DNA of 64,000 nucleotides, from positions 4,928,001 through 4,992,000 of the forward strand of contig OY970192.1 of NCBI GenBank assembly GCA_963708135.1. Direction: 5' to 3'. Of this stretch, positions 1-64,000 are shown piece by piece. The DNA comes from an uncultured Gemmatimonadales bacterium (lineage in GTDB: Bacteria > Gemmatimonadota > Gemmatimonadetes > Longimicrobiales > RSA9). The notes beneath the pieces are model-generated. The model did not search any database, was not told the DNA's origin, and saw nothing but the letters and a program-made list of their open reading frames with translations. The number at the start of each line of letters is the position of its first letter. Positions within the stretch are counted from its first letter, which is position 1. The position numbers and the translations under genes were made by a program.

Positions 1-264
1 GACGGCTTCAGCTGTCGCGAGCAGATCGCGCAGGGCACGGAGCGCCGGGCCATGCACCTGGCGGAGGTGATCCGGATGGCCCAGCGCGCCGGCCCGTCGG
101 CGCGCGGGCGGCGGCCGGAGGAGGAAGGGCGTCGGCTCGTCCCCGGCGAGCTGGCGCGCCCGACGTCACCGCTGCGCGGCGCGGCCGTGCTGGCCGGCCT
201 GCTCGCCGTGGGCGGCGCGGCGGTGGCGGGCACGGCGGCGGCGCTGCGGGCGAGGCGGCACTGA
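1..264 (+). CDS. 3' end of FAD-binding/(Fe-S)-binding oxidoreductase (GlcD/YdiJ-like, CCG domain), partial
   Basis: Frame 1 from base 1 reads [23 protein letters not shown], the typical C-terminal CCG-domain motif; stop TGA overlaps the next ATG. Confidence 0.7.
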
Positions 265-1514
265 TGAAAGGACGCGGTGGAATGACGAAGTCGACGGAGC
301 CCCGGACATACGGCGCCACGCCCGCGAGGGATGGCCCTCAGCCGAGCCACGGCGACCGCGGCGCCACGATCCTCGGGCCCCGGAACCTGCCGGTCGAGCG
401 CGAGAACCCGAGTCTCTTCGCCTCGCCGTACACGGATTCGGGGACCCTCCCGAACATGAAGTTCCCGTTCTCGGCCGCGCGCACGCGGCTGGCCACGGGA
501 GGGTGGGGTCGGGAGGTGACGACGCGCGAGCTGCCGGTGGCAAAGACGCTCGCGGGCGTGAACATGCGGCTCGACCCGGGCGGCATCCGGGAGCTGCACT
601 GGCACAAGCAGGCGGAGTGGGCGTTCATGCTGGCGGGTCGGGCCCGCATCACGGCCGTCGATCCCGAGGGCCGGAACTTCATCGATGACGTCGGCCCGGG
701 CGACCTGTGGAACTTCCCCGCGGGCATTCCCCACTCGATCCAGGGGCTCGAGGAGGGCTGCGAGTTCCTGCTGGTCTTCGATGACGGCGACTTCTCGGAG
801 AACGAGACCTTCCAGGTCTCGGACTGGTTCAAGCACACGCCGGTGGAGGTCCTGGCCAGGAACTTCGGCGTGCCGGAGTCCGCCTTCGCCGACCTGCCGG
901 AGGACCTCGGCCACACGCGCTGGATCTTCGCGGGCAAGGTGCCGCCGCCGCTCGAGGAGGACGCGGTCGAGGCGCCGGCCGGGCGGGTGCCGATCACGTT
1001 CAGCCACCACCTGCTCGCGCAGCAGCCGATCGAGGCGCCGGGCGGCCGGGTGCGGATCGCGGACTCGTCCAACTTCCCGGCCGCGCGGACGGTCGCCGCG
1101 GCGCTCGTCGAGGTGGACCCCGGCGGCATGAGGGAGATGCACTGGCACCCGAACCAGGACGAGTGGCAGTACTACATCAGCGGGCGCGCCCGCATGACCG
1201 TGTTCGCCTCGTCCGAGAAGGCACGCACCTTCGACTACCAGGCGGGCGACGTCGGCTACGTGCCCTTCGCCATGGGCCACTATATCGAGAACGTGGGCGA
1301 TGAGACGCTGCGCTTCCTCGAGTTGTTCAGGAGCGACCACTACGCGGACATGTCGCTCAACCAGTGGATGGCGCTCACGCCGCCCGAGCTCGTGAAGCAC
1401 CACCTGAATCTCGACGACCGCACGATCGCGGCGCTGAAGAAGGAGAAGCCGGTGGTCGTCGCCTCGACGCGCCCGGCCGCGCGGGAGAGTCAGGTCCCCA
1501 CAGGTCGGTCGTAG
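264..1514 (+). CDS. oxdC: Oxalate decarboxylase family bicupin (start may be 282)
   Basis: Two cupin Mn-binding motifs ([23 protein letters not shown]) and the lid FSENET. Confidence 0.9.
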
Positions 1515-1730
1515 AATCGACGCCTGGGGAGTTCACGGCGGCCGTACGCGGCGGAGGCGCACGCGGCGGCCGCCGCACCGCCGGTTTCCGGTCAAACCAG
1601 AAACCGGCTGGAACCCGAAGCCCTTGCGCCCGGCGGCCGCCGGCGCGATCCTGCCGCGGCACTTCGGGGACTTCACCTCACAGATCGGGCTGTGCATCCT
1701 CGCTCGCGGCCGCCAACGGCCGGGGGTTTC

Positions 1731-3239
1731 ATGCGCGTTGTGTTCGCCGGTTCCCTCCCCACCCCGCTCGCGCGGGGCGGTTTCCTCGTCGCCCTGGCCG
1801 GATGCCTGGCCGCGGCCGCGAGCCCCGCTGCACGGCCGGCCGGAGGCGCGCGGGCGGGCCCGGCGGCGGCGTCGCCCGCCACGGACACGTCCCTGGCCCC
1901 GTCCCGCGACACGCTGCGCCAGCCGCCAACCCTGCGCAATCTCTCCCACGTGCCCGGCCTGGTGGAGGTCGAGCTCACCGCCGCGCCCGCGCGGCTCCGG
2001 CTGCGGCCGGGCGGGCCGGCCGTGGAGGCGTTCGCCTACAACGGCACGGTGCCGGGGCCGACGCTGGATGTGCGCGAGGGCGACAGCGTCATCATCCACT
2101 TCCACAACGGGCTCGCCGAGCCGACCACGGTGCACTGGCACGGCCTGCACCTGCCGGCCGGCGTCGATGGCAGCCCGCTCGATCCGGTCGAGCCCGGGCA
2201 GGACCACGTCTACGCGTTCCGCATCCCGGCGGGCGAGGCGGGCACGTACTGGTACCATCCGCACCCGGACCGACGTACGACCCGCCAGGTGGGCATGGGC
2301 CTCTTCGGCGGGATCATCATCCGCGCCGCGGATGACCCGCTGGCCGCGCGGCACATCCCCGAGAAGCTGCTGATCCTCTCCGACGACCGGTTCGCGCCGG
2401 ACGGCTCGGTCGCGTTCCCGGATTCGACCTCGATCCAGGCGGACATCGACTTCGAGAACGGGCGGGAAGGCAACGTCCTGTTCGTGAACGGCCAGGTCAT
2501 GCCGACGCTCGCGCTGCGGCCGGGCCAGCTCGAGCGGTGGCGGATCGTGAACGCGTCGGCGGCCCGCGTCTACCGGCTGGCGCTCGCGGGCCAGCCGCTC
2601 ATCGACGTCGGCAGCGACGGCGGGCTGTTCGCGCGCCCGGTCGAGGTGCCGGAGATCGTCCTGCCCAACAGCGGCCGCGTCGAGGTGCTCGTCCGGGGCG
2701 GCGCCGCGGGCGGCGGGGCGACGACCCTCCAGGACCTGCCCTACGACCGCTACATGCCCCAGACGCGGCCGGCGGACTGGGACAGCACGCGCACCCTGCT
2801 CTCCCTCCGTACGCTCGCCGGGCCGCCCGCCGAGCCGGTCGCGCTGCCGGCGGTGCTGCGGCGCATCCCGGCGATCGACACCACGCACGTGGCCGCGCGG
2901 CGGACGATCGTCATGTCGCAGGGGCTCATGGACGGCAAGCGGATGGACATGAAGCGGGTGGACATCAGCGCCCGCCTGGGCTCGACCGAGATCTGGGAGG
3001 TGCAGAACGTGGTCGGCATGGACCACCCGTTCCACCTGCACGGGTTCCACTTCCAGGTGCTCGACCGGGACGGTGTGCCTGAGCCGTTCCGGAGCTGGAT
3101 CGACACGGTCAACGTGCCGAAGCACTCCGCCGTGCGGATCGTCGTGCGGTTCGACGACTTCCCCGGCCGCTGGATGTACCACTGCCACATCCTGGACCAC
3201 GAGGACGCCGGGATGATGGGTGTGCTCCTAGTCAACTGA
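1731..3239 (+). CDS. Multicopper oxidase (CueO/laccase-like), secreted
   Basis: All four Cu motifs present: HWHG, YWYHPH, HPFHLHG, HCHILDHEDAGM; hydrophobic N-terminus. Confidence 0.9.
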   Translation: MRVVFAGSLPTPLARGGFLVALAGCLAAAASPAARPAGGARAGPAAASPATDTSLAPSRDTLRQPPTLRNLSHVPGLVEVELTAAPARLRLRPGGPAVEAFAYNGTVPGPTLDVREGDSVIIHFHNGLAEPTTVHWHGLHLPAGVDGSPLDPVEPGQDHVYAFRIPAGEAGTYWYHPHPDRRTTRQVGMGLFGGIIIRAADDPLAARHIPEKLLILSDDRFAPDGSVAFPDSTSIQADIDFENGREGNVLFVNGQVMPTLALRPGQLERWRIVNASAARVYRLALAGQPLIDVGSDGGLFARPVEVPEIVLPNSGRVEVLVRGGAAGGGATTLQDLPYDRYMPQTRPADWDSTRTLLSLRTLAGPPAEPVALPAVLRRIPAIDTTHVAARRTIVMSQGLMDGKRMDMKRVDISARLGSTEIWEVQNVVGMDHPFHLHGFHFQVLDRDGVPEPFRSWIDTVNVPKHSAVRIVVRFDDFPGRWMYHCHILDHEDAGMMGVLLVN

Positions 3240-3248
3240 GGAGGGCGT

Positions 3249-3995
3249 ATGGCCGGTCGTCGGAAGTGGTCGGTCGCGGCGCTGGTGTCGTTCGCCGCGC
3301 TCACGGTGCTGGCGTTCGCGGGCGCGCGGGCGGGCGGTCCGGGACGAGGCTCGGCCGCGGCGGCGATCGCCCCGGCGGCGGAGCGCGGCGGGAGGGCGGA
3401 CGTGGCGCCTCCGGACCCGGTGCAGCGGGGGCGCTGGATCGTGGTCTCGCACGACTGTGGCGGGTGCCACGGTGGCGACGGGAATCCCAGCGCGCCCGGT
3501 TGGCTGGCGGGGGAGATGCGCCCGGAGCAGCAGTTCCTGATCGGGCCGTGCTACCTCAAGCCGGGCGCCCAGCCGTGCTTCCATACCCACCCGCGCAACC
3601 TGACGCCGGACAACGAGACGGGGCTCGGCCGCTTCACCGAGCGCCAGATCTTCAACGCGCTCCGCTTCGGCCTGCGCCCCGAGGAGACCCCGGATGTCAC
3701 CATCACCTCGATGACGCCGGGGCAGGGCAACTTCCCGCTGCACCCGCGCTACCTGGCCGTTCCGATGCCGTGGCCGACGTGGCGGCACATGCCCGACGCG
3801 GACCTGTGGGCGATCGCGGCCTACCTGAAGCGCGGCCTCAAGCCGGTGCACAACAAGGTGCCCGAGAGCGAGGGCCCGCCCGACTTCTGGGCGAGCGCGT
3901 ACACGGTGGACAAGATCGGGCCCTACCCGCTGCCGCCGTTCCCGACCGCCAACGAGGTGGGCGCGGCCGTGAAGGCGGCGTCGGGCGGGCGATGA
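3249..3995 (+). CDS. Exported monoheme c-type cytochrome
   Basis: Signal peptide, CGGCH heme motif, NLTPD and PMPW motifs; GAGG RBS, start 9 nt after the MCO stop. Confidence 0.8.
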   Translation: MAGRRKWSVAALVSFAALTVLAFAGARAGGPGRGSAAAAIAPAAERGGRADVAPPDPVQRGRWIVVSHDCGGCHGGDGNPSAPGWLAGEMRPEQQFLIGPCYLKPGAQPCFHTHPRNLTPDNETGLGRFTERQIFNALRFGLRPEETPDVTITSMTPGQGNFPLHPRYLAVPMPWPTWRHMPDADLWAIAAYLKRGLKPVHNKVPESEGPPDFWASAYTVDKIGPYPLPPFPTANEVGAAVKAASGGR

Positions 3996-4066
3996 GACGG
4001 GGCCCGGGGATGGGCTGGTAAAGACTCGCGACGACGCCGGCGGACGCGGGGCCGTCCCGTCCGGTG

Positions 4067-4105
4067 ACGCCGGCGCCCGGGGCGATCCGCTCCGGGCGCC
4101 GGCGT
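4067..4105. terminator. GC-rich hairpin between convergent genes, possible bidirectional terminator
   Basis: ACGCCGGCGCCCGG (4067-4080) pairs perfectly with CCGGGCGCCGGCGT (4092-4105); no U-tract. Confidence 0.45.
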
Positions 4106-4108
4106 GCG

Positions 4109-4606
4109 TCAGCCGGCCGCGTGTCCGGTCGCGCCGCGGGCCATGCTCTCCGGCATCCGCACGGCGACGACGCGGCCGCGGGCGCACTCGGCGCCGCCGG
4201 CCCCGACGGAGACCTCCACCACCACCTTCCGCTCCTTCACCTCGACGGGCAGGGCGCGCGCGATGAGCTCGACGCCCGCCGGCGTCGGCTTCAGGAAATC
4301 GACCGTGAGCGACGCCGTGACGAAACGCGGCGAGGGGTCCGCGCCCGGCCGGAGGCCGGCGGCACGCATGGCGGCGGCCGCCGCGGCGCCGATGCCGTGG
4401 CAGTCGATGAGCGACGCGATCAGGCCGCCGTAGACGAACCCCGGCAGGGCGAGATGGTACGGTCTCGGCTCGAGGCGCGCGACGCCCTCGCCGGCCTGCC
4501 AGAACGTCCGGATGTGGAGCCCCTCCGGGTTCAGCCGCCCGCAGCCGTAGCAGTGGGCGAAGTCGTCGGGGTAGAGGTCCTGGATGGCCTTCGGGTTGGC
4601 GTCCAT
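4109..4606 (-). CDS. PaaI/hotdog-fold thioesterase
   Basis: HCYGCG, GFVYGGLIASLIDCH, TASLTVDFLKPTP; ATG at 4606 inside the longer track ORF. Confidence 0.85.
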   Translation of the reverse strand: MDANPKAIQDLYPDDFAHCYGCGRLNPEGLHIRTFWQAGEGVARLEPRPYHLALPGFVYGGLIASLIDCHGIGAAAAAAMRAAGLRPGADPSPRFVTASLTVDFLKPTPAGVELIARALPVEVKERKVVVEVSVGAGGAECARGRVVAVRMPESMARGATGHAAG

Positions 4607-4924
4607 GGCGGGAAGGTGAGGGTGAGCGGCCGTCTCCGGCAAGGCCCCGGGCGTGCTCTGCCGGAGAGTGGGATAGAGGGAGAGTGGGAGACGGGGCGAC
4701 CTCCGCGGGGGAGGACCGCGGCCGGGCCAGTTGCGGGACCGGGCGGACGCACCTCCATCCGGCGTCCGCGCGATCCCGCCCATCCCGCACGCGGCCCGGC
4801 GCGGCCCGCCGCCGCGCGGCTCGCGGCGCGGCGGGCGCGGCATTACCGTGGACCCCGAACGGGGGCGGGCGCGGCGGCCGGGTGGCCGCGGCGCGGAGCT
4901 CCCCGCCGGGGGCAGCGGGGGCGT

Positions 4925-5431
4925 ATGGCGATCCGGGTGTTCGCGACGGGCGGCACGTTCGACAAGGAATACGACGAGCTGGGGGGCCGGCTGGTCTTCA
5001 ACGAGACGAACGTGCCGGAGATGCTGAGGCTGGGCCGGTGTCGGCTGGAGGTCTCGGTGCGCACGCTCATGATGGTGGACAGCCTGGAGATGACGGACGA
5101 GGACCGCGCCACCATCGTGGACCACTGCCGGCGGTGCGCGGAGACGCAGATCGTCATCACGCACGGCACGGACACCATCGTCGAGACGGCGCGGGCGCTG
5201 GCGGCGGCCGTGGCGGAGAAGACGATCGTGCTCACGGGCGCGATGGTGCCGTACGCCTTCGGCAGCTCGGACGGGCTGTTCAACCTGGGCAGCGCGCTGT
5301 CGTTCGCGCAGGTGCTGCCGGCGGGCGTGTACGTGGCAATGAACGGGCACTGGTTCCCGTGGGATGACGTCCGGAAGAACCGCGACATCGGCATCTTCGA
5401 GCGGGTCTCCGGCGCGGAGCGCGGGCGGTGA
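4925..5431 (+). CDS. Short asparaginase-domain protein (N-terminal domain only)
   Basis: ATGGT and THGTDT motifs, VLTGAM; 168 aa. Confidence 0.85.
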   Translation: MAIRVFATGGTFDKEYDELGGRLVFNETNVPEMLRLGRCRLEVSVRTLMMVDSLEMTDEDRATIVDHCRRCAETQIVITHGTDTIVETARALAAAVAEKTIVLTGAMVPYAFGSSDGLFNLGSALSFAQVLPAGVYVAMNGHWFPWDDVRKNRDIGIFERVSGAERGR

Positions 5432-5544
5432 GGCGTCCGGCCGAGGGAGGTGCCGGCGCCGATCCGCCCCTTGCCAGACGGCGACGCCGAGACGAACTTT
5501 CACGCGAGAAGTAGCGTCATCCAGGCGGCTTCCCCGAGAACAGC

Positions 5545-6798
5545 ATGAACCGCGCAGCGCCGCGCGTCGCGAGCCGATTCGCGCCGCGTGCCCTCGTCCT
5601 CCTGGCGATGGCTGCCACCGCTCTGGTCCGGCCCGTGTCCGCCCGGCCGCTCGTGCGTGCCGCGGCGCGCGCCGTTGGGACGCGGGGTCTCAACGCCGCT
5701 CGCCTCGCGCGCATCGATTCGATCATCGAGGCGGCCATCCGGGACGGGGCGACGCCGGGCGCGGCGATCGCGATCGGGCGCCGATCGGGAATCGTGCGCC
5801 TGCAGGGATACGGGCGGATCGACTGGGCCGACGACGCCGCCGCCGTGACGGACTCGACGCTGTACGACCTGGCGTCGCTCACGAAGGTGGTGGGCACGAC
5901 CACGGCGGCGATGATGCTGGTGCAGCAGAAGCGGCTCCTGCTGGATGCGCCGCTCCGGCGCTATCTGCCGCAGTGGCCGCGCACCGGATCCCGTTCCCGC
6001 ATCACGATCCGCCAGCTGCTCATGCACACCTCGGGGCTGCCCGCGGGAGCGGACCTGTGGTGGGTGCCCGGGAGCCGCGCGGAGCGGGTGCGCTGGATCG
6101 CGACCCGGCCGCTGGTCTCGCGGCCGGGGACGCGCACGCTCTACAGCGACCTGGGGATGATCGTGCTCGGCGCGGCCATCGAGCACATGACCCACGAGCG
6201 GCTCGATGCGTTCCTCGACACGCGCGTCTACCGGCCGCTGGGGATGAGGGACACCCGGTTCAACCCCCTCGCGCCGCTCGACAGCTCGCCGTTCAACCTC
6301 GCCCGCATCGCGCCGACCGAGCTCGATCAGGACATCCGCCACACCCACCTGCACGGGGAGGTCCAGGACCTCAATGCGGCCGCGCTGGAGGGGGTGGCCG
6401 GACACGCCGGGCTCTTCTCGTCCGCCCGCGACCTGGGCCGCTTCGCGCTCGAGATGCTGCGCGGCGCGAGCGGCCGCGACACCGAGCTGCTGCGGCCGAG
6501 CACCGTGCGGCGCTTTCTCGCCCACGCCGACTCGCGGCGGCCGCTCGGCTGGGACGCGCCGCGCACAGCCGCGGACTTCTCCCGCAGGGCGTTCGGCCAC
6601 ACCGGCTTCACGGGCACCAGCATCTGGATCGACCCCGACCGCAATGTCTTCGTCGTGCTGCTCACCAACCGCGTCGACCCCACCGCCGCCAACACCAGGC
6701 ACCTCGCCCTTCGCCGCGCGATCAGCCAGGAAATCCGCCTGGCGGCCGATGAAGGCGCGGCCGCGTCCGCCGCGGCCGCCAGCCACGGATCCCGCTGA
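5545..6798 (+). CDS. Serine hydrolase, beta-lactamase/AmpC-like family, secreted
   Basis: SxxK (ASLTK), LLMHTSG, YSD, GHTGFTG. Confidence 0.85.
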   Translation: MNRAAPRVASRFAPRALVLLAMAATALVRPVSARPLVRAAARAVGTRGLNAARLARIDSIIEAAIRDGATPGAAIAIGRRSGIVRLQGYGRIDWADDAAAVTDSTLYDLASLTKVVGTTTAAMMLVQQKRLLLDAPLRRYLPQWPRTGSRSRITIRQLLMHTSGLPAGADLWWVPGSRAERVRWIATRPLVSRPGTRTLYSDLGMIVLGAAIEHMTHERLDAFLDTRVYRPLGMRDTRFNPLAPLDSSPFNLARIAPTELDQDIRHTHLHGEVQDLNAAALEGVAGHAGLFSSARDLGRFALEMLRGASGRDTELLRPSTVRRFLAHADSRRPLGWDAPRTAADFSRRAFGHTGFTGTSIWIDPDRNVFVVLLTNRVDPTAANTRHLALRRAISQEIRLAADEGAAASAAAASHGSR

Positions 6799-6837
6799 GC
6801 CTCGCCGCGGCCGGGTCTGGCCGGTGGCGCGCCCACG

Positions 6838-7941
6838 TCAGGGCGCGAGCGGCCGCGCGCGGACGGAGTCCCACACGGCCGCGGAGAGCTTGGGGGTGAA
6901 GGCGGTATCGACGATCCCCATGCGGGCGAAGTTGGAGAGGCCGGCGGCGCGCTCGGGCGGCAGGCCGTAGCTCGGGATGTCCAGGTCGGTGTAGAGCAGG
7001 AAGACCCAGGCCTGCGCGTGCACGCCGTCGAGCAGCGCGGCGATGCGGCGGAAGAAGGCAGCCTGCTTCTCGGGCGTGCCGGTGAGCGAGCCGGTCGGCG
7101 CGGAATTCCAGCCGCCCTCGACGAGGAGCAGCGGCTTCGTGGTCGCGGCGGCGAAGCGGGCGAAGAAATCGTCCGGCAGCTGCGCGGGGTCCTGGAGCAC
7201 CGCGCCGGGATAGGTGGAGAGCCCGAGCCCGTCGACGTCGAAGGAGTCGGCCAGCGCGAAGTGGTCGATGCCGCGCGGGATCCCGCCGAGCCCCCAGGCC
7301 TCGTCGGCCTGGAAGGAGACGAAGGTGCGCGTGCCCGGCGACACCGCCTCGATCTGCGGCGCGAGCTCGTTGACCATGGCGCGCACGGCCGCGTAGAGGT
7401 CGGGCGGACCGAGGTCGGCGAGCGTGTTGACCTCGGAGGCCAGGCCGAACCACTCGGGATGGATGCGACGCGCGATCTCGAGCGCCCACTGCTCGTGCAT
7501 CGCGCGGATCTCGGGCTCGCGGATCGAGCGGCCGAGCGCGACCAGCCCCGGGTCCTCCTTGCGCCGGTCGAGGCCGTCCAGCGGGTCGAGCAGGAAGATG
7601 ATCCGGAGGCCAAGCGCCCGCAAAAAGCTCGCGAGCTGCTCCCGCTCGGCGAGCGCCTGCTCCATGGTCTTCGTGCCGCCGAGGAGCTCCGCCCACGGCA
7701 CCGGCTGCTGGATGATCGTCACCTCGGACACGCGGGCGACGGCCTGCGCGGTGCGGATCACCGCCGAGTCGGTCGGCCGCGGCGGCGTGGGCGCGAAGCC
7801 CATCTCGTAGCTGCGCGCGGTCGTCCCCGGTGCGGGGCCGGTCGCGGAATCAGAGCTCCCGGAGCACGCGACGAAGAGCGCGGCGAGCACTGTGGCAGCG
7901 GCGAGCGAGCGCAGGAGCCTGGATCCGGGATGCGGGAGCAA
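6838..7941 (-). CDS. Lipoprotein, possible glycoside-hydrolase-like TIM barrel (start uncertain)
   Basis: Lipobox FVAC; Glu motifs SEVN and LVEGGW spaced as in clan GH-A; coding-type codon bias. Confidence 0.55.
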   Translation of the reverse strand: MLPHPGSRLLRSLAAATVLAALFVACSGSSDSATGPAPGTTARSYEMGFAPTPPRPTDSAVIRTAQAVARVSEVTIIQQPVPWAELLGGTKTMEQALAEREQLASFLRALGLRIIFLLDPLDGLDRRKEDPGLVALGRSIREPEIRAMHEQWALEIARRIHPEWFGLASEVNTLADLGPPDLYAAVRAMVNELAPQIEAVSPGTRTFVSFQADEAWGLGGIPRGIDHFALADSFDVDGLGLSTYPGAVLQDPAQLPDDFFARFAAATTKPLLLVEGGWNSAPTGSLTGTPEKQAAFFRRIAALLDGVHAQAWVFLLYTDLDIPSYGLPPERAAGLSNFARMGIVDTAFTPKLSAAVWDSVRARPLAP

Positions 7942-8119
7942 GGAGACGGACAGCAGGAAGGATGCAGGATTCAGGGGCCACGGGCCAGGATTCAGGACCC
8001 CGAACCCTGGCCATGCGGGGCGCCAGGTGCCCGCCCTGGATCCTTCCGGGCGGAAAGGCGGTTAGAGGGACGGGTGGGGGCGGTTCGGGACCGGGAGGAT
8101 TCTCGCGCACACGGGAGGC

Positions 8120-8833
8120 GTGGTGCCGGTGGGGCTGAGCGAAGCGCTTCAGCACAATCCGCTCGTGGCGGTCGCGGTGCTGTTCGGCGCGGGGGTGCTG
8201 ACCAGCCTGACACCCTGCATCTACCCGATGATCCCGATCACGGCGGGCGTGATCGCCGGGACGTCGGGCGGGGTGGGGGCGGGCCGGAGTCGGCGGCGGA
8301 CGGCCGTGCTGACGTTGGCGTACGTGGTCGGGCTGGCGCTGGTCTATGCCCTGCTCGGGCTGCTGGCCGGGATGAGCGGCTCGCTGTTCGGGTCGGTCGC
8401 GTCCAGCCCGTGGGCGAGGATCGCGGTGGGCAACCTGCTGCTGCTCTTCGGGCTCGCGATGCTGGACGTCTTTCCGCTCGCGCTGCCGGCGCGGGTGGTC
8501 GCGTGGGCGGGGCGGCGGCGGGGCGGCTCCGTGCCGGCCGTGTTCCTGCTCGGGGCGACGTCGGGGGTGGTCGCGGCCCCGTGCGGCGCGCCCGCCTTCG
8601 CAGCCGTGCTGACGTGGGTGGCCACCACCCGCAGCGCGCTGCTCGGGTTCGTCTACCTGTTCGTCTTCTCGCTCGGGATGACGGCGCTGCTCGCGGCGGT
8701 CGGCCTCTTCTCCGGGACGCTGGCCAGCCTGCCGCGCGCGGGGGTGTGGATGCTCTGGAGCAAGCGGGTCGCGGGGATCCTGATCCTGCTCGTCGCCGAG
8801 TACTACTTCATTCAGGCAGGGATGGTGATGTGA
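8120..8833 (+). CDS. ccdA: CcdA/DsbD-beta membrane electron transporter
   Basis: Multiple TM helices with the two redox Cys motifs SLTPCIYP and AAPCGAP. Confidence 0.85.
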   Translation: MVPVGLSEALQHNPLVAVAVLFGAGVLTSLTPCIYPMIPITAGVIAGTSGGVGAGRSRRRTAVLTLAYVVGLALVYALLGLLAGMSGSLFGSVASSPWARIAVGNLLLLFGLAMLDVFPLALPARVVAWAGRRRGGSVPAVFLLGATSGVVAAPCGAPAFAAVLTWVATTRSALLGFVYLFVFSLGMTALLAAVGLFSGTLASLPRAGVWMLWSKRVAGILILLVAEYYFIQAGMVM

Positions 8834-9357
8834 TGTCGAGCCACACCCGCAGGGTCGTTCTCTCCGGCGCGCTCCTCGGCGCCGCGCTGCTTCTCGCTCC
8901 GGGCGCCGCGCGCGCTCAGGACGTCGGGCTCGCGCTCGGCTCGAGGCCGGCGCCCGTGGTGATCCAGGACCTGGCGGGCCGGCCGGCGGACCTGGGCCGG
9001 TGGATCGGCCGCAAGCCGGTGCTGCTCGAGTTCTGGGCGACGTGGTGCCCCCTGTGCCGCGCGCTCGAGCCGCGCCTGGCCGCGGCGCGGAAGGCGTTCG
9101 GCCAGCGGGTCGCCGTCGTCACCGTGGCGGTCGGCGTGAACGAAAGCCCGCGCTCGATCAAGCGCCACCTGGAGGACCACCCGATCGGCGGACCCGTGCT
9201 GTGGGACGGCGACGGCAAGGCGACGAGGGCGTTCGAGGCGCCGTCCACCTCCTACATCGTCGTGCTCGACCGTTCCGGGCGCGTGGTCTACACCGGCGCG
9301 GGGGCGGATCAGGATGTCGAGGCGGCGATCCGGAAGGCCCTTCCGCCCCGCTCCTGA
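8833..9357 (+). CDS. TlpA-family exported thioredoxin
   Basis: TGATG overlap with ccdA; signal peptide; FWATWCPLC. Confidence 0.88.
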   Translation: MSSHTRRVVLSGALLGAALLLAPGAARAQDVGLALGSRPAPVVIQDLAGRPADLGRWIGRKPVLLEFWATWCPLCRALEPRLAAARKAFGQRVAVVTVAVGVNESPRSIKRHLEDHPIGGPVLWDGDGKATRAFEAPSTSYIVVLDRSGRVVYTGAGADQDVEAAIRKALPPRS

Positions 9358-9548
9358 ACGGACGGGCAGGGGAACGGGCAGGGGGACGGGCAGGGGGACG
9401 CGGACGGGCATGTACCGCAGGCAGATACCGCAGGCACGGGCAGGCTCACGGGCAGGCTCGCGGGCAGGCTCGCGGGCAGGCTCACGGGCGGCGGAAGGGG
9501 CGGCGGCGCGGGCACCCGACCATCGGCCCTTGCCGCTGCCCCTGTCCG
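9357..9548. repeat. Intergenic 12-mer tandem repeats
   Basis: ACGGGCAGGGG(G/A) x3, then CGGGCAGGCTC(A/G) x4, then a partly complementary CCCTTGCCGCTGCCCCTGTCC. Confidence 0.75.
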
Positions 9549-9573
9549 GTGCCGCCGACCTTCCCATGGCGTC

Positions 9574-10176
9574 CTACTGGGACGGCTCGGCAGCGGGGCC
9601 GGGCTCCAGCTTGTCGATCGCGGCGGCGAGATCCTTGTACGCGGTCGGGTCGATCTCCCGGAACGGCGTTGCGGTGTAGGCGATGCGGCCGTCGGGGCCG
9701 ATCACGAACAGGTTGCGGTTGTCGAAGTTGCGGCCGGGGATGGTCGCGCCGTAGCGCCGGCCCAGCGCGCCATCGGCGTCGCTCGCCATGACGAACTGGA
9801 ACTGGTCGTCGTGCGCCCAGGCGGCCAGCGTGTCAACCGGATCGGTGCTCACGGCGATGAGCACGACGTTCTGGCCGGCGTGGAAGAGCTGCGCGTACTG
9901 ATCACGGTACGCGTGCATTTGAATCGTTCAGCCCTTGGTCCGGGCCTTTATGAAGAAGGACAGGACGACGGTCCTCCCCTTGAAGTCGCTCAACTGGATC
10001 GGCTCCTTCAGCACGCCGTAGCGCGTGGCCCCGGGGAGCGAGAAGTCGGGCGCGACGGTGCCGACCTCGAGGGGCGGGTGCGCCTCCTTCGTGGCCGGCT
10101 GCTGCTGTGCCGCGGCGCCCGCCAGGGGCAGCGCGGCGAGGCCGAGGGCGAGAAGCAATGAGCGGCTGCATCGCAT
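9574..10176 (-). CDS. Secreted AhpC/TSA (BCP/PrxQ-like) peroxiredoxin with in-frame UGA, predicted selenocysteine (Sec83)
   Basis: GGAGG RBS, ATG 10176, signal peptide, VGTVAPDFSL...LSDFKGRTVVLSFFIKARTKG-TGA(9930-9928)-TIQMHAYRD...VSTD...RNLFVIGPDG in one frame. TGA occupies the TxxC peroxidatic site. Confidence 0.85.
9890..9915 (-). promoter_or_regulatory. Candidate bacterial SECIS hairpin
   Basis: Starts 14 nt after the UGA: CGCGUAC-[CGUGAUCA]-GUACGCG, a perfect 7-bp stem with G at loop position 2. Confidence 0.65.
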
Positions 10177-10240
10177 GGAAGAGCCTCCGGAACGGGGAAA
10201 GCGAGAACCGGGACGGCAGTGAACATAAGGGGCCGGCGGG

Positions 10241-11836
<1,596 letters not shown>

Positions 11837-11846
11837 CGCTTCCGTG

Positions 11847-13397
11847 TCAGTCCATCATCAGCTCGACCTCGCCGTCGGCCATGTGGCCGGCGCGGGGGAG
11901 CAGGAGCGCGAGCGGCACGGCGACGAGGAAGAGGCCGGCCACGAGGACGAAGATGTGGTCGTACGCGAGCACCGTCGCCTGCCGCATCACCTGGAGGTTC
12001 ATGAGCGCGAGGGCGCGCTCGCGCGCCTGCGCGAGGCTCGCGCCGAGGCCGTGCATGGCCGCGGTCACCCTCGCGAGCCACTGATGCGCCACGGCGCTGC
12101 CGGTGTCCTCCGCCAGGATCGCGTGGTAGCGCGCCTGGCTGTGGGTCAGGATCGTCGCCACCGCCGCGATGCCGATGCTGCCCATCACCTGCCGCACCAC
12201 GTTGTAGAGCCCCGTGGCCGCCGTCATGCGCGTCCTCGGGATGGACGACAGCGCGGCCGTGCTGAGCGCCGCGAACAGGAAGCTGAACCCCGCGCCCGTG
12301 CACAGCTGCGGGACCACCAGGTTCCAGAGCCCGGTGTCGGACGTCATGTGCGAGAGCTGCACGTAGCCCGCGATGATGAAGCCGACCCCTGTCGCCACCA
12401 GCAGGCGCGGCCCGGCCCGGTTGTAGAGCCGCCCCGCGATCGGCATCACGACGAGCATGGCCAGGCTGCGCGGCATGAGCGCGATCCCCGACTGCATGGC
12501 CGTGAAGCCGAGCAGGTTCTCGAGGAAGAGCGGCAGCACGAACAGGCTGCCCATGAGCCCGGCCCCCATCACGCCGCCCAGGAAGGTGGCCGCCGTGAAC
12601 GGGATGTTCCTCAGCACCTTCAGGTCCACCGCGGGCCGCTCGGCCGTCAGCTCGCGCCAGATGAAGAGCCCCATCCCGACGGCGGCGATCACGGCCAGCC
12701 GCACGATGAACCCCGACTGGAACCAGTCGTTCCGCTCGCCCTCCTCGAGCATCAGCTGGAACGCGCCCAGCCCCGCGATCATCAGCCCCAGCCCCAGCAG
12801 GTCCAGCCTCGCCTTCGTGCGCTCCAGGTATGGCGGATCCTCGAGCACCCGCTGCACCATCAGCAGGTTCAGCAGCCCCAGCGGCACGTTGATGAAGAAG
12901 ACCCACGGCCACGAGTAGTGGTCCGTCAGCCACCCCCCCAGCGTGGGGCCGATGGCGGGCGCCAGCACCACGCCCATGCCGTACACGCCCATCGCCATGC
13001 CCTGCTCGGCCGGCGGGAAGCTCTCCCGCAGGATCGCCTGCGGCACCGTGATCAGGATCCCGCCCGAAAGCCCCTGCAGCGCGCGCGCCGCCACCAGCAT
13101 CGGCAGGCTCGCCGCCATGCCGCACAGCGCCGACGCCGCGGTGAACCCCACGATCGACAGCATGTACATGTTCTTCCGGCCCCACCGCGACGACAGCATC
13201 CCCACGATCGGCATCACCAGCACGTTCGCCAGGATGTAGCCGGTCACCACCCAGGTGATCTCCTCGACCGTCGCGCCCAGGTTCCCCGCCATGTCCGGCA
13301 GCGCCACGTTCACGATGCTCGAGTCCAGCACCGCCATCACGTTGCCGATCATCACCGTGCCCGCGATCACCCACTTGCCGTGGCGCGACTCGCTCAA
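11847..13397 (-). CDS. DHA2 (EmrB/QacA) 14-TM MFS efflux permease
   Basis: LDSSIVNVALP, WVVTGYILA, APAIGPTLGG, WPWVFFINVP; likely TTG start overlapping the marR stop (TTGA). Confidence 0.88.
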   Translation of the reverse strand: MSESRHGKWVIAGTVMIGNVMAVLDSSIVNVALPDMAGNLGATVEEITWVVTGYILANVLVMPIVGMLSSRWGRKNMYMLSIVGFTAASALCGMAASLPMLVAARALQGLSGGILITVPQAILRESFPPAEQGMAMGVYGMGVVLAPAIGPTLGGWLTDHYSWPWVFFINVPLGLLNLLMVQRVLEDPPYLERTKARLDLLGLGLMIAGLGAFQLMLEEGERNDWFQSGFIVRLAVIAAVGMGLFIWRELTAERPAVDLKVLRNIPFTAATFLGGVMGAGLMGSLFVLPLFLENLLGFTAMQSGIALMPRSLAMLVVMPIAGRLYNRAGPRLLVATGVGFIIAGYVQLSHMTSDTGLWNLVVPQLCTGAGFSFLFAALSTAALSSIPRTRMTAATGLYNVVRQVMGSIGIAAVATILTHSQARYHAILAEDTGSAVAHQWLARVTAAMHGLGASLAQARERALALMNLQVMRQATVLAYDHIFVLVAGLFLVAVPLALLLPRAGHMADGEVELMMD

Positions 13398-13900
13398 GAG
13401 GCCGCCGGAGACGGGGACGAAGACGAAGACGAAGACGGAGACGCGCGAGAGAAGCAGGGCAGGATGTGCTCCATGGCGGCCGCGACCTCCTCGCGCGCGG
13501 CGGCTGAGAGGACGGCCAGTCGCGCGGTCACCAGCGCCCGCGCCGCGGTGAAGTACTGCTCCACGCACGCGCGGCCCGCCGCCGTCGGCGTGAGCACCAG
13601 GCGACGTCGGTCCTCCGGGTCCGTCTCCCGCTCCAGCAGCCCCTTCCTCGCCAGCTCATCCAGCAGCCGCGAGACCGCCGGCCGGCTCAGCAGCAGCGCC
13701 TCCGCCAGCTGCGAGGGCCCGTACGACGCATCGGCCGCCACCATCGCCAGCGCCCGGAACTGCGGCAGGGTCAGCTCCGCGGGGCGCGCGTGCCACATCT
13801 GCGCCCGCACGTAGCGCGAGACGAGGAGCGCGGCCTCGAGCACGTCCGCGGCGCAGCGCTGGAGCGCGGCGGCGTCGGTTTCCGGTGTTAACTGTTGCAT
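13394..13900 (-). CDS. MarR family transcriptional regulator
   Basis: LTLPQFRAL, winged helix SRPAVSRLLDEL..GLL, DPEDRR; ATG at 13900. Confidence 0.88.
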   Translation of the reverse strand: MQQLTPETDAAALQRCAADVLEAALLVSRYVRAQMWHARPAELTLPQFRALAMVAADASYGPSQLAEALLLSRPAVSRLLDELARKGLLERETDPEDRRRLVLTPTAAGRACVEQYFTAARALVTARLAVLSAAAREEVAAAMEHILPCFSRASPSSSSSSSPSPAAS

Positions 13901-13935
13901 TCTGTTAACTATAATGGCTCCGGGCGGACGGTCAA
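13886..13935 (-). promoter_or_regulatory. Sigma70-type promoter of marR (leaderless) with overlapping candidate operator
   Basis: Minus strand TTGACC (13935-13930), 16 nt, TATAGT (13913-13908), 7 nt, ATG. TGTTAACT occurs at 13886 and 13903. Confidence 0.6.
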
Positions 13936-14181
13936 GGTGGTCGGGCGCCGCGGAGGTCGCGAGGGCCGGTATCGCGCCGCCGAGGGAGAGGCGGCCCGGG
14001 GTCTCCCACTCCCCCACTCTCCTCCTCTGCCGTTCCAGCCGCCGGGCAGACGCTACGCCGGCCCTTCCAGCCGCCGGAGCGAGCCCGGGCGCGGCAACGG
14101 CCCCGCGCCCAACGCTCGGGTGGAGGAAACGGTATGCCCGACGGGGGGTAGGGCAGCGGTGGAGGAACCGATTCCCTGGAG

Positions 14182-16254
14182 ATGAGAAGGGCCATGAGCG
14201 AGACGAGTCGCGGGATCCTGGGCCGGCTGACGGTCGGCGCGGCGGTGGTGGCCGTGCTGGCGGCGGCGCCGGCCGGGGCGCAGCAGCAGAAGCAGGCGCC
14301 GGCGCGTGCGCTGGGGGTGGACACGACGAACTTCGACCGTTCGGCGCGGCCGCAGGACGACTTCTACGAGTTCGTGAACGGCGGCTGGATGCAGAGGTCG
14401 GAGATTCCGCCGGATCGCTCGAGCTGGGGCTCGTTCGTGGAGCTGTCGGAGCGGAGCCAGGAGGCGGTGCGCGGGATCATCGAGGCGGCGGCGTCGTCGC
14501 ATGCGGCGAAGGGTACGGACGAGCAGAAGATCGGGGACTTCTACGAGAGCTTCATGGACACGGCGCGGATCGACGCGGCGGGGCTCGGGCCGCTCGAGGC
14601 GGAGCTGAAGCGGATCGCGGGGCTGTCCTCGGAGTCGCAGCTCCCGTCCGTGCTCGCGCACCTGGCGCGGATCGGCGTGGGCGGCCCGTTCGGCGCGTTC
14701 GTGGGGCAGGACCAGAAGAACTCGAACGCCTACATCGTGTCGGTGAGCCAGGGCGGGCTGGGGCTTCCGGACCGCGACTACTACCTGCGGCAGGACGCCA
14801 AGTTCGAAAGCATCCGCTCGGCCTACACGGCGTACCTGGGGAAGCTGTTCACGCTGGCGGGGCAGCCGGATCCGGCGGGCGCGGCGCGGCGGATCGTGGC
14901 GCTGGAGACGCGGCTGGCGGAGAAGCAGTGGCCGCGGGCGAAGATGCGCGACCGCGACGCGACGTACAACAAGCGGACGGTGGCGGAGCTGGACGGACTG
15001 ACGCCGTCGTTCTCGTGGGCGGGGTACCTGAAGGCGGCGGGGCTCTCGAAGTCGGCGGACGTGATCGTGCGGCAGCCGGACTACTTCCAGGCGCTGGACG
15101 GGATCCTGAAGGCGACGCCGGTCTCGACGTGGCGCGAGTACCTCACGGCCAGGCTGCTCTCCGACTACGCGGCGTACCTGCCGGCGGCGTACGAGACGGC
15201 GCGCTTCGACTTCTACGGCAAGGTGCTCTCCGGGCAGCAGGAGCAGGGGCCGCGCTGGAAGCGGGGCGTCTCGACGGTGCAGCGTGCGCTCGGCGAGGCG
15301 GTGGGGCGGGAGTACGTCGCGAAGTACTTCAAGCCGTCGGCCAAGGCGCGCATGGACCAGCTGGTGAAGAACATGCTCGCGGCGTACCGGCAGAGCATCG
15401 ACGAGCTGGACTGGATGAGCCCGGCCACGAAGAAGGCGGCGCAGGCCAAGCTGGCCAAGTTCACGGTCAAGATCGGCTATCCGGACCACTGGCGCGACTA
15501 CTCGAAGCTGGTGGTCGAGCCGCTCGACCTGATCGGCAACGAGATGCGCTCGCGCGAGTTCGGCTACGACGACATGGCGGGGCGGTTGGGCAAGCCGGTG
15601 GACCGCTCGCGCTGGGGGATGACGCCGCAGACGGTCAACGCGTACTACAACGCGACGAACAACGAGATCGTCTTCCCCGCGGCGATCCTGCAGCCGCCGT
15701 TCTTCAACCCCGAGGCGGATGACGCGGTGAACTACGGCGGCATCGGCGCCGTGATCGGGCACGAGATCAGCCACGGCTTCGACGACCAGGGCAGCAAGTC
15801 GGATGGCAACGGCAACCTGCGCGACTGGTGGACGCCCGCGGACCTGTCGGCGTTCAAGGCCCGCACGACGGCGCTGGCGGACGAGTACTCGGCGTACGTG
15901 CCGATCGACGACATCCACATCAACGGCCGGCTCACGCTGGGCGAGAACATCGGCGACCTGAGCGGGCTCACCGTGGCGCTGCGGGCCTACCACATGTCGC
16001 TGGGCGGCAGGCCCGCCCCGGTGATCGACGGCTACACGGGCGACCAGCGCTTCTTCCTCGGCTGGGCGCAGGTGTGGCGCACCAAGATGCGGCCCGAGGC
16101 GCTACGCCAGCAGCTGCTGACGAACCCGCACTCGCCGGGCCAGTACCGGGCCTTCGTGCCGCTCACGAACATGCCGGCGTTCTACAAGGCCTTCGGCGTC
16201 CAGCCCGGCGACAAGATGTGGCGGGACCCGAAGGATCGCGTGACGATCTGGTAG
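14182..16254 (+). CDS. M13 family zinc metallopeptidase (PepO/neprilysin-like), secreted
   Basis: DDFYEFVNG, VNAYY, GHEISH (HExxH), GENIGD, HSP. Confidence 0.95.
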   Translation: MRRAMSETSRGILGRLTVGAAVVAVLAAAPAGAQQQKQAPARALGVDTTNFDRSARPQDDFYEFVNGGWMQRSEIPPDRSSWGSFVELSERSQEAVRGIIEAAASSHAAKGTDEQKIGDFYESFMDTARIDAAGLGPLEAELKRIAGLSSESQLPSVLAHLARIGVGGPFGAFVGQDQKNSNAYIVSVSQGGLGLPDRDYYLRQDAKFESIRSAYTAYLGKLFTLAGQPDPAGAARRIVALETRLAEKQWPRAKMRDRDATYNKRTVAELDGLTPSFSWAGYLKAAGLSKSADVIVRQPDYFQALDGILKATPVSTWREYLTARLLSDYAAYLPAAYETARFDFYGKVLSGQQEQGPRWKRGVSTVQRALGEAVGREYVAKYFKPSAKARMDQLVKNMLAAYRQSIDELDWMSPATKKAAQAKLAKFTVKIGYPDHWRDYSKLVVEPLDLIGNEMRSREFGYDDMAGRLGKPVDRSRWGMTPQTVNAYYNATNNEIVFPAAILQPPFFNPEADDAVNYGGIGAVIGHEISHGFDDQGSKSDGNGNLRDWWTPADLSAFKARTTALADEYSAYVPIDDIHINGRLTLGENIGDLSGLTVALRAYHMSLGGRPAPVIDGYTGDQRFFLGWAQVWRTKMRPEALRQQLLTNPHSPGQYRAFVPLTNMPAFYKAFGVQPGDKMWRDPKDRVTIW

Positions 16255-16274
16255 CGCCGGCCTGAGGCCGGCGC

Positions 16275-16353
16275 CGCAAGGCGCAAGCGCAAGGCGCAAG
16301 CGCAGGACGCAAGGCGCAAGGCGCAAGCGCAAGACGCAAGCGCAAGCGCAAGC
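16275..16353 (+). repeat. GCGCAA(G) 6/7-mer tandem tract
   Basis: About a dozen imperfect GCGCAA/GGCGCAA units following a GC hairpin at 16254-16274. Confidence 0.8.
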
Positions 16354-16380
16354 ATGGGGGAGGGGGCGCTCCCCTGCGCT

Positions 16381-16491
16381 TGCTCTTGCTCTTGCTCTTG
16401 CTCTTGCTCTTGCTCTTGCTCTTGCTCTTGCTCTTGCTCTTGCTCTTGCTCTTGCTCTTGCTCTTGCTCTTGCTCTTGCTCTTGCTCTTGC
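16381..16491 (+). repeat. (TGCTCT)18 hexanucleotide microsatellite
   Basis: 18 perfect units at 16381-16488 plus a partial unit. Confidence 0.95.
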
Positions 16492-16586
16492 GGGTTGCGC
16501 TGGGTTAGCTTCAACATGGGTTCGGGTCTTCCCTCCTCTGGCTACCGCGCAGAACGCCGCGAAACCTGACCTGCCGGCCCCGCCCC

Positions 16587-16712
16587 CTGGCGATCTCTCC
16601 AGGAGCTTCTCCCGAGCCCAGGATGCATGACGTGTCGGCGGCCGCGAGTTCGAACGCGATGACGGACGTGCGCGGCTGGTTGCACTCGGCGCTGGCGGAA
16701 CATGCCCGCTGA
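16587..16712 (+). pseudogene. Possible decayed 3' remnant of an ECF sigma factor
   Basis: Short frame ending VRGWLHSALAEHAR* overlaps the kinase ATG; it resembles the ARGWL..AL C-terminus of kinase-associated ECFs. Confidence 0.3.
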
Positions 16713-19494
16713 ACGAGAGATCGGGGGAGCCGGAGCGCGCTGGACGGAGCTGCAGCGGGTCCTCGACGGAGCGCTCGACCTGCCGTCGGACGCGCGTGAA
16801 GCCTACCTGGCCCACGAATGCGAGTCGGATCCCGCGCTTCGATCGGAAGCCCGGGGACTGCTCCATGCGTGCGAGCGAGCGTCCCGACCGGGCGGCTTCC
16901 TGTCGGCGCCGGCGCTCTCCGTGGCGGCGCCCCTGTTCGCCGCCACGGATGACGCGGGTCTTCCGCGCACGGGCGATCCGGCTCCCGAGGGTCTCCTCGA
17001 GAAGCTCACGACCGCACTGGCGGGCCGCTACGCCGTGGAGAGGGAGATCGGTCGGGGAGGCATGGCCACCGTGTTCCTGGCTCGCGACCTTCGTCACGAC
17101 CGCGCCGTAGCCGTGAAAGTCGTGGATCCCGGGCTCGCGATCGGCGGAGGGCGTCGATTCCTGCGTGAGATCCGGACCGCGGCGCGTCTCAGCCACCCGC
17201 ACATCCTCGGTGTCCACGACTCGGGCGAGGCGGGTGGTCTGCTCTATTACGTGATGCCGTTCGTCGATGGCGAGACGCTGCGTGCGCGGCTCGCGCGAGA
17301 GCGGCCAATGCCCCTGGCGGACGCGCTGCGGATCCTGCGCGAGCTGGCCGACGCCGTGGCCTATGCCCACGCCCAGGCCGTCGTCCACCGTGACCTGAAG
17401 CCGGATAACGTGCTGCTCTCGTCGGGGCACGCCCTGGTAATGGACTTCGGAATCGCGCGGGCGATCGCGGCGGCGCGAACGCCGCTGCTGGACGCCGACG
17501 ACGCCACGGCCGACGCCGGCTCGGCGGACGAGTCGCGGATCACGGGGACCGGGCTGGCCATCGGGACGCCCGCGTACATGGCGCCCGAGCAGGCCGCCGG
17601 CGATGCGGGCACCGACCACCGCGCGGACCTGTACGCGCTCGGCGCGATCGCGTACGAGATGCTCGCGGGCGAGCACCCCTTCGGGGCGCGCCCCGCGCGT
17701 CAGATGCTGGCGGCGCACGTGACGCGCATGCCGGCGCCACTCTCGCGCCTGCGACCGGGCGTACCATCCGCCGTGTCGGCGCTGGTCATGCGCCTCCTCG
17801 CGAAGGACCCCGCGCAGCGCCCGCAGAGTGCCGGCGACGTGGTGTCGGCGCTGGACGCCGTGAGCGGTTCCACGCAGTCGCTGTGGCTCACCGGACGCCG
17901 GCGCGTTCTGGTCGCCACCGCCGTCGTCGCGCTGGCACTGACCGCAGTCGCGTACGCACTGCACATCGAGCGGAGCCGGAGCGGATCGCCGGCCGCGAAC
18001 GGTGCTATGGCCGGTCCGGTTGCGGGCGACGTCGCCCCGCGCACGCTCGCCGTGCTCCCATTCGTCAATACGAGCGGCTCACGCGACGACGACTACTTCA
18101 GCGACGGGCTCACGGACGAGCTCTCGTACGCGCTCGGCCGGCTGCCGGGTTTGAGTCTCGCGGGTCGCACGTCGGCGTACGTTTTCAAGGGAAAGACGGC
18201 GTCCGCGCAGGAGATCGGTCGGGCGCTGAGCGTGCAGGCGATCGTCAGCGGCACGGTCCGACGTTCGGGGGACCGGCTCCGGGTCGGGACGCAGCTCGTG
18301 AGCACGGCCGACGGCCGCGTGCTGTGGGACAGCGTCTACGAGAGCCGCTCCGGGGACGTGTTCGAGGTGCAGGAAGAGCTGACCCGCGCGATCGTGGCCG
18401 CGCTCGCGCCGAACCTGGTGAACACGCCCGCACTGGCCGTCGCCAGCAGCGGACGGGGCACGGAGGACCAGGAGGCGTACGACCTCTACCTGAAGGGGCT
18501 CTACTTCTGGCACCGGCGAGGCGCGCAGAACGTCACCCGCTCGATCGGCTACTTCCAGGAAGCCATCGCGCGTGATCCGAGGTTCGCCCGCGCGTACGCG
18601 AGCCTCGCGCTCGCCTACAGCGTCCTGCCGGTCTTCCAGCCCGATGCGGCCGACTCCGCGGTGGCGCTCACGACCAGCAACGCCGCGCGTGCCGTGGCGC
18701 TCGATTCGACGCTCCCCGAAGCCCATCTCGCGCTCGGCGCAGCCCTCGACTTTCAGCTGCGTTTCCGCGACGGCCTGCGCCAGGACCGGCTCGCGGTCGC
18801 CGTCGATCCGTCCTCGGCCTTCGCCCATCACGGGCTGGGATTCGACCTGCTCAACGTCGGCGAAACCGATGAAGCCATCGCGGAGCTGCGACGCGCCACC
18901 CAGCTGGATCCGCTCGCGCCGTCGGCCGGCAGCCTGTTCGGGCTCTCGCTTCTCTTCGCGCGCCGCTACGATGAATCGATCGCGGAGTTGCGCCGCGTCC
19001 TCGCCTTTGATTCCACGTTCCAGCTCGCGATCATGAACCTTGGACAGGCGCAGCTCTTCGCGGGCCAGGCCGACAGCGCCGTGCGGACCCTCGAGCGCGC
19101 CCGTCGTCTCGATCCGAGCGATACCAGGAACACGTCCTCGCTCCTCCTGGCGTACGCCGGCGCCGGCCGCTGGGCCGATGCCGCCCGCCTCCGGAAGCAG
19201 CTCCACGCCCCCGGCTCCTCCGAGCTCGACGCCGCCATGGCCGACCTGGCCTTCGGCGACTCGGCGCCGATCCTCCGCCTGCTCACGTCGGAGGAAGGAC
19301 AGCGCCACTACGTGTCGATTGGGTTTCTCTTCGGCTGCAGTCCCCTCATCGACCCGCTCTGGACCGACCCTCGTTTCCGCGCCGCGATGCACGCCCTCAC
19401 CATAGAGCCATGCCCCCTCGCGCGCCCATGGCCACTCGCGACCCACGCGCCCAGCCCCCAGCGACGCGAAGCGAGCGTGCCCCCCGCGAGGTGA
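16702..19494 (+). CDS. Hanks-type Ser/Thr protein kinase with TM, TolB-like and TPR domains
   Basis: GRGGMATV, VAVK, HRDLKPDN, DFG, GTPAYMAPE; TM segment; LAVLPFVN..DYFSDGLTDEL; TPR-like helices. Confidence 0.92.
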   Translation: MPAEREIGGAGARWTELQRVLDGALDLPSDAREAYLAHECESDPALRSEARGLLHACERASRPGGFLSAPALSVAAPLFAATDDAGLPRTGDPAPEGLLEKLTTALAGRYAVEREIGRGGMATVFLARDLRHDRAVAVKVVDPGLAIGGGRRFLREIRTAARLSHPHILGVHDSGEAGGLLYYVMPFVDGETLRARLARERPMPLADALRILRELADAVAYAHAQAVVHRDLKPDNVLLSSGHALVMDFGIARAIAAARTPLLDADDATADAGSADESRITGTGLAIGTPAYMAPEQAAGDAGTDHRADLYALGAIAYEMLAGEHPFGARPARQMLAAHVTRMPAPLSRLRPGVPSAVSALVMRLLAKDPAQRPQSAGDVVSALDAVSGSTQSLWLTGRRRVLVATAVVALALTAVAYALHIERSRSGSPAANGAMAGPVAGDVAPRTLAVLPFVNTSGSRDDDYFSDGLTDELSYALGRLPGLSLAGRTSAYVFKGKTASAQEIGRALSVQAIVSGTVRRSGDRLRVGTQLVSTADGRVLWDSVYESRSGDVFEVQEELTRAIVAALAPNLVNTPALAVASSGRGTEDQEAYDLYLKGLYFWHRRGAQNVTRSIGYFQEAIARDPRFARAYASLALAYSVLPVFQPDAADSAVALTTSNAARAVALDSTLPEAHLALGAALDFQLRFRDGLRQDRLAVAVDPSSAFAHHGLGFDLLNVGETDEAIAELRRATQLDPLAPSAGSLFGLSLLFARRYDESIAELRRVLAFDSTFQLAIMNLGQAQLFAGQADSAVRTLERARRLDPSDTRNTSSLLLAYAGAGRWADAARLRKQLHAPGSSELDAAMADLAFGDSAPILRLLTSEEGQRHYVSIGFLFGCSPLIDPLWTDPRFRAAMHALTIEPCPLARPWPLATHAPSPQRREASVPPAR

Positions 19495-19548
19495 AGCGAG
19501 CGTGCCCCGCCCGAAGGGCGGAACACCCCGCGCGCGGCGCGGCAAGGC

Positions 19549-22449
19549 TCACGGCGCGGAACCCCCCCGGCGTAGCGTGAGCACAACGGTGGGGTCCAGG
19601 GGGTAGCGTCCGAACCGTCGCCCGTAGATGGCGAGCCCTCCGGGGAGGGCATCCTCGACATCGAGTCGGACGACCAGCCCGCCCGCGGCCGCGGCGCGGA
19701 CCAACGCCTCGCGGGGAATCTCGACGCGCAGCAGCTCGCCGTAGGAGCCGGCCTCATGCAGGTGGCCGTCGTGCAGCTGGGCGTGCCAGGAGAGGATGCC
19801 GCGGTGGTCGGCGGCGTCGTTGGCGAGGAAGCGGCGGCCGGCGACGAGGCCGTTCACGCGCACCGTGACGGCGCTCGGGGAGCGCGAGCGGTCGGTCATC
19901 GGGTACGAGTTGGGGTTCAGCGTGGGGTCGAGGGTGCCCTTCCCGCGCATGAAGTCGCCGCGGATGCGGCCGGCGTCCGGGCGATCCTTGCCGAGCAGGC
20001 GCTTGGCGGAGACCTCCGCCAGGAAGCTGGCCGCGTCCAGGTCCTCGGGGCGGAGCCCCGCCGGCCAGGGTACGCGGTACTCGAAGAAGCCGGCGCCGGC
20101 CCCGTCCACCTTGAGCCCGTCCATCACCTTCCAGTGCCCGAGCGACCACGCCGCGGAGTCGAAGCTCGCGGGGTCGATCCGGATGAGCCGCGCGACGCGG
20201 CCGTCCGCGAGCGGCATGGCGGTCGGGAGCTCTCCCCCGACGTCGAACGTCGTGAAGTTGCGCTGGAGCACGTTGCCGACGGCGTCCTCGAGGCTGACCG
20301 CGAGCACGGCGACGGCGGGCTCGTCCGGCATCGGCACCGAGAGGGGCGCGAGGGGCGCGGAGAGCCAGGGACGGTAGGGAACCGCCCTCGTCGCCTGGAA
20401 CCATTGCTTGCGCTCGCCGAGCGCGTTCCAGCCGTACAGCTCGGCGTGCAGCCGGAGCGAGTCGCCCCAGGCGGTGCTGCCGGTCAGGAAGGACGCGTAG
20501 AGCGGCACATCGACGCGCTGCCCCGGCCGCACACCGCGGCAGAGCGAGTCGCCGACCACGAGGTAGAGCGGCGCGTGCAGGTCCCGGAGCGACATGCCGT
20601 CCACCAGCGCGCCGAGCCCGGTGTCCTTGGGGGAGCGGTCGAAGCGCCAGTAGCCGTTCCACTCGTTGATCACGTCGTGGAGCTCCGTGTAGAGCCAGCC
20701 GGCCACGCGCGGATGGCGGCGGAACGCGTTCAGGGCGCGGTGGTAGTCCCAGCTCCAGTCGACGTCGCCGGTGCTGCCCTCGTATCCCCAGACGTTGCCG
20801 AACTCGGCATTCAGGTCGGGCTGTGCCGCCTGGCGGTAGCCCGCCTCGAAGTTCCAGGGCGAGCCGGGGAAGGTGCTGTCGCTCACGGTGTCGAGCAGCG
20901 AGGCCCAGGCGTAGCCGGGCAGGTACATGTGCCAGGTGTTCAGGTCGGTCCCCGTGTGCCCGTGGCCGCAGCAGGGCGAGTTGTCGTCCACGAGCCGCGT
21001 GGGGTCGCGCGCCTTCGCGAGGTGGTAGACGGAGTCCACCCAGCGTTGCGTGCCGGGCAGGTAGCGCTCGTGGCCGGCCTGGTGGGTGAGCAGCCCCCAC
21101 GCCTCGTTGAAGGTGACCCAGGCGAAGATCGAGGGGTGGTCGTAGTCGCGCTCGATCATGGCCCGGAGCGTCGAGTCGACCTCGTGGCGCATGGCGGCGT
21201 CCGGCTCGCCCCACGAGTTGGGCACGTCCGCCATGAGGAGCAGCCCCAGCCGGTCGGCCCAGTAGAGCTTGCGCGGCGCCTCCACCTTCACGTGCTCGCG
21301 CAGCCCGGTCAGCCCGATCTGCCTGGCGCGCAGGATCTCCGCTTTCAACGCGCTGTCGCTCGGGAACGTGTAGAAGCCGGCCGGGTGGAACGCCTGGTCG
21401 AGCGCCATCTCGAGGTAGATCGGCCGGCCGTTCAGGGCGACGTAGCGGTTCGTCGTGCCGGGCACCGTCGCCACGGAGATGCTCCGCATCCCGAAGTAGG
21501 TGTCCACCACGTCGGGGACGAAGCCGGTCGTGTCGCCAGCGGCGGCGAGGGTGGCGGTGATCTCGTAGAGGAACGGGTCGTCGAGCGTCCACAGGTGCGG
21601 CTCGGGGATCTCTACGTCGAAGGCGACGCTGTCCACGCCCGCGCGCAGCCGCTTCGTCACTTCCGGGACCGTCACGTTCCGGAAGCGGAGGGTCAGCGCG
21701 AGCGGACGGGGTGCGGGGCCGAGCAGGCGCGCCGCGACGTGCACGTGCGGCCCGCCGCTGCCGGCCGGCGCCGCGCGGCCGAGGTCGGGCGAGAAGTGCA
21801 CCCAGCGCAGCGGCGCATCCCCGCGCGCGTCGAGGTACACCGTCTGCCAGATGCCGCGCGCGTTTCCGTACCCCTGCTTTCCCTCGAGCTTGAACGGCCG
21901 GGACGCATCGTCCACGCGCAGCACGAGGCGGTGCACCCCGCCGGCGGACCCGGCGGCGCCCGGTGAGCTGCGCGGGGGCGCCGTCGCCGGCAGCTCGAAT
22001 TCGAAGGGGGTGTAGCCGCCCTCGTGCGTGCCCAGCTCGTGCCCGTCCAGCCATGCGGTGGTACGCCAGTCGGACGCCCCGACCACGAGGAACACGCGCC
22101 TGCCACGCCAGGCCTCCGGAATGCGGATGTCCCGCGCGTACCAGCCGATGTAGGTCGTGTCGCCCACGCCCGATGCGGGGCTCGCCCACGAGAAGGGCAC
22201 CACGATGGTGTCGCCGCGCGGCGGCCCGGCGCGCGACCACCCCGCGGCGAGTCCGGTATCCTCCGGGTCCAGCCGGAAGTCCCATGTGCCGTTCAGGTTC
22301 AGCCAGGCGGGGCGCTGGAAGTCGGGGCGCGGGTGCTCCGGGAGCGGGATGGCGGGCTCCGGCGCCTGGGCGCGGGCGGGCGCGGCGGCGGCGAGCAGGA
22401 GGAGCAGGGCCGCGGCGCGGCGTGTCGGGGAGGCGAGGTCGTGAGGCAT
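19549..22449 (-). CDS. Glycoside hydrolase family 2, secreted
   Basis: PEHPRPDF, LNGTWDF, HEGGYTPF, GIWQTV, HPSI..W..FNE, AEFG; ATG at 22449. Confidence 0.88.
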   Translation of the reverse strand: MPHDLASPTRRAAALLLLLAAAAPARAQAPEPAIPLPEHPRPDFQRPAWLNLNGTWDFRLDPEDTGLAAGWSRAGPPRGDTIVVPFSWASPASGVGDTTYIGWYARDIRIPEAWRGRRVFLVVGASDWRTTAWLDGHELGTHEGGYTPFEFELPATAPPRSSPGAAGSAGGVHRLVLRVDDASRPFKLEGKQGYGNARGIWQTVYLDARGDAPLRWVHFSPDLGRAAPAGSGGPHVHVAARLLGPAPRPLALTLRFRNVTVPEVTKRLRAGVDSVAFDVEIPEPHLWTLDDPFLYEITATLAAAGDTTGFVPDVVDTYFGMRSISVATVPGTTNRYVALNGRPIYLEMALDQAFHPAGFYTFPSDSALKAEILRARQIGLTGLREHVKVEAPRKLYWADRLGLLLMADVPNSWGEPDAAMRHEVDSTLRAMIERDYDHPSIFAWVTFNEAWGLLTHQAGHERYLPGTQRWVDSVYHLAKARDPTRLVDDNSPCCGHGHTGTDLNTWHMYLPGYAWASLLDTVSDSTFPGSPWNFEAGYRQAAQPDLNAEFGNVWGYEGSTGDVDWSWDYHRALNAFRRHPRVAGWLYTELHDVINEWNGYWRFDRSPKDTGLGALVDGMSLRDLHAPLYLVVGDSLCRGVRPGQRVDVPLYASFLTGSTAWGDSLRLHAELYGWNALGERKQWFQATRAVPYRPWLSAPLAPLSVPMPDEPAVAVLAVSLEDAVGNVLQRNFTTFDVGGELPTAMPLADGRVARLIRIDPASFDSAAWSLGHWKVMDGLKVDGAGAGFFEYRVPWPAGLRPEDLDAASFLAEVSAKRLLGKDRPDAGRIRGDFMRGKGTLDPTLNPNSYPMTDRSRSPSAVTVRVNGLVAGRRFLANDAADHRGILSWHAQLHDGHLHEAGSYGELLRVEIPREALVRAAAAGGLVVRLDVEDALPGGLAIYGRRFGRYPLDPTVVLTLRRGGSAP

Positions 22450-22760
22450 GGCTGACGAAAGTCGGGCTCGGGGGCGGGATCTCGGTCGGTCGGACGCGCG
22501 GCGCATGGGGGAGAAGGTCGCCCGCACGCAACCGGCCGGCAAGCGGCGGTGCCCGGGCGCGCGTGTAAGGCGATGGGGCCGAGAGCCGGTCCACGCGGAG
22601 ACGCCGGCGAGCGGAGCCCGGCGAGCCGGTCACGACGGCAGCTGGCCGGCGACGTGGAGTCCGCGCCTCGCCGGAGAGGAGCTCCAGGTCGATCCTGCCT
22701 TCTCCGGCCTCCCTGCGTGCCGGCGTGGAACGATACGGATCCGTGCGCCTTGCGCTTGCG

Positions 22761-24206
22761 CTACCAGTCAATGCGGCCGCGCTTCAGCACGTGGACCACG
22801 CTCGTGGTGTTGCGGATGTCGGCGAGCGGGTCGCGGGCGAGGATGACGATGTCGGCGTCGCGGCCGGGGGCGAGGGTGCCCGTGCGGTCCTGGATGCCGA
22901 GGACGCGGGCGGCCACGGACGTGGCGGCCTCGAGCGCCTCCATCGGCGTGAGGCCGCCGCGCTCGACGAGCAGCGCGAGCTCGCGGTGGACGTTGGGGAG
23001 GTCGCCGGGCTGGTCGGCGCCGATGGTGTCGGTGCCGGCGGCGATGGCGACACCGAGCTCGTGGGCGCGTCGGGTGGCGGCCGCGGCCCAGAGGAAGCCG
23101 GCGGAGTCGCGGCCGAGGGACTGCACGTAAAGCGTCGGCTCGAGGATCGTGCCGCGCGCGGCCATGTCGTGGAACAGGTGGTCGAAGGCCGGATCCGCGA
23201 GCGAGACGTGCGCGTAGTCGGCATGGTAGCGGTGGGTGTAGTCGGGGATCGGGCGGGCGGCCTCCCAGACGAGCAGCGCGGCATGGGAAAGGACGTCGAT
23301 GCCGGCGTCCACGCAATCGGACGGGCGGGCGGGGAAGAGGGTGGCGTGGCTCCACACCCTGAGCCCCTGGCGATGCGCCTCCGCGACGAGAGGCGTGAGC
23401 GGCGCCGCTGCGACGGCGGCGTAGACCTTGATCCCGGTGGCGCCGGTCCCTTTCGCCTCCGCGATGGCGAGCGGCCAGTTGGTCCTGTCCGTGACCGCCC
23501 GCGCCCACGGCGCCTGCCCGGGCGGCACGCCGCGCGCCGCGGCCAGCACGCGCGGGTCCTTGAAGAAGTCGGGGCCGGCGAACAGGGCCGAGTAGTGGAT
23601 GTCGGGCGAGGCGATCTCGCCGAGCTCCGCCGCGCGCGCGAGGCCTGCGAGCACGCGGGCGTCGCCGGCCATGTCGCGCACCGTGGTGACCCCGCCGAGG
23701 ATGGCGTTCCGGAGCCGCCGCGCGTTCACGTCCCACGTGTCGGTGCCGCTGGGGTCGGTGGCCAGGTGGACGTGGGTGTCGATGAGCCCCGGGATGGCGT
23801 AGCGGCCGGCCAGCTCCAGCCGCTCGGCGCCGGCCGGCAGCGGCCGCGCGCCGTCGGCGAACACGGCGGCGACGCGCCCGTCCTCGATGAGAATCGTGGT
23901 GCCGGGCCGCGCCGGCGCGCCGGTGCCGTCGATCACGGTGAGGCCCGTGAGCGCGAGCGGCGCGCCGCCGGGCGTGCCCGTGCGCGCGGAGCCCGTGCCG
24001 GCTGGCTCCTGTGCACGCAGGTGACCGGGAGCGCACAGCGTGGCGCCGGCCAGCAGCAGGGCGCCGAGCGCGGCATGGATCCCGCCATGCGACGCGGCCT
24101 GAATCCCTGGAGGGCGAGCGGTGCCGGGGGAGGTCGATGGGCGGGCCGCGACGGCGGCTCTCGCAGCGGGACGGGAGCGTAGCTCTGGCGTGAAGCCGGA
24201 CGGCAC
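22761..24206 (-). CDS. Amidohydrolase family protein, secreted
   Basis: PGLIDTHVH, GVTTVRD, AAGTD, GTLAPGRDADIV; GTG at 24206 preceded by AGGAGG. Confidence 0.85.
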   Translation of the reverse strand: MPSGFTPELRSRPAARAAVAARPSTSPGTARPPGIQAASHGGIHAALGALLLAGATLCAPGHLRAQEPAGTGSARTGTPGGAPLALTGLTVIDGTGAPARPGTTILIEDGRVAAVFADGARPLPAGAERLELAGRYAIPGLIDTHVHLATDPSGTDTWDVNARRLRNAILGGVTTVRDMAGDARVLAGLARAAELGEIASPDIHYSALFAGPDFFKDPRVLAAARGVPPGQAPWARAVTDRTNWPLAIAEAKGTGATGIKVYAAVAAAPLTPLVAEAHRQGLRVWSHATLFPARPSDCVDAGIDVLSHAALLVWEAARPIPDYTHRYHADYAHVSLADPAFDHLFHDMAARGTILEPTLYVQSLGRDSAGFLWAAAATRRAHELGVAIAAGTDTIGADQPGDLPNVHRELALLVERGGLTPMEALEAATSVAARVLGIQDRTGTLAPGRDADIVILARDPLADIRNTTSVVHVLKRGRIDW

Positions 24207-24450
24207 GTCTGTCCTCCTGCGGTCGGTCTGTCGAGGGGTGCGGGAGCGCCACAAGCTACGGCACCCGAAGGGGCGGAGCAAAGCGTCACGCGGGCGGGCG
24301 GGCGAGGGGGCATCGGGCCGCGGCGCCAGCGTACGGATCGGGGCTTGCCGCGTGTACCGGAAACCGCGTACTTTTCGTCATATTCCTGCCGTACGGCCGC
24401 CAACGGCGGCTGCCGCCGGTGGTCGAACCACCTCAATTGGATATCCCTCG

Positions 24451-24855
24451 ATGGAGTCGGCGCACCCACAGTCCGGCCGCAGTGCGGTCATCCTGGTCGT
24501 GGACCGGGACCCGAACGTGCGTGAGCTGGAGGCGTACTTCCTCCGCGAGGCGGGGTTCGCGGTGGAGTTCGCGGACGACGGGCGCTCGGCGCTGGAGCTG
24601 GTGCGCGAGCTGCGCCCGGCGATGGTGATCACGGAGATCCTCGTGCCGGGGGTGGATGGTCTGGCCGTGTGCCGGCGGATCAAGGAGGACCCGGAGCTGA
24701 GCGAGACGCGGGTCCTGATCTTCAGCATCCTGGCGGCGTCCGGGCGCGCGCGGGAAGCGGGCGCGGACGCCTTCCTGTTGAAGCCTCTGGCCGAGCGTTC
24801 GCTGCTGGGGACGGTGCGCGCGCTGCTCGAACCGAGCGAGGAGCGGAGCGTATGA
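24451..24855 (+). CDS. Stand-alone receiver domain with atypical phosphoacceptor (Glu)
   Basis: ILVVDRD, VITEILVPGVDG (E at the Asp site), GADAFLLKP. Confidence 0.85.
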   Translation: MESAHPQSGRSAVILVVDRDPNVRELEAYFLREAGFAVEFADDGRSALELVRELRPAMVITEILVPGVDGLAVCRRIKEDPELSETRVLIFSILAASGRAREAGADAFLLKPLAERSLLGTVRALLEPSEERSV

Positions 24856-26276
24856 GCGAGCCGCTGGTGGTGGGGGCCGGTGCCCACCGGGTCGGCACGG
24901 GCAACCCGGAGCTGGACGAGGTTCTGCGCGGCGGGTTCCCGGTGGGCTCGATCAACGTGATCATGGGGCATCCGGGCACGGGCAAGACGGTGCTGGCGGA
25001 GCAGATGCTGTTCGCGAACGCGGTCGGCCCGCGGCCGGGCGTGTACCTGACGACGCTGTCGGAGCCGTTCGCGAAGGTGGTCTCGCATCTGCAGACCTTC
25101 ACGTTCTACGACGAGGAGCGGATGCTCTCGTCGGTGGTGTACGAGGATGTGGGCTCCGGCATCCTCGAGGGCGGCCCCGCGTTCGTGCTGGAGCGGGTGG
25201 GGCAGCTGATCCGGGAGCGGCAGCCGCGGATCCTGGTGATCGACTCGTTCAAGGCGCTGCACGACCTGGCGGAGTCGCAGCAGTCGATGCGGCGGATGGT
25301 GTCCGAGCTGGCGGGGCTCCTCTCGGCCTACTCGGTCACGACGTTCCTCGTGGGCGAGTACTCCGAGGCGGAACTGGTGGAGTACCCGGAGTTCGCGGTG
25401 GCGGATGGCATCATCCAGCTGGTGCGGCACCCGTCAGGTAGGCGCGACGAGCGCTACCTGCGCGTGCTGAAGCTGCGGGGCAGCGCGTACCGGGAGGGGC
25501 TGCACGCCTTCCGGATCGGGGCGGCGGGGATCCGGGCGTTTCCGCGCAGCGTGACGCCGCGCGTGCCCACCGAATACATCGCGATGGACACGCGGGTCTC
25601 GACGGGGGTGGCGGGGCTCGACCGGATGCTGGGCGGGGGCCTCTGGGCGGGGAGCGCCACGCTGGTCACGGGGTCGGTCGGCAGCGGGAAGACGACGCTC
25701 GCGCTCACCTTCGCGATGGCGGGGCTGCGGCAGGGGGAGCCGAGCCTCTTCGTCAACTTCCAGGAGAATCCGACGCAGCTGGCGCGCGCGATCGCGGCGC
25801 TCGGCCTGGATCCATCGGAGCTGGAGGGGCGCGGGCTGCACCTGCTCTACTCCTCGCCCGTCGAGATGCAGATCGACGCGATCATGGTGGAGATCTACCG
25901 GCACGTCCGCGCCGGCCTCATCCGCCGCGTGGCGATCGATGGGCTGGGCGACCTGGCGCTCGCGGCATCGGACCGCGAGCGGTTCCACGACTATGTCTAC
26001 ACGCTGGTGCAGCACCTGGCGGCGGCTCGGATCACGTCCGCGATGACACTCGAGGTCGGCTCGGGGCTCCCGTCGAACACTGCGCGCGACGCGGAGCGCT
26101 TCAGCTCGCTCTCGGATGCGATCATCGCGCTCGAGATCGACTGGAGGCGCGAGCCGCCGCGGCGGACGCTGCGCATCGTGAAGGCACGCGGGATGCCGCA
26201 CCCGCTCGCGGCCGTCCCGATCCAGATCGAGCGCACGGGGATCCGGGTGCTCGAGGAAGAGGTGTCGAATGGCTGA
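24852..26276 (+). CDS. KaiC/RAD55-like double-domain ATPase
   Basis: Two RecA-type domains: Walker A GHPGTGKT and GSVGSGKT, Walker B VIDS and AIDG, KLRG and KARG fingers; ATGA overlap with the receiver gene. Confidence 0.9.
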   Translation: MSEPLVVGAGAHRVGTGNPELDEVLRGGFPVGSINVIMGHPGTGKTVLAEQMLFANAVGPRPGVYLTTLSEPFAKVVSHLQTFTFYDEERMLSSVVYEDVGSGILEGGPAFVLERVGQLIRERQPRILVIDSFKALHDLAESQQSMRRMVSELAGLLSAYSVTTFLVGEYSEAELVEYPEFAVADGIIQLVRHPSGRRDERYLRVLKLRGSAYREGLHAFRIGAAGIRAFPRSVTPRVPTEYIAMDTRVSTGVAGLDRMLGGGLWAGSATLVTGSVGSGKTTLALTFAMAGLRQGEPSLFVNFQENPTQLARAIAALGLDPSELEGRGLHLLYSSPVEMQIDAIMVEIYRHVRAGLIRRVAIDGLGDLALAASDRERFHDYVYTLVQHLAAARITSAMTLEVGSGLPSNTARDAERFSSLSDAIIALEIDWRREPPRRTLRIVKARGMPHPLAAVPIQIERTGIRVLEEEVSNG

Positions 26277-27487
26277 GCAGACGAGGGACCGGCGGCCGGC
26301 GCTGAGCCGGCTCACGGCGGTGAGTCGGGCGCTGACCTACGCGGCGTCGCTCGAGGAGGTGCTGGACATCAGCGTGGAGAGCGCGGTCGAAATGCTCGGG
26401 GCGCACGCCGCGCTGCTTCTGCTGACCGATGCCGATGGGCTGCTCCGGATCGCCGCCTCGCGGGGGCTGGCGCCCTCCGTTGCGGAGCGGTTCCACGAGC
26501 CGCTGGACGAGCGGCTGGCGGGGCGGCTCGCGAGCGCGCTGGGCGCGGACTCGCCGGCGCTGTTCCTGGGCGTGCCGCTGGTCGTGCGTGGCGCGGTCAC
26601 GGGGCTGCTCGCGGTGCTGCGCGCGGAGGCGGGACCGATCAGCGAGAGCGACGAATGGCTGCTCTCCGCGCTGGCCGACCAGGCCTCCGTGGCGCTCGAG
26701 AGCGCGCGCGACCAGGAGGCGCGGGTGCGGCTCGAGCGGAGGGTGAACGAGCTCGAGCAGCTGTCGAGCGCGCGCGAGGAAGCGCTCCGGATGGTCGGCC
26801 ACGACCTGCGCTCGCCGCTCTCCGCGATGCTCGGCTACATCCGAGATGCTCTCGGCACGAGTCTTCGGCCCGCTGACGGAGGCGCAGGCGGAGCGGCTCG
26901 GGCGGGTGGAGTCGATCGGTCGCCATCTGGCGGCGCTGCTGGACATGGTGCGGGACATGGGCCGCCTGGCGGCGGGCGAGCTTGAGCTGCAGGTGGCACC
27001 GGTCCGGCTCGAGCCGATCGTCGCGGAGGCCGTCGAGATCGTGGCGCTGGAGGCCCGGGAGGCGGGGGTGGACATCCGCGCCGTGACCGCTGGCGAGATC
27101 GTCGTGCGCGCGAGCCGCGACCGCCTCCGGCAGGTGCTCGTGCATCTGCTGGACAACGCCATCAAGTACAGCGCCATGGGGACGCAGGTGTCGGTTCTCG
27201 CGGCGGCGGAGGACGCGCAATCGCCGCGGTGGGTGGAGATCCGCGTCACCGACGACGGCCCTGGCATTCCGGCGGACCAGCTCGAGACGGTGTTCGAGCC
27301 GTACCGGCGGCTTCCGGGCACCGCGACGCTCAAGCCCGGCGTGGGGCTGGGGCTCTCCCTCGGCCGCGCGCTCGTCGAGCTGATGGGCGGGACCCTGATC
27401 GCGGAATCGGCCGAGAGGGGGGCGAGCTTCCTCGTCCGGCTGCCGCGGGCGGGGCCGCGCGAGCCGAAGGATTCGGCCGAGCTCTGA
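26269..27487 (+). pseudogene. GAF-sensor histidine kinase split by a 1-nt insertion (real or sequencing error)
   Basis: GAF domain, H-box GHDLRSPL, then an extra C at 26841-26842. Removing it gives LGYIEMLSARVFGPL continuing to LLDNAIKY, DDGPGI, GVGLGL (405 aa). Confidence 0.85.
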
Positions 27488-27498
27488 ACAGCCGAGCG

Positions 27499-30400
27499 CT
27501 ACCTCGACCTCAACTCCTTCCAGCGCGCCTTCACGGCCTCGAGCTTCTCCCCATAATCGTGGTACACGGCACGCTGCCCCCGGGTGGGGGCGGCGTCGGC
27601 GCTCTCCACGGCCGTGAAGAGGCTGGCCAGCACGCCATCGATCTCCTGCAGGCCCCCGGTGCCGGAGCGCAGGTCGGCGAAGCGGCCGGCGACGTCGGGG
27701 CCCGCCGTCGCTTTCTTCTGCTGGAGCAAGGCGCCGATGGCGCTGTCGGCGGCGGCGGCGGCGCGCAGCGAGGCGGCGATGCTGTCGGCGAGGGCGAGCT
27801 GGCTCTCGAGGGCGCCGGCGGGCGGGTGCACGCGCGGGTCGAGCGTGACGGTGAGCGGCTGGGTCAGCGTGCTTCCGGCGGCCTCGAGCGTGACGGTGTA
27901 GCGGCCGGGCAGCACGAGGGCGCCCTCGGGGAGGAGCGGCGTGTGCTCGGGCCAGACGGCGGCGATCGAGTGCTCGTAGTGGAGCGCGGGCGGGCGCGGC
28001 CCGCGCAGGTCCCAGACGTAGCGGTGCATTCCGGCCGCGGTGGACAGGCGCTGCGGCGCGCCGAGCCAGTCCTTCGTGAAGTAGCGTTCGGCGGGCAGCT
28101 CGGGCGGCGGCTCGTCGCTCGAGAAGCGGCGCACGAGCGCGCCCGCGGCGTCCTTCACGGCGAGCGTCACGGCGCCGCTCGTCGAATCGGCCAGCCAGTA
28201 GTCGATCACGGCGCCCGTCGGCGGGTTCTCCCCGAGGGGTGTCGAGGGCGGCCAGGGGGTGTCGCGGTTCTCGTCGGCGCGCAGGCGGATGGCGGTGTCG
28301 GGGCGGAACAGGTAGGCGGGTGCCGCGGCCACGTCGGCGCCGGCCTGGCGGAGCGGGCTCACGTCGTCGAGCACCCAGAGGCCGCGGCCGTTCGTGGCGG
28401 CGATGAGGTCGCCGTCGTGGACGAGCAGGTCGCGGACCTGCACGGTGGGCAGGTTCAGCGCGAGCGACTGCCAGTGCGCGCCGTCGTCGAAGGAGACGTA
28501 GACGCGGCGGCGGGTGCCCGCGTAGAGGAGCCCCGGCTTCACGGGGTCCGCGCGGACCGTCATGACGTAGTCGTCGGCGTGGATCCTGTCCGTGATCCTG
28601 GTCCAGGTCTTCCCGAAGTCCCCCGTCCGGAGGACGAGCGGCGCGTCGTTGCCGATGCGGTGCATGTCGACCACGGCGTAGGCCGTGCCATCCGTGAAAC
28701 GCGACGGCGAGATCGCGTCGATCCGGCCCCACGCCGGCACCGCGGGCGGCGTCACGTTCGTCCAGTGCGCGCCGCCGTCCCTGGTCAGCTGGATCAGCCC
28801 GTCGTCCGTGCCGACCCAGATCTCGTCCGCCTGCAGCGGTGAGGGCGCGATGGTGTAGATGACGCCGAACCCGCAGCGCACCGCCTCTGCGGGCGATGGA
28901 TCCTGGCAGGGGGGCGCGGCGCGGCGGCTCTCCCTCGCGTCCGCCTTCGCAACAGCAGGGTCGCTCGGTGGAGCCGCCGCGCCGCGACCCCCGCCAGGGG
29001 CGGCGCCGGTGAGGTCGGGGCTGATGGTGCGCCACGTGTCGCCGTCGTCATCCGAGCGGAACAGGACCTGGGCGCCGAAGAACATCGGGTGCGGCGGCAG
29101 CGGCGAGAACTCGAGCGGCGTGATCCAGGTGTAGCGGTACTTCACGGTGGTGGGCCGCGCGCCGTAGGTGGAGACGGGCCAGGGCGAGGCCTCGGCGACC
29201 TGGCGGGTGGTCTCGTCGAAGCGCGAGAGGTGGCCGCCGAGGCCGCTGCCGAAGACGGTGTCCGGCGCGCCCGGCTTCGGCACCATGTAGTCGCGCTCGT
29301 CGCCGCCGACGGGGTGCCAGTCGCGCAGCTCGATCACGCCGTAGGGGCCGCGGCTGAGGATGCCCACGGTGCCGTTGTCCTGCTGGCCGCTGTAGATGCG
29401 GTAGGGGAAGCGGTCGTCGGCGGCCACGTGGTAGAACTGGCCGGTGGGCTGGTTGTACCAGCTCGACCACATGCGGCCGCCGTCCACCGTGACGGCCGCG
29501 CCCTGGTCGGCGCCGGTGACCATGTGGGAGGGATCGGCCGGGTCGATCCAGAGGAAGTGGTAGTCGTCCCCGCCGGGCGCGCCCTTGACGATGGTGATGG
29601 TGCGCCCGCCGTCAGTCGAGCGGCGGATCGACTGGCCCATGACGTAGACGGTGTTCGGGTCGTCGGGCGCCACGGTAACGCGCCCGAAGTAGTCGCTGGC
29701 CAGGGCGGCGTCGGCGTTCACACGCGTCCAGTGCGCGCCGCCATCGCCGGAGCGGTAGAGCCCGGATGCGTCGCCGGAGGCGACGATGCTGGCGTAGACG
29801 ACGTCGCCCGACACGGCGATGCCGATGCGGCCGAGCGGGCCAGGCGGCAGCCCGCCGCCGGAGAGGCGGGACCAGTGCGCGCCGCCGTCGGTGCTCTTCC
29901 AGATGCCGGAGCCGGGGCCGATGCGCGGCTGGAAGTAGTCCAGCCACGGGTGCATCTGCGTCTGCCAGGTGGCCGCGTAGACGACGCCGGGGTGCGCATC
30001 GTCCCGCGCCAGGTCCACAGCGCCCGTGCGGTCGTTCTCCGGCGCGAGCACCCGCGTCCAGCGCGCGCCGCCGTCGGTGGTGAGGTAGACGCCGCGGTCG
30101 CGGCTCGCGGCGAAGTAGGGCCCCAGGGCGGCCACGAGGACACGGTCGGGGTCGTGCGGGTCCACGAGGATGCGGCCGATGTGGCGCGACTCGCGAAGGC
30201 CGGTGTTCCTCCACGTCTCGCCGCCATCGGCGGAGCGGTACACGCCGTCCCCCTCGAGCACGTCGTAGCGCGCGGCCACCTGGCCGGTGCCGACGTAGAG
30301 CACGCTCGCATCCGAGGATGCGACGGCGAGCGCGCCCACGGACGCCGCGCTCTCGTGCTGCATGAGCGGCCGCCATGTGCGGCCCGCGTCGTCCGTCCGC

Positions 30401-30621
30401 CACACCCCGCCGCCGGCCGCGCCGAAATAGAACGTGTTCGGCTTGCCCGGCACGCCGGTGGCCACCGTGGCCCAGCCGGCGCGGTAGGGGCCCACCAGCC
30501 GCCAGCGCATCCCGGCGTAGAGGGAGGAAGGGACGCCCGCCTGCGCGTGGAGCGGCAGGGCGGGCGTCGCCATGGCCAGACCGGCCAGGGAGAGTGCCAG
30601 CTTGGTGGTGCGCATCCTCAT
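27499..30621 (-). CDS. Secreted BNR/Asp-box (VPS10/GH74-like) beta-propeller glycosyl hydrolase
   Basis: Signal peptide, WRLVGP, many SxDGGxTW repeats. Confidence 0.85.
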   Translation of the reverse strand: MRMRTTKLALSLAGLAMATPALPLHAQAGVPSSLYAGMRWRLVGPYRAGWATVATGVPGKPNTFYFGAAGGGVWRTDDAGRTWRPLMQHESAASVGALAVASSDASVLYVGTGQVAARYDVLEGDGVYRSADGGETWRNTGLRESRHIGRILVDPHDPDRVLVAALGPYFAASRDRGVYLTTDGGARWTRVLAPENDRTGAVDLARDDAHPGVVYAATWQTQMHPWLDYFQPRIGPGSGIWKSTDGGAHWSRLSGGGLPPGPLGRIGIAVSGDVVYASIVASGDASGLYRSGDGGAHWTRVNADAALASDYFGRVTVAPDDPNTVYVMGQSIRRSTDGGRTITIVKGAPGGDDYHFLWIDPADPSHMVTGADQGAAVTVDGGRMWSSWYNQPTGQFYHVAADDRFPYRIYSGQQDNGTVGILSRGPYGVIELRDWHPVGGDERDYMVPKPGAPDTVFGSGLGGHLSRFDETTRQVAEASPWPVSTYGARPTTVKYRYTWITPLEFSPLPPHPMFFGAQVLFRSDDDGDTWRTISPDLTGAAPGGGRGAAAPPSDPAVAKADARESRRAAPPCQDPSPAEAVRCGFGVIYTIAPSPLQADEIWVGTDDGLIQLTRDGGAHWTNVTPPAVPAWGRIDAISPSRFTDGTAYAVVDMHRIGNDAPLVLRTGDFGKTWTRITDRIHADDYVMTVRADPVKPGLLYAGTRRRVYVSFDDGAHWQSLALNLPTVQVRDLLVHDGDLIAATNGRGLWVLDDVSPLRQAGADVAAAPAYLFRPDTAIRLRADENRDTPWPPSTPLGENPPTGAVIDYWLADSTSGAVTLAVKDAAGALVRRFSSDEPPPELPAERYFTKDWLGAPQRLSTAAGMHRYVWDLRGPRPPALHYEHSIAAVWPEHTPLLPEGALVLPGRYTVTLEAAGSTLTQPLTVTLDPRVHPPAGALESQLALADSIAASLRAAAAADSAIGALLQQKKATAGPDVAGRFADLRSGTGGLQEIDGVLASLFTAVESADAAPTRGQRAVYHDYGEKLEAVKARWKELRSR

Positions 30622-30767
30622 CGGCTCGCCTCCGGGCGGCCCCGTCCCCCGGCGTGCCGACGGTCGGCGGCGCGAGGGGGGCGTGGGTGGGGGGCGAATC
30701 TAGGGAGTGGGGGAGGGACTGCAACCGAGGGACTGTGAGCTGCGGGGGGGACGGCGGGTGAGGGGGG

Positions 30768-33119
30768 TCAGGGGTCGTCGAGGACGGCGGCGGGGGGGAT
30801 CCGGGCGGCGCGGCGGGCGGGGAGGGCGGCGGCGGCGAGGGTGGTGGCGGCGGTCACGGCGGCGGCGGCGAGGTAGACGGCGGGCTCGGTGGCCGAGGTG
30901 TCGAAGAGCAGGGAGCGGAACGGGCGCGCGAGCAGGGCGGCGGCGGCGGCGCCGAGCATGAAGCCGGGCACGGCAATGGTGCCGGCGTCGGTGAGGACGA
31001 GGCGACGGACCTGTCCGGCGGTGGCGCCCAGGGCGATGCGGATCCCGATCTCGCGGGTCCTCGCCCGCGCACGGTAGGAGATGACGCCGAAGAGCCCGAG
31101 CGCGGCGAGCAGCAGGGCGGCGGCGGCGAAGGTGGCGACGAGGCCGGCACGGAACCGGGGGGCGGCGGTGGCGCGCCGGAGCGAGGCGGCCACGGGCTCG
31201 AGGGTGGGGACGGGGAGGTCGGGGTCGACCTCGTGGATGGCGGCGCGGACGGCGGCGGCGATGCGGGTGTCGGGGAGTGCGCTGCGGACCACGAGGGAGA
31301 CCCATGGCCAGTCGCCGTCGTCGGGGAAGAAGAAGAGGGGCACGGGCGCGCCGGTGAGCTCGCGGTCGCGGACGTCGTCCACGATGCCGATGATGCGGCG
31401 CCAGTTGGTGCCATGGACGCCCATGGCAATGCGCCGGCCGATCGGGTCCTCGCCGGGGAAGACGGCGCGCGCGAAGGCGCGGGTCACGACCACGACCGGC
31501 TCGGCCGAAGGCCGGGCGTCGTCGGATCGGAGGAGGCGGCCGCGGGCGAGCCGCACGCCGGCGGCGTCGAAGTAGCCCGGCGTGATGCTGCGCCAGCGGG
31601 CGAAGGTGGTCTGGCCGGGGCCGGAGGGACGGCCCTCCACGGCCACATCGACGGTGGTGTTCCACTCGCCGAAGGGGGCCACGTTGGTGGCGCCGGCCGC
31701 GGCCACGCCGGGCACGGCACGGACGCGTGCGACGAGCGAGCGGAGCGTCGCGCCGTCGTCGTGGTAGCGGGGTGCGGTGAGAGCGAGGGGCGCGACCAGC
31801 ACGTGCTCGCGGGCGTAGCCCGGATCGACGGCCTGGAGGCGGGCGTAGCTGGTCACGAGCAGCCCTGCGCCGACGAGCAGGAGCACGGCGAGCGAGGTCT
31901 CGGCGACGGCGAGCAGGCGGAGCGCGCGTCCCGGGCCGGAGGCGGTGCGGCCGCCGGCGCGGAGCGCCCCGGCCAGGTCCACGCGGCCGGCGCCGAGCGC
32001 GGGCAGCACGCCGAAGAGGAAGCCGGCGCCGAGGGCAAGCAGGGATGCGGCGGCCACCGCCGCGGCGTCGAGGTGGACCGTGGCGATGCGCGGGGTCGCG
32101 GCGGGTGCGAGCGCGCGCAGCGCGGGCACGAGCCAGGCGGCGAGGACCGTGCCGAGCGCGCCGCCGGCGACGGCCAGCACGAGCGTCTCCGCGAGCACCT
32201 CGCCGGCCAGGCGGGCGCGCGATGCGCCCAGCGCGGCGCGCACGGTGAACTCGCGCGCGCGGCCCACGGAGCGGGCGAGGAAGAGGGCGGCGAGGTCGGC
32301 GCAGGTGAGCAGCAGCAGGAGCGCGACGGCGGCCGCGAGCAGCACCATCGCCCTCGTCGTCGCGGAGCCGATGAGCCACGGGCGGAAGCCGACGAGACGC
32401 ATGCCCCAGCCGCCGTCGCTCGCGGGATGCTCCTCTCCCATGCCGCGCGCCACCGCGGCCAGCGCGCGCGTGGCGGCCGTGGCGGAGATCCCCGGGCGCA
32501 GCCGGGCGATCACCGTGAGCTCGTGATCGGTGCGGTCCGCGCCGGCGCTGGGGGCCAGGGGCAGCCACACCTCAGGCGCGCCCAGCCACGGGGCGCCCGG
32601 CACCACGCCGACGACGGTCCGGCGCACGCCATCGAGCAGCAGCGTGCGGCCGACCGCGGGTCCACCGCCCAGCCGGCGCAGCGCGAAGCCGGCGGACACC
32701 AGCACGGCCGAGCCCTCGTCGCCGCGCGTCAGCAGGCGGCCGGCCTCCGGGGCAAGGCCGAGCACGCGGAACCAGCCGGGCGTGGCCGCGAAACCCGTGA
32801 CCCGCTCAGGCTCGGGGCCGCCGAGGAGCGTGAGCGTGCGGGACGCGCCGGCGGCCACGGCGGAGAGGGAGCGTTGCCGCGCCGCGAGGTCGAGAAAGCC
32901 CGGCTCCGAGAACGGGAAAGCGTCGCCTGCGGGGGTCGTGGCCACGACGCGCACGAGCCGGTCGGGGTCGGGGAACGGCAGCGGACGCAGCACGACGCCA
33001 TCCAGGATGCAGAGCATCGCGGCCGCGGCGCCGATGCCGATCGCGAGCACCGCCACGGCGACGAGGGTGGAGAAGCGATTTCGCGATGCGGCACGCAGCG
33101 CGCGTCGGAGCGGGTCCAT
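30768..33119 (-). CDS. Duplicated MacB/FtsX-type ABC permease (ADOP-like)
   Basis: LAIGIGA, RPLPFPDPDRLV, two R.ALGA motifs (REFTVRAALGA, REIGIRIALGA), LPARRAA. Confidence 0.85.
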   Translation of the reverse strand: MDPLRRALRAASRNRFSTLVAVAVLAIGIGAAAAMLCILDGVVLRPLPFPDPDRLVRVVATTPAGDAFPFSEPGFLDLAARQRSLSAVAAGASRTLTLLGGPEPERVTGFAATPGWFRVLGLAPEAGRLLTRGDEGSAVLVSAGFALRRLGGGPAVGRTLLLDGVRRTVVGVVPGAPWLGAPEVWLPLAPSAGADRTDHELTVIARLRPGISATAATRALAAVARGMGEEHPASDGGWGMRLVGFRPWLIGSATTRAMVLLAAAVALLLLLTCADLAALFLARSVGRAREFTVRAALGASRARLAGEVLAETLVLAVAGGALGTVLAAWLVPALRALAPAATPRIATVHLDAAAVAAASLLALGAGFLFGVLPALGAGRVDLAGALRAGGRTASGPGRALRLLAVAETSLAVLLLVGAGLLVTSYARLQAVDPGYAREHVLVAPLALTAPRYHDDGATLRSLVARVRAVPGVAAAGATNVAPFGEWNTTVDVAVEGRPSGPGQTTFARWRSITPGYFDAAGVRLARGRLLRSDDARPSAEPVVVVTRAFARAVFPGEDPIGRRIAMGVHGTNWRRIIGIVDDVRDRELTGAPVPLFFFPDDGDWPWVSLVVRSALPDTRIAAAVRAAIHEVDPDLPVPTLEPVAASLRRATAAPRFRAGLVATFAAAALLLAALGLFGVISYRARARTREIGIRIALGATAGQVRRLVLTDAGTIAVPGFMLGAAAAALLARPFRSLLFDTSATEPAVYLAAAAVTAATTLAAAALPARRAARIPPAAVLDDP

Positions 33120-33388
33120 GGGCGTGTCCAGTTGTCGGGTGGCGTGTCCGGTAGCCGGGGGGCAACAGGCGTGCCGGGTCGGTGCAGATCGGCCAACACG
33201 TTGGGGTGCTGGCGGTTGCGGCGTGAGGCGTGGCGTTGCGCGAGGCGGGGCCGTCCCACGAGCGGCCGGTGGAGCGCGCGGATCCGGACAGGCGGCGGGC
33301 GCGGCGGGGAGGAGCGGTGAGGTGGTGAGGCGGTGGGACGGCCGGCGGTATGACCGCCGGCCGTCCACCCCGAAAGGAGCCGGGAGCC

Positions 33389-34144
33389 CTAGCTCCCCTT
33401 CGATCCGCTCTTGCCCTCGTCCTTCTTGCCGTCCGGAGTGATCAGGTACCAGGTGCCGAACTGGTCGTGGATCTCCGCCTTGGTGGGCGGGGCGGCGTTC
33501 GTCGCGGACGTGCCGGTGGCGTAGCCGGGATTGCCGGCGGTGCCGTTCGGGTTCGTCGCGGCGGAGGTAGCGTTCGCACCGGTCGCATTGGCGGTTCCGG
33601 CGGCCGCGCCGCTGGCGTGGAAGTAGAGCGGGTGGCCGTTGTAGGTGGCCTGCATGGTGCCATCGGCGCGCTGGAGCGTGCTGAGCTTCGACTGGTCCAG
33701 CTGGCCCGTCGCCTTGCCGGTGGCGTCACTCGGGTTGCTCGCTTCCGGCGTGCCGGTGGCGGGTTGGGTGGCGCCGTTCATGGCCTCCCCGCTGCCGAGC
33801 GTCGGCTGGCCGACCACCAGCACCGGGGCCCAGGCGTTCAGGCAGGGACCCGTGCACTCGGACTTCGTGGGCGTGTCCTTCTCCAGGATCCAGAGCGCCT
33901 GGCCGTTGCCGTCCGTGACGAAGGTTCCGACCCCGGGCGCGGTGCTGACCTGGAGCGTGACGGCGCCCGGCTGGCCGGGCATCGCCTGGGTGGGGGCCGC
34001 CGGCATGGCGGCGGTGGACTCGGCCGGCGCGGGCGTCGCGGCGGGCGCAGCGGCCTCGTTGTTGACGGTCTCGTTCCGGCGGCAGCCGACCAGGGCCGTC
34101 GCGGCACAGAGCACGCCCAGCGTGGTCTTCAACGTACGGTGCAT
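33389..34144 (-). CDS. Secreted-repeat lipoprotein (COG4315-like)
   Basis: GGAGG RBS; lipobox LVGC; CTGPCLNAW, QATYNGHPLY, GTWYLI. Confidence 0.75.
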   Translation of the reverse strand: MHRTLKTTLGVLCAATALVGCRRNETVNNEAAAPAATPAPAESTAAMPAAPTQAMPGQPGAVTLQVSTAPGVGTFVTDGNGQALWILEKDTPTKSECTGPCLNAWAPVLVVGQPTLGSGEAMNGATQPATGTPEASNPSDATGKATGQLDQSKLSTLQRADGTMQATYNGHPLYFHASGAAAGTANATGANATSAATNPNGTAGNPGYATGTSATNAAPPTKAEIHDQFGTWYLITPDGKKDEGKSGSKGS

Positions 34145-34311
34145 TGTCGTGCCTCCTGCTCGGTCGTGTTTTGTGCGGACATCGCGCCGGGGTTTGCTCG
34201 CAAGACCCGTGCACGCAAAACGTTGGACAGCCGCCTCCGGGCGCGTTAAGGTGGGGGCGCGCACCCGGCCGCCCGGCCGGGGCGGCGCCCCCAGACACCC
34301 GGAGATCTCCC

Positions 34312-37278
34312 ATGTCCTTCGTGCTCCCGCGGCGACGCGGCACGCCCACGCTCCCGCTCCGCGCGGCTGGCCGCGGTGCGGCGGCGGCCGGCGGCCGCGG
34401 CGTCGCCTGCCGACTGCTGCTCGCGCTGGCGATCCTCGGCCCCGCGGCGAGTCCCGCGCGCGCGCAGGAAAAGGCGGCGGCGGTCCAGGCGCAGGACCAG
34501 GACTACGGCCGCCTCATCGCGCGCTACCTCCAGGACCCGCGCGTCACCACCGACCTGGTGGACCACCTGCCCGCCTCGGCCACGGTTGCCACGCCGCTCC
34601 AGTTCTTCCGCTCGATGCCGGGCGAGCCGGGCGAGCTGCGCTACGCGAAGGACATCCACCGCTACTTCGCGGCGCTGGCCCAGTCGTCGCCGCGGGCGAA
34701 GTACTGGCCGATCGGGAAGACGGAGGAGGGGCGGGAGCAGGTGATCCTGGCGATCGGCGACTCGGGCTCGATCGCGGGGCTGGATGGGGACGCGGCGATG
34801 CTGGCGGCGCTGACGGACCCGCGGCGCACCACGGAGGCGGAGGCGGCGCGGCTGGTCCACGAGGCGAAGCCGATCTACTGGATCACGAGCGGGATCCACT
34901 CGCCGGAGACGGGCGGGCCGGAGATGCTGACGGAGCTGGCCTACCGGCTGATCGTGGAGGAGACGCCGTTCGTGCAGGCGATCCGGAAGGGGGTGATCGT
35001 CTTCATCACGCCGGTGGTGGAGGTGGACGGGCGGGAGAAGGAGGTGGACACGTACTACTACGGCAAGAAGACGGGGAAGCGGCGGCCGCCGCTCGTGTAC
35101 TGGGGGAAGTACGTTCAGCACGACAACAACCGGGACGGCATGGGGCAATTCCTGGCGCTGACGCAGAACATCACGAAGAGCTTCCTCGCGTGGCACCCGA
35201 CGTTCCTGCACGACCTGCACGAGGCGCAGTCGTACCTGTACGTGTCGACGGGGACGGGCCCGTACAATCCGGCGCTGGACCCGATCGCGACGGACGAGTG
35301 GTGGCTGCTGGCGGAGACGGAAGTGATGGAGATGGCGAAACGGGGAGTGCCGGGCGTGTTCACCTACGGCTTCTACGATGGCTGGGTGCCGAACTACCTC
35401 TTCTGGATCGCGAACACGCACAACTCGTTCGGCCGCTTCTACGAGGTGCAGTCGTACGGCCCGGACACGCTGACGCTGCGTCTGCCGGCTACGGCGACGA
35501 GCCGGGAGTGGTACCGGGGCAACCCGCCGCTGCCGTCGATCCACTGGGGCCCGCGCAACAACGTGAACATCCAGGAGTCGGCGCTGCTGATCGCGCTGCA
35601 CAAGGTGGCCGAGGACCGGGAGCTTTACCTGGAGAACTACTGGCTGAAGAACCGGCGCTCGGTCGAGCGGGGGCGCACGGAGGCGCCGTACGCGTGGGTG
35701 GTGCCGGCGTCGCAGCGGCGGAAGGTGGAGGCGGCGGATTTCGTGAACGCGCTGCGCCGGCAGGGGGTCGAGATCCAGCAGGCGACGAGCGCCGGCAGCT
35801 TCGCGGGGGTGGCCGTCGCACCGGGGGACTACGTGATCCGGGCGGACCAGCCGTACCGCACGCTGGTGGACATGTACCTGAGCGTGCAGGACTACTCGCC
35901 GGCGAACCCGCTGCCCTACGATGACACGGGCTGGACGATGCAGCTCATGCGGGACGTGATCGTGCACCCGGTGGCGGACGCCGCGATCCTGTCCGCGGGC
36001 ATGCAGCCGCTGGCGGAGGCCGCGAAGGTGGCCGGCACCGTCACGGGCGCCGGCCCGGTGCTCGTGGTGGACCACACCACGGACAACACGCTGGTGACGT
36101 TCCGCTTCCGGAACGCGGGCGTGCGGATGCTCGCGGCGGAGCGGGACTTCGACCTGGCGGGGCACCATTTCCGGGCGGGCGCCTTCATCATCCCGGCGGC
36201 GGCGCGCGCGAAGCTGGAGGCGTCGATCCGCGAGCTGGGGCTCTCGGCGTGGGCCGTGGCCGCGGCGCCCGACGTGCCGGCGCACGCGCTCGAGGTGCCG
36301 CGCATCGGCTACGTGCACAGCTGGGTGCGCACGCAGGACGAGGGGTGGGTGCGCGCCGCGCTCGACCACTACGGCGTGCCGTACCACTATTTCGCCGACA
36401 CGAAGCTGCGCGAGGGGCACCTGCGCGCGAAGTACGACGTCATCATCTACCCCCACGTGAGCGGCTCGACGCAGTCGATGCTGAACGGGCTGCCGGAGAC
36501 GGGCGAGCCGGTCCCGTACCGGCGGACGGCGCTCACGCCCAACCTGGGCACGCCGGACTCGAGCGCCGACATCCGCGGCGGGATGGGGCTGGACGGGCTG
36601 CTCGAGCTGGCCCGCTTCGTCGAGCAGGGCGGCACGCTCATCACGGAGGGCGCCACGGCGACCCTCTTCCCCGAGTTCGGCATCACCAGCGGCGTGAGCG
36701 TCGAGCACCCGGAGGGGCTGTTCGTGCGCGGCTCGATCCTGCGCGGCGTGATCTCCGACCGGACCAGTCCGATCGCCTACGGGTACGACGGCGGGCAGCT
36801 CCCGGTGTACTTCAACCAGGACCCGGTGCTCGAGGCGGGCGGCGGCGCGGCGACGTTCCTGTCCGGCCGTGCCGAGGCGATGCCCGGCGTGGGCGTGAAC
36901 ATCACGCCGAACGCGCGCGCGGTGAACCACCTCTCGCCGTGGGACAGCGCGGCGGCGAGGCCGGCGCCGCGCGGACCCTCGGCGGACGACGCGGCCGCGT
37001 TCCGCTCGATGATGCGCCGCTACGGCCTCGTGCCCGCGACGCCGCCGCGCGTCGTGATGCGCTTCCCGCGCGACCCCGACGACATGCTGCTCTCGGGAAC
37101 GCTGGTAGGCGGGCAGGCGCTGTCGAACCGCGCCCTCGCCGTGGACGCGCCGCTGGGGCAGGGGCACGTGGTCATGTTCGCGCTGCGGCCGTTCTGGCGC
37201 TGGCAGACGCAGGGGACGTATTTCCTGGCGTTCAACGCGATCCTGAACTGGAACCATCTTTCCGCGGGCGGAAAGTGA
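34312..37278 (+). CDS. M14 family zinc carboxypeptidase-like protein
   Basis: GIHSPE, DNNRD, HDLHE; C-terminal amidotransferase-like region. Confidence 0.85.
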   Translation: MSFVLPRRRGTPTLPLRAAGRGAAAAGGRGVACRLLLALAILGPAASPARAQEKAAAVQAQDQDYGRLIARYLQDPRVTTDLVDHLPASATVATPLQFFRSMPGEPGELRYAKDIHRYFAALAQSSPRAKYWPIGKTEEGREQVILAIGDSGSIAGLDGDAAMLAALTDPRRTTEAEAARLVHEAKPIYWITSGIHSPETGGPEMLTELAYRLIVEETPFVQAIRKGVIVFITPVVEVDGREKEVDTYYYGKKTGKRRPPLVYWGKYVQHDNNRDGMGQFLALTQNITKSFLAWHPTFLHDLHEAQSYLYVSTGTGPYNPALDPIATDEWWLLAETEVMEMAKRGVPGVFTYGFYDGWVPNYLFWIANTHNSFGRFYEVQSYGPDTLTLRLPATATSREWYRGNPPLPSIHWGPRNNVNIQESALLIALHKVAEDRELYLENYWLKNRRSVERGRTEAPYAWVVPASQRRKVEAADFVNALRRQGVEIQQATSAGSFAGVAVAPGDYVIRADQPYRTLVDMYLSVQDYSPANPLPYDDTGWTMQLMRDVIVHPVADAAILSAGMQPLAEAAKVAGTVTGAGPVLVVDHTTDNTLVTFRFRNAGVRMLAAERDFDLAGHHFRAGAFIIPAAARAKLEASIRELGLSAWAVAAAPDVPAHALEVPRIGYVHSWVRTQDEGWVRAALDHYGVPYHYFADTKLREGHLRAKYDVIIYPHVSGSTQSMLNGLPETGEPVPYRRTALTPNLGTPDSSADIRGGMGLDGLLELARFVEQGGTLITEGATATLFPEFGITSGVSVEHPEGLFVRGSILRGVISDRTSPIAYGYDGGQLPVYFNQDPVLEAGGGAATFLSGRAEAMPGVGVNITPNARAVNHLSPWDSAAARPAPRGPSADDAAAFRSMMRRYGLVPATPPRVVMRFPRDPDDMLLSGTLVGGQALSNRALAVDAPLGQGHVVMFALRPFWRWQTQGTYFLAFNAILNWNHLSAGGK

Positions 37279-37374
37279 AGTAGATAAGGGGAGGCGGGAT
37301 GCGGGGTTCGAGCCTCGGGGCTCGAGGCTCGGGGCGCGGCCGGGGGCTCGGGGAAGAATCTGGAGGCCAGAGAG

Positions 37375-38631
37375 ATGAAGAGAAGGGTGCAGATGATCGC
37401 GGGGGTGGTGGTCGTGGCCGGCCTGGCGTTGGTCGGGATCGCGATCCGCGGGCGCGGGGCGGCGGCACCGGCGGCGCAGGATCTGGTGGTGCGGACGGCG
37501 GTGGTGCACCGAGCACCGCTGGACGTGCAGGCGGAGGCGGCCGGGACGGTCGAGCCGAGCGACACGGTGGGGGTGAAGTCGCGCGCATCGGGGGAGATCC
37601 TGGAGCTGTACGCGGACGTGGGCGACCGGGTCAAGCGCGGGACGCTGCTCGCGAAGATCGATCCGCGCGACGTGAAGAACGCGCTGGCGCAGGCGCAGGC
37701 GAACCTGGCCGTGGCGGAGGCGCAGCTCGCGGCCGACACCGCGCAGCTGCGGCGGGCAGCGGTGCTGCTCAAGTCGAACGTGATGACGAAGCAGGAGTAC
37801 GAGCAGGCGCGGCTCACGGCGGCGCAGGGCGAGTCGGGCCTGGTGAAGGCACGCACGAACCTGGAGCTCGCGCGCAAGAACATGGCGGACGTGGAGATCG
37901 CGGCGCCGATCGACGGCACGATCATCCAGCGGCCGGTGGCACCGGGGCAGATCATCGCGTCGGCGTCGCAGACGCCGTCGGGCGGCACGCTGCTCTTCGA
38001 GATGGCGGACCTGGCGCGCATGCAGGTCCGGGCGATGGTCGACGAGACGGACGTCGGGCAGGTGCGGCCGGGACAGCAGGCGCAGGTGATGGTCGAGTCC
38101 TACCCCGGCCGGAGCTTCCCGGGCGTGGTCGAGAAGATCGAGCCGCAGGCGGTGGTGGACCAGAGCGTCACGATGTTCCCGGTGGTGATCGGGCTGGAGA
38201 ACCGCGACCGGATGCTCAGGCCGGGGATGAACGCGGACGTGCAGATCCAGGTGCAGGCGCGGCGGGAGGCGCTCGTGCTGCCGAGCGACGCCGTGGTGGA
38301 CCCGACCGACGCCGAGGACCTGGCCAGGCCGCTCGGGAAGCAGGCGGCCGACGTGGTGAGCGCCGCGCTCGCCGCCCGCGACTCGGTCGCGGCGGGTGCC
38401 GGCAAGCTCGCGCGCCCCGGCCTCGTGTTCGTGGCGACGGGCAGCCGGATCGAGCCGCGCACCGTGGTGCTCGGCGCCGAGGACTGGCAGAGCACGGAGG
38501 TGCTGAGCGGACTCGAGGAGGGCGAGCACGTGGTGCTGACCTCCTCCCTCCGGCGCGTCGAGCAGGCGCAGCGCGTGGCGGCCATGGAGGGAGGGAAGCC
38601 CCGGGCGATCGTGGCGGCGGAGCCGGAGTAG
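37375..38631 (+). CDS. Efflux periplasmic adaptor (MacA/HlyD family)
   Basis: N-terminal TM, VGDRVKRG lipoyl motif, IAAPIDG, VDETDVG, LRPGMNA. Confidence 0.88.
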   Translation: MKRRVQMIAGVVVVAGLALVGIAIRGRGAAAPAAQDLVVRTAVVHRAPLDVQAEAAGTVEPSDTVGVKSRASGEILELYADVGDRVKRGTLLAKIDPRDVKNALAQAQANLAVAEAQLAADTAQLRRAAVLLKSNVMTKQEYEQARLTAAQGESGLVKARTNLELARKNMADVEIAAPIDGTIIQRPVAPGQIIASASQTPSGGTLLFEMADLARMQVRAMVDETDVGQVRPGQQAQVMVESYPGRSFPGVVEKIEPQAVVDQSVTMFPVVIGLENRDRMLRPGMNADVQIQVQARREALVLPSDAVVDPTDAEDLARPLGKQAADVVSAALAARDSVAAGAGKLARPGLVFVATGSRIEPRTVVLGAEDWQSTEVLSGLEEGEHVVLTSSLRRVEQAQRVAAMEGGKPRAIVAAEPE

Positions 38632-38667
38632 CTCGGCGCGCGGCTACTCGCGCGCCGCTCGAACGCC

Positions 38668-39102
38668 CTACTCCCGGGTCAGGACGATGTCGATGGCGAC
38701 GTCGTTGAAGGTGGCGGTGCCGGAGAGGCCGTCGCCGTCGAAGGTGAAGGTCATGTCGCGGACGAACGTGTCCGCCTCCTGCTGGAACTCCACGGTCTGG
38801 CCATCGACGGTGAAGGTGCCGGCGAGGTTCGCGCTCAGGTCCGCTCCGTTCTCGCCGCCGGCCGGCACGAAGAGGGCGCCTCCCGTGGTTCCGTCCGCGT
38901 TCAGCGTCAGGGTCATGCTGGCGCCGGCCTGCACCTGGTCGGTGGTCACGCCGCCGACCGTCGTGTTGAGCTGCGTCAGCGTGTAGGTCCCCGCCAGGTC
39001 GGCGGCCGACGGGCCGGTCGGCCCGTCCTTGCCGCAGCCGGCCACTGCGGCGAGGGCGAGGAGCAGGGGAATCGAGGCGGGGTGGCGCATGCTGCGGTGC
39101 AT
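38668..39102 (-). CDS. Small hypothetical lipoprotein (beta-barrel-like)
   Basis: GGAGG RBS, lipobox VAGC, beta-rich sequence. Confidence 0.65.
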   Translation of the reverse strand: MHRSMRHPASIPLLLALAAVAGCGKDGPTGPSAADLAGTYTLTQLNTTVGGVTTDQVQAGASMTLTLNADGTTGGALFVPAGGENGADLSANLAGTFTVDGQTVEFQQEADTFVRDMTFTFDGDGLSGTATFNDVAIDIVLTRE

Positions 39103-39219
39103 CGGTCCTCCATTGCCGCTGGAATCCATTTCTCCCAACCTGGGCCGTGCCGTCCGGTCCCGGCAACCCGGACTCTCCGCGCCTCGGCGCTCCTCCGCGC
39201 GGAGTCCGCGCGGGCCGCC

Positions 39220-42200
39220 TCAGAACCTCCGCGTCCAGAACAGGAACGTGCCGAAGGTGCGGTCACGGGTGGGGGGCTGGAGGGTCAGCGAGGGCACGCT
39301 GGGCAGGTACGTCGGCTGCCAGGTGGTCTCCCAGGAGAAGTTGCCGGGGGTGCGGTACTCGACCCGGAATCCGGGCCAGTTGCCCGAGATGCGGTCCTGG
39401 ATGGCGACGTAGAGCCGGCGGCTCATGTACTTGCCGGCTTCGATCTCGGTGCCGCGGAGGAAGTTCTGGAAGTAGCCGTTGAAGGTCAGCTCGGCGGGCA
39501 GCGAGGCGGGGTGGATGCGCAGCACGTCGAGGCCGCCGCGGGTGCCGCTCCTCTCGATGCTGGAGATCTCGCTGTCCATGAAGGAACCGAGCGCGAGCCC
39601 GGCGAGCTGCTGCTCGGCGAGGGCAGGGAGGCCGTCGAGGCCGCCGGCGCCGCCGGTCAGGTTGGTGCCCTGCAGGTTGAGCAGGGAGGATGAGGTCCGG
39701 CCGAAGGCGAGATAGCTGATGAGGTCGCTCTGGGAGAGCGGCGGTTGGGAGTTGCTCTCGAGCGAGACGGCCGGCTGGCGCATGGTGCCGAGCACGTGGA
39801 TCTGAATGACCAGCGTCTCGCGGTCCTGGCGCGGCACGTCGTACTCGCCGTTCAGCTGCAGCATCGGGTCGACCTCCGGCCGGCCGAGGAAGGTCACGGC
39901 GCCCGTGTTCAGCCGGAAGAGCCGGCCCGCGAAGCTGTATTCGCCGCGGTCCGCGTTGACCACGCCGCGCAGCGTCAGGGTCTGCTGCGCGCGGTCCATG
40001 TGGATGCGCAACGCCTGGACCTCGGGGGCCGTGTAGATCTCGACGTTGCCGTTGGTATTCCGCACCCACGTGTTGCGGGCGATGGTCACGCCCACGTCAA
40101 CCGTCATGTTCTGGAGGAACGGGTTCGGGGGCGGCAGGATGTCGGGCGTGAGGCTGGCGGTGTCGAGCGCCTGCGCGAGCGCGGGGTTCTCGAGGTTGGT
40201 GATGCGACGCCGGTTCGTCGGCTCCGGCGCGTACATCACGCCGCTCGTGACGTGGGCCGTGCCGGTGACGCGGGCGGCGCGGTAGTGGCCGCTCAGCTTC
40301 ATATCGGCGTCCGCCGTGATGCGGCCGTACTGGTTGTCGAGGATTACGGCGTTCGTGGCGTGCCCGGTCAGGTCGAGCGCGGGGTTCGAGAGCTCCGAGA
40401 GGCCGATCGCGCCGGCCGCGCGGACGGTGCCGCCGGCGCTCCTGGCGACGAGTGAGTCCACGTGCGCGGAGTCGCCGCGGAGCTGCACGGCGCCGGTGAC
40501 CTGGCGCAGCCCTACGCCGATGGAGGGCACGTCGAGCGAGCCGAGGTCGAGCTTCACGAGACCGCGCGTGACGGGCGCCTTCCACGTCCCGGTCACGTCC
40601 ACGTTGCCGGCCAGGCGCCCCTGCACGTTCGTCACCGCGGTCGTGAGCCGCGAGAGCAGGCTGGCCGGGAACGAGTCCGCGGTGAGGGCCACGGAGAGCG
40701 GCCGCGCGAGCAGGCGCGACCCCTTCACGCTGGTGAGCGAGAGGTCGATCGGCAGCCGGGCGTCGATGCTGGCGAGCGTGTCCGCCGGCACCGGCGGTGC
40801 GAGCGCCGGGCCGGCGACGGCGCCCGCCTGCGGCGTCCGGCCGGCGACGAGCGGCGCGACCGGCGTGGCCGCGGTGGTGTCGGCGCGCAGGAGCGTCGCG
40901 TGCGCGGTCAGCTCGGTGCCCGCGTAGGCAAAGCCGGCGTTCAGGCGGGGCACGGTGATCGTGCCCCAGCCGCCGTGGAGCAGCGAGGCGGTGCCGCTGA
41001 AGCGCGGAGCGGCGCGCGGGCCGACGAGGCGGGCGTGGAGCGAGAGCAGCCCCGTCACCCGGGCGGTGTCCTGGAGCAGCGCCGCGAGCTGGCCGATGCC
41101 GAGGCTGTCCACGTCGAGGCGGAGGTCCGCGGGTCCGTTGACGGGCACCCTGCCGTTCAGCATGAAGCGGCCGCCCTGGCTGCTGGCGAGGGAGAGGCTG
41201 TCCACGGCGATCCCGGCGCCGCTCCAGTCCACGATGCCCGGGCGGGTGGAGCGCCAGGTGACGGTGTCGAAGCGGAGCGCGAGCCGGTTCAGCCGGACGT
41301 GGTTCCGGTCGAGCGCCAGCGTGAACTCGGAGCTCAGCCGATAGTCCACCGTCGTGCCCTGGTAGAGCTCGACGTCCGCGCTGCCGTTCCCCTCCCGGAT
41401 CTTCCCCGTGTAGGCCACGCGCGCGTAGGCGCTGTCGAAGACGAAGCCGGCGGTCCGCAGCGTGTCCGCCGCGGCCGTGACACGGACCGTGGGCGACGGC
41501 GTGCCGTAGTCCTCGAGCGTGTAGGTGGCCGCGGCGTGCGCGATGGCGTTGCCGGCGGCGACCACGTGGTCCGCCGTGGCGCTGCCGCGCGTCGAGAAGC
41601 GGTGGACGTTGCCGGTGAGGGTCCCGACGGCGCGCACCGAGCCGGCGACGGAATCCACGGGCAGCGGCGGCACGGTGTCGATGTGGAGCGCCGGCGCCGG
41701 CGGGTAGCCGACGGCGAGCCGCTGGACCTCGGTGGCCCGGGCGAGGCGCGTGGAGTCGGCGCGTGCCCGGGCGATGGCGCGCTCCTGGAGGAGCGGGCGG
41801 GGCGGGAATGCGGTCGTGTCGGACGGGATGGCGGAGCGGAACGCGCCGAGCGAGTCGAGCTGCACGTCGTAGCGGAGCGTCCCGCTGCGCGCGGCCACGA
41901 GCCCGAAGCTGCCGTTCACGTCCGCGGCGACGGTGTTCATCCGCACGTGCCCGCGCTGGAAGGTGGCGAGCCCATCGTTGAGGCCGACGAGGAGCCGCGT
42001 CGTGTCGAGCTGCTGCCCCTTCACGGCCAGGTCCACCAGGTCGGCGCGGACCGTGGCGTTCATGGTGGCGAGCGTCGTTCCGTGGCCCACGGCCGAGGCC
42101 GTGCCGTTGAGCCTGGTGCGCGGCGCGCGCGTGGATGCCGCGCCGGCATCGAAGCGGTCGAAGCGGGCGCTCAGGTCGTAGGCCTTCGGCGTGCCGCGCA

Positions 42201-44355
42201 GCGCGAGCGTGCCGTGCGCGGCGACGGCGCCGCCGCCGGTCACGGCGAGGTTCGCGGCGAGGGTGACGTGGGCGAAGGAGCCGTGGGCGGCGATGTCGCC
42301 GTGCGCGCTGCCGTGCAGCCCCGCGGAGGGGACGAAGCGGCCGACGGTGCCGAGCGCCAGCTCGGGCGCGCGCAGGTCCACGTCGAAGCGCGACGGCGTG
42401 CCGGGATTCACGTCCGCGGTGCCGATCACGTGCGAGCGGCCGGCCCGTCCCTCGTGGACGAGGTCCACGGCGGTGGCGAGCCGCGTGGCTGGCGCGCCGG
42501 TCACGGCGGCCGTGCCGGACAGGGTGCCGGTGATCGGCAGCGAGGGGGCGAACGGCTTCACGGCCGCCACCTGGAGCGGCAGGAACTCGAGGTGCAGCCC
42601 CTCGGCCCGGAAGCCGCCGCCGATCTGGACCGCGCCGCGCGCGCGCACGTGCGAGCGGCCGGCATCGCGGTCGTGGTCCACGAGGTCGGCCGTGAGCGAG
42701 AGCCGCTCGGTCGGCCGGCCGCTCAGCGTGGCCGTGCCGGTCACGGTGCCGTTCAGCGAGGCCGGCAGCGAGGGCGCGAGCTGGTGCGCGAAGGCGAGCC
42801 GGAGCGGCGAGAAGCGGAGCCGCAGCGCGCGCAGGTCGAGACCGCCGGCCAGCTGGATGCCGCCGTCCGCGAGCACGTGCGAGGCGCCGGCCGTGGGGTC
42901 GTGGTCCACCAGGTCGGCGCGCACGGAGAGGCGCGTGCGCGTCGAGCCGGTGAGCGTTGCGGTCCCCGTCAGGGTGCCGTTCAGCGCCGGCGGCAGCGAG
43001 GGCGCGAGCTCGCGGGCCAGCGCGAGCTGGAGCGGCGCGAAGCGGAGCGCCAGGTCGCGCATGCGGAGCCCGCCGGCGCCGCCGGTGTCGATGCCGCCCT
43101 TCGCGAACACCTTGCTGGGCGCGCCGCGCAGCGGGTCGAAGCGGGCCCAGCCGTCGAGCGCGAGCGAGGCCGGCGCACCGGCGACGGCGACGTGGCCGGC
43201 GAGCGAACCGTGGACGGGTAGCGGGCCGAGCGGCGTGAAGCGCTCGAGCAGGCTGGTGGTCACGCCGGTGAAGGCGAGGTCGGTGGGGCCGATGCGGACG
43301 GTGTCGCCGAGCTGGACGGCGCCGTGGCCGCGCACCCGCGCCCCTTCCGCGTGGAGCGCGAGGCGGTCCGCGGAGAAGCGGGTGTGCCCCTGCCGCTGGC
43401 GCATGATGCCGCCGCTCACGCTGCCGCCGCCGGGCGGCAGGGCGGGGTCGAGGAAGTGCAGGTCGTGGAAGGCGATGACGGGCGCGGTCCCGTGCACGTG
43501 GACGCCGGAGCCGTCGAGCGCGTACGCGCCGCTGCCGGCGAAGGCGGTCGAGGGCAGCGCGACCTTCACGTCCTGGAAGAAGAGCGTGTCCCTGGTGATG
43601 ACGAAGTGCGCGGCGAGCTGGCGGACGCGCGCGGCGGGCGGCCGGAAGGGCAGCGCGATCATCTGCAGGCTGTCCATGTCGATCACGCGGTTGACGCTGT
43701 CGGGATCCGCGAGCCGCATGAAGGGCAGGTGCCCGGCGATGCCGAAGAACTCGTAGATGCTCTGGTAGCCGCCGTCGTCGCGGACGACCCACTGGCGTGA
43801 GTCGGGCGAGAGGCTGGCCTGGATGGCCTTGCGGCGCGCGGCGGCGCCGAGCGAGTCGGCGGGTGCCCACGCCGCCTTCACCACGAAGAGCCCGCCGCGG
43901 ACGGTGGTGTTGGCGAGCTGGATCCAGGAGCCGAAGCCGGCCCCGGCCGGCCCGGCGTTCGGCTGGCCGGGGAAGATGCGCTTGAAGTTCCAGGTCCCGC
44001 CCGGTGGCTGGTTCAGCACGACGATCGGGTTCACCAGCCGGACGTCGTGGAAGTCCAGCCGTCTGTGGATGAGGCGCCCGATGGAGTAGTGGAGGACCAC
44101 GGTGTCGGCGCGCAGGAAGGGATCGCCCGTGCTGTCGGTGATCTCGACGTTGGCGATGCGCGCGCCGGTCAGCAGGTTGCCCTTCACCGTGCCGATGCCG
44201 ACCTTGCCGTGCACGCTGCCGCGCAGCTGCGCGAGCACGTAGCCGGCGATCCTGTGGCGTCCCCAGCTCGTGTTGGTCAGCACGAGGATCGCGCCGCCGA
44301 CGAGGACCATGATGGCGAGCAGGACGCCCAGGAGGATGCGGGCCCAGCGCGGCAT
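39220..44355 (-). CDS. tamB: Translocation/assembly module TamB
   Basis: N-terminal anchor, long beta-taco region, DUF490-like C-terminus (SQPPLSQSDLISYLAFG); coupled to the Omp85 gene. Confidence 0.82.
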   Translation of the reverse strand: MPRWARILLGVLLAIMVLVGGAILVLTNTSWGRHRIAGYVLAQLRGSVHGKVGIGTVKGNLLTGARIANVEITDSTGDPFLRADTVVLHYSIGRLIHRRLDFHDVRLVNPIVVLNQPPGGTWNFKRIFPGQPNAGPAGAGFGSWIQLANTTVRGGLFVVKAAWAPADSLGAAARRKAIQASLSPDSRQWVVRDDGGYQSIYEFFGIAGHLPFMRLADPDSVNRVIDMDSLQMIALPFRPPAARVRQLAAHFVITRDTLFFQDVKVALPSTAFAGSGAYALDGSGVHVHGTAPVIAFHDLHFLDPALPPGGGSVSGGIMRQRQGHTRFSADRLALHAEGARVRGHGAVQLGDTVRIGPTDLAFTGVTTSLLERFTPLGPLPVHGSLAGHVAVAGAPASLALDGWARFDPLRGAPSKVFAKGGIDTGGAGGLRMRDLALRFAPLQLALARELAPSLPPALNGTLTGTATLTGSTRTRLSVRADLVDHDPTAGASHVLADGGIQLAGGLDLRALRLRFSPLRLAFAHQLAPSLPASLNGTVTGTATLSGRPTERLSLTADLVDHDRDAGRSHVRARGAVQIGGGFRAEGLHLEFLPLQVAAVKPFAPSLPITGTLSGTAAVTGAPATRLATAVDLVHEGRAGRSHVIGTADVNPGTPSRFDVDLRAPELALGTVGRFVPSAGLHGSAHGDIAAHGSFAHVTLAANLAVTGGGAVAAHGTLALRGTPKAYDLSARFDRFDAGAASTRAPRTRLNGTASAVGHGTTLATMNATVRADLVDLAVKGQQLDTTRLLVGLNDGLATFQRGHVRMNTVAADVNGSFGLVAARSGTLRYDVQLDSLGAFRSAIPSDTTAFPPRPLLQERAIARARADSTRLARATEVQRLAVGYPPAPALHIDTVPPLPVDSVAGSVRAVGTLTGNVHRFSTRGSATADHVVAAGNAIAHAAATYTLEDYGTPSPTVRVTAAADTLRTAGFVFDSAYARVAYTGKIREGNGSADVELYQGTTVDYRLSSEFTLALDRNHVRLNRLALRFDTVTWRSTRPGIVDWSGAGIAVDSLSLASSQGGRFMLNGRVPVNGPADLRLDVDSLGIGQLAALLQDTARVTGLLSLHARLVGPRAAPRFSGTASLLHGGWGTITVPRLNAGFAYAGTELTAHATLLRADTTAATPVAPLVAGRTPQAGAVAGPALAPPVPADTLASIDARLPIDLSLTSVKGSRLLARPLSVALTADSFPASLLSRLTTAVTNVQGRLAGNVDVTGTWKAPVTRGLVKLDLGSLDVPSIGVGLRQVTGAVQLRGDSAHVDSLVARSAGGTVRAAGAIGLSELSNPALDLTGHATNAVILDNQYGRITADADMKLSGHYRAARVTGTAHVTSGVMYAPEPTNRRRITNLENPALAQALDTASLTPDILPPPNPFLQNMTVDVGVTIARNTWVRNTNGNVEIYTAPEVQALRIHMDRAQQTLTLRGVVNADRGEYSFAGRLFRLNTGAVTFLGRPEVDPMLQLNGEYDVPRQDRETLVIQIHVLGTMRQPAVSLESNSQPPLSQSDLISYLAFGRTSSSLLNLQGTNLTGGAGGLDGLPALAEQQLAGLALGSFMDSEISSIERSGTRGGLDVLRIHPASLPAELTFNGYFQNFLRGTEIEAGKYMSRRLYVAIQDRISGNWPGFRVEYRTPGNFSWETTWQPTYLPSVPSLTLQPPTRDRTFGTFLFWTRRF

Positions 44356-46634
44356 CAGAACGCCTCCCCGATGGCCAGGTGGAGCTCCAGCCGGGAGAAG
44401 ACGCCGCGCAGCCCGCCGTGAGCGGCGGTCGGGTTGTAGCGCATCGGTGTCTTGAGCTCGACCAGCCCCGGCTCGCCGTCCTGCCCCGGGACCTGCGTGA
44501 TCACGCTGAGTGACTCGCTGACGCGCGGCCGGATGCCGAGGTCGATGCGCACGGGGCCGATCGGCGAGTCGTAGCGGATCCCGAAGCCGGGCGTGATCGC
44601 GCTGCGCGCCCGGCCCGCGAGCTGGATGGCGGGCGCGCCGACGCGCGCGCCGTCGACGAACACGGCGCCGAGCACGGTCCCCGTGATCGGGAAGCGGTAT
44701 TCCGCGCTCGCCTCGACGACGGAGTTGCCGCCCAGCGGGCGGGGCTGGAAGTCGCTCGAGGGCAGGATGTTCGGATCGCAGGTACCGTCGGCGATGCTGG
44801 CCTCGGTGCAGGGCGTGGTGCCGGCCGTGGTGTCCGGCGGCGCGAGCAGCTGCTGGGGATCGACCGTGAGCACGCGGGGCCCGAGCTGGTTCTCGCCGTA
44901 GCCACGCACCGAGCGCGCGCCGCCGGCGTAGAAGCGCTTGCGGGGGTGCAGCGGCGCCATCTGGATGCCGCCCACGCCCACGGCGGCCGAGGTGCTCGAG
45001 AGCGGCCGGACCCAGCCGGCGCGCACGTGGGCCGCGAAGGTCGAGTGGCGGCCGACCGGGAAGTAGCGGTTGTATTCCGCCTCGGTGCGGTTGTAGCGGA
45101 ACTGCGAGCCGGTAAAGGAGGACGCGTGCTCCAGCGTCAGGACGCCGCTGTAGCCCCTCCTCGGCTCGAGTGGATCGTCGGCGCGGTCGGCCTGGAGGCG
45201 GAGCGTCAGGGGCGAGAGGCGGTGCGCGCCGGAGAGCGCCTTCATCGTCTCGAGGTCGCAGACGCCGAAGTCGACGCAGAAGTAGACCTGGCCCGCCTCG
45301 TCGCGCGTCTCCTCGAAGCGGTACCCGAGCGAGAGCGGGATGCCGTCGGCCAGCCGGCGGGTCAGCGTCAGCGTGCCGCCGTAGCCGCGGTTGATCACGA
45401 TGCCCGGGATGCTGCGGCGGCTGGTGAAGAGGCCGAGGCCGAGCGAGAGCTTCGGCGAGAAGAGCCAGGGCTGCGTGAGATCCGTGGACACCTGCCAGGT
45501 CGGGCGGAGGTACGCCGGATCGACCTCCGTGCCGATCCCGCGCGGCACCGCGCTGCCGAAGATCGACTGGCCGTAGAGCTGCGGGGCGAGCAGGTTGCCG
45601 ACGGCGCCGTTCAGCGCCAGCGTGCGCGCGCTGCCGAGCCAGTTGTAGAGCGTGTAATGCCCCTCGACCTGCCCGAACTCCGTGGTGTTGAAGCCGACGC
45701 CGGCGCGCATCTGGTGTAGCGGCGCCTCCTCGACCGTGACGAGGATCGTCTTCACGCTGTCCTGCTGGTCCGGCACGCGCACGAGCGCCTGGCGGAAGAG
45801 CTGCGACTGGTAGAGCCGGCGCTGGCCGGCGAGCACGGCGCTGCGCTTGAACACCTGGCCGTGGGAGAGGTCGAGGAGGCGGCGGATGCTCCGCTCGGTG
45901 ACCTTGTCGTTGCCGTGGATCACCACGGTGTCGACCAGCGTGAGCGGGCCGGGTGCGATGGTGACCTGGAGGTCGGCGCGGTGGAGGGAGTCGGCGACGA
46001 GCGCGGTGTCGCGGATCTCGGCGTCCGCGTGGCCCCGGTCCCAGAGCAGGCCGTCCAGCCGCACGCGGGCCGTGTCCAGCTGCACCAGGTCGAGCCGCTG
46101 GCCCGTGTCCGGGATGCCGGCGCCCGCGATCTGCGCCTGCGACAGCACGGGCCGCGTCTGCGTCACCTCGCGCGTGGCGACGAGGGTGGGCGGACCCTCG
46201 TGGACGTGGAAGGTGACGGCGACGCCGGCGCCCTTCGGTGTCACCGTCGCCTGCGTCGCCGCATCCCGCCAGCCGCGCAGCCAGTAGTAGACCCGGATGC
46301 GCAGCTCATCGCGCTGCAGCTCCTGCCGGTCGAGGTAGTGGCGCTCCTCGAAGATGTGCGAGTTGGTGACCAGGCAGAACGGCTTCAGCAGGAAGCTCCG
46401 GCAGCGCGTGCCCTGCGTGTTGAGCGTGAGCGCCAGCTCGGAGACATCCACGTTCTGCACACCCTCGAAGGTGAGCGATACCACGAGAGGGTGCGGCTGT
46501 TCCGCCGGACTCTGCGCGCACGCCGGGCGCGCGGCGAGCGCAAGCGCCGCCGCGAGCGGGATCGCGAGCAGAAGCGAAAAGGGCGGCCGCACGCCGCCCG
46601 GATCAGGAGCAGTCACGCGGCGGCGTGGGCGCAA
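44355..46634 (-). CDS. Omp85 family outer membrane protein (TamA/BamA-like), start approximate
   Basis: POTRA-like domains, FYAGGARSVRGY, SPIGPVRID, C-terminal IGEAF. Confidence 0.88.
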   Translation of the reverse strand: MRPRRRVTAPDPGGVRPPFSLLLAIPLAAALALAARPACAQSPAEQPHPLVVSLTFEGVQNVDVSELALTLNTQGTRCRSFLLKPFCLVTNSHIFEERHYLDRQELQRDELRIRVYYWLRGWRDAATQATVTPKGAGVAVTFHVHEGPPTLVATREVTQTRPVLSQAQIAGAGIPDTGQRLDLVQLDTARVRLDGLLWDRGHADAEIRDTALVADSLHRADLQVTIAPGPLTLVDTVVIHGNDKVTERSIRRLLDLSHGQVFKRSAVLAGQRRLYQSQLFRQALVRVPDQQDSVKTILVTVEEAPLHQMRAGVGFNTTEFGQVEGHYTLYNWLGSARTLALNGAVGNLLAPQLYGQSIFGSAVPRGIGTEVDPAYLRPTWQVSTDLTQPWLFSPKLSLGLGLFTSRRSIPGIVINRGYGGTLTLTRRLADGIPLSLGYRFEETRDEAGQVYFCVDFGVCDLETMKALSGAHRLSPLTLRLQADRADDPLEPRRGYSGVLTLEHASSFTGSQFRYNRTEAEYNRYFPVGRHSTFAAHVRAGWVRPLSSTSAAVGVGGIQMAPLHPRKRFYAGGARSVRGYGENQLGPRVLTVDPQQLLAPPDTTAGTTPCTEASIADGTCDPNILPSSDFQPRPLGGNSVVEASAEYRFPITGTVLGAVFVDGARVGAPAIQLAGRARSAITPGFGIRYDSPIGPVRIDLGIRPRVSESLSVITQVPGQDGEPGLVELKTPMRYNPTAAHGGLRGVFSRLELHLAIGEAF

Positions 46635-46743
46635 AATCGGCGCCAGCGGACCGATTCCCGGCGTCGCGCCGTTGCCGGGGGTGGGGACTGCCGCCAGATT
46701 GCCCGCTTACCGCGACCCCGCAGCCGACGACCAGGAAAGCGCC

Positions 46744-47802
46744 ATGTCCAGGCCCCGCCGCTCGCGTGCCCGTGGGCGCGCGTCGCTCCCGATCTTCGTG
46801 CTCCTCGGCCCCGTGCTGGCCACCGCCTGCGTCCTGGCGGCATGCGGCGGCGGCTCCGGCGGGAGGGGCGCGGGCGCCGATTCCACGGTCGCGCCAGGGG
46901 CGGCTTCCGCGCGCGGCCAGGCGGGCGCGCCGGCCGCCGCCGCGGCTGCGGGCGCGCCGGTGACGGCGGAGGCCGCGTTGCCCGTGGAGCTGCCGGCGGG
47001 CGCGTCGCTGGAGCGGGTGGTGGTCGTCTCGAAGCAGATCAACGAGCTGCTCTACGCGATCGGCGCGGAGGACCACATCGTGGCGCGCGACCTGACCTCG
47101 ATCTATCCGCCGGCCATCCGCAAGCTGCCGAGCGTGGGTTATCACCGGGCGCTCTCGGCGGAGGGCATCCTCTCGGTCCGACCGACGTTGTTCCTGACCG
47201 ACGGCAACCTGGGGCCGGAGGGGGTGGTGGAGCAGATCGGGAAGGTCGGCGTGCCGGTGCTGACCATGGACGCGGGGCCGACGGAGGCGGACGCGCAGGT
47301 GCTGCTCGCGCGGCTGGGGCGCCTGTTCGGTCGGGAGCAGGCCGCGGACAGCGTGCTCGCCGCGTGGCGCGCGGGGGATGCGGCCTTGGCGGGGGACAGC
47401 GCGGCGTGGGCCGGCCGGCCACGGCCGCGCGCGCTCGTCATGCATTTCGGCCAGCTCATCAACAACTACCTCGCCGTGAACCGCGGCAGCGTGGCCGACG
47501 CGTTGCTGCGTCGCGCGGGCGGCGCAAACGCCATCGACTCCGTGGGTGGCATGACCCGCCTCACGCCCGAGCTCATCGCCCGCACCGCGCCGGACGTGAT
47601 CGTGGCCACGGAGGTCGGCTTCGACCGGCTCGGCGCGAAGAAGTTCGCGGCGCTGCCCGGGGTGGCGCTCACGCCCGCCGCTCGCCGCGGGCGGATCTAC
47701 CGGATCGAGGAGGACAAGCTGATGTACTACGGCCCCCGCACGCCCGAGGCGCTGCGGCAGCTCGAGCGCATGCTGCATCCGCAGGCGACGCCGGCGCGGT
47801 GA
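46744..47802 (+). CDS. hmuT: Heme ABC transporter substrate-binding lipoprotein
   Basis: Lipobox LAAC; LPSVGYHRALSAEGILS with the heme-ligand Tyr; GPRTP. Confidence 0.8.
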   Translation: MSRPRRSRARGRASLPIFVLLGPVLATACVLAACGGGSGGRGAGADSTVAPGAASARGQAGAPAAAAAAGAPVTAEAALPVELPAGASLERVVVVSKQINELLYAIGAEDHIVARDLTSIYPPAIRKLPSVGYHRALSAEGILSVRPTLFLTDGNLGPEGVVEQIGKVGVPVLTMDAGPTEADAQVLLARLGRLFGREQAADSVLAAWRAGDAALAGDSAAWAGRPRPRALVMHFGQLINNYLAVNRGSVADALLRRAGGANAIDSVGGMTRLTPELIARTAPDVIVATEVGFDRLGAKKFAALPGVALTPAARRGRIYRIEEDKLMYYGPRTPEALRQLERMLHPQATPAR

Positions 47803-48938
47803 GCCCACCCGCCGCCTCCCGCCGCCCGGGCCGCCGAGCGCCCCGGGGCGCGCCGGACTCCGCCGCCGGCACCCGCGCGACCCGTCCGCGGGGACACGCG
47901 CGCGCGCACCTGCTTCTCGGACTCCTTCTCGCCGCGGCCGTGGTGCTCTCCGCCGGCGTCGGCGCGTTCAGCTTCACGCCCGCCGCCATGGCCCGCCACA
48001 TCGGCGAGGCGCTGGGGCTGCTGCCGCGCGGGCCGGGCGATGCGCTGGCGCGGAACGTCTTCGTCGAGCTGCGCCTGCCGCGCGTGCTCCTCGCCGGGCT
48101 CACGGGCGCGGTGCTCGGCGTCTCCGGCACCCTCATGCAGGGCCTCTTCCGCAACCCGATCGTCGAGCCGGGGCTGGCCGGCACGTCGGCCGGCGCGGCG
48201 TTCGGCGCGGCGCTCGTCTTCGTCTTCGGCGGCGAGAGCGCGCTGGCGCTGACCGCGCCGCTCGGCTCGCTGGCGGTGCCGGTGCTCGCCTTCGCCGGCG
48301 CGTTCGCGGCCACGCTGCTCGTGTACCGCGTGTCCTCGTCCTTCGGCAAGGTGAACGTCTTCACCCTGCTCCTCGCCGGCATCGCGGTGAACGCCGTCTG
48401 CAACGCGGGCACCGGATTCCTCTCCTACGTGGCGCGCGATCCGCAGGCGAGGAACATCACCTTCTGGACGCTGGGCACCTTCACCACGGCGACGTGGCGC
48501 GGCGTGCTCGCCGTGGCCGTGACCTTCGCCGCGTGCTTCGGCTGGGCGCTCCGGCACGGCAAGTCGCTGAACGCGCTCATGCTCGGCGAGGACGAGGCCG
48601 CGTACCTCGGCATCGAGCCGCGCCGCCTCATCCTCTGGATGCTGGTGGCCAACACCGCGATGGTCGCCGTGGCCACCGCCATGGTCGGCGTCATCGCATT
48701 CGTCGGGCTGGTGGTGCCGCACGTGCTGCGCATGACGCGCTCCTCCGACTACACGTACCTGATCCCCGGCTCCGCGCTGGCCGGCGCACTGCTCATGGAG
48801 GTCACGGACGTCGTCGCGCGCATCGTGATCCCGCCGGCCGAGCTGCCCATCGGCATCATCACGGCCGTGGTGGGCGCGCCGGTCTTCCTGTGGATCCTCG
48901 TGCGGCAGCAGCGCGGCGGGGGGATCGTGTATGAGTGA
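47799..48938 (+). CDS. hmuU: FecCD-family heme ABC permease
   Basis: LRLPRVLL, QGLFRNP, GEDEAAYLG, ELPIG; GTGA overlap with hmuT. Confidence 0.85.
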   Translation: MSPPAASRRPGRRAPRGAPDSAAGTRATRPRGHARAHLLLGLLLAAAVVLSAGVGAFSFTPAAMARHIGEALGLLPRGPGDALARNVFVELRLPRVLLAGLTGAVLGVSGTLMQGLFRNPIVEPGLAGTSAGAAFGAALVFVFGGESALALTAPLGSLAVPVLAFAGAFAATLLVYRVSSSFGKVNVFTLLLAGIAVNAVCNAGTGFLSYVARDPQARNITFWTLGTFTTATWRGVLAVAVTFAACFGWALRHGKSLNALMLGEDEAAYLGIEPRRLILWMLVANTAMVAVATAMVGVIAFVGLVVPHVLRMTRSSDYTYLIPGSALAGALLMEVTDVVARIVIPPAELPIGIITAVVGAPVFLWILVRQQRGGGIVYE

Positions 48939-48989
48939 CCAACCAAGCGCAACCAAAACCAAAACCACACCTACGACGGCGGGTGGGCG

Positions 48990-49799
48990 GTGAGCTCTGC
49001 GGTGAGCTCCGGGGGGGTGACGCTGGCGGGCGTCGGATACCGCGTGGGCGAGGTCCGGATCCTCGAGGACATCACGCTGGCGTTCGAGCCGGGCGCGTTC
49101 AACGTCGTGCTGGGGCCGAACGGGGCGGGGAAGTCCACGCTGCTGCGCGTCGCCACGGGACTGCTCGCACCCAGCGCCGGGGCGGTGTCCTATGGCGGGC
49201 TGGCCGTGGCGGCGCTGCCGTCGGAGCGACTGGCGCATCTGCGGGCCGTGCTCTCCCAGCACGTGGAGCTGGCGTTCCCGCTGCCCGTGCGGGACGTGGT
49301 GCTCATGGGCCGCTACCCGCACTACGAGCGGGTGCCCGCGCCGCGCGACCTCTCGATCGTGGACCGCGCGCTGGCGCTCGTCGGCATGGAGGAGAAGCGC
49401 GCCCAGCCGTATCCCACGCTGTCGGGGGGCGAGCAGCAGAAGGTGCAGCTCGCCCGCGTGCTCGCCCAGATCTGGAATTACGACGACGCGTCCGAGCCGA
49501 AGCTGCTCTTCCTCGATGAGCCCACGACCAGCCTCGACATCCACTACCAGATCCACCTGCTCGACGTTGCCCACGGGCTGCTCGCCCGCAACTGCACCGT
49601 GATCGCGATCCTGCACGACCTGAACACCGCGTTCCAGTACGGCGACCGCTTCTTCCTGCTCGACGGCGGCCGGCTCGTCCACGAGTCCGCGCGCGGCGAG
49701 GCGCTGCCGGGCGGGCTCCTCGAGCGGGTGTTCCGCGTGCGCGCGCACCGGCTCGTGGACCCCGCGGACGGGCAGCCGCTGTGGCGCTTCAGCTTGTAG
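48990..49799 (+). CDS. hmuV: Heme ABC transporter ATPase
   Basis: GPNGAGKST, LSGGEQQKVQLARVLAQ, LDEPT, LHDLN. Confidence 0.88.
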   Translation: MSSAVSSGGVTLAGVGYRVGEVRILEDITLAFEPGAFNVVLGPNGAGKSTLLRVATGLLAPSAGAVSYGGLAVAALPSERLAHLRAVLSQHVELAFPLPVRDVVLMGRYPHYERVPAPRDLSIVDRALALVGMEEKRAQPYPTLSGGEQQKVQLARVLAQIWNYDDASEPKLLFLDEPTTSLDIHYQIHLLDVAHGLLARNCTVIAILHDLNTAFQYGDRFFLLDGGRLVHESARGEALPGGLLERVFRVRAHRLVDPADGQPLWRFSL

Positions 49800-49969
49800 A
49801 ATTTCCAAAGCGGGCCACGTACCTGGCTGCTCGGCTCCGACTGGACCCCATTTTGTCACATCCGAACATCGAGCCGTCCCCAATCGGCCTTGTTCGATTA
49901 TGCAGGTTCCGGTAGACTGAATCGATTTCCGCTGCTTCTCGGCAGCAAACCTCCCCGATCGGACCGCTG

Positions 49970-51628
49970 GTGGCCATGAGCGAGAGCCAGACGGAGCGCA
50001 AGGCCAGGGGCGCGTTCTTCACGCCGCCCGCCATCACGCGGTTCTTGGCCGAATGGGCAGTCCGAAATCGGGATGATGCCGTTCTGGAGCCGTCCTGTGG
50101 TGAAGCCGAGTTTCTGCTCGCGGCAGCCGATCGGCTACGCGGGTTGGGGGCCGGCCTGTTCGCTGGTGAGACGCTCCACGGTATCGAACTTCACCGGCCA
50201 TCCTGCGACGTCGCAGGGGCAAGGGTCCGGGACAGCGGATTCCTTGCCGAGATCACGACTGCCAATTTTTTCGATGTTCCTGCGCGACCCGCGTATGACG
50301 TCGTAATCGGGAATCCTCCCTACGTCAGATACCAAGACTTTTCCGGTGATGCTCGCAGCAAGGGGGTGAGGGCGGCTTTACGCCAGGGAGTCCGGATCAA
50401 CGGGCTTGCAAGCTCGTGGGCTGCATTCGTGATCCATGCGTCCGCATTCCTGAATGATCAGGGACGTCTAGGGCTCGTCCTGCCCGCTGAACTCCTGACA
50501 GTCAAGTACGCAAGGCCGGTACGGCGCTTCCTCCTGAGGCGGTTTGCCAGCACAAAGCTGGTCATGTTCGAGGAGCTCGTCTTCCCGGGTGTTCAGGAGG
50601 AGGTGGTGCTTCTGCTCGCAGAAGGTCGTGGGGCTGCCCCTTTCTTTGAGATTTATCAGGCGCGAGATTCGGCCGACCTTCCGGCAATCGACGATGCGGA
50701 GTGGAGACCGTACGCCCCCGGGTCTGAGGACAAGTGGACTTCCGCCGTCGTGCGGCCAGATGCGCTCGGCACGTACAATGAACTCCTGACCGGCTCCGGG
50801 TTCGAAACACTGCGCAACTGGGGCTCCACGTATTTGGGTGCGGTCACCGGAAACAACCGGTACTTCACGTTCTCTCGTGGCGATGCGTTCGAGCTCAGGA
50901 TTCCCAAGGACGAGCTCGTTCGCATATCGCCTCCTGGATCGCGCCATCTCCGCGGCCTGGAGTTCACGGAGAACGACTGGTTGACACTGGCGAGGGCCGG
51001 GAAGCCCTGTCTTCTGCTGCACCCCGAACGAAATGATCCTTCAGAGGAAGTGAAGCACTATCTCGCCGCGGGTGAGGTTACTGGGGTTCAGAAGGCGTAC
51101 AAGTGTCGTTCTCGAAGGCCGTGGTGGCGGGTGCCGCTCGTGCCGATTCCGGACCTTCTATTGACGTACATGGATCGCGATCGGCCCCGGCTCGTTGCTA
51201 ACTTGGCCCAGGCCTACCACCTGAACTCGATCTATGGCGTTCGCCTGCACGATGACCGCCGGAGTATTGGGACCGAGCTTCTTCCGGCGGCAGCATTGAA
51301 CAGTGTCACGCTGCTCGGCGCCGAGTTGGTCGGGCGGGCATATGGCGGAGGGATCTTGAAGCTCGAGCCGAGGGAGGCCGATCACCTTCCGGTGCCATCC
51401 TTCGACCTGGTTAGCGGGCTGGCCACGACGCTTCAAGAACTCCGCGAGTTTCAGATCGAGGCCCTCAGGAGAGACGACTTGGCCGGTGCCGTCGAAGCTG
51501 GCGACCAGGCGCTTCTTAGCGGAGCGCTCGGGCTGACCTCCGACGCAGTTCAACAGGTGCGCAGTGCTCGGGAGGTCCTTTTCCGCCGCCGCACAAGTCG
51601 TGGAGCCGGTGGAAATGGCACGCGTTGA
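49970..51628 (+). CDS. N6-adenine DNA methyltransferase, gamma class (TaqI/Eco57I-like)
   Basis: GAFFTP, motif I LEPSCGEAEF before motif IV NPPY, C-terminal TRD region, YGGGILKLEP. Confidence 0.9.
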   Translation: MAMSESQTERKARGAFFTPPAITRFLAEWAVRNRDDAVLEPSCGEAEFLLAAADRLRGLGAGLFAGETLHGIELHRPSCDVAGARVRDSGFLAEITTANFFDVPARPAYDVVIGNPPYVRYQDFSGDARSKGVRAALRQGVRINGLASSWAAFVIHASAFLNDQGRLGLVLPAELLTVKYARPVRRFLLRRFASTKLVMFEELVFPGVQEEVVLLLAEGRGAAPFFEIYQARDSADLPAIDDAEWRPYAPGSEDKWTSAVVRPDALGTYNELLTGSGFETLRNWGSTYLGAVTGNNRYFTFSRGDAFELRIPKDELVRISPPGSRHLRGLEFTENDWLTLARAGKPCLLLHPERNDPSEEVKHYLAAGEVTGVQKAYKCRSRRPWWRVPLVPIPDLLLTYMDRDRPRLVANLAQAYHLNSIYGVRLHDDRRSIGTELLPAAALNSVTLLGAELVGRAYGGGILKLEPREADHLPVPSFDLVSGLATTLQELREFQIEALRRDDLAGAVEAGDQALLSGALGLTSDAVQQVRSAREVLFRRRTSRGAGGNGTR

Positions 51629-52344
51629 CAGACTGATACACGATGCGCTGAGGAGCCTGGGTCCGAAACCCGGGCCGCGAGCCAAACAGTCCGAAAAGAA
51701 ACGCTTCTCGGAACGCCTTTCTCAGGTCGTTGCCGAGGCATTCGCAGCCGAACTCCGTGAGCGGGGACTCTCCGGTGCGCAGCCGGGTTCCGAGCGCGAG
51801 GGGCGTAGCGGAGCCGAGCGCCGGATGAGCGGCGGGATTGGTGCGAAGAAGGTTGAACGTTACGTGGGCAACAGAAGAGTCTGGCCTTCTGCTGGCCATT
51901 TCGGTAAAGACGATCAACTTCAAGGACAAGCGTAGTGGCAATTACCAGAAAAATCTAACGAACAGACGCGGCGATCTGCTGTTTGAGGCCGTCACGCTCC
52001 ATCGGAAATTTCCATACGCCGTGCTGGCGGGGTTCTTCATCCTAGACACCGAGGCTGCGCGCGACGAGAGCGATCGACGTCGGTCGACGTTCGAGAATGC
52101 GCATCTCCGGCTTAAGCTGTTTACCGGGCGCAGCGATCCTGCCGGGCGGGACGAACAATACGAGCGCCTCTACATAGTCCTTCTTGATGCGTCCGGCGAC
52201 AATCCAAAGTTCGAGGCTTACGAGGCGGGGAGGCTGCGCGATCCTGTCCTGCTCGAGCGTGCGTTCAACGAGTTGATCGAACTCGTGGTGGAGCGCGACC
52301 CCGACTTCTACGAGTCGATCGGCGGAGTAATCAACAAGCTCTAA
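51615..52344 (+). pseudogene. Putative PD-(D/E)xK-type restriction endonuclease with a 1-nt frameshift
   Basis: Overlaps the MTase end. Removing one A at 51856-51857 joins the two track ORFs into 242 aa with KKVDVTW...AISVK...KNLTNR. Confidence 0.65.
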
Positions 52345-52385
52345 CCCGCCCACGCTCGCCTCCGCGCTGCGAATCGCCCTCGCCC

Positions 52386-54644
52386 TCACCTCCCCGTGTA
52401 CGTCACCCCGACCGAGATCGTGCGCGGCAGGCCCTGGTACTCGAGCGGGCCGGCGAGGTTGACGAGATAGCTCTCGTCGGTGGCGTTCTGCACGTCCAGC
52501 GAGAGGTCCAGCCCGCGCATCACCGGGTAGCCGGCGTGCAGCCCGAGCACGTCGTAGGGCGCGAGGGCGGCCTTGCTGATGGTGCTGCTCCACCCCTCGT
52601 GGCGGTAGGTCACGGCGTAGCTGCCGTGGCGCGGCGCGTCGTAGGTCAGGCGGGCGCTGGCCTGGTGCAGCGGCACGCGGGCCACGCGCAGGCCCACGTT
52701 GGCGGGATTCGCGTCGCCGGTGATCTTCGCGTCGTCGTAGGCGTAGGCCCCGGTGAGGCGGAGCGCGTCCGTGAGCTGCACCGCCAGCTCGCCCTCGCCG
52801 CCGCGGCTGCGCGTGCGGCCGACGTTCTCGCGCATGAGGGTGTTGTTGCCCTGGAAGACGAAGGTGGCGAGGTCGCGCAGGTCGTTCTGGAAGTAGGTGG
52901 CGCGCACGTTCACGGCCGGGATCGGCGCCCAGTTGAAGCCGGCATCGTAGCCGGTGAGGTGCTCGGGGCCGAGGTCGGGATTGCCGTGGAAGGCCAGCGG
53001 CCCCGAGTGGAAGGTGCGGTACTGCTCGCTGAGGGTGGGGGCCCGGAAGCCGCGGTAGACGGAGCCGCGCAGCGCCAGGCCGCCGCCGATGGCCCAGCGC
53101 ACCCCGAGCGAGGGGGAGAGCGCCGCGTCGCCGCGCGTGGGCTCGGCGGTCACGGCGCCCTGCAGGTCGGTGAGCGAGCCGTTGTAGGTGCGCCAGCCGT
53201 CCACGCGCACGGCGCCCTGGATGCGCAGCGCCTCTACGGGGGCGAGGAGCACCTGTGCGAACGCGCCGCCGAGCAGCTGCGAGCCGCCGGCCGTGCGGGT
53301 GCCGGCGATCGAGCTGCCCTGGTAGACGTCCTCGTACATGCGGCCGTGAACCAGGCGGAAGTCGCCGCCCAGCACGAGCGCGCTGCGGGCAGGCAGGGCG
53401 CGGTTCCACTGGAGGGTGCCGCCCAGCTCGTCGCTGGGGATGGACTGGTCGGAGATGCGGCTCTCGAGGGTGCGCTCCGGGTTCGCGGCCGACTGGTGGG
53501 AGTCGTAGCGCTCGACCACGCCGAAGAGGTCGAGGCGGGCCTGCCCGCCGTCCGCGCCGCCGGCGGTGGCGCCCGCGCGGGCCGTGTAGATCTGTCGGCT
53601 GGACGTGCTGAACGGCGTGCCGAGGTCGCGGTCCTCGTCCAGCACGGAGGCGCCGAAGCGGAGCGAGCGGTCCGCGGCGAGGGTGTATTCGCCGCGCACG
53701 CCGGCGTTACGCTCCGTCGCATGGCTGCGCGTGTCGATGGGGCCCTGCTGCGCGGAGCTGAGCAGCGTGTAGCCGCCGCCGGCGTTCACGCGCGCGTCCG
53801 CGGCGATCGCGAGGCGGCCGCGGATGTCGCTGGCGACGACGGAAGCGTCGGCCATGCCGCGGCTGCCGCCGGAGAGCTGCGCCCACAGGGAGCGCGGCGT
53901 GATCGGGCGGGTGACGAGCTGGATGACGCCGCCCATGGCGTTGGTGCCGTAGAGGCTGGAGGCGTCGCCCTCCAGGATCTCGACCTGGTTGACCATCGAC
54001 TTGGGCACGAGGGGCCAGTCCACCCACTCGCCCCAGGGGTCGTTGAGCGGCACGCCGTCGGCCAGCACGAGGGTGCGGCCCTCGTCCGTGCCGCGGATGG
54101 CCACGATCTGCTCGGCGCCCGAGACGGTGCCGCTGGTGCGCGGCAGCTCGACGGCCGGCACCTCGTGCAGCATGTCGCTCACCGTGCGGGCGGGGCTCGT
54201 GCGCACCTGCTCGCGGCCGATCACGTCGAGCTGCGAGGTGACCTGCGCCGCCGCGATGGGCGTGCGCGTGGCCGTGACGACCACGCCCGAGAGCAGCACG
54301 GGCCCGCGCTCCAGCGCCAGCTCCAGCCGGGCGGTCTGCCCCGCGGCGAGCGTGACCTCGCGGCGCAGCGTGGCGTGCCCGATGTCGCCGACCTCGAGCA
54401 CGTAGCGGCCGGGCGCGAGCGAGCCCAGCCGGAAGTGGCCGGCCTCGTCCGCGAACGCGCCGCGCAGCGTGCCGACGAGCGTCACCTGGGCGCCGGGCAG
54501 CGGCGCGCCCGTGGCCGCGGCCGTGACGGTGCCCTCGATGGCTCCGGGCTGCTGGGCCGCCAGCGGAGCGCGGGGCAGGAGGAGCGCGGCCGCGAGCACG
54601 GCGGCACGCGCGGAGTGGAGGACTGCGCCGCGAGGCTGCTTCAT
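52386..54644 (-). CDS. TonB-dependent receptor
   Basis: Signal peptide, carboxypeptidase-regulatory-like N-domain, VVVTATR, plug IRG..DGVP, LYGTNAMGGVI, barrel end PRTISVGVTY. Confidence 0.92.
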   Translation of the reverse strand: MKQPRGAVLHSARAAVLAAALLLPRAPLAAQQPGAIEGTVTAAATGAPLPGAQVTLVGTLRGAFADEAGHFRLGSLAPGRYVLEVGDIGHATLRREVTLAAGQTARLELALERGPVLLSGVVVTATRTPIAAAQVTSQLDVIGREQVRTSPARTVSDMLHEVPAVELPRTSGTVSGAEQIVAIRGTDEGRTLVLADGVPLNDPWGEWVDWPLVPKSMVNQVEILEGDASSLYGTNAMGGVIQLVTRPITPRSLWAQLSGGSRGMADASVVASDIRGRLAIAADARVNAGGGYTLLSSAQQGPIDTRSHATERNAGVRGEYTLAADRSLRFGASVLDEDRDLGTPFSTSSRQIYTARAGATAGGADGGQARLDLFGVVERYDSHQSAANPERTLESRISDQSIPSDELGGTLQWNRALPARSALVLGGDFRLVHGRMYEDVYQGSSIAGTRTAGGSQLLGGAFAQVLLAPVEALRIQGAVRVDGWRTYNGSLTDLQGAVTAEPTRGDAALSPSLGVRWAIGGGLALRGSVYRGFRAPTLSEQYRTFHSGPLAFHGNPDLGPEHLTGYDAGFNWAPIPAVNVRATYFQNDLRDLATFVFQGNNTLMRENVGRTRSRGGEGELAVQLTDALRLTGAYAYDDAKITGDANPANVGLRVARVPLHQASARLTYDAPRHGSYAVTYRHEGWSSTISKAALAPYDVLGLHAGYPVMRGLDLSLDVQNATDESYLVNLAGPLEYQGLPRTISVGVTYTGR

Positions 54645-54896
54645 GAAAGTCATCTCCGGACGCCGACGCGGGGCGGCTTGCATTCGAGTGGCGCGGTGCG
54701 CGCACGACACGCCTCCGCGAGAGGAGGCCGGGACAAGATAGGCGTTCGGCTGCGGGGCGAAAAGCCGCCCCGTCGCGGCCGGAGACTTGCCTCCCGGGCC
54801 GCGCGGGTCTAGCTCCGTTGGCGGACACGCCGCGGCCGGCGGGCGCCCCGCTGGCGCGCGGCGGGCTGGGGCGATCGGGAGGGGAAAGGACCGAGA

Positions 54897-56219
54897 TTGG
54901 CGGACCGGGAACCGAACGACGGCGGGCCGACGCTGCTGCGCGCGCTGCGGCACCGCAACTACCGGCTGTTCTTCAGCGGGCAGAGCGTCTCCCTGATCGG
55001 CACGTGGATCACGCGCGTGGCCACGAGCTGGCTGGTGTGGCGGCTCACGCACTCGGCCGGGATGCTCGGCATCGTCGGCTTCACGGGGCAGATCCCGACC
55101 TTCCTGCTGGGCCCGTTCGCCGGCGTCTGGGTCGACCGGCTGGACCGCTACAGGGTGCTGCTCACGGCGCAGATCCTGTTCATGGTGCAGGCGTTCGCGC
55201 TCGCGGCGCTGGCGCTGACGGGCGTGATCCAGATCTGGCACGTGCTCGTGCTGCAGGCGCTCCAGGGCGTGATCCGCGCCTTCGACACCCCCTCCCGCCA
55301 GTCCTTCCTGATCGACATGATCGAGGACCCCGCCGACCTCTCGAACGCGATCGCCCTCAACTCCTCGATGGTGAACGGCGCGCGCCTGATCGGCCCCTCC
55401 GTCGCCGGGCTGGTCATCGCGTGGGTGGGCGAGGGCTGGTGCTTCCTGGCCGACGGCGTGAGCTACCTCGCCGTCATCGCCTCGCTGCTGCTCATGCACG
55501 TCGCGCGGCGGCAGCGCGCGCGCACCGAGACGAACGTGCTGCAGGACCTCCGCGACGGCTTCCGCTACGCGTTCGGCTTCGCGCCGATCCGCGCCGTCCT
55601 GCTGCTGCTTGCGCTGGTCAGCGTGTTCGGCATGCCGTACACGGTGCTGATGCCCGTGATCGCCGCCGAGACGCTGCACGGCGGCGCGCACACGCTCGGC
55701 TTCCTCATGGGGGCGACGGGGGTCGGCGCGCTCGCCGGCGCGCTCTACCTCGCCTCGCGCACGAGCGTCGTCGGCCTGGGCCGGCTGATCCCGATCGCCT
55801 CCTCCATCTTCGGCCTCGGGCTCATCTCGTTCGGCCTCTCCCGCGCGCTCTGGCTCTCGCTCCTGCTCATGCTCGTCACCGGCGTCGGCTTCATGATCCA
55901 GATGGCCGCGAGCAACACCGTCATCCAGACGCTCGTGCGCGAGGACATGCGCGGCCGCGTCATGGCCTTCTACGCCATGGCCTTCCTCGGCATGGCGCCC
56001 TTCGGCAGCCTGCTCGCCGGCGCCGTGGCCGGCCGCATCGGCGCGCCCGAAACGGTCACCGCCGGCGGGGTGGTCTGCATCGTCGGGGCGTTCGCGTTCC
56101 GCCGCCAGCTGCCGCGGCTGCGCTCGATCGTGCGGCCGATCTACGTCGAGAAGGGGATCCTGCCCGAGGTGGCGAGCGGCCTGGGCAGCGCGACGGGGCT
56201 GCGCGAGGAGGTGGGATGA
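54897..56219 (+). CDS. MFS transporter (MFS_3/DUF894-like)
   Basis: ALRHRNYRLFFSGQ, NAIALNS, MRGRVM; about 12 TM; TTG start after AAGGA. Confidence 0.88.
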   Translation: MADREPNDGGPTLLRALRHRNYRLFFSGQSVSLIGTWITRVATSWLVWRLTHSAGMLGIVGFTGQIPTFLLGPFAGVWVDRLDRYRVLLTAQILFMVQAFALAALALTGVIQIWHVLVLQALQGVIRAFDTPSRQSFLIDMIEDPADLSNAIALNSSMVNGARLIGPSVAGLVIAWVGEGWCFLADGVSYLAVIASLLLMHVARRQRARTETNVLQDLRDGFRYAFGFAPIRAVLLLLALVSVFGMPYTVLMPVIAAETLHGGAHTLGFLMGATGVGALAGALYLASRTSVVGLGRLIPIASSIFGLGLISFGLSRALWLSLLLMLVTGVGFMIQMAASNTVIQTLVREDMRGRVMAFYAMAFLGMAPFGSLLAGAVAGRIGAPETVTAGGVVCIVGAFAFRRQLPRLRSIVRPIYVEKGILPEVASGLGSATGLREEVG

Positions 56220-56316
56220 ACGCGCGCTCACCACGGCCGCTCGCCCCTTCCCCGCCCGGACGCCGCATCGTACTCTAGGGCCGTCCGCCCGCCCAACGCA
56301 CACCCGGAGGTTCACG

Positions 56317-58443
56317 GTGACCGTCTCCTTGCGCCGTCGCAGGTCTGCCCGCCGCGTTCCGCGCGCGCTGCCCGCGGGGCTCGTCGTGTCCGCAGCGCTC
56401 GCCCTGGCCGGGGCCGGCTGCGCGCGGCGGGGCGGCTCGGCCGCGCCCGCCTCCATCAAGGGCGACTGGGACTACTATCGCACCATGGGCGCGACGCCCA
56501 CGGGCGGGTGGGAGGGGCGGCGTCGCTTCGCGTTCGCGCACTTCGAGGGGCCGGACACGACCGGCGCGTGGCTGAAGCGCCGGACCGGGCGGCCGATGCA
56601 GGACATCCAGGCCGTGGGCGTCTCCGGCGACTCGCTGGTGCTGGGGTTCGCGCGCGACGCCTCGCTGCGCGGCCAGATCCGCGGCGACACCATCGCCGGG
56701 CTGCTCTTCCGGGGCGGCAGTCCCGCGGAGCGCGTGTGGCTGGTGCGGCGCACGTCGCCTCCCGACTTCGAGCCGGACTACCGCCTGTGGAACGGGCCGG
56801 TCTCGGACTCGACCTACGCGGTCACGATCAATGCGGCGGTGCCAATGCACGCGCGCGACGGCACGGTGCTCATGAGCTTCGTCGCCAGGCCGGTGGGGAA
56901 GGGGCCGTTCGGCGTCGTCATGGAGCGCACGCCCTACCTGCGCTGGGACACGGCGGCGGGGCGCTTCTGGGCGACGCGCGGCTACATCTACGTGAAGCAG
57001 GACGTGCGCGGCCGTGGCGGCTCGGGCGGCGTGCTGGACATGAACGACAAGCAGATCGAGGACGGCTACGACGCGGTGGAGTGGGCCGGCACGCTGCCGG
57101 CGGCCAACGGCAGGGTCGGCATGATCGGCCGCTCGAACCCGGGGCTCTACGCGTGGTACGCGGCCATCGCCGCACCGCCGCACCTGGCCGCCATCGCGCC
57201 GGCCGTCGCCACGGCGGACCCGGTCCGGATCGTCCCCTACATCGACATGGTCTTCTCGCCCACCGTCGTGCCCTGGCTGTGCCTCACGAAGGTCAAGGAC
57301 AAGCTGAGCGACATGAGCAATGTGGCTGAGGTCCGCGCCTTCAACCACCTGCCCGTCATCGATGCGGACACCATCGCCGGGTGTCCGCGGCGGCAGTTCT
57401 GGCTGGACTGGTTCGACCACGAGACGCAGGATGCCTACTGGAAGCGCCTCGGCGTCGAGAACCACCTCGACCACGTGAAGGTGCCGGTGCTCGGCATCGC
57501 CGGCTGGCACGACGACGCGCGCGGCACCATCCGCAACTACGCCGTGATGAGCCGGCTGCCGCACCACCCGTTCCTGCGCGTGGTGATGGACGCGGGCGCG
57601 CACAAGGGGATCGACTACGTGCACGGCCACTTCGGGCCCCACGCCCGGATCGACTCGCGCATGCTCCAGCTGCGCTGGTTCGACCACTACCTGAAGGGGA
57701 TCGACAACGGCGTGGACCGGGAGCCGCCGCTCGACTTCTTCATCATGGGGCGAAACCAGTGGCAGCAGTTCGAGCAGTGGCCGCCGAAGGGTACGCGCGC
57801 CACGAGCTTCTACCTGCACTCCGCCGGCCGCGCCAACACCTCGTCAGGCGACGGCTCGCTCGACACCGTCCCGCCCGCCGCCGAGCCCGCGGATACCTTC
57901 ACCTACGACCCCGCCGACCCGACGCCGTACCTGGTGGATGCGCGCGAGCTCGAGCTCAGCCTGAACGAGGACTATGCGGACGTCGAGCGACGGCGCGGCG
58001 ACATGCTGGTCTTCACGACGAAGCCGCTCGCCGACTCGCTCGAGCTGGTCGGCCCGATGTCCGCCACCATCTACGCGGCGACGGACGCGCGCGACACCGA
58101 CTGGCACGTCATGCTCCTCGACGTCTTCCCGGACGGCCGCGCCATGCGCATCCAGGACGGCATCATGCGCGCCCGCTTCCGCAACGGCTTCGACAGGCCG
58201 AAGCTGCTCACGCCCGGCAAGGTCGAGAAGTACGACATCGACCTCTGGTTCACCGGGCAGGTGATCCCGCCGGGGCACCGCGTGCGGGTGACAGTCGAGT
58301 CGGCGGCGTTCCCGAAGTACGACCGCAACCTGAACACGGGGGGCGACAACGAGCGCGACACCACGTTCGTCGCCGCGCACCAGAGGGTGCTGCATGACGC
58401 GGAGCACGCGTCGCACGTGACGCTGCCGGTGATCCAGGAGTAA
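56317..58443 (+). CDS. CocE/NonD family hydrolase, lipoprotein with extra N-terminal domain
   Basis: RDGTVL, RTPY, QDVRGRGGS, GRSNPG nucleophile elbow, GWHD, WFDHYLKG, PepX_C-like tail. Confidence 0.88.
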   Translation: MTVSLRRRRSARRVPRALPAGLVVSAALALAGAGCARRGGSAAPASIKGDWDYYRTMGATPTGGWEGRRRFAFAHFEGPDTTGAWLKRRTGRPMQDIQAVGVSGDSLVLGFARDASLRGQIRGDTIAGLLFRGGSPAERVWLVRRTSPPDFEPDYRLWNGPVSDSTYAVTINAAVPMHARDGTVLMSFVARPVGKGPFGVVMERTPYLRWDTAAGRFWATRGYIYVKQDVRGRGGSGGVLDMNDKQIEDGYDAVEWAGTLPAANGRVGMIGRSNPGLYAWYAAIAAPPHLAAIAPAVATADPVRIVPYIDMVFSPTVVPWLCLTKVKDKLSDMSNVAEVRAFNHLPVIDADTIAGCPRRQFWLDWFDHETQDAYWKRLGVENHLDHVKVPVLGIAGWHDDARGTIRNYAVMSRLPHHPFLRVVMDAGAHKGIDYVHGHFGPHARIDSRMLQLRWFDHYLKGIDNGVDREPPLDFFIMGRNQWQQFEQWPPKGTRATSFYLHSAGRANTSSGDGSLDTVPPAAEPADTFTYDPADPTPYLVDARELELSLNEDYADVERRRGDMLVFTTKPLADSLELVGPMSATIYAATDARDTDWHVMLLDVFPDGRAMRIQDGIMRARFRNGFDRPKLLTPGKVEKYDIDLWFTGQVIPPGHRVRVTVESAAFPKYDRNLNTGGDNERDTTFVAAHQRVLHDAEHASHVTLPVIQE

Positions 58444-58460
58444 AGAAGGGGAAGCGCGCG

Positions 58461-59204
58461 ATGCAGTTCGACAGACCGTGGTTGGCGGCCGGGATTCTGG
58501 CGCTCGGGATTGCGCTCGCGGGGGCGTTCGCGGGCATCGGCTTCGCGCGCGGGCGGGCAAGCGAGCGCTACGTCACGGTGAAGGGTGTGGCGGAGCGGGA
58601 CGTCCGGGCCGACCTGGCGATCTGGCCGCTCCAGCTCGTGGTGGCGGACGATGACCTCGGCCGCGCCCACGCCGAGCTCGAGCGCGACGTGAGTCGGATC
58701 ATGGCCTTCCTGGCCGCCCGGCAGGTGGACACCGCGGGCGTCGAGCTGCAGGGCTTCTCCGTCTCCGACGCGCGTGCCAACCAGTACGCCGGCAATCAGC
58801 GCGCGGCCACCCGCTTCGTGCTGCATCAGACCGTGGTGGTCCGCTCCGACCACCCCGAGCGTGTGCTCGCCGCCAGCCAGCACGTGGGCGACCTGGCCAG
58901 CGCCGGCGTCACGCTCTCCTCCGGTCCCGGCGGCGGCTACGGCCCCGGCGGCGGGCCGACCTTCGTCTTCTCCCGGCTGAACGCGCTCAAGCCGTCCATG
59001 ATCGCCGCGGCCACGGCGCGCGCCCGCGAAGCCGCCGAGCAGTTCGCCCGCGACTCCGGCAGCCGCCTCGCCGGCATCCGGCGCGCCAACCAGGGCGTGT
59101 TCGTGATCCTGCCCCGCGACCAGGCGCCCGGGATCGCCGAGGGCAGCGAGATCGACAAGACGGTGCGCGTGGTGTCAACCGTGGAGTACGGGCTGAAGGA
59201 GTAG
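58461..59204 (+). CDS. SIMPL (DUF541) domain protein
   Basis: VTVKGVAERDVRADLAIW, A.EQFARDSG, RANQG, KTVRVVSTVEY. Confidence 0.85.
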   Translation: MQFDRPWLAAGILALGIALAGAFAGIGFARGRASERYVTVKGVAERDVRADLAIWPLQLVVADDDLGRAHAELERDVSRIMAFLAARQVDTAGVELQGFSVSDARANQYAGNQRAATRFVLHQTVVVRSDHPERVLAASQHVGDLASAGVTLSSGPGGGYGPGGGPTFVFSRLNALKPSMIAAATARAREAAEQFARDSGSRLAGIRRANQGVFVILPRDQAPGIAEGSEIDKTVRVVSTVEYGLKE

Positions 59205-59211
59205 GGGGCTG

Positions 59212-59400
59212 CCTGTGCGAGCAAAATCGCGCAGTCGGCGCTGGCGCGAGCGGCGCGATCGAGATTTCGCTCGCAGAGCGGGATGAATCTCGCAGGGACC
59301 GTGCGAGCCCCCGGTCGCGTGCGAGATTTCGCTCGCCTGGCGAGACGAAGCTGGATTGCGGGTCGCGAGATGGCGACCATTACGAGAAATCGCTCGCTCC
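59212..59400. repeat. Intergenic cluster of CGAGATTTCGCTCGC-like direct and inverted motifs
   Basis: Direct copies near 59260, 59322 and 59383; inverted-like copies near 59217 and 59285. Confidence 0.55.
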
Positions 59401-59489
59401 CGTGCTCAGCATACATCAGGACCCGCCCGAGCGGCCCGTCTGCTCCCGGTACACGCAGCCCGCAGCCCGTCCGTGTTGCCGCAGGGGTC

Positions 59490-60293
59490 CTACGCACAGC
59501 ACCGAGCGAACAGCGCCAGGGTCCGCGCCCAGGCATCGCGGGCGGCATCGAGGCGGTACGATGGCCGGGTGTCGTTGAAGAAGGCGTGCCCGGTGTCGGG
59601 ATAGATGTGGACCTCGACGTCATGGCCGGCGGCGCGCAGGGCCTGCTCGAAGGCGGGGACGCCGGAGGTGATGCGCTCATCCTGCTCGCCGTAGAAGCCG
59701 ATCAGCGGGCAGGCGAGGTCCTTCATGATCTCCGGGTCCGGCGAGGGGCCGTAGTAGATGGCGGCGGCGCACAGCCCGGGGTCGGCGCCGGCGAGGCGGG
59801 CGGAGAGGTTGCCGCCCAGGCAGTAGCCGGTGCTGGCGACGCGGCCGGTGCAGCGCTCGTCCTTGCGCAGCGCGCGGGCGACGCCGAGCAGCGTGCGTGT
59901 CCACGCGTTGACGGGGCGGTCGGGGCGGAGCACGAGCGCCATGGTCTCGGACAGGGCGTCGCGGCGCTCCGGCTCGAGCTCGGCCAGGGCGGCGTCGCGC
60001 GCGGCGGTGTCGCGCCAGACGGCGGGAGGCGCCTCATCGAGGAAGGCCTTCAGCGCGTTGATGCGCTCCGCCGCCAGCGCGGCCGGGCGCGTCCCGTCCT
60101 GCGCGTACAGGTCCGGCGCCACGGCCAGGTAGCCGGCGGTGGCGAAGCGGTCGGCGAGGTCCTCGATGTGGTCGTCGACGCCCCACACCTCCTGGATGAC
60201 GACGACGGCCGGCAGCGCGCCCCTCGCGTTCGCCGGCCGTGCGGCGTACGACGGCGTCCCGGCGAGGACGAGCTCCTCACTGACCAGCTTCAT
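59490..60293 (-). CDS. Dienelactone hydrolase family protein
   Basis: QEVWG, APDLY, GYCLGG, GHAFFND; ATG at 60293 with a purine-rich RBS. Confidence 0.9.
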   Translation of the reverse strand: MKLVSEELVLAGTPSYAARPANARGALPAVVVIQEVWGVDDHIEDLADRFATAGYLAVAPDLYAQDGTRPAALAAERINALKAFLDEAPPAVWRDTAARDAALAELEPERRDALSETMALVLRPDRPVNAWTRTLLGVARALRKDERCTGRVASTGYCLGGNLSARLAGADPGLCAAAIYYGPSPDPEIMKDLACPLIGFYGEQDERITSGVPAFEQALRAAGHDVEVHIYPDTGHAFFNDTRPSYRLDAARDAWARTLALFARCCA

Positions 60294-60423
60294 GGTTCTC
60301 CCCTTCCTTCGAGGGACCGGTGCGGCGGGCAAGAGGGATCGCGAAAGGTAGAAGGATCGTGCGCGGCTCGCGACGCCAGGCGCGGGACGGGCGACGCTCG
60401 CGGCTCGTTCCCCGGCGCAAGAA

Positions 60424-60604
60424 GGGCACCTCGGGGCGATGAGGCGGCCTCGCGGCGTGAGGCACCCTCGCGGCGTGAGGGCACCCTCACGGCGTGAGGC
60501 ACCCTCGCCGCGTGAGGGCACCCTCGCGGCGTGAGGCCCCCTCGCGGCGTGAGGCACCCTCGCGGCGTGAGGGCACCCTCGCGGCGTGAGGCACCCTCGC
60601 GGCG
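60424..60604. repeat. Tandem array of about ten 18/19-nt hairpin units
   Basis: Consensus (G)GGCACCCTCGCGGCGTGA; no spacers. Confidence 0.9.
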
Positions 60605-60629
60605 GCCGCGGGTCCGGAACTGCCTGTCC

Positions 60630-60822
60630 CGGAGACAACGGAGGAAACGGAGGGAACGGAGCGGGGGGTCAGGGATGGCGGCGGAGAAGGCCGGCCAACG
60701 GGCGCTCTCCGAAACCGGGATCCGTTCCTTAGTCCAGGCGTCTGGGGCGCTTCGCTACACGGGGGCCGGGGGGAATGGTACGTTCCGTTCTCAGTTCCCT
60801 CCGTTTCCCCCGTTTGCTCCGT
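60630..60822. repeat. Long inverted repeat (MITE/REP-like)
   Basis: ACGGAGGAAACGGAGGGAAC (60638-60657) vs GTTCCCTCCGTTTCCCCCGT (60794-60813), one mismatch in 20. Confidence 0.7.
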
Positions 60823-60843
60823 GTCAACGCAGTTGGAACCCAG

Positions 60844-61036
60844 AGCAGGCGCCGCCGGTGAGGTGGGCCGACAACGCCGATCCCGCCCCGGTGAGGCCCC
60901 TGGCAAGGCCAGCAGGCGCCGCCCGCGAGGTGGGCCGACAACGGCCGATCCCGCCCGGTGAGGCCCCTGGTAAGGCCAGCCGGCGCCGCCGGTGAGGTGA
61001 GCCGGTAACGCCGATCCCGCCCCCGGTGAGGCCCCC
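60844..61036. repeat. Three tandem 67-bp direct repeats (third truncated)
   Basis: Units start at 60844, 60911 and 60978 (AGCAGGCGCCGCCGGTGAGGTGGGCCGACAACG...). Confidence 0.88.
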
Positions 61037-61058
61037 GGCGGCGTCGGCCGGCGCCGCT

Positions 61059-64000
61059 CTAGTCCCCCGCGACGGGTATCTCCCACCCGGGCTGGGTGCC
61101 TGGCTCGGCCGGCCGGGAAGCGGGCCTGCCGGTGGGGCGCTCCGCCTCCTCGCGCGCGGGGCTCTTTGCTCGCGCCCTGCGCGTCAGCCGCGCCGCGAGC
61201 CAGCCGCCGAAGTCGTCGAAGTACGTGTAGGCCACCGGCACGACGACCAGCGTGAGCATGGTCGAGGTGATGAGGCCGCCGATCACGGCGCGCGCCATGG
61301 GGGCGCGGAAGCCGCCGCCCTCGCCCATGCCCACGGCGATCGGCAGCATGCCGAAGATCATGGCGGCGGTGGTCATCATGATCGGGCGCAGCCGCACGCG
61401 GCCGGCCTCGATCAGCGCCCGGTGGCGCTCCGTGCCGGCGGCGCGGCGCTCGTTGGCGTTGTCGACGAGCAGGATCGCGTTCTTGGTGACGAGGCCCATG
61501 AGCATGATGACGCCGATCATGCTCATCATGTTGAAGGTGTCGCGCGTGACGAGCAGGGCCAGGAGCACGCCGACGAGCGAGAGCGGCAGCGAGAGCATGA
61601 TGGCGAAGGGCTGAGTGAAGCTCTCGAACTGGCTGGCCAGGATCAGGAAGATCAGGATCACGGCCAGCAGGATGGCCTCGAGCACGTAACCGACGGTCTC
61701 GACGAGCTGCTCGGTCTGGCCGCCCAGATCGACGCCGTAGCCGGGCGGCATCTTCACCTCGGCGACGGCCTTGTTGATGGCGCTCGACGCCTCGGAGATG
61801 GAGAAGCCCGGCAGGTTGGTCGCGCCCACCGTCGCCACGCGCTCCAGGTTGCGGCGGTCGATCTCCAATGGCGCGCTGCCGCGCACGATGGTCGCCACCT
61901 GCGAGAGCGGCACGGTCTTGAGCGCGCCGCCCACGTTCTTGCGCGTCGTCGCGATCGGCAGCGTCTCGAGGTCGGAGAGCGAGGTGCGCTCCTCGGGCGC
62001 GACCTGCACGACCACGTCCCGCTCCTCGCCCGTGGGGTCCTCCCAGTGCGTGGCGGTCTGGCCGGCCACGAGCGGCCGCACGGTGGCCGCCACCTGGCCG
62101 ATGTCGAGCCCCAGGTCGTTGGCGACGCCGCGCTTCACGTCCACGCGGAACTCCGGCCGCGGCTTCCCGAGCGACGACTCCACGTCGGTGATCCCGGGGA
62201 TGGCGGCGATCTTCGCGGCCACCGCATCGGCCACCTTCTGAAGCTTCACCACATCCGGCCCGTGCAGGTTGACCTGCAGCGGCTTCTGCGGCGGGCCGAA
62301 GCCGGCCACGTCGAGCACGGCGATCTGGACGCCGTAGATCTTCTGCAGCCGGTCGCGGGCGTCGATCATGATCTCGGCCTGCGAGCGGCTGCGGTCCGCG
62401 GCGGGCACGAGCTTGACGTAGACCTCGCCGTGGTTGACCGTGCCGGTCGCGCCGGCGCCCACGGTGAGGTAGTCGTAGTCCACGCCATCGATGGAGCGCA
62501 GTGCCCGGTCGACGGCCAGGGCCTTCTCGCGCGTGTAGTCGAGCGAGGAGCCCTCGGGCGTGTGGAAGGTGACGGAGAACTGGCTCTGGTCGGACTCCGG
62601 CATGAAGCCGCCGCCGATGAGCGGGAAGAGCAGGAAGGCGCCGACCAGCGAGGCGAGGGCGAGGCCGAGCGTGCTCTTCCGGTGCGCGAGCGCCCAGCCG
62701 ATGATGCCGCGATAGCGCTCCGCCTGCGCGTCGAACCAGCGGTTGAAGGCGCCGATCGGCGCGGTCACGCGGCCGAGCAGGCCGTGCGCACGGGCGTGCG
62801 GCTCGACGCCCCACCAGGCCGCGAGCATCGGCGTCATGGTGAAGGAGACGAAGAGCGAGATCAGCACAGCGAACGCCACGGTCAGGCCGAACTGGAAGAA
62901 GAAGCGGCCGATGATCCCGCCCATGAAGGCGACGGGGACGAAGACGGCGACGATCGAGAGCGTCGTCGCCATGACGGCGAGGAAGATCTCGCGCGTGCCG
63001 GAGAGGGCGGCGCCGAAGCGGTCCTGCCCGAGCTCGCGGTGGCGCACGATGTTCTCGATCACCACGATCGCGTCATCCACCAGGATGCCGATCGAGAGCG
63101 AGAGCCCCATGAGCGTCAGCATGTTGAGCGTGAAGCCCAGGGCGCGCATGAGCACGAAGCTCGAGATGATCGAGACGGGCAGCGCGAGCGAGGTGATCGC
63201 CGTCGCCTTCCAGTCGTTCAGGAAGAGCATGACCACGAGCACGGTGAGCAGCGCGCCCAGCATGAGCTCGGAGATGACGTCGTGCACCATGGTGCGGATC
63301 TGGGCGGAGTTGTCGCGCACGACGCGCAGCCTGGCGCCCTGCGGCAGCACGTCCGACAGCCCGCCGATCGCCTGCTTGATGCCGTCCGCGACCTGCACGG
63401 TGTTGGCGCCGGAGACCTTCAGCACGTCGAGCGCGATGGCGCGGTTGCCATCCACGAGCGCGAGCGAGCGCTCGTCCTCCGTGGCGTCCTCCACCCGCGC
63501 GACCTGGCCGAGCCGCACGGGCTGGCCCTGGCGGTTGGCCACCACGATGTCGGCGAACTGCGCGGGATCGGTGATGCGCCCCGTCACGCGCACGAGCTGC
63601 TCCTCCGGACCGCGCTCGACCCGCCCCGCTGGCGCCTCGAGGTTCTGCTTCTGCAGCGCGGCCATGAGGTCCGTGGCGGAGACGCCCAGCGCCTGCATGC
63701 GGCTGGGCAGCAGGTTCACGCGGATCTCGCGGGTGAGCTCGCCCGCCAGCTGCACCTGCCCGACGCCATCGACCGCCTCGAGCCGGCGGCGGATCACGTC
63801 GTCGGCCAGCCGCGTCAGCTCCACGGCCGGCGTGCGGTCGCTGGACAGCGCGAGCGACAGGATCGGCAGCGCCGACGGGTCGAACTTCTGCACCGTGGGC
63901 GGCTCGATGTCGTCCGGCAGGTCGCGCCGCACGGCGTCGATCTTGGCGCGCACGTCCTGCGCGGCCTGGTCGCCGTCGCGGCCGAGGTTGAACTCGATGA
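61059..64000 (-). CDS. RND efflux permease (AcrB/CusA family), 5' end beyond window
   Basis: GILVDDAIVVIENI, VFVPV, GLVTKNAILLVD, RLRPIMMT. Confidence 0.95.
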   Translation of the reverse strand, partial: IEFNLGRDGDQAAQDVRAKIDAVRRDLPDDIEPPTVQKFDPSALPILSLALSSDRTPAVELTRLADDVIRRRLEAVDGVGQVQLAGELTREIRVNLLPSRMQALGVSATDLMAALQKQNLEAPAGRVERGPEEQLVRVTGRITDPAQFADIVVANRQGQPVRLGQVARVEDATEDERSLALVDGNRAIALDVLKVSGANTVQVADGIKQAIGGLSDVLPQGARLRVVRDNSAQIRTMVHDVISELMLGALLTVLVVMLFLNDWKATAITSLALPVSIISSFVLMRALGFTLNMLTLMGLSLSIGILVDDAIVVIENIVRHRELGQDRFGAALSGTREIFLAVMATTLSIVAVFVPVAFMGGIIGRFFFQFGLTVAFAVLISLFVSFTMTPMLAAWWGVEPHARAHGLLGRVTAPIGAFNRWFDAQAERYRGIIGWALAHRKSTLGLALASLVGAFLLFPLIGGGFMPESDQSQFSVTFHTPEGSSLDYTREKALAVDRALRSIDGVDYDYLTVGAGATGTVNHGEVYVKLVPAADRSRSQAEIMIDARDRLQKIYGVQIAVLDVAGFGPPQKPLQVNLHGPDVVKLQKVADAVAAKIAAIPGITDVESSLGKPRPEFRVDVKRGVANDLGLDIGQVAATVRPLVAGQTATHWEDPTGEERDVVVQVAPEERTSLSDLETLPIATTRKNVGGALKTVPLSQVATIVRGSAPLEIDRRNLERVATVGATNLPGFSISEASSAINKAVAEVKMPPGYGVDLGGQTEQLVETVGYVLEAILLAVILIFLILASQFESFTQPFAIMLSLPLSLVGVLLALLVTRDTFNMMSMIGVIMLMGLVTKNAILLVDNANERRAAGTERHRALIEAGRVRLRPIMMTTAAMIFGMLPIAVGMGEGGGFRAPMARAVIGGLITSTMLTLVVVPVAYTYFDDFGGWLAARLTRRARAKSPAREEAERPTGRPASRPAEPGTQPGWEIPVAGD

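Follow-up and report, generated by a model that had tools for sequence, protein, structure and literature searches.

A family of predicted exported selenocysteine peroxiredoxins in Gemmatimonadota and the association of its motif proline with cysteine

The window, a stretch of 64,000 nucleotides from a contig of an uncultured Gemmatimonadales bacterium (OY970192.1, positions 4,928,001 to 4,992,000), carries on its minus strand a 200-codon frame running from the ATG at 10176 to the TAG at 9576-9574 and interrupted only by the TGA at 9930-9928 (codon 83; Table 1). The original prediction had described a single in-frame TGA, a start at ATG 10176 preceded by a GGAGG ribosome-binding site, and an AhpC/TSA protein of 200 residues, all of which were found as claimed, and the read-through product places the TGA in the context SFFIKARTKG-U-TIQMHAYRDQY. 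Its further statements that the TGA lies in FIKARTKG-U, that the mature protein is free of Cys, and that the Arg region RNLFVI is kept also held, the sole Cys being residue 3 within the predicted signal peptide. Public gene calls split the gene into fragments of 82 (P0122) and 114 (P0010) amino acids, and no GGAGG-like site was present in the 24 nt preceding the downstream ATG at 9918. The first fragment has 336 relatives, and the best 120 of them, considered as protein records only, share an identical TxG terminus, many being titled "hypothetical protein". The promoter scan gave no sigma-70 site and the terminator scan a single terminator-like match, located inside the gene and near chance expectation (0.4 expected). 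Directly upstream on the same strand lies prfC for release factor 3 (window 10241-11836), which is not a conserved neighbor, being found in one of 220 loci, many of which had short flanks. Short tandem repeats with units of about 10-12 nt fill window positions 9360-9490 between the convergent stops of tlpA and the peroxiredoxin gene, and a long 6-nt tandem repeat occupies an intergenic region at about 16350-16480, where spurious frames give QEQEQE or CSCSCS.

Table 1. Features of the peroxiredoxin locus and its convergent neighbors (positions within the window).
Feature	Position	Strand	Basis
Membrane electron carrier of CcdA/DsbD-TM type, its stop overlapping the start of the following tlpA	8120..8833	+	Pfam DsbD_TM, E 2e-44
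TlpA/ResA-like exported thioredoxin with WCPLC, convergent neighbor, candidate reductant	8830..9357	+	Pfam Redoxin/Thioredoxin
Read-through gene for a predicted exported Sec-peroxiredoxin, BCP/PrxQ-like fold, 200 aa	9574..10176	-	Frame, Pfam, fold model
SECIS-like hairpin, 7-bp stem and 8-nt loop, +15 to +36 from the UGA	9892..9913	-	Folding and comparison
Arg154, conserved catalytic Arg of peroxiredoxins	9715..9717	-	Arg in 336/336 rows
In-frame UGA, predicted Sec83 at the peroxidatic position, opening predicted helix 83-92	9928..9930	-	Comparison and model
Thr80 of the TxxU motif	9937..9939	-	Thr or Ser in 336/336 Sec and Cys rows
Ile76 (ATA) at the motif Pro column (PxxxTxxC)	9949..9951	-	Alignment
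Predicted signal peptide, residues 1-23, site between AAA and QQQ, holds the sole Cys (C3)	10108..10176	-	Sequence and heuristic
GGAGG ribosome-binding site, 7 nt ahead of the ATG	10184..10188	-	Sequence

The Pfam AhpC-TSA domain (PF00578) spans the TGA, covering residues 38-167 with 98.6 bits against a cut-off of 26 (E 3e-28), and a structure model computed with Cys replacing Sec reached a pLDDT of 88.8 and a pTM of 0.80, with a helix starting at residue 83. BCP/PrxQ structures (Sulfolobus PrxQ 2ywn/4g2e, Bcp4 3hjp, Bcp1 3drn, and Burkholderia 5enu) were the best matches both by sequence profile (E 2e-25) and by fold (Foldseek E 3e-13 to 6e-12), although identity to them was only 25-29% and the protein differs in having a predicted signal peptide, a predicted Sec, and no resolving Cys. 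No NCBIfam peroxiredoxin model reached its cut-off, the BCP equivalog NF006960 scoring 65.1 of 140 and the PrxU model NF040737 scoring 56.6 of 270, and two Cys orthologues also fell below these cut-offs. A second Cys in the domain was found in none of 223 homologous genes. A basic n-region, a hydrophobic core, and an AxA-type site, all three required by the heuristic used to call signal peptides, occurred here and in 98 of 108 full-length homologues, and export of the protein is thus very probable. The predicted reading as an exported BCP/PrxQ peroxiredoxin with a single Sec was supported by the fold match, the predicted signal peptide, and the Cys-free mature protein, and peroxidase activity is likely.

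Comparison across the phylum addressed the identity of codon 83. The protein matched 263 of 301 Gemmatimonadota genomes at E <= 1e-15, the weaker hits possibly being paralogues, and a SelA match was present in 242 of these 301 genomes (both tallies include one unpublished genome, G157, on which no other claim depends). All but 7 of the best matches listed carried TGA, with 196 further matches lying beyond these, and most genomes held one close copy of the gene. Pooling of genome and metagenome loci, minus nine duplicates, three genes cut short, and one falling short of the column, left 223 distinct homologous genes with TGA in 188 and TGC or TGT in the other 35 at the same codon, placing the TGA far beyond chance. 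In the 39 genomes with the peroxiredoxin gene but without a SelA match, compiled by hand, the codon was TGC or TGT in 28, the match was without a stop in nine, and TGA occurred in two (G182 and G185); in these two selA is probably just missing from the assembly, since SelB exceeds its cut-off there and in no other of the 39. Cys forms were also present in SelA-positive genomes, namely in G027 and as second copies in G048, G140, G204, and G286. Among full-length database homologues, 114 of 119 had Cys at the column and the remaining five (P0006, P0021, P0027, P0104, and P0118) had Leu, Trp, or Val; with 87-97% identity to Sec genes, these are apparently point mutants, or erroneous sequences in which the frame was opened. 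Homologues therefore align Cys or TGA to codon 83, which was one of the checks set by the original prediction, and which of the two is present tracks the Sec machinery of the genome. Contigs from four soil DNA runs, representing relatives rather than source reads, listed no other letter at 9928-9930. The family was found only in Gemmatimonadota among the genomes and metagenome loci sampled, most sampled members of the phylum carrying the gene. A homologue assigned to Rokuibacteriota (L064, on a 2.4-kb contig) was set aside as probably mis-binned, its own genome being the only one of 101 from that phylum with the gene.

A search of the source genome (5.45 Mb in one contig, 97.65% complete) for Sec machinery had been set beforehand as a test, and selA, selB, selD, and tRNA-Sec were all present. 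This result, the Cys or TGA alignment of the homologues, and the contigs of relatives, the last standing in for source reads, each failed to refute the original prediction. SelA matched at E 2e-141, SelB and SelD scored above their cut-offs, and the tRNA-Sec with UCA anticodon scored 69.7 bits against a cut-off of 47. At its default threshold ARAGORN found a single UCA-anticodon tRNA in the genome, which was the tRNA-Sec, and relaxing the threshold gave only noise. Together with the exchange of TGA and Cys codons, these comparisons make it almost certain that the TGA encodes selenocysteine at codon 83. Other genes of this genome also contain an in-frame TGA. The selD gene itself (locus L018, G000:C1 about 4175746, minus strand) has one in GAG-U-ACK followed by a stable hairpin. 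A small SelW/Rdx-type gene (locus L268, G000:C1:4069538, minus strand) has CGV-U, scores 58.4 against a TIGR02174 cut-off of 34.2 when read through, and carries a hairpin at +16 like that of the peroxiredoxin. At G000:C1:2908384 (minus strand) a TGA lies in NQARI-U-HSATV after a molybdopterin Fe4S4 domain, probably in a formate dehydrogenase selenoprotein, judging from the motif. Two further read-through candidates with hairpins of 7-8 bp are located at G000:C1:1016702 (plus strand) and 5310806 (minus strand). The genome also contains about 22 tRNA genes clustered in a 4-kb stretch (G000:C1:5377229-5381066, minus strand).

Bacterial SECIS elements sit at a set distance directly behind the UGA. 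A G early in the apical loop is a further feature described for them (PMC1794560). A hairpin absent from the original prediction lies at 9913-9892, with a 7-bp stem and an 8-nt loop starting with CG, and thus has both a position directly behind the UGA and an early G in its loop. Its 20-nt core was exact in 180 of 188 TGA genes against none of 35 Cys genes, and the wobble positions +18, +21, +30, and +33 were invariant in TGA genes and variable in Cys genes. The hairpin contains a CGT codon in 187 of 188 TGA genes, although CGT makes up only 5% of the Arg codons in this genome. Over 137 distinct rows 98.6% of cells pair, and the outer pair, which falls between two wobble positions, was CG in 63, UA in 38, GC in 20, UG in two, AU in one, and unpaired in 13. 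Double changes at this pair numbered 59 against 17.8 after shuffling, with none of 500 shuffles giving as many, a count inflated by related rows; the other six of the seven pairs never vary, such that covariation is carried by this one pair only. In single-sequence folding against shuffled sequences the hairpin was not unusually stable (z 0.54, -1.07, and 0.29), and the assignment as a SECIS element consequently rests on comparison. SelB would bind this hairpin, 15-36 nt behind UGA83, and insert selenocysteine.

The original prediction had also noted that the motif Pro is replaced by Ile, which was confirmed and extended, since the replacement is family-wide in Sec members, mostly by Phe or Tyr, rather than a quirk of one gene. 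This Pro is described as absolutely conserved in peroxiredoxins (PMC4749874; PMC3322552), and PxxxTxxU is given as highly conserved in Sec-peroxiredoxins (PMC13188914). With Ile76 in place of Pro at -7, the protein departs from the strict peroxiredoxin motif and the Sec form is a motif variant, although its orthologues are members. The residue was other than Pro in 186 of 188 Sec genes (Phe 94, Tyr 83, Ile 5, Val 3, and His 1) and in all 120 database fragments ending at TxG (Phe 110, Tyr 7, and Ile 3), while 144 of 148 Cys forms had Pro. Exceptions to this sorting were two Sec genes with Pro and four Cys proteins with Phe or Tyr. Loci L078 and L105 (genomes G286 and G204), in which a Sec and a Cys copy lie in tandem, hold the only Sec genes with Pro. 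Two other positions lean the same way as the Pro column, as counts rather than as changes on the tree: position 81 is Lys or Arg in 158 of 188 Sec rows, and position 96 is Glu in 70 of 148 Cys rows versus two of 188 Sec rows.

The repetition of this association was assessed on trees built without the trait columns, residues 74-98 being excluded. Three trees of unpicked row sets, the third a quick-search tree, required 8, 20, and 22 switches between Sec and Cys and 7, 19, and 20 changes at the Pro column; they contained 4, 6, and 5 independent supported pairs with none in the opposite direction, and p-values of 0.25, 0.06, and 0.125, none of them significant. An AU test on 44 hand-picked rows rejected a single clade of Cys forms with Pro, the log-likelihood being 369 lower (p 6.6e-47). 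A pair test on the same 44 rows (10/10) was set aside as circular, the exceptions having been left out of those rows. A set of 60 hand-picked rows, including both Sec genes with Pro and three of the four Cys proteins with Phe or Tyr, gave 12 independent Sec/Cys pairs, of which 11.2 changed the same way, none the opposite way, and 0.7 were unchanged; the median p-value of 0.001 (range 0.0005-0.012) is optimistic because the rows were chosen after earlier trees had been seen. Parsimony reconstructions of the direction of change ran from two gains with 19 losses to 12 gains with nine losses, and rooting with divergent paralogues left the direction unsettled, three of the six intended outgroup rows falling inside the family. 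The identical hairpin would point to few gains and many Sec-to-Cys reversions, which an early survey reported in only four families (PMC1794560). The active site may be tuned to its nucleophile, Sec accompanying a bulky hydrophobic Phe, Tyr, Ile, or Val at the Pro column and Cys, on many branches, accompanying Pro. Such a functional coupling of Pro and Cys is the favored explanation, with reasonable though not strong confidence.

The genes converging on the peroxiredoxin suggest a route for its recycling. Of the 135 Sec genes for which 500 nt or more of flanking sequence was available, 96 are followed within 1.5 kb by tlpA in convergent orientation and 39 are not. The ccdA gene was found in 78 of the 220 homologue loci, flanks being short in many of them. 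No convergent tlpA was found behind 34 Cys genes, most of which come from a family whose Sec genes also show the arrangement only weakly (5 of 18). A tlpA homologue was present in 54 of 55 genomes tested, regardless of the type of peroxiredoxin, and the convergent orientation means that tlpA-ccdA is not co-transcribed with the peroxiredoxin gene. Nine genomes without Sec have tlpA immediately ahead of, and in the same orientation as, a more divergent exported peroxiredoxin paralogue of the family; these are loci L255-L263, where the paralogue follows ccdA-tlpA. Some of these paralogues have decayed active sites, with no Cys in L258 and L259 and an altered motif in L256 and L257. In Caulobacter crescentus, PprX is a periplasmic BCP/PrxQ reduced by TlpA and ScsB (PMC3322552). 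The convergent ccdA-tlpA pair suggests a PprX-like periplasmic recycling, and synteny and precedent tilt slightly in favor of TlpA as the reductant.

In the proposed mechanism the signal peptide would direct the protein out of the cytoplasm and its sole Cys would be lost with cleavage, leaving Sec as the only redox residue of the mature BCP/PrxQ-fold protein. The selenolate, positioned by Thr80 and Arg154, would attack a hydroperoxide and become selenenic acid. An external thiol would be needed as reductant because there is no resolving Cys, and the oxidized Sec may be reduced by the adjoining exported TlpA-like CxxC protein, which CcdA would supply with electrons in the manner of the Caulobacter ScsB-TlpA-PprX chain. 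This reading as a whole, an exported Sec peroxidase with Pro-Cys tuning and recycling by TlpA, is assigned a probability of roughly 0.8. A stronger version is offered tentatively, at somewhat less than even odds: the family would be a repeated natural experiment in which the motif Pro is needed for thiol chemistry and selected against in the selenol enzyme, with at least a dozen independent joint switches (Phe or Tyr with Sec, Pro with Cys) of two base changes each, yielding a Sec-tuned single-residue periplasmic peroxidase whose selenenic acid is passed directly on to a thioredoxin of TlpA type.

A real stop at the UGA, in a pseudogene or between two small genes, or its decoding as Trp, Cys, or another residue, would accord with the split gene calls and with the five database proteins that have Leu, Trp, or Val at the column. 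Such readings are nevertheless very hard to reconcile with a TGA kept in 188 genes of many genera and giving way to Cys codons in the absence of Sec machinery, with third-position GC of 0.94-0.98 on either side of the TGA (falling to 0.67 only across the hairpin codons), with the close identity of the five odd proteins to Sec genes, and with tRNA-Sec as the only UCA-anticodon tRNA at the default ARAGORN threshold. It is also rather improbable that the exported selenoprotein has the peroxiredoxin fold but is not mainly a peroxidase, acting as a thiol/selenol oxidoreductase, a redox relay, or a scavenger of HOCl, peroxynitrite, or polysulfide. The Thr/Ser80 and Arg154 columns are intact in every Sec and Cys row, and Cys orthologues with the full PxxxTxxC interleave with Sec forms and in some cases are about 80% identical to them apart from the motif, an indication of a shared function; on the other side stand the unmet NCBIfam peroxiredoxin cut-offs, the absent resolving Cys, the degenerate sites in some divergent paralogues adjoining tlpA, and the loss of a Pro described as essential in peroxiredoxins (PMC4749874; PMC3322552).

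A selenoprotein could also be real and its Pro-Cys link owe nothing to active-site tuning, if Pro and Cys, only seven codons apart, are transferred jointly on short recombined segments whose source is a Cys paralogue or donor, or if the tree overstates the number of switches. Both Sec genes with Pro (L078 and L105) lie in tandem with Cys paralogues that have Pro and group with Cys+Pro rows, as conversion would give, and many forks are open with short alignments, with parsimony accepting a wide range of gains and losses. Columns without residues 74-98 still reject monophyly of the Cys forms, however, and several Cys forms with Pro keep the residue of their own lineage just behind the site, such as His88 in P0002 and Glu88 in P0096 (seen by eye, uncounted). 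Most genomes moreover hold a single close copy, and even with recombination a near-complete sorting would need selection against mixed types. This explanation is accordingly judged unlikely, though it retains more weight than the two above, and active-site tuning to the nucleophile is preferred.

TxxU peroxiredoxins (COG1225 Bcp, PF00578) are catalogued bacterial selenoproteins (PMC9312934; PMC13188914), and the family resembles Sec-peroxiredoxins, with PrxU of Eubacterium acidaminophilum as prototype, in its peroxiredoxin fold, a UGA at the peroxidatic position of TxxU, a SECIS-like element directly behind, and Cys homologues elsewhere. It differs from the catalogued forms in the predicted signal peptide, the lack of a second Cys, the replacement of Pro in 186 of 188 genes, and a score of only 57 against the PrxU cut-off of 270. 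Like PprX it is a predicted exported peroxiredoxin of BCP/PrxQ type with a TlpA-like thioredoxin and a DsbD-family carrier at hand, here as conserved neighbors; unlike PprX, which has Cys in a full PxxxTxxC, it has a predicted Sec, no resolving Cys, and no Pro, and the carrier is of CcdA type (DsbD_TM only) instead of ScsB. An analogy for the Pro-Cys coupling is provided by MsrB, whose Sec and Cys forms need different active-site residues (PMC1278935) and in which, as in MsrB1 versus MsrB2/3, the Sec form lacks residues that the Cys forms conserve. MsrB nonetheless has another fold and reaction, one eukaryotic origin as opposed to the many bacterial switches here, and a Sec form that gained a resolving Cys where this peroxiredoxin has none.

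A literature search, covering papers rather than BSepDB entries, found no account of an exported Gemmatimonadota Sec-peroxiredoxin family or of Sec-peroxiredoxins that have lost Pro. BSepDB screened Gemmatimonadota genomes, with at least 323 mentions in its supplement (PMC13326102), and the genes of the family may for that reason be entered there as ordinary peroxiredoxins. Sec-peroxiredoxins as such are known; what the present analysis adds is the repeated, tree-tested association of Pro with Cys. The read-through gene corrects a phylum-wide mis-annotation, in that databases show two hypothetical fragments for a gene carried by most sampled Gemmatimonadota. These are abundant soil bacteria, and to the defense of the bacterial envelope the family adds a predicted exported, Cys-free selenoperoxidase. 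Orthologues occur in both Sec and Cys states at about 75-80% identity outside the motif, and such natural enzyme pairs make testable both the role of the conserved peroxiredoxin proline and the active-site changes that adapt an enzyme to selenium versus sulfur.
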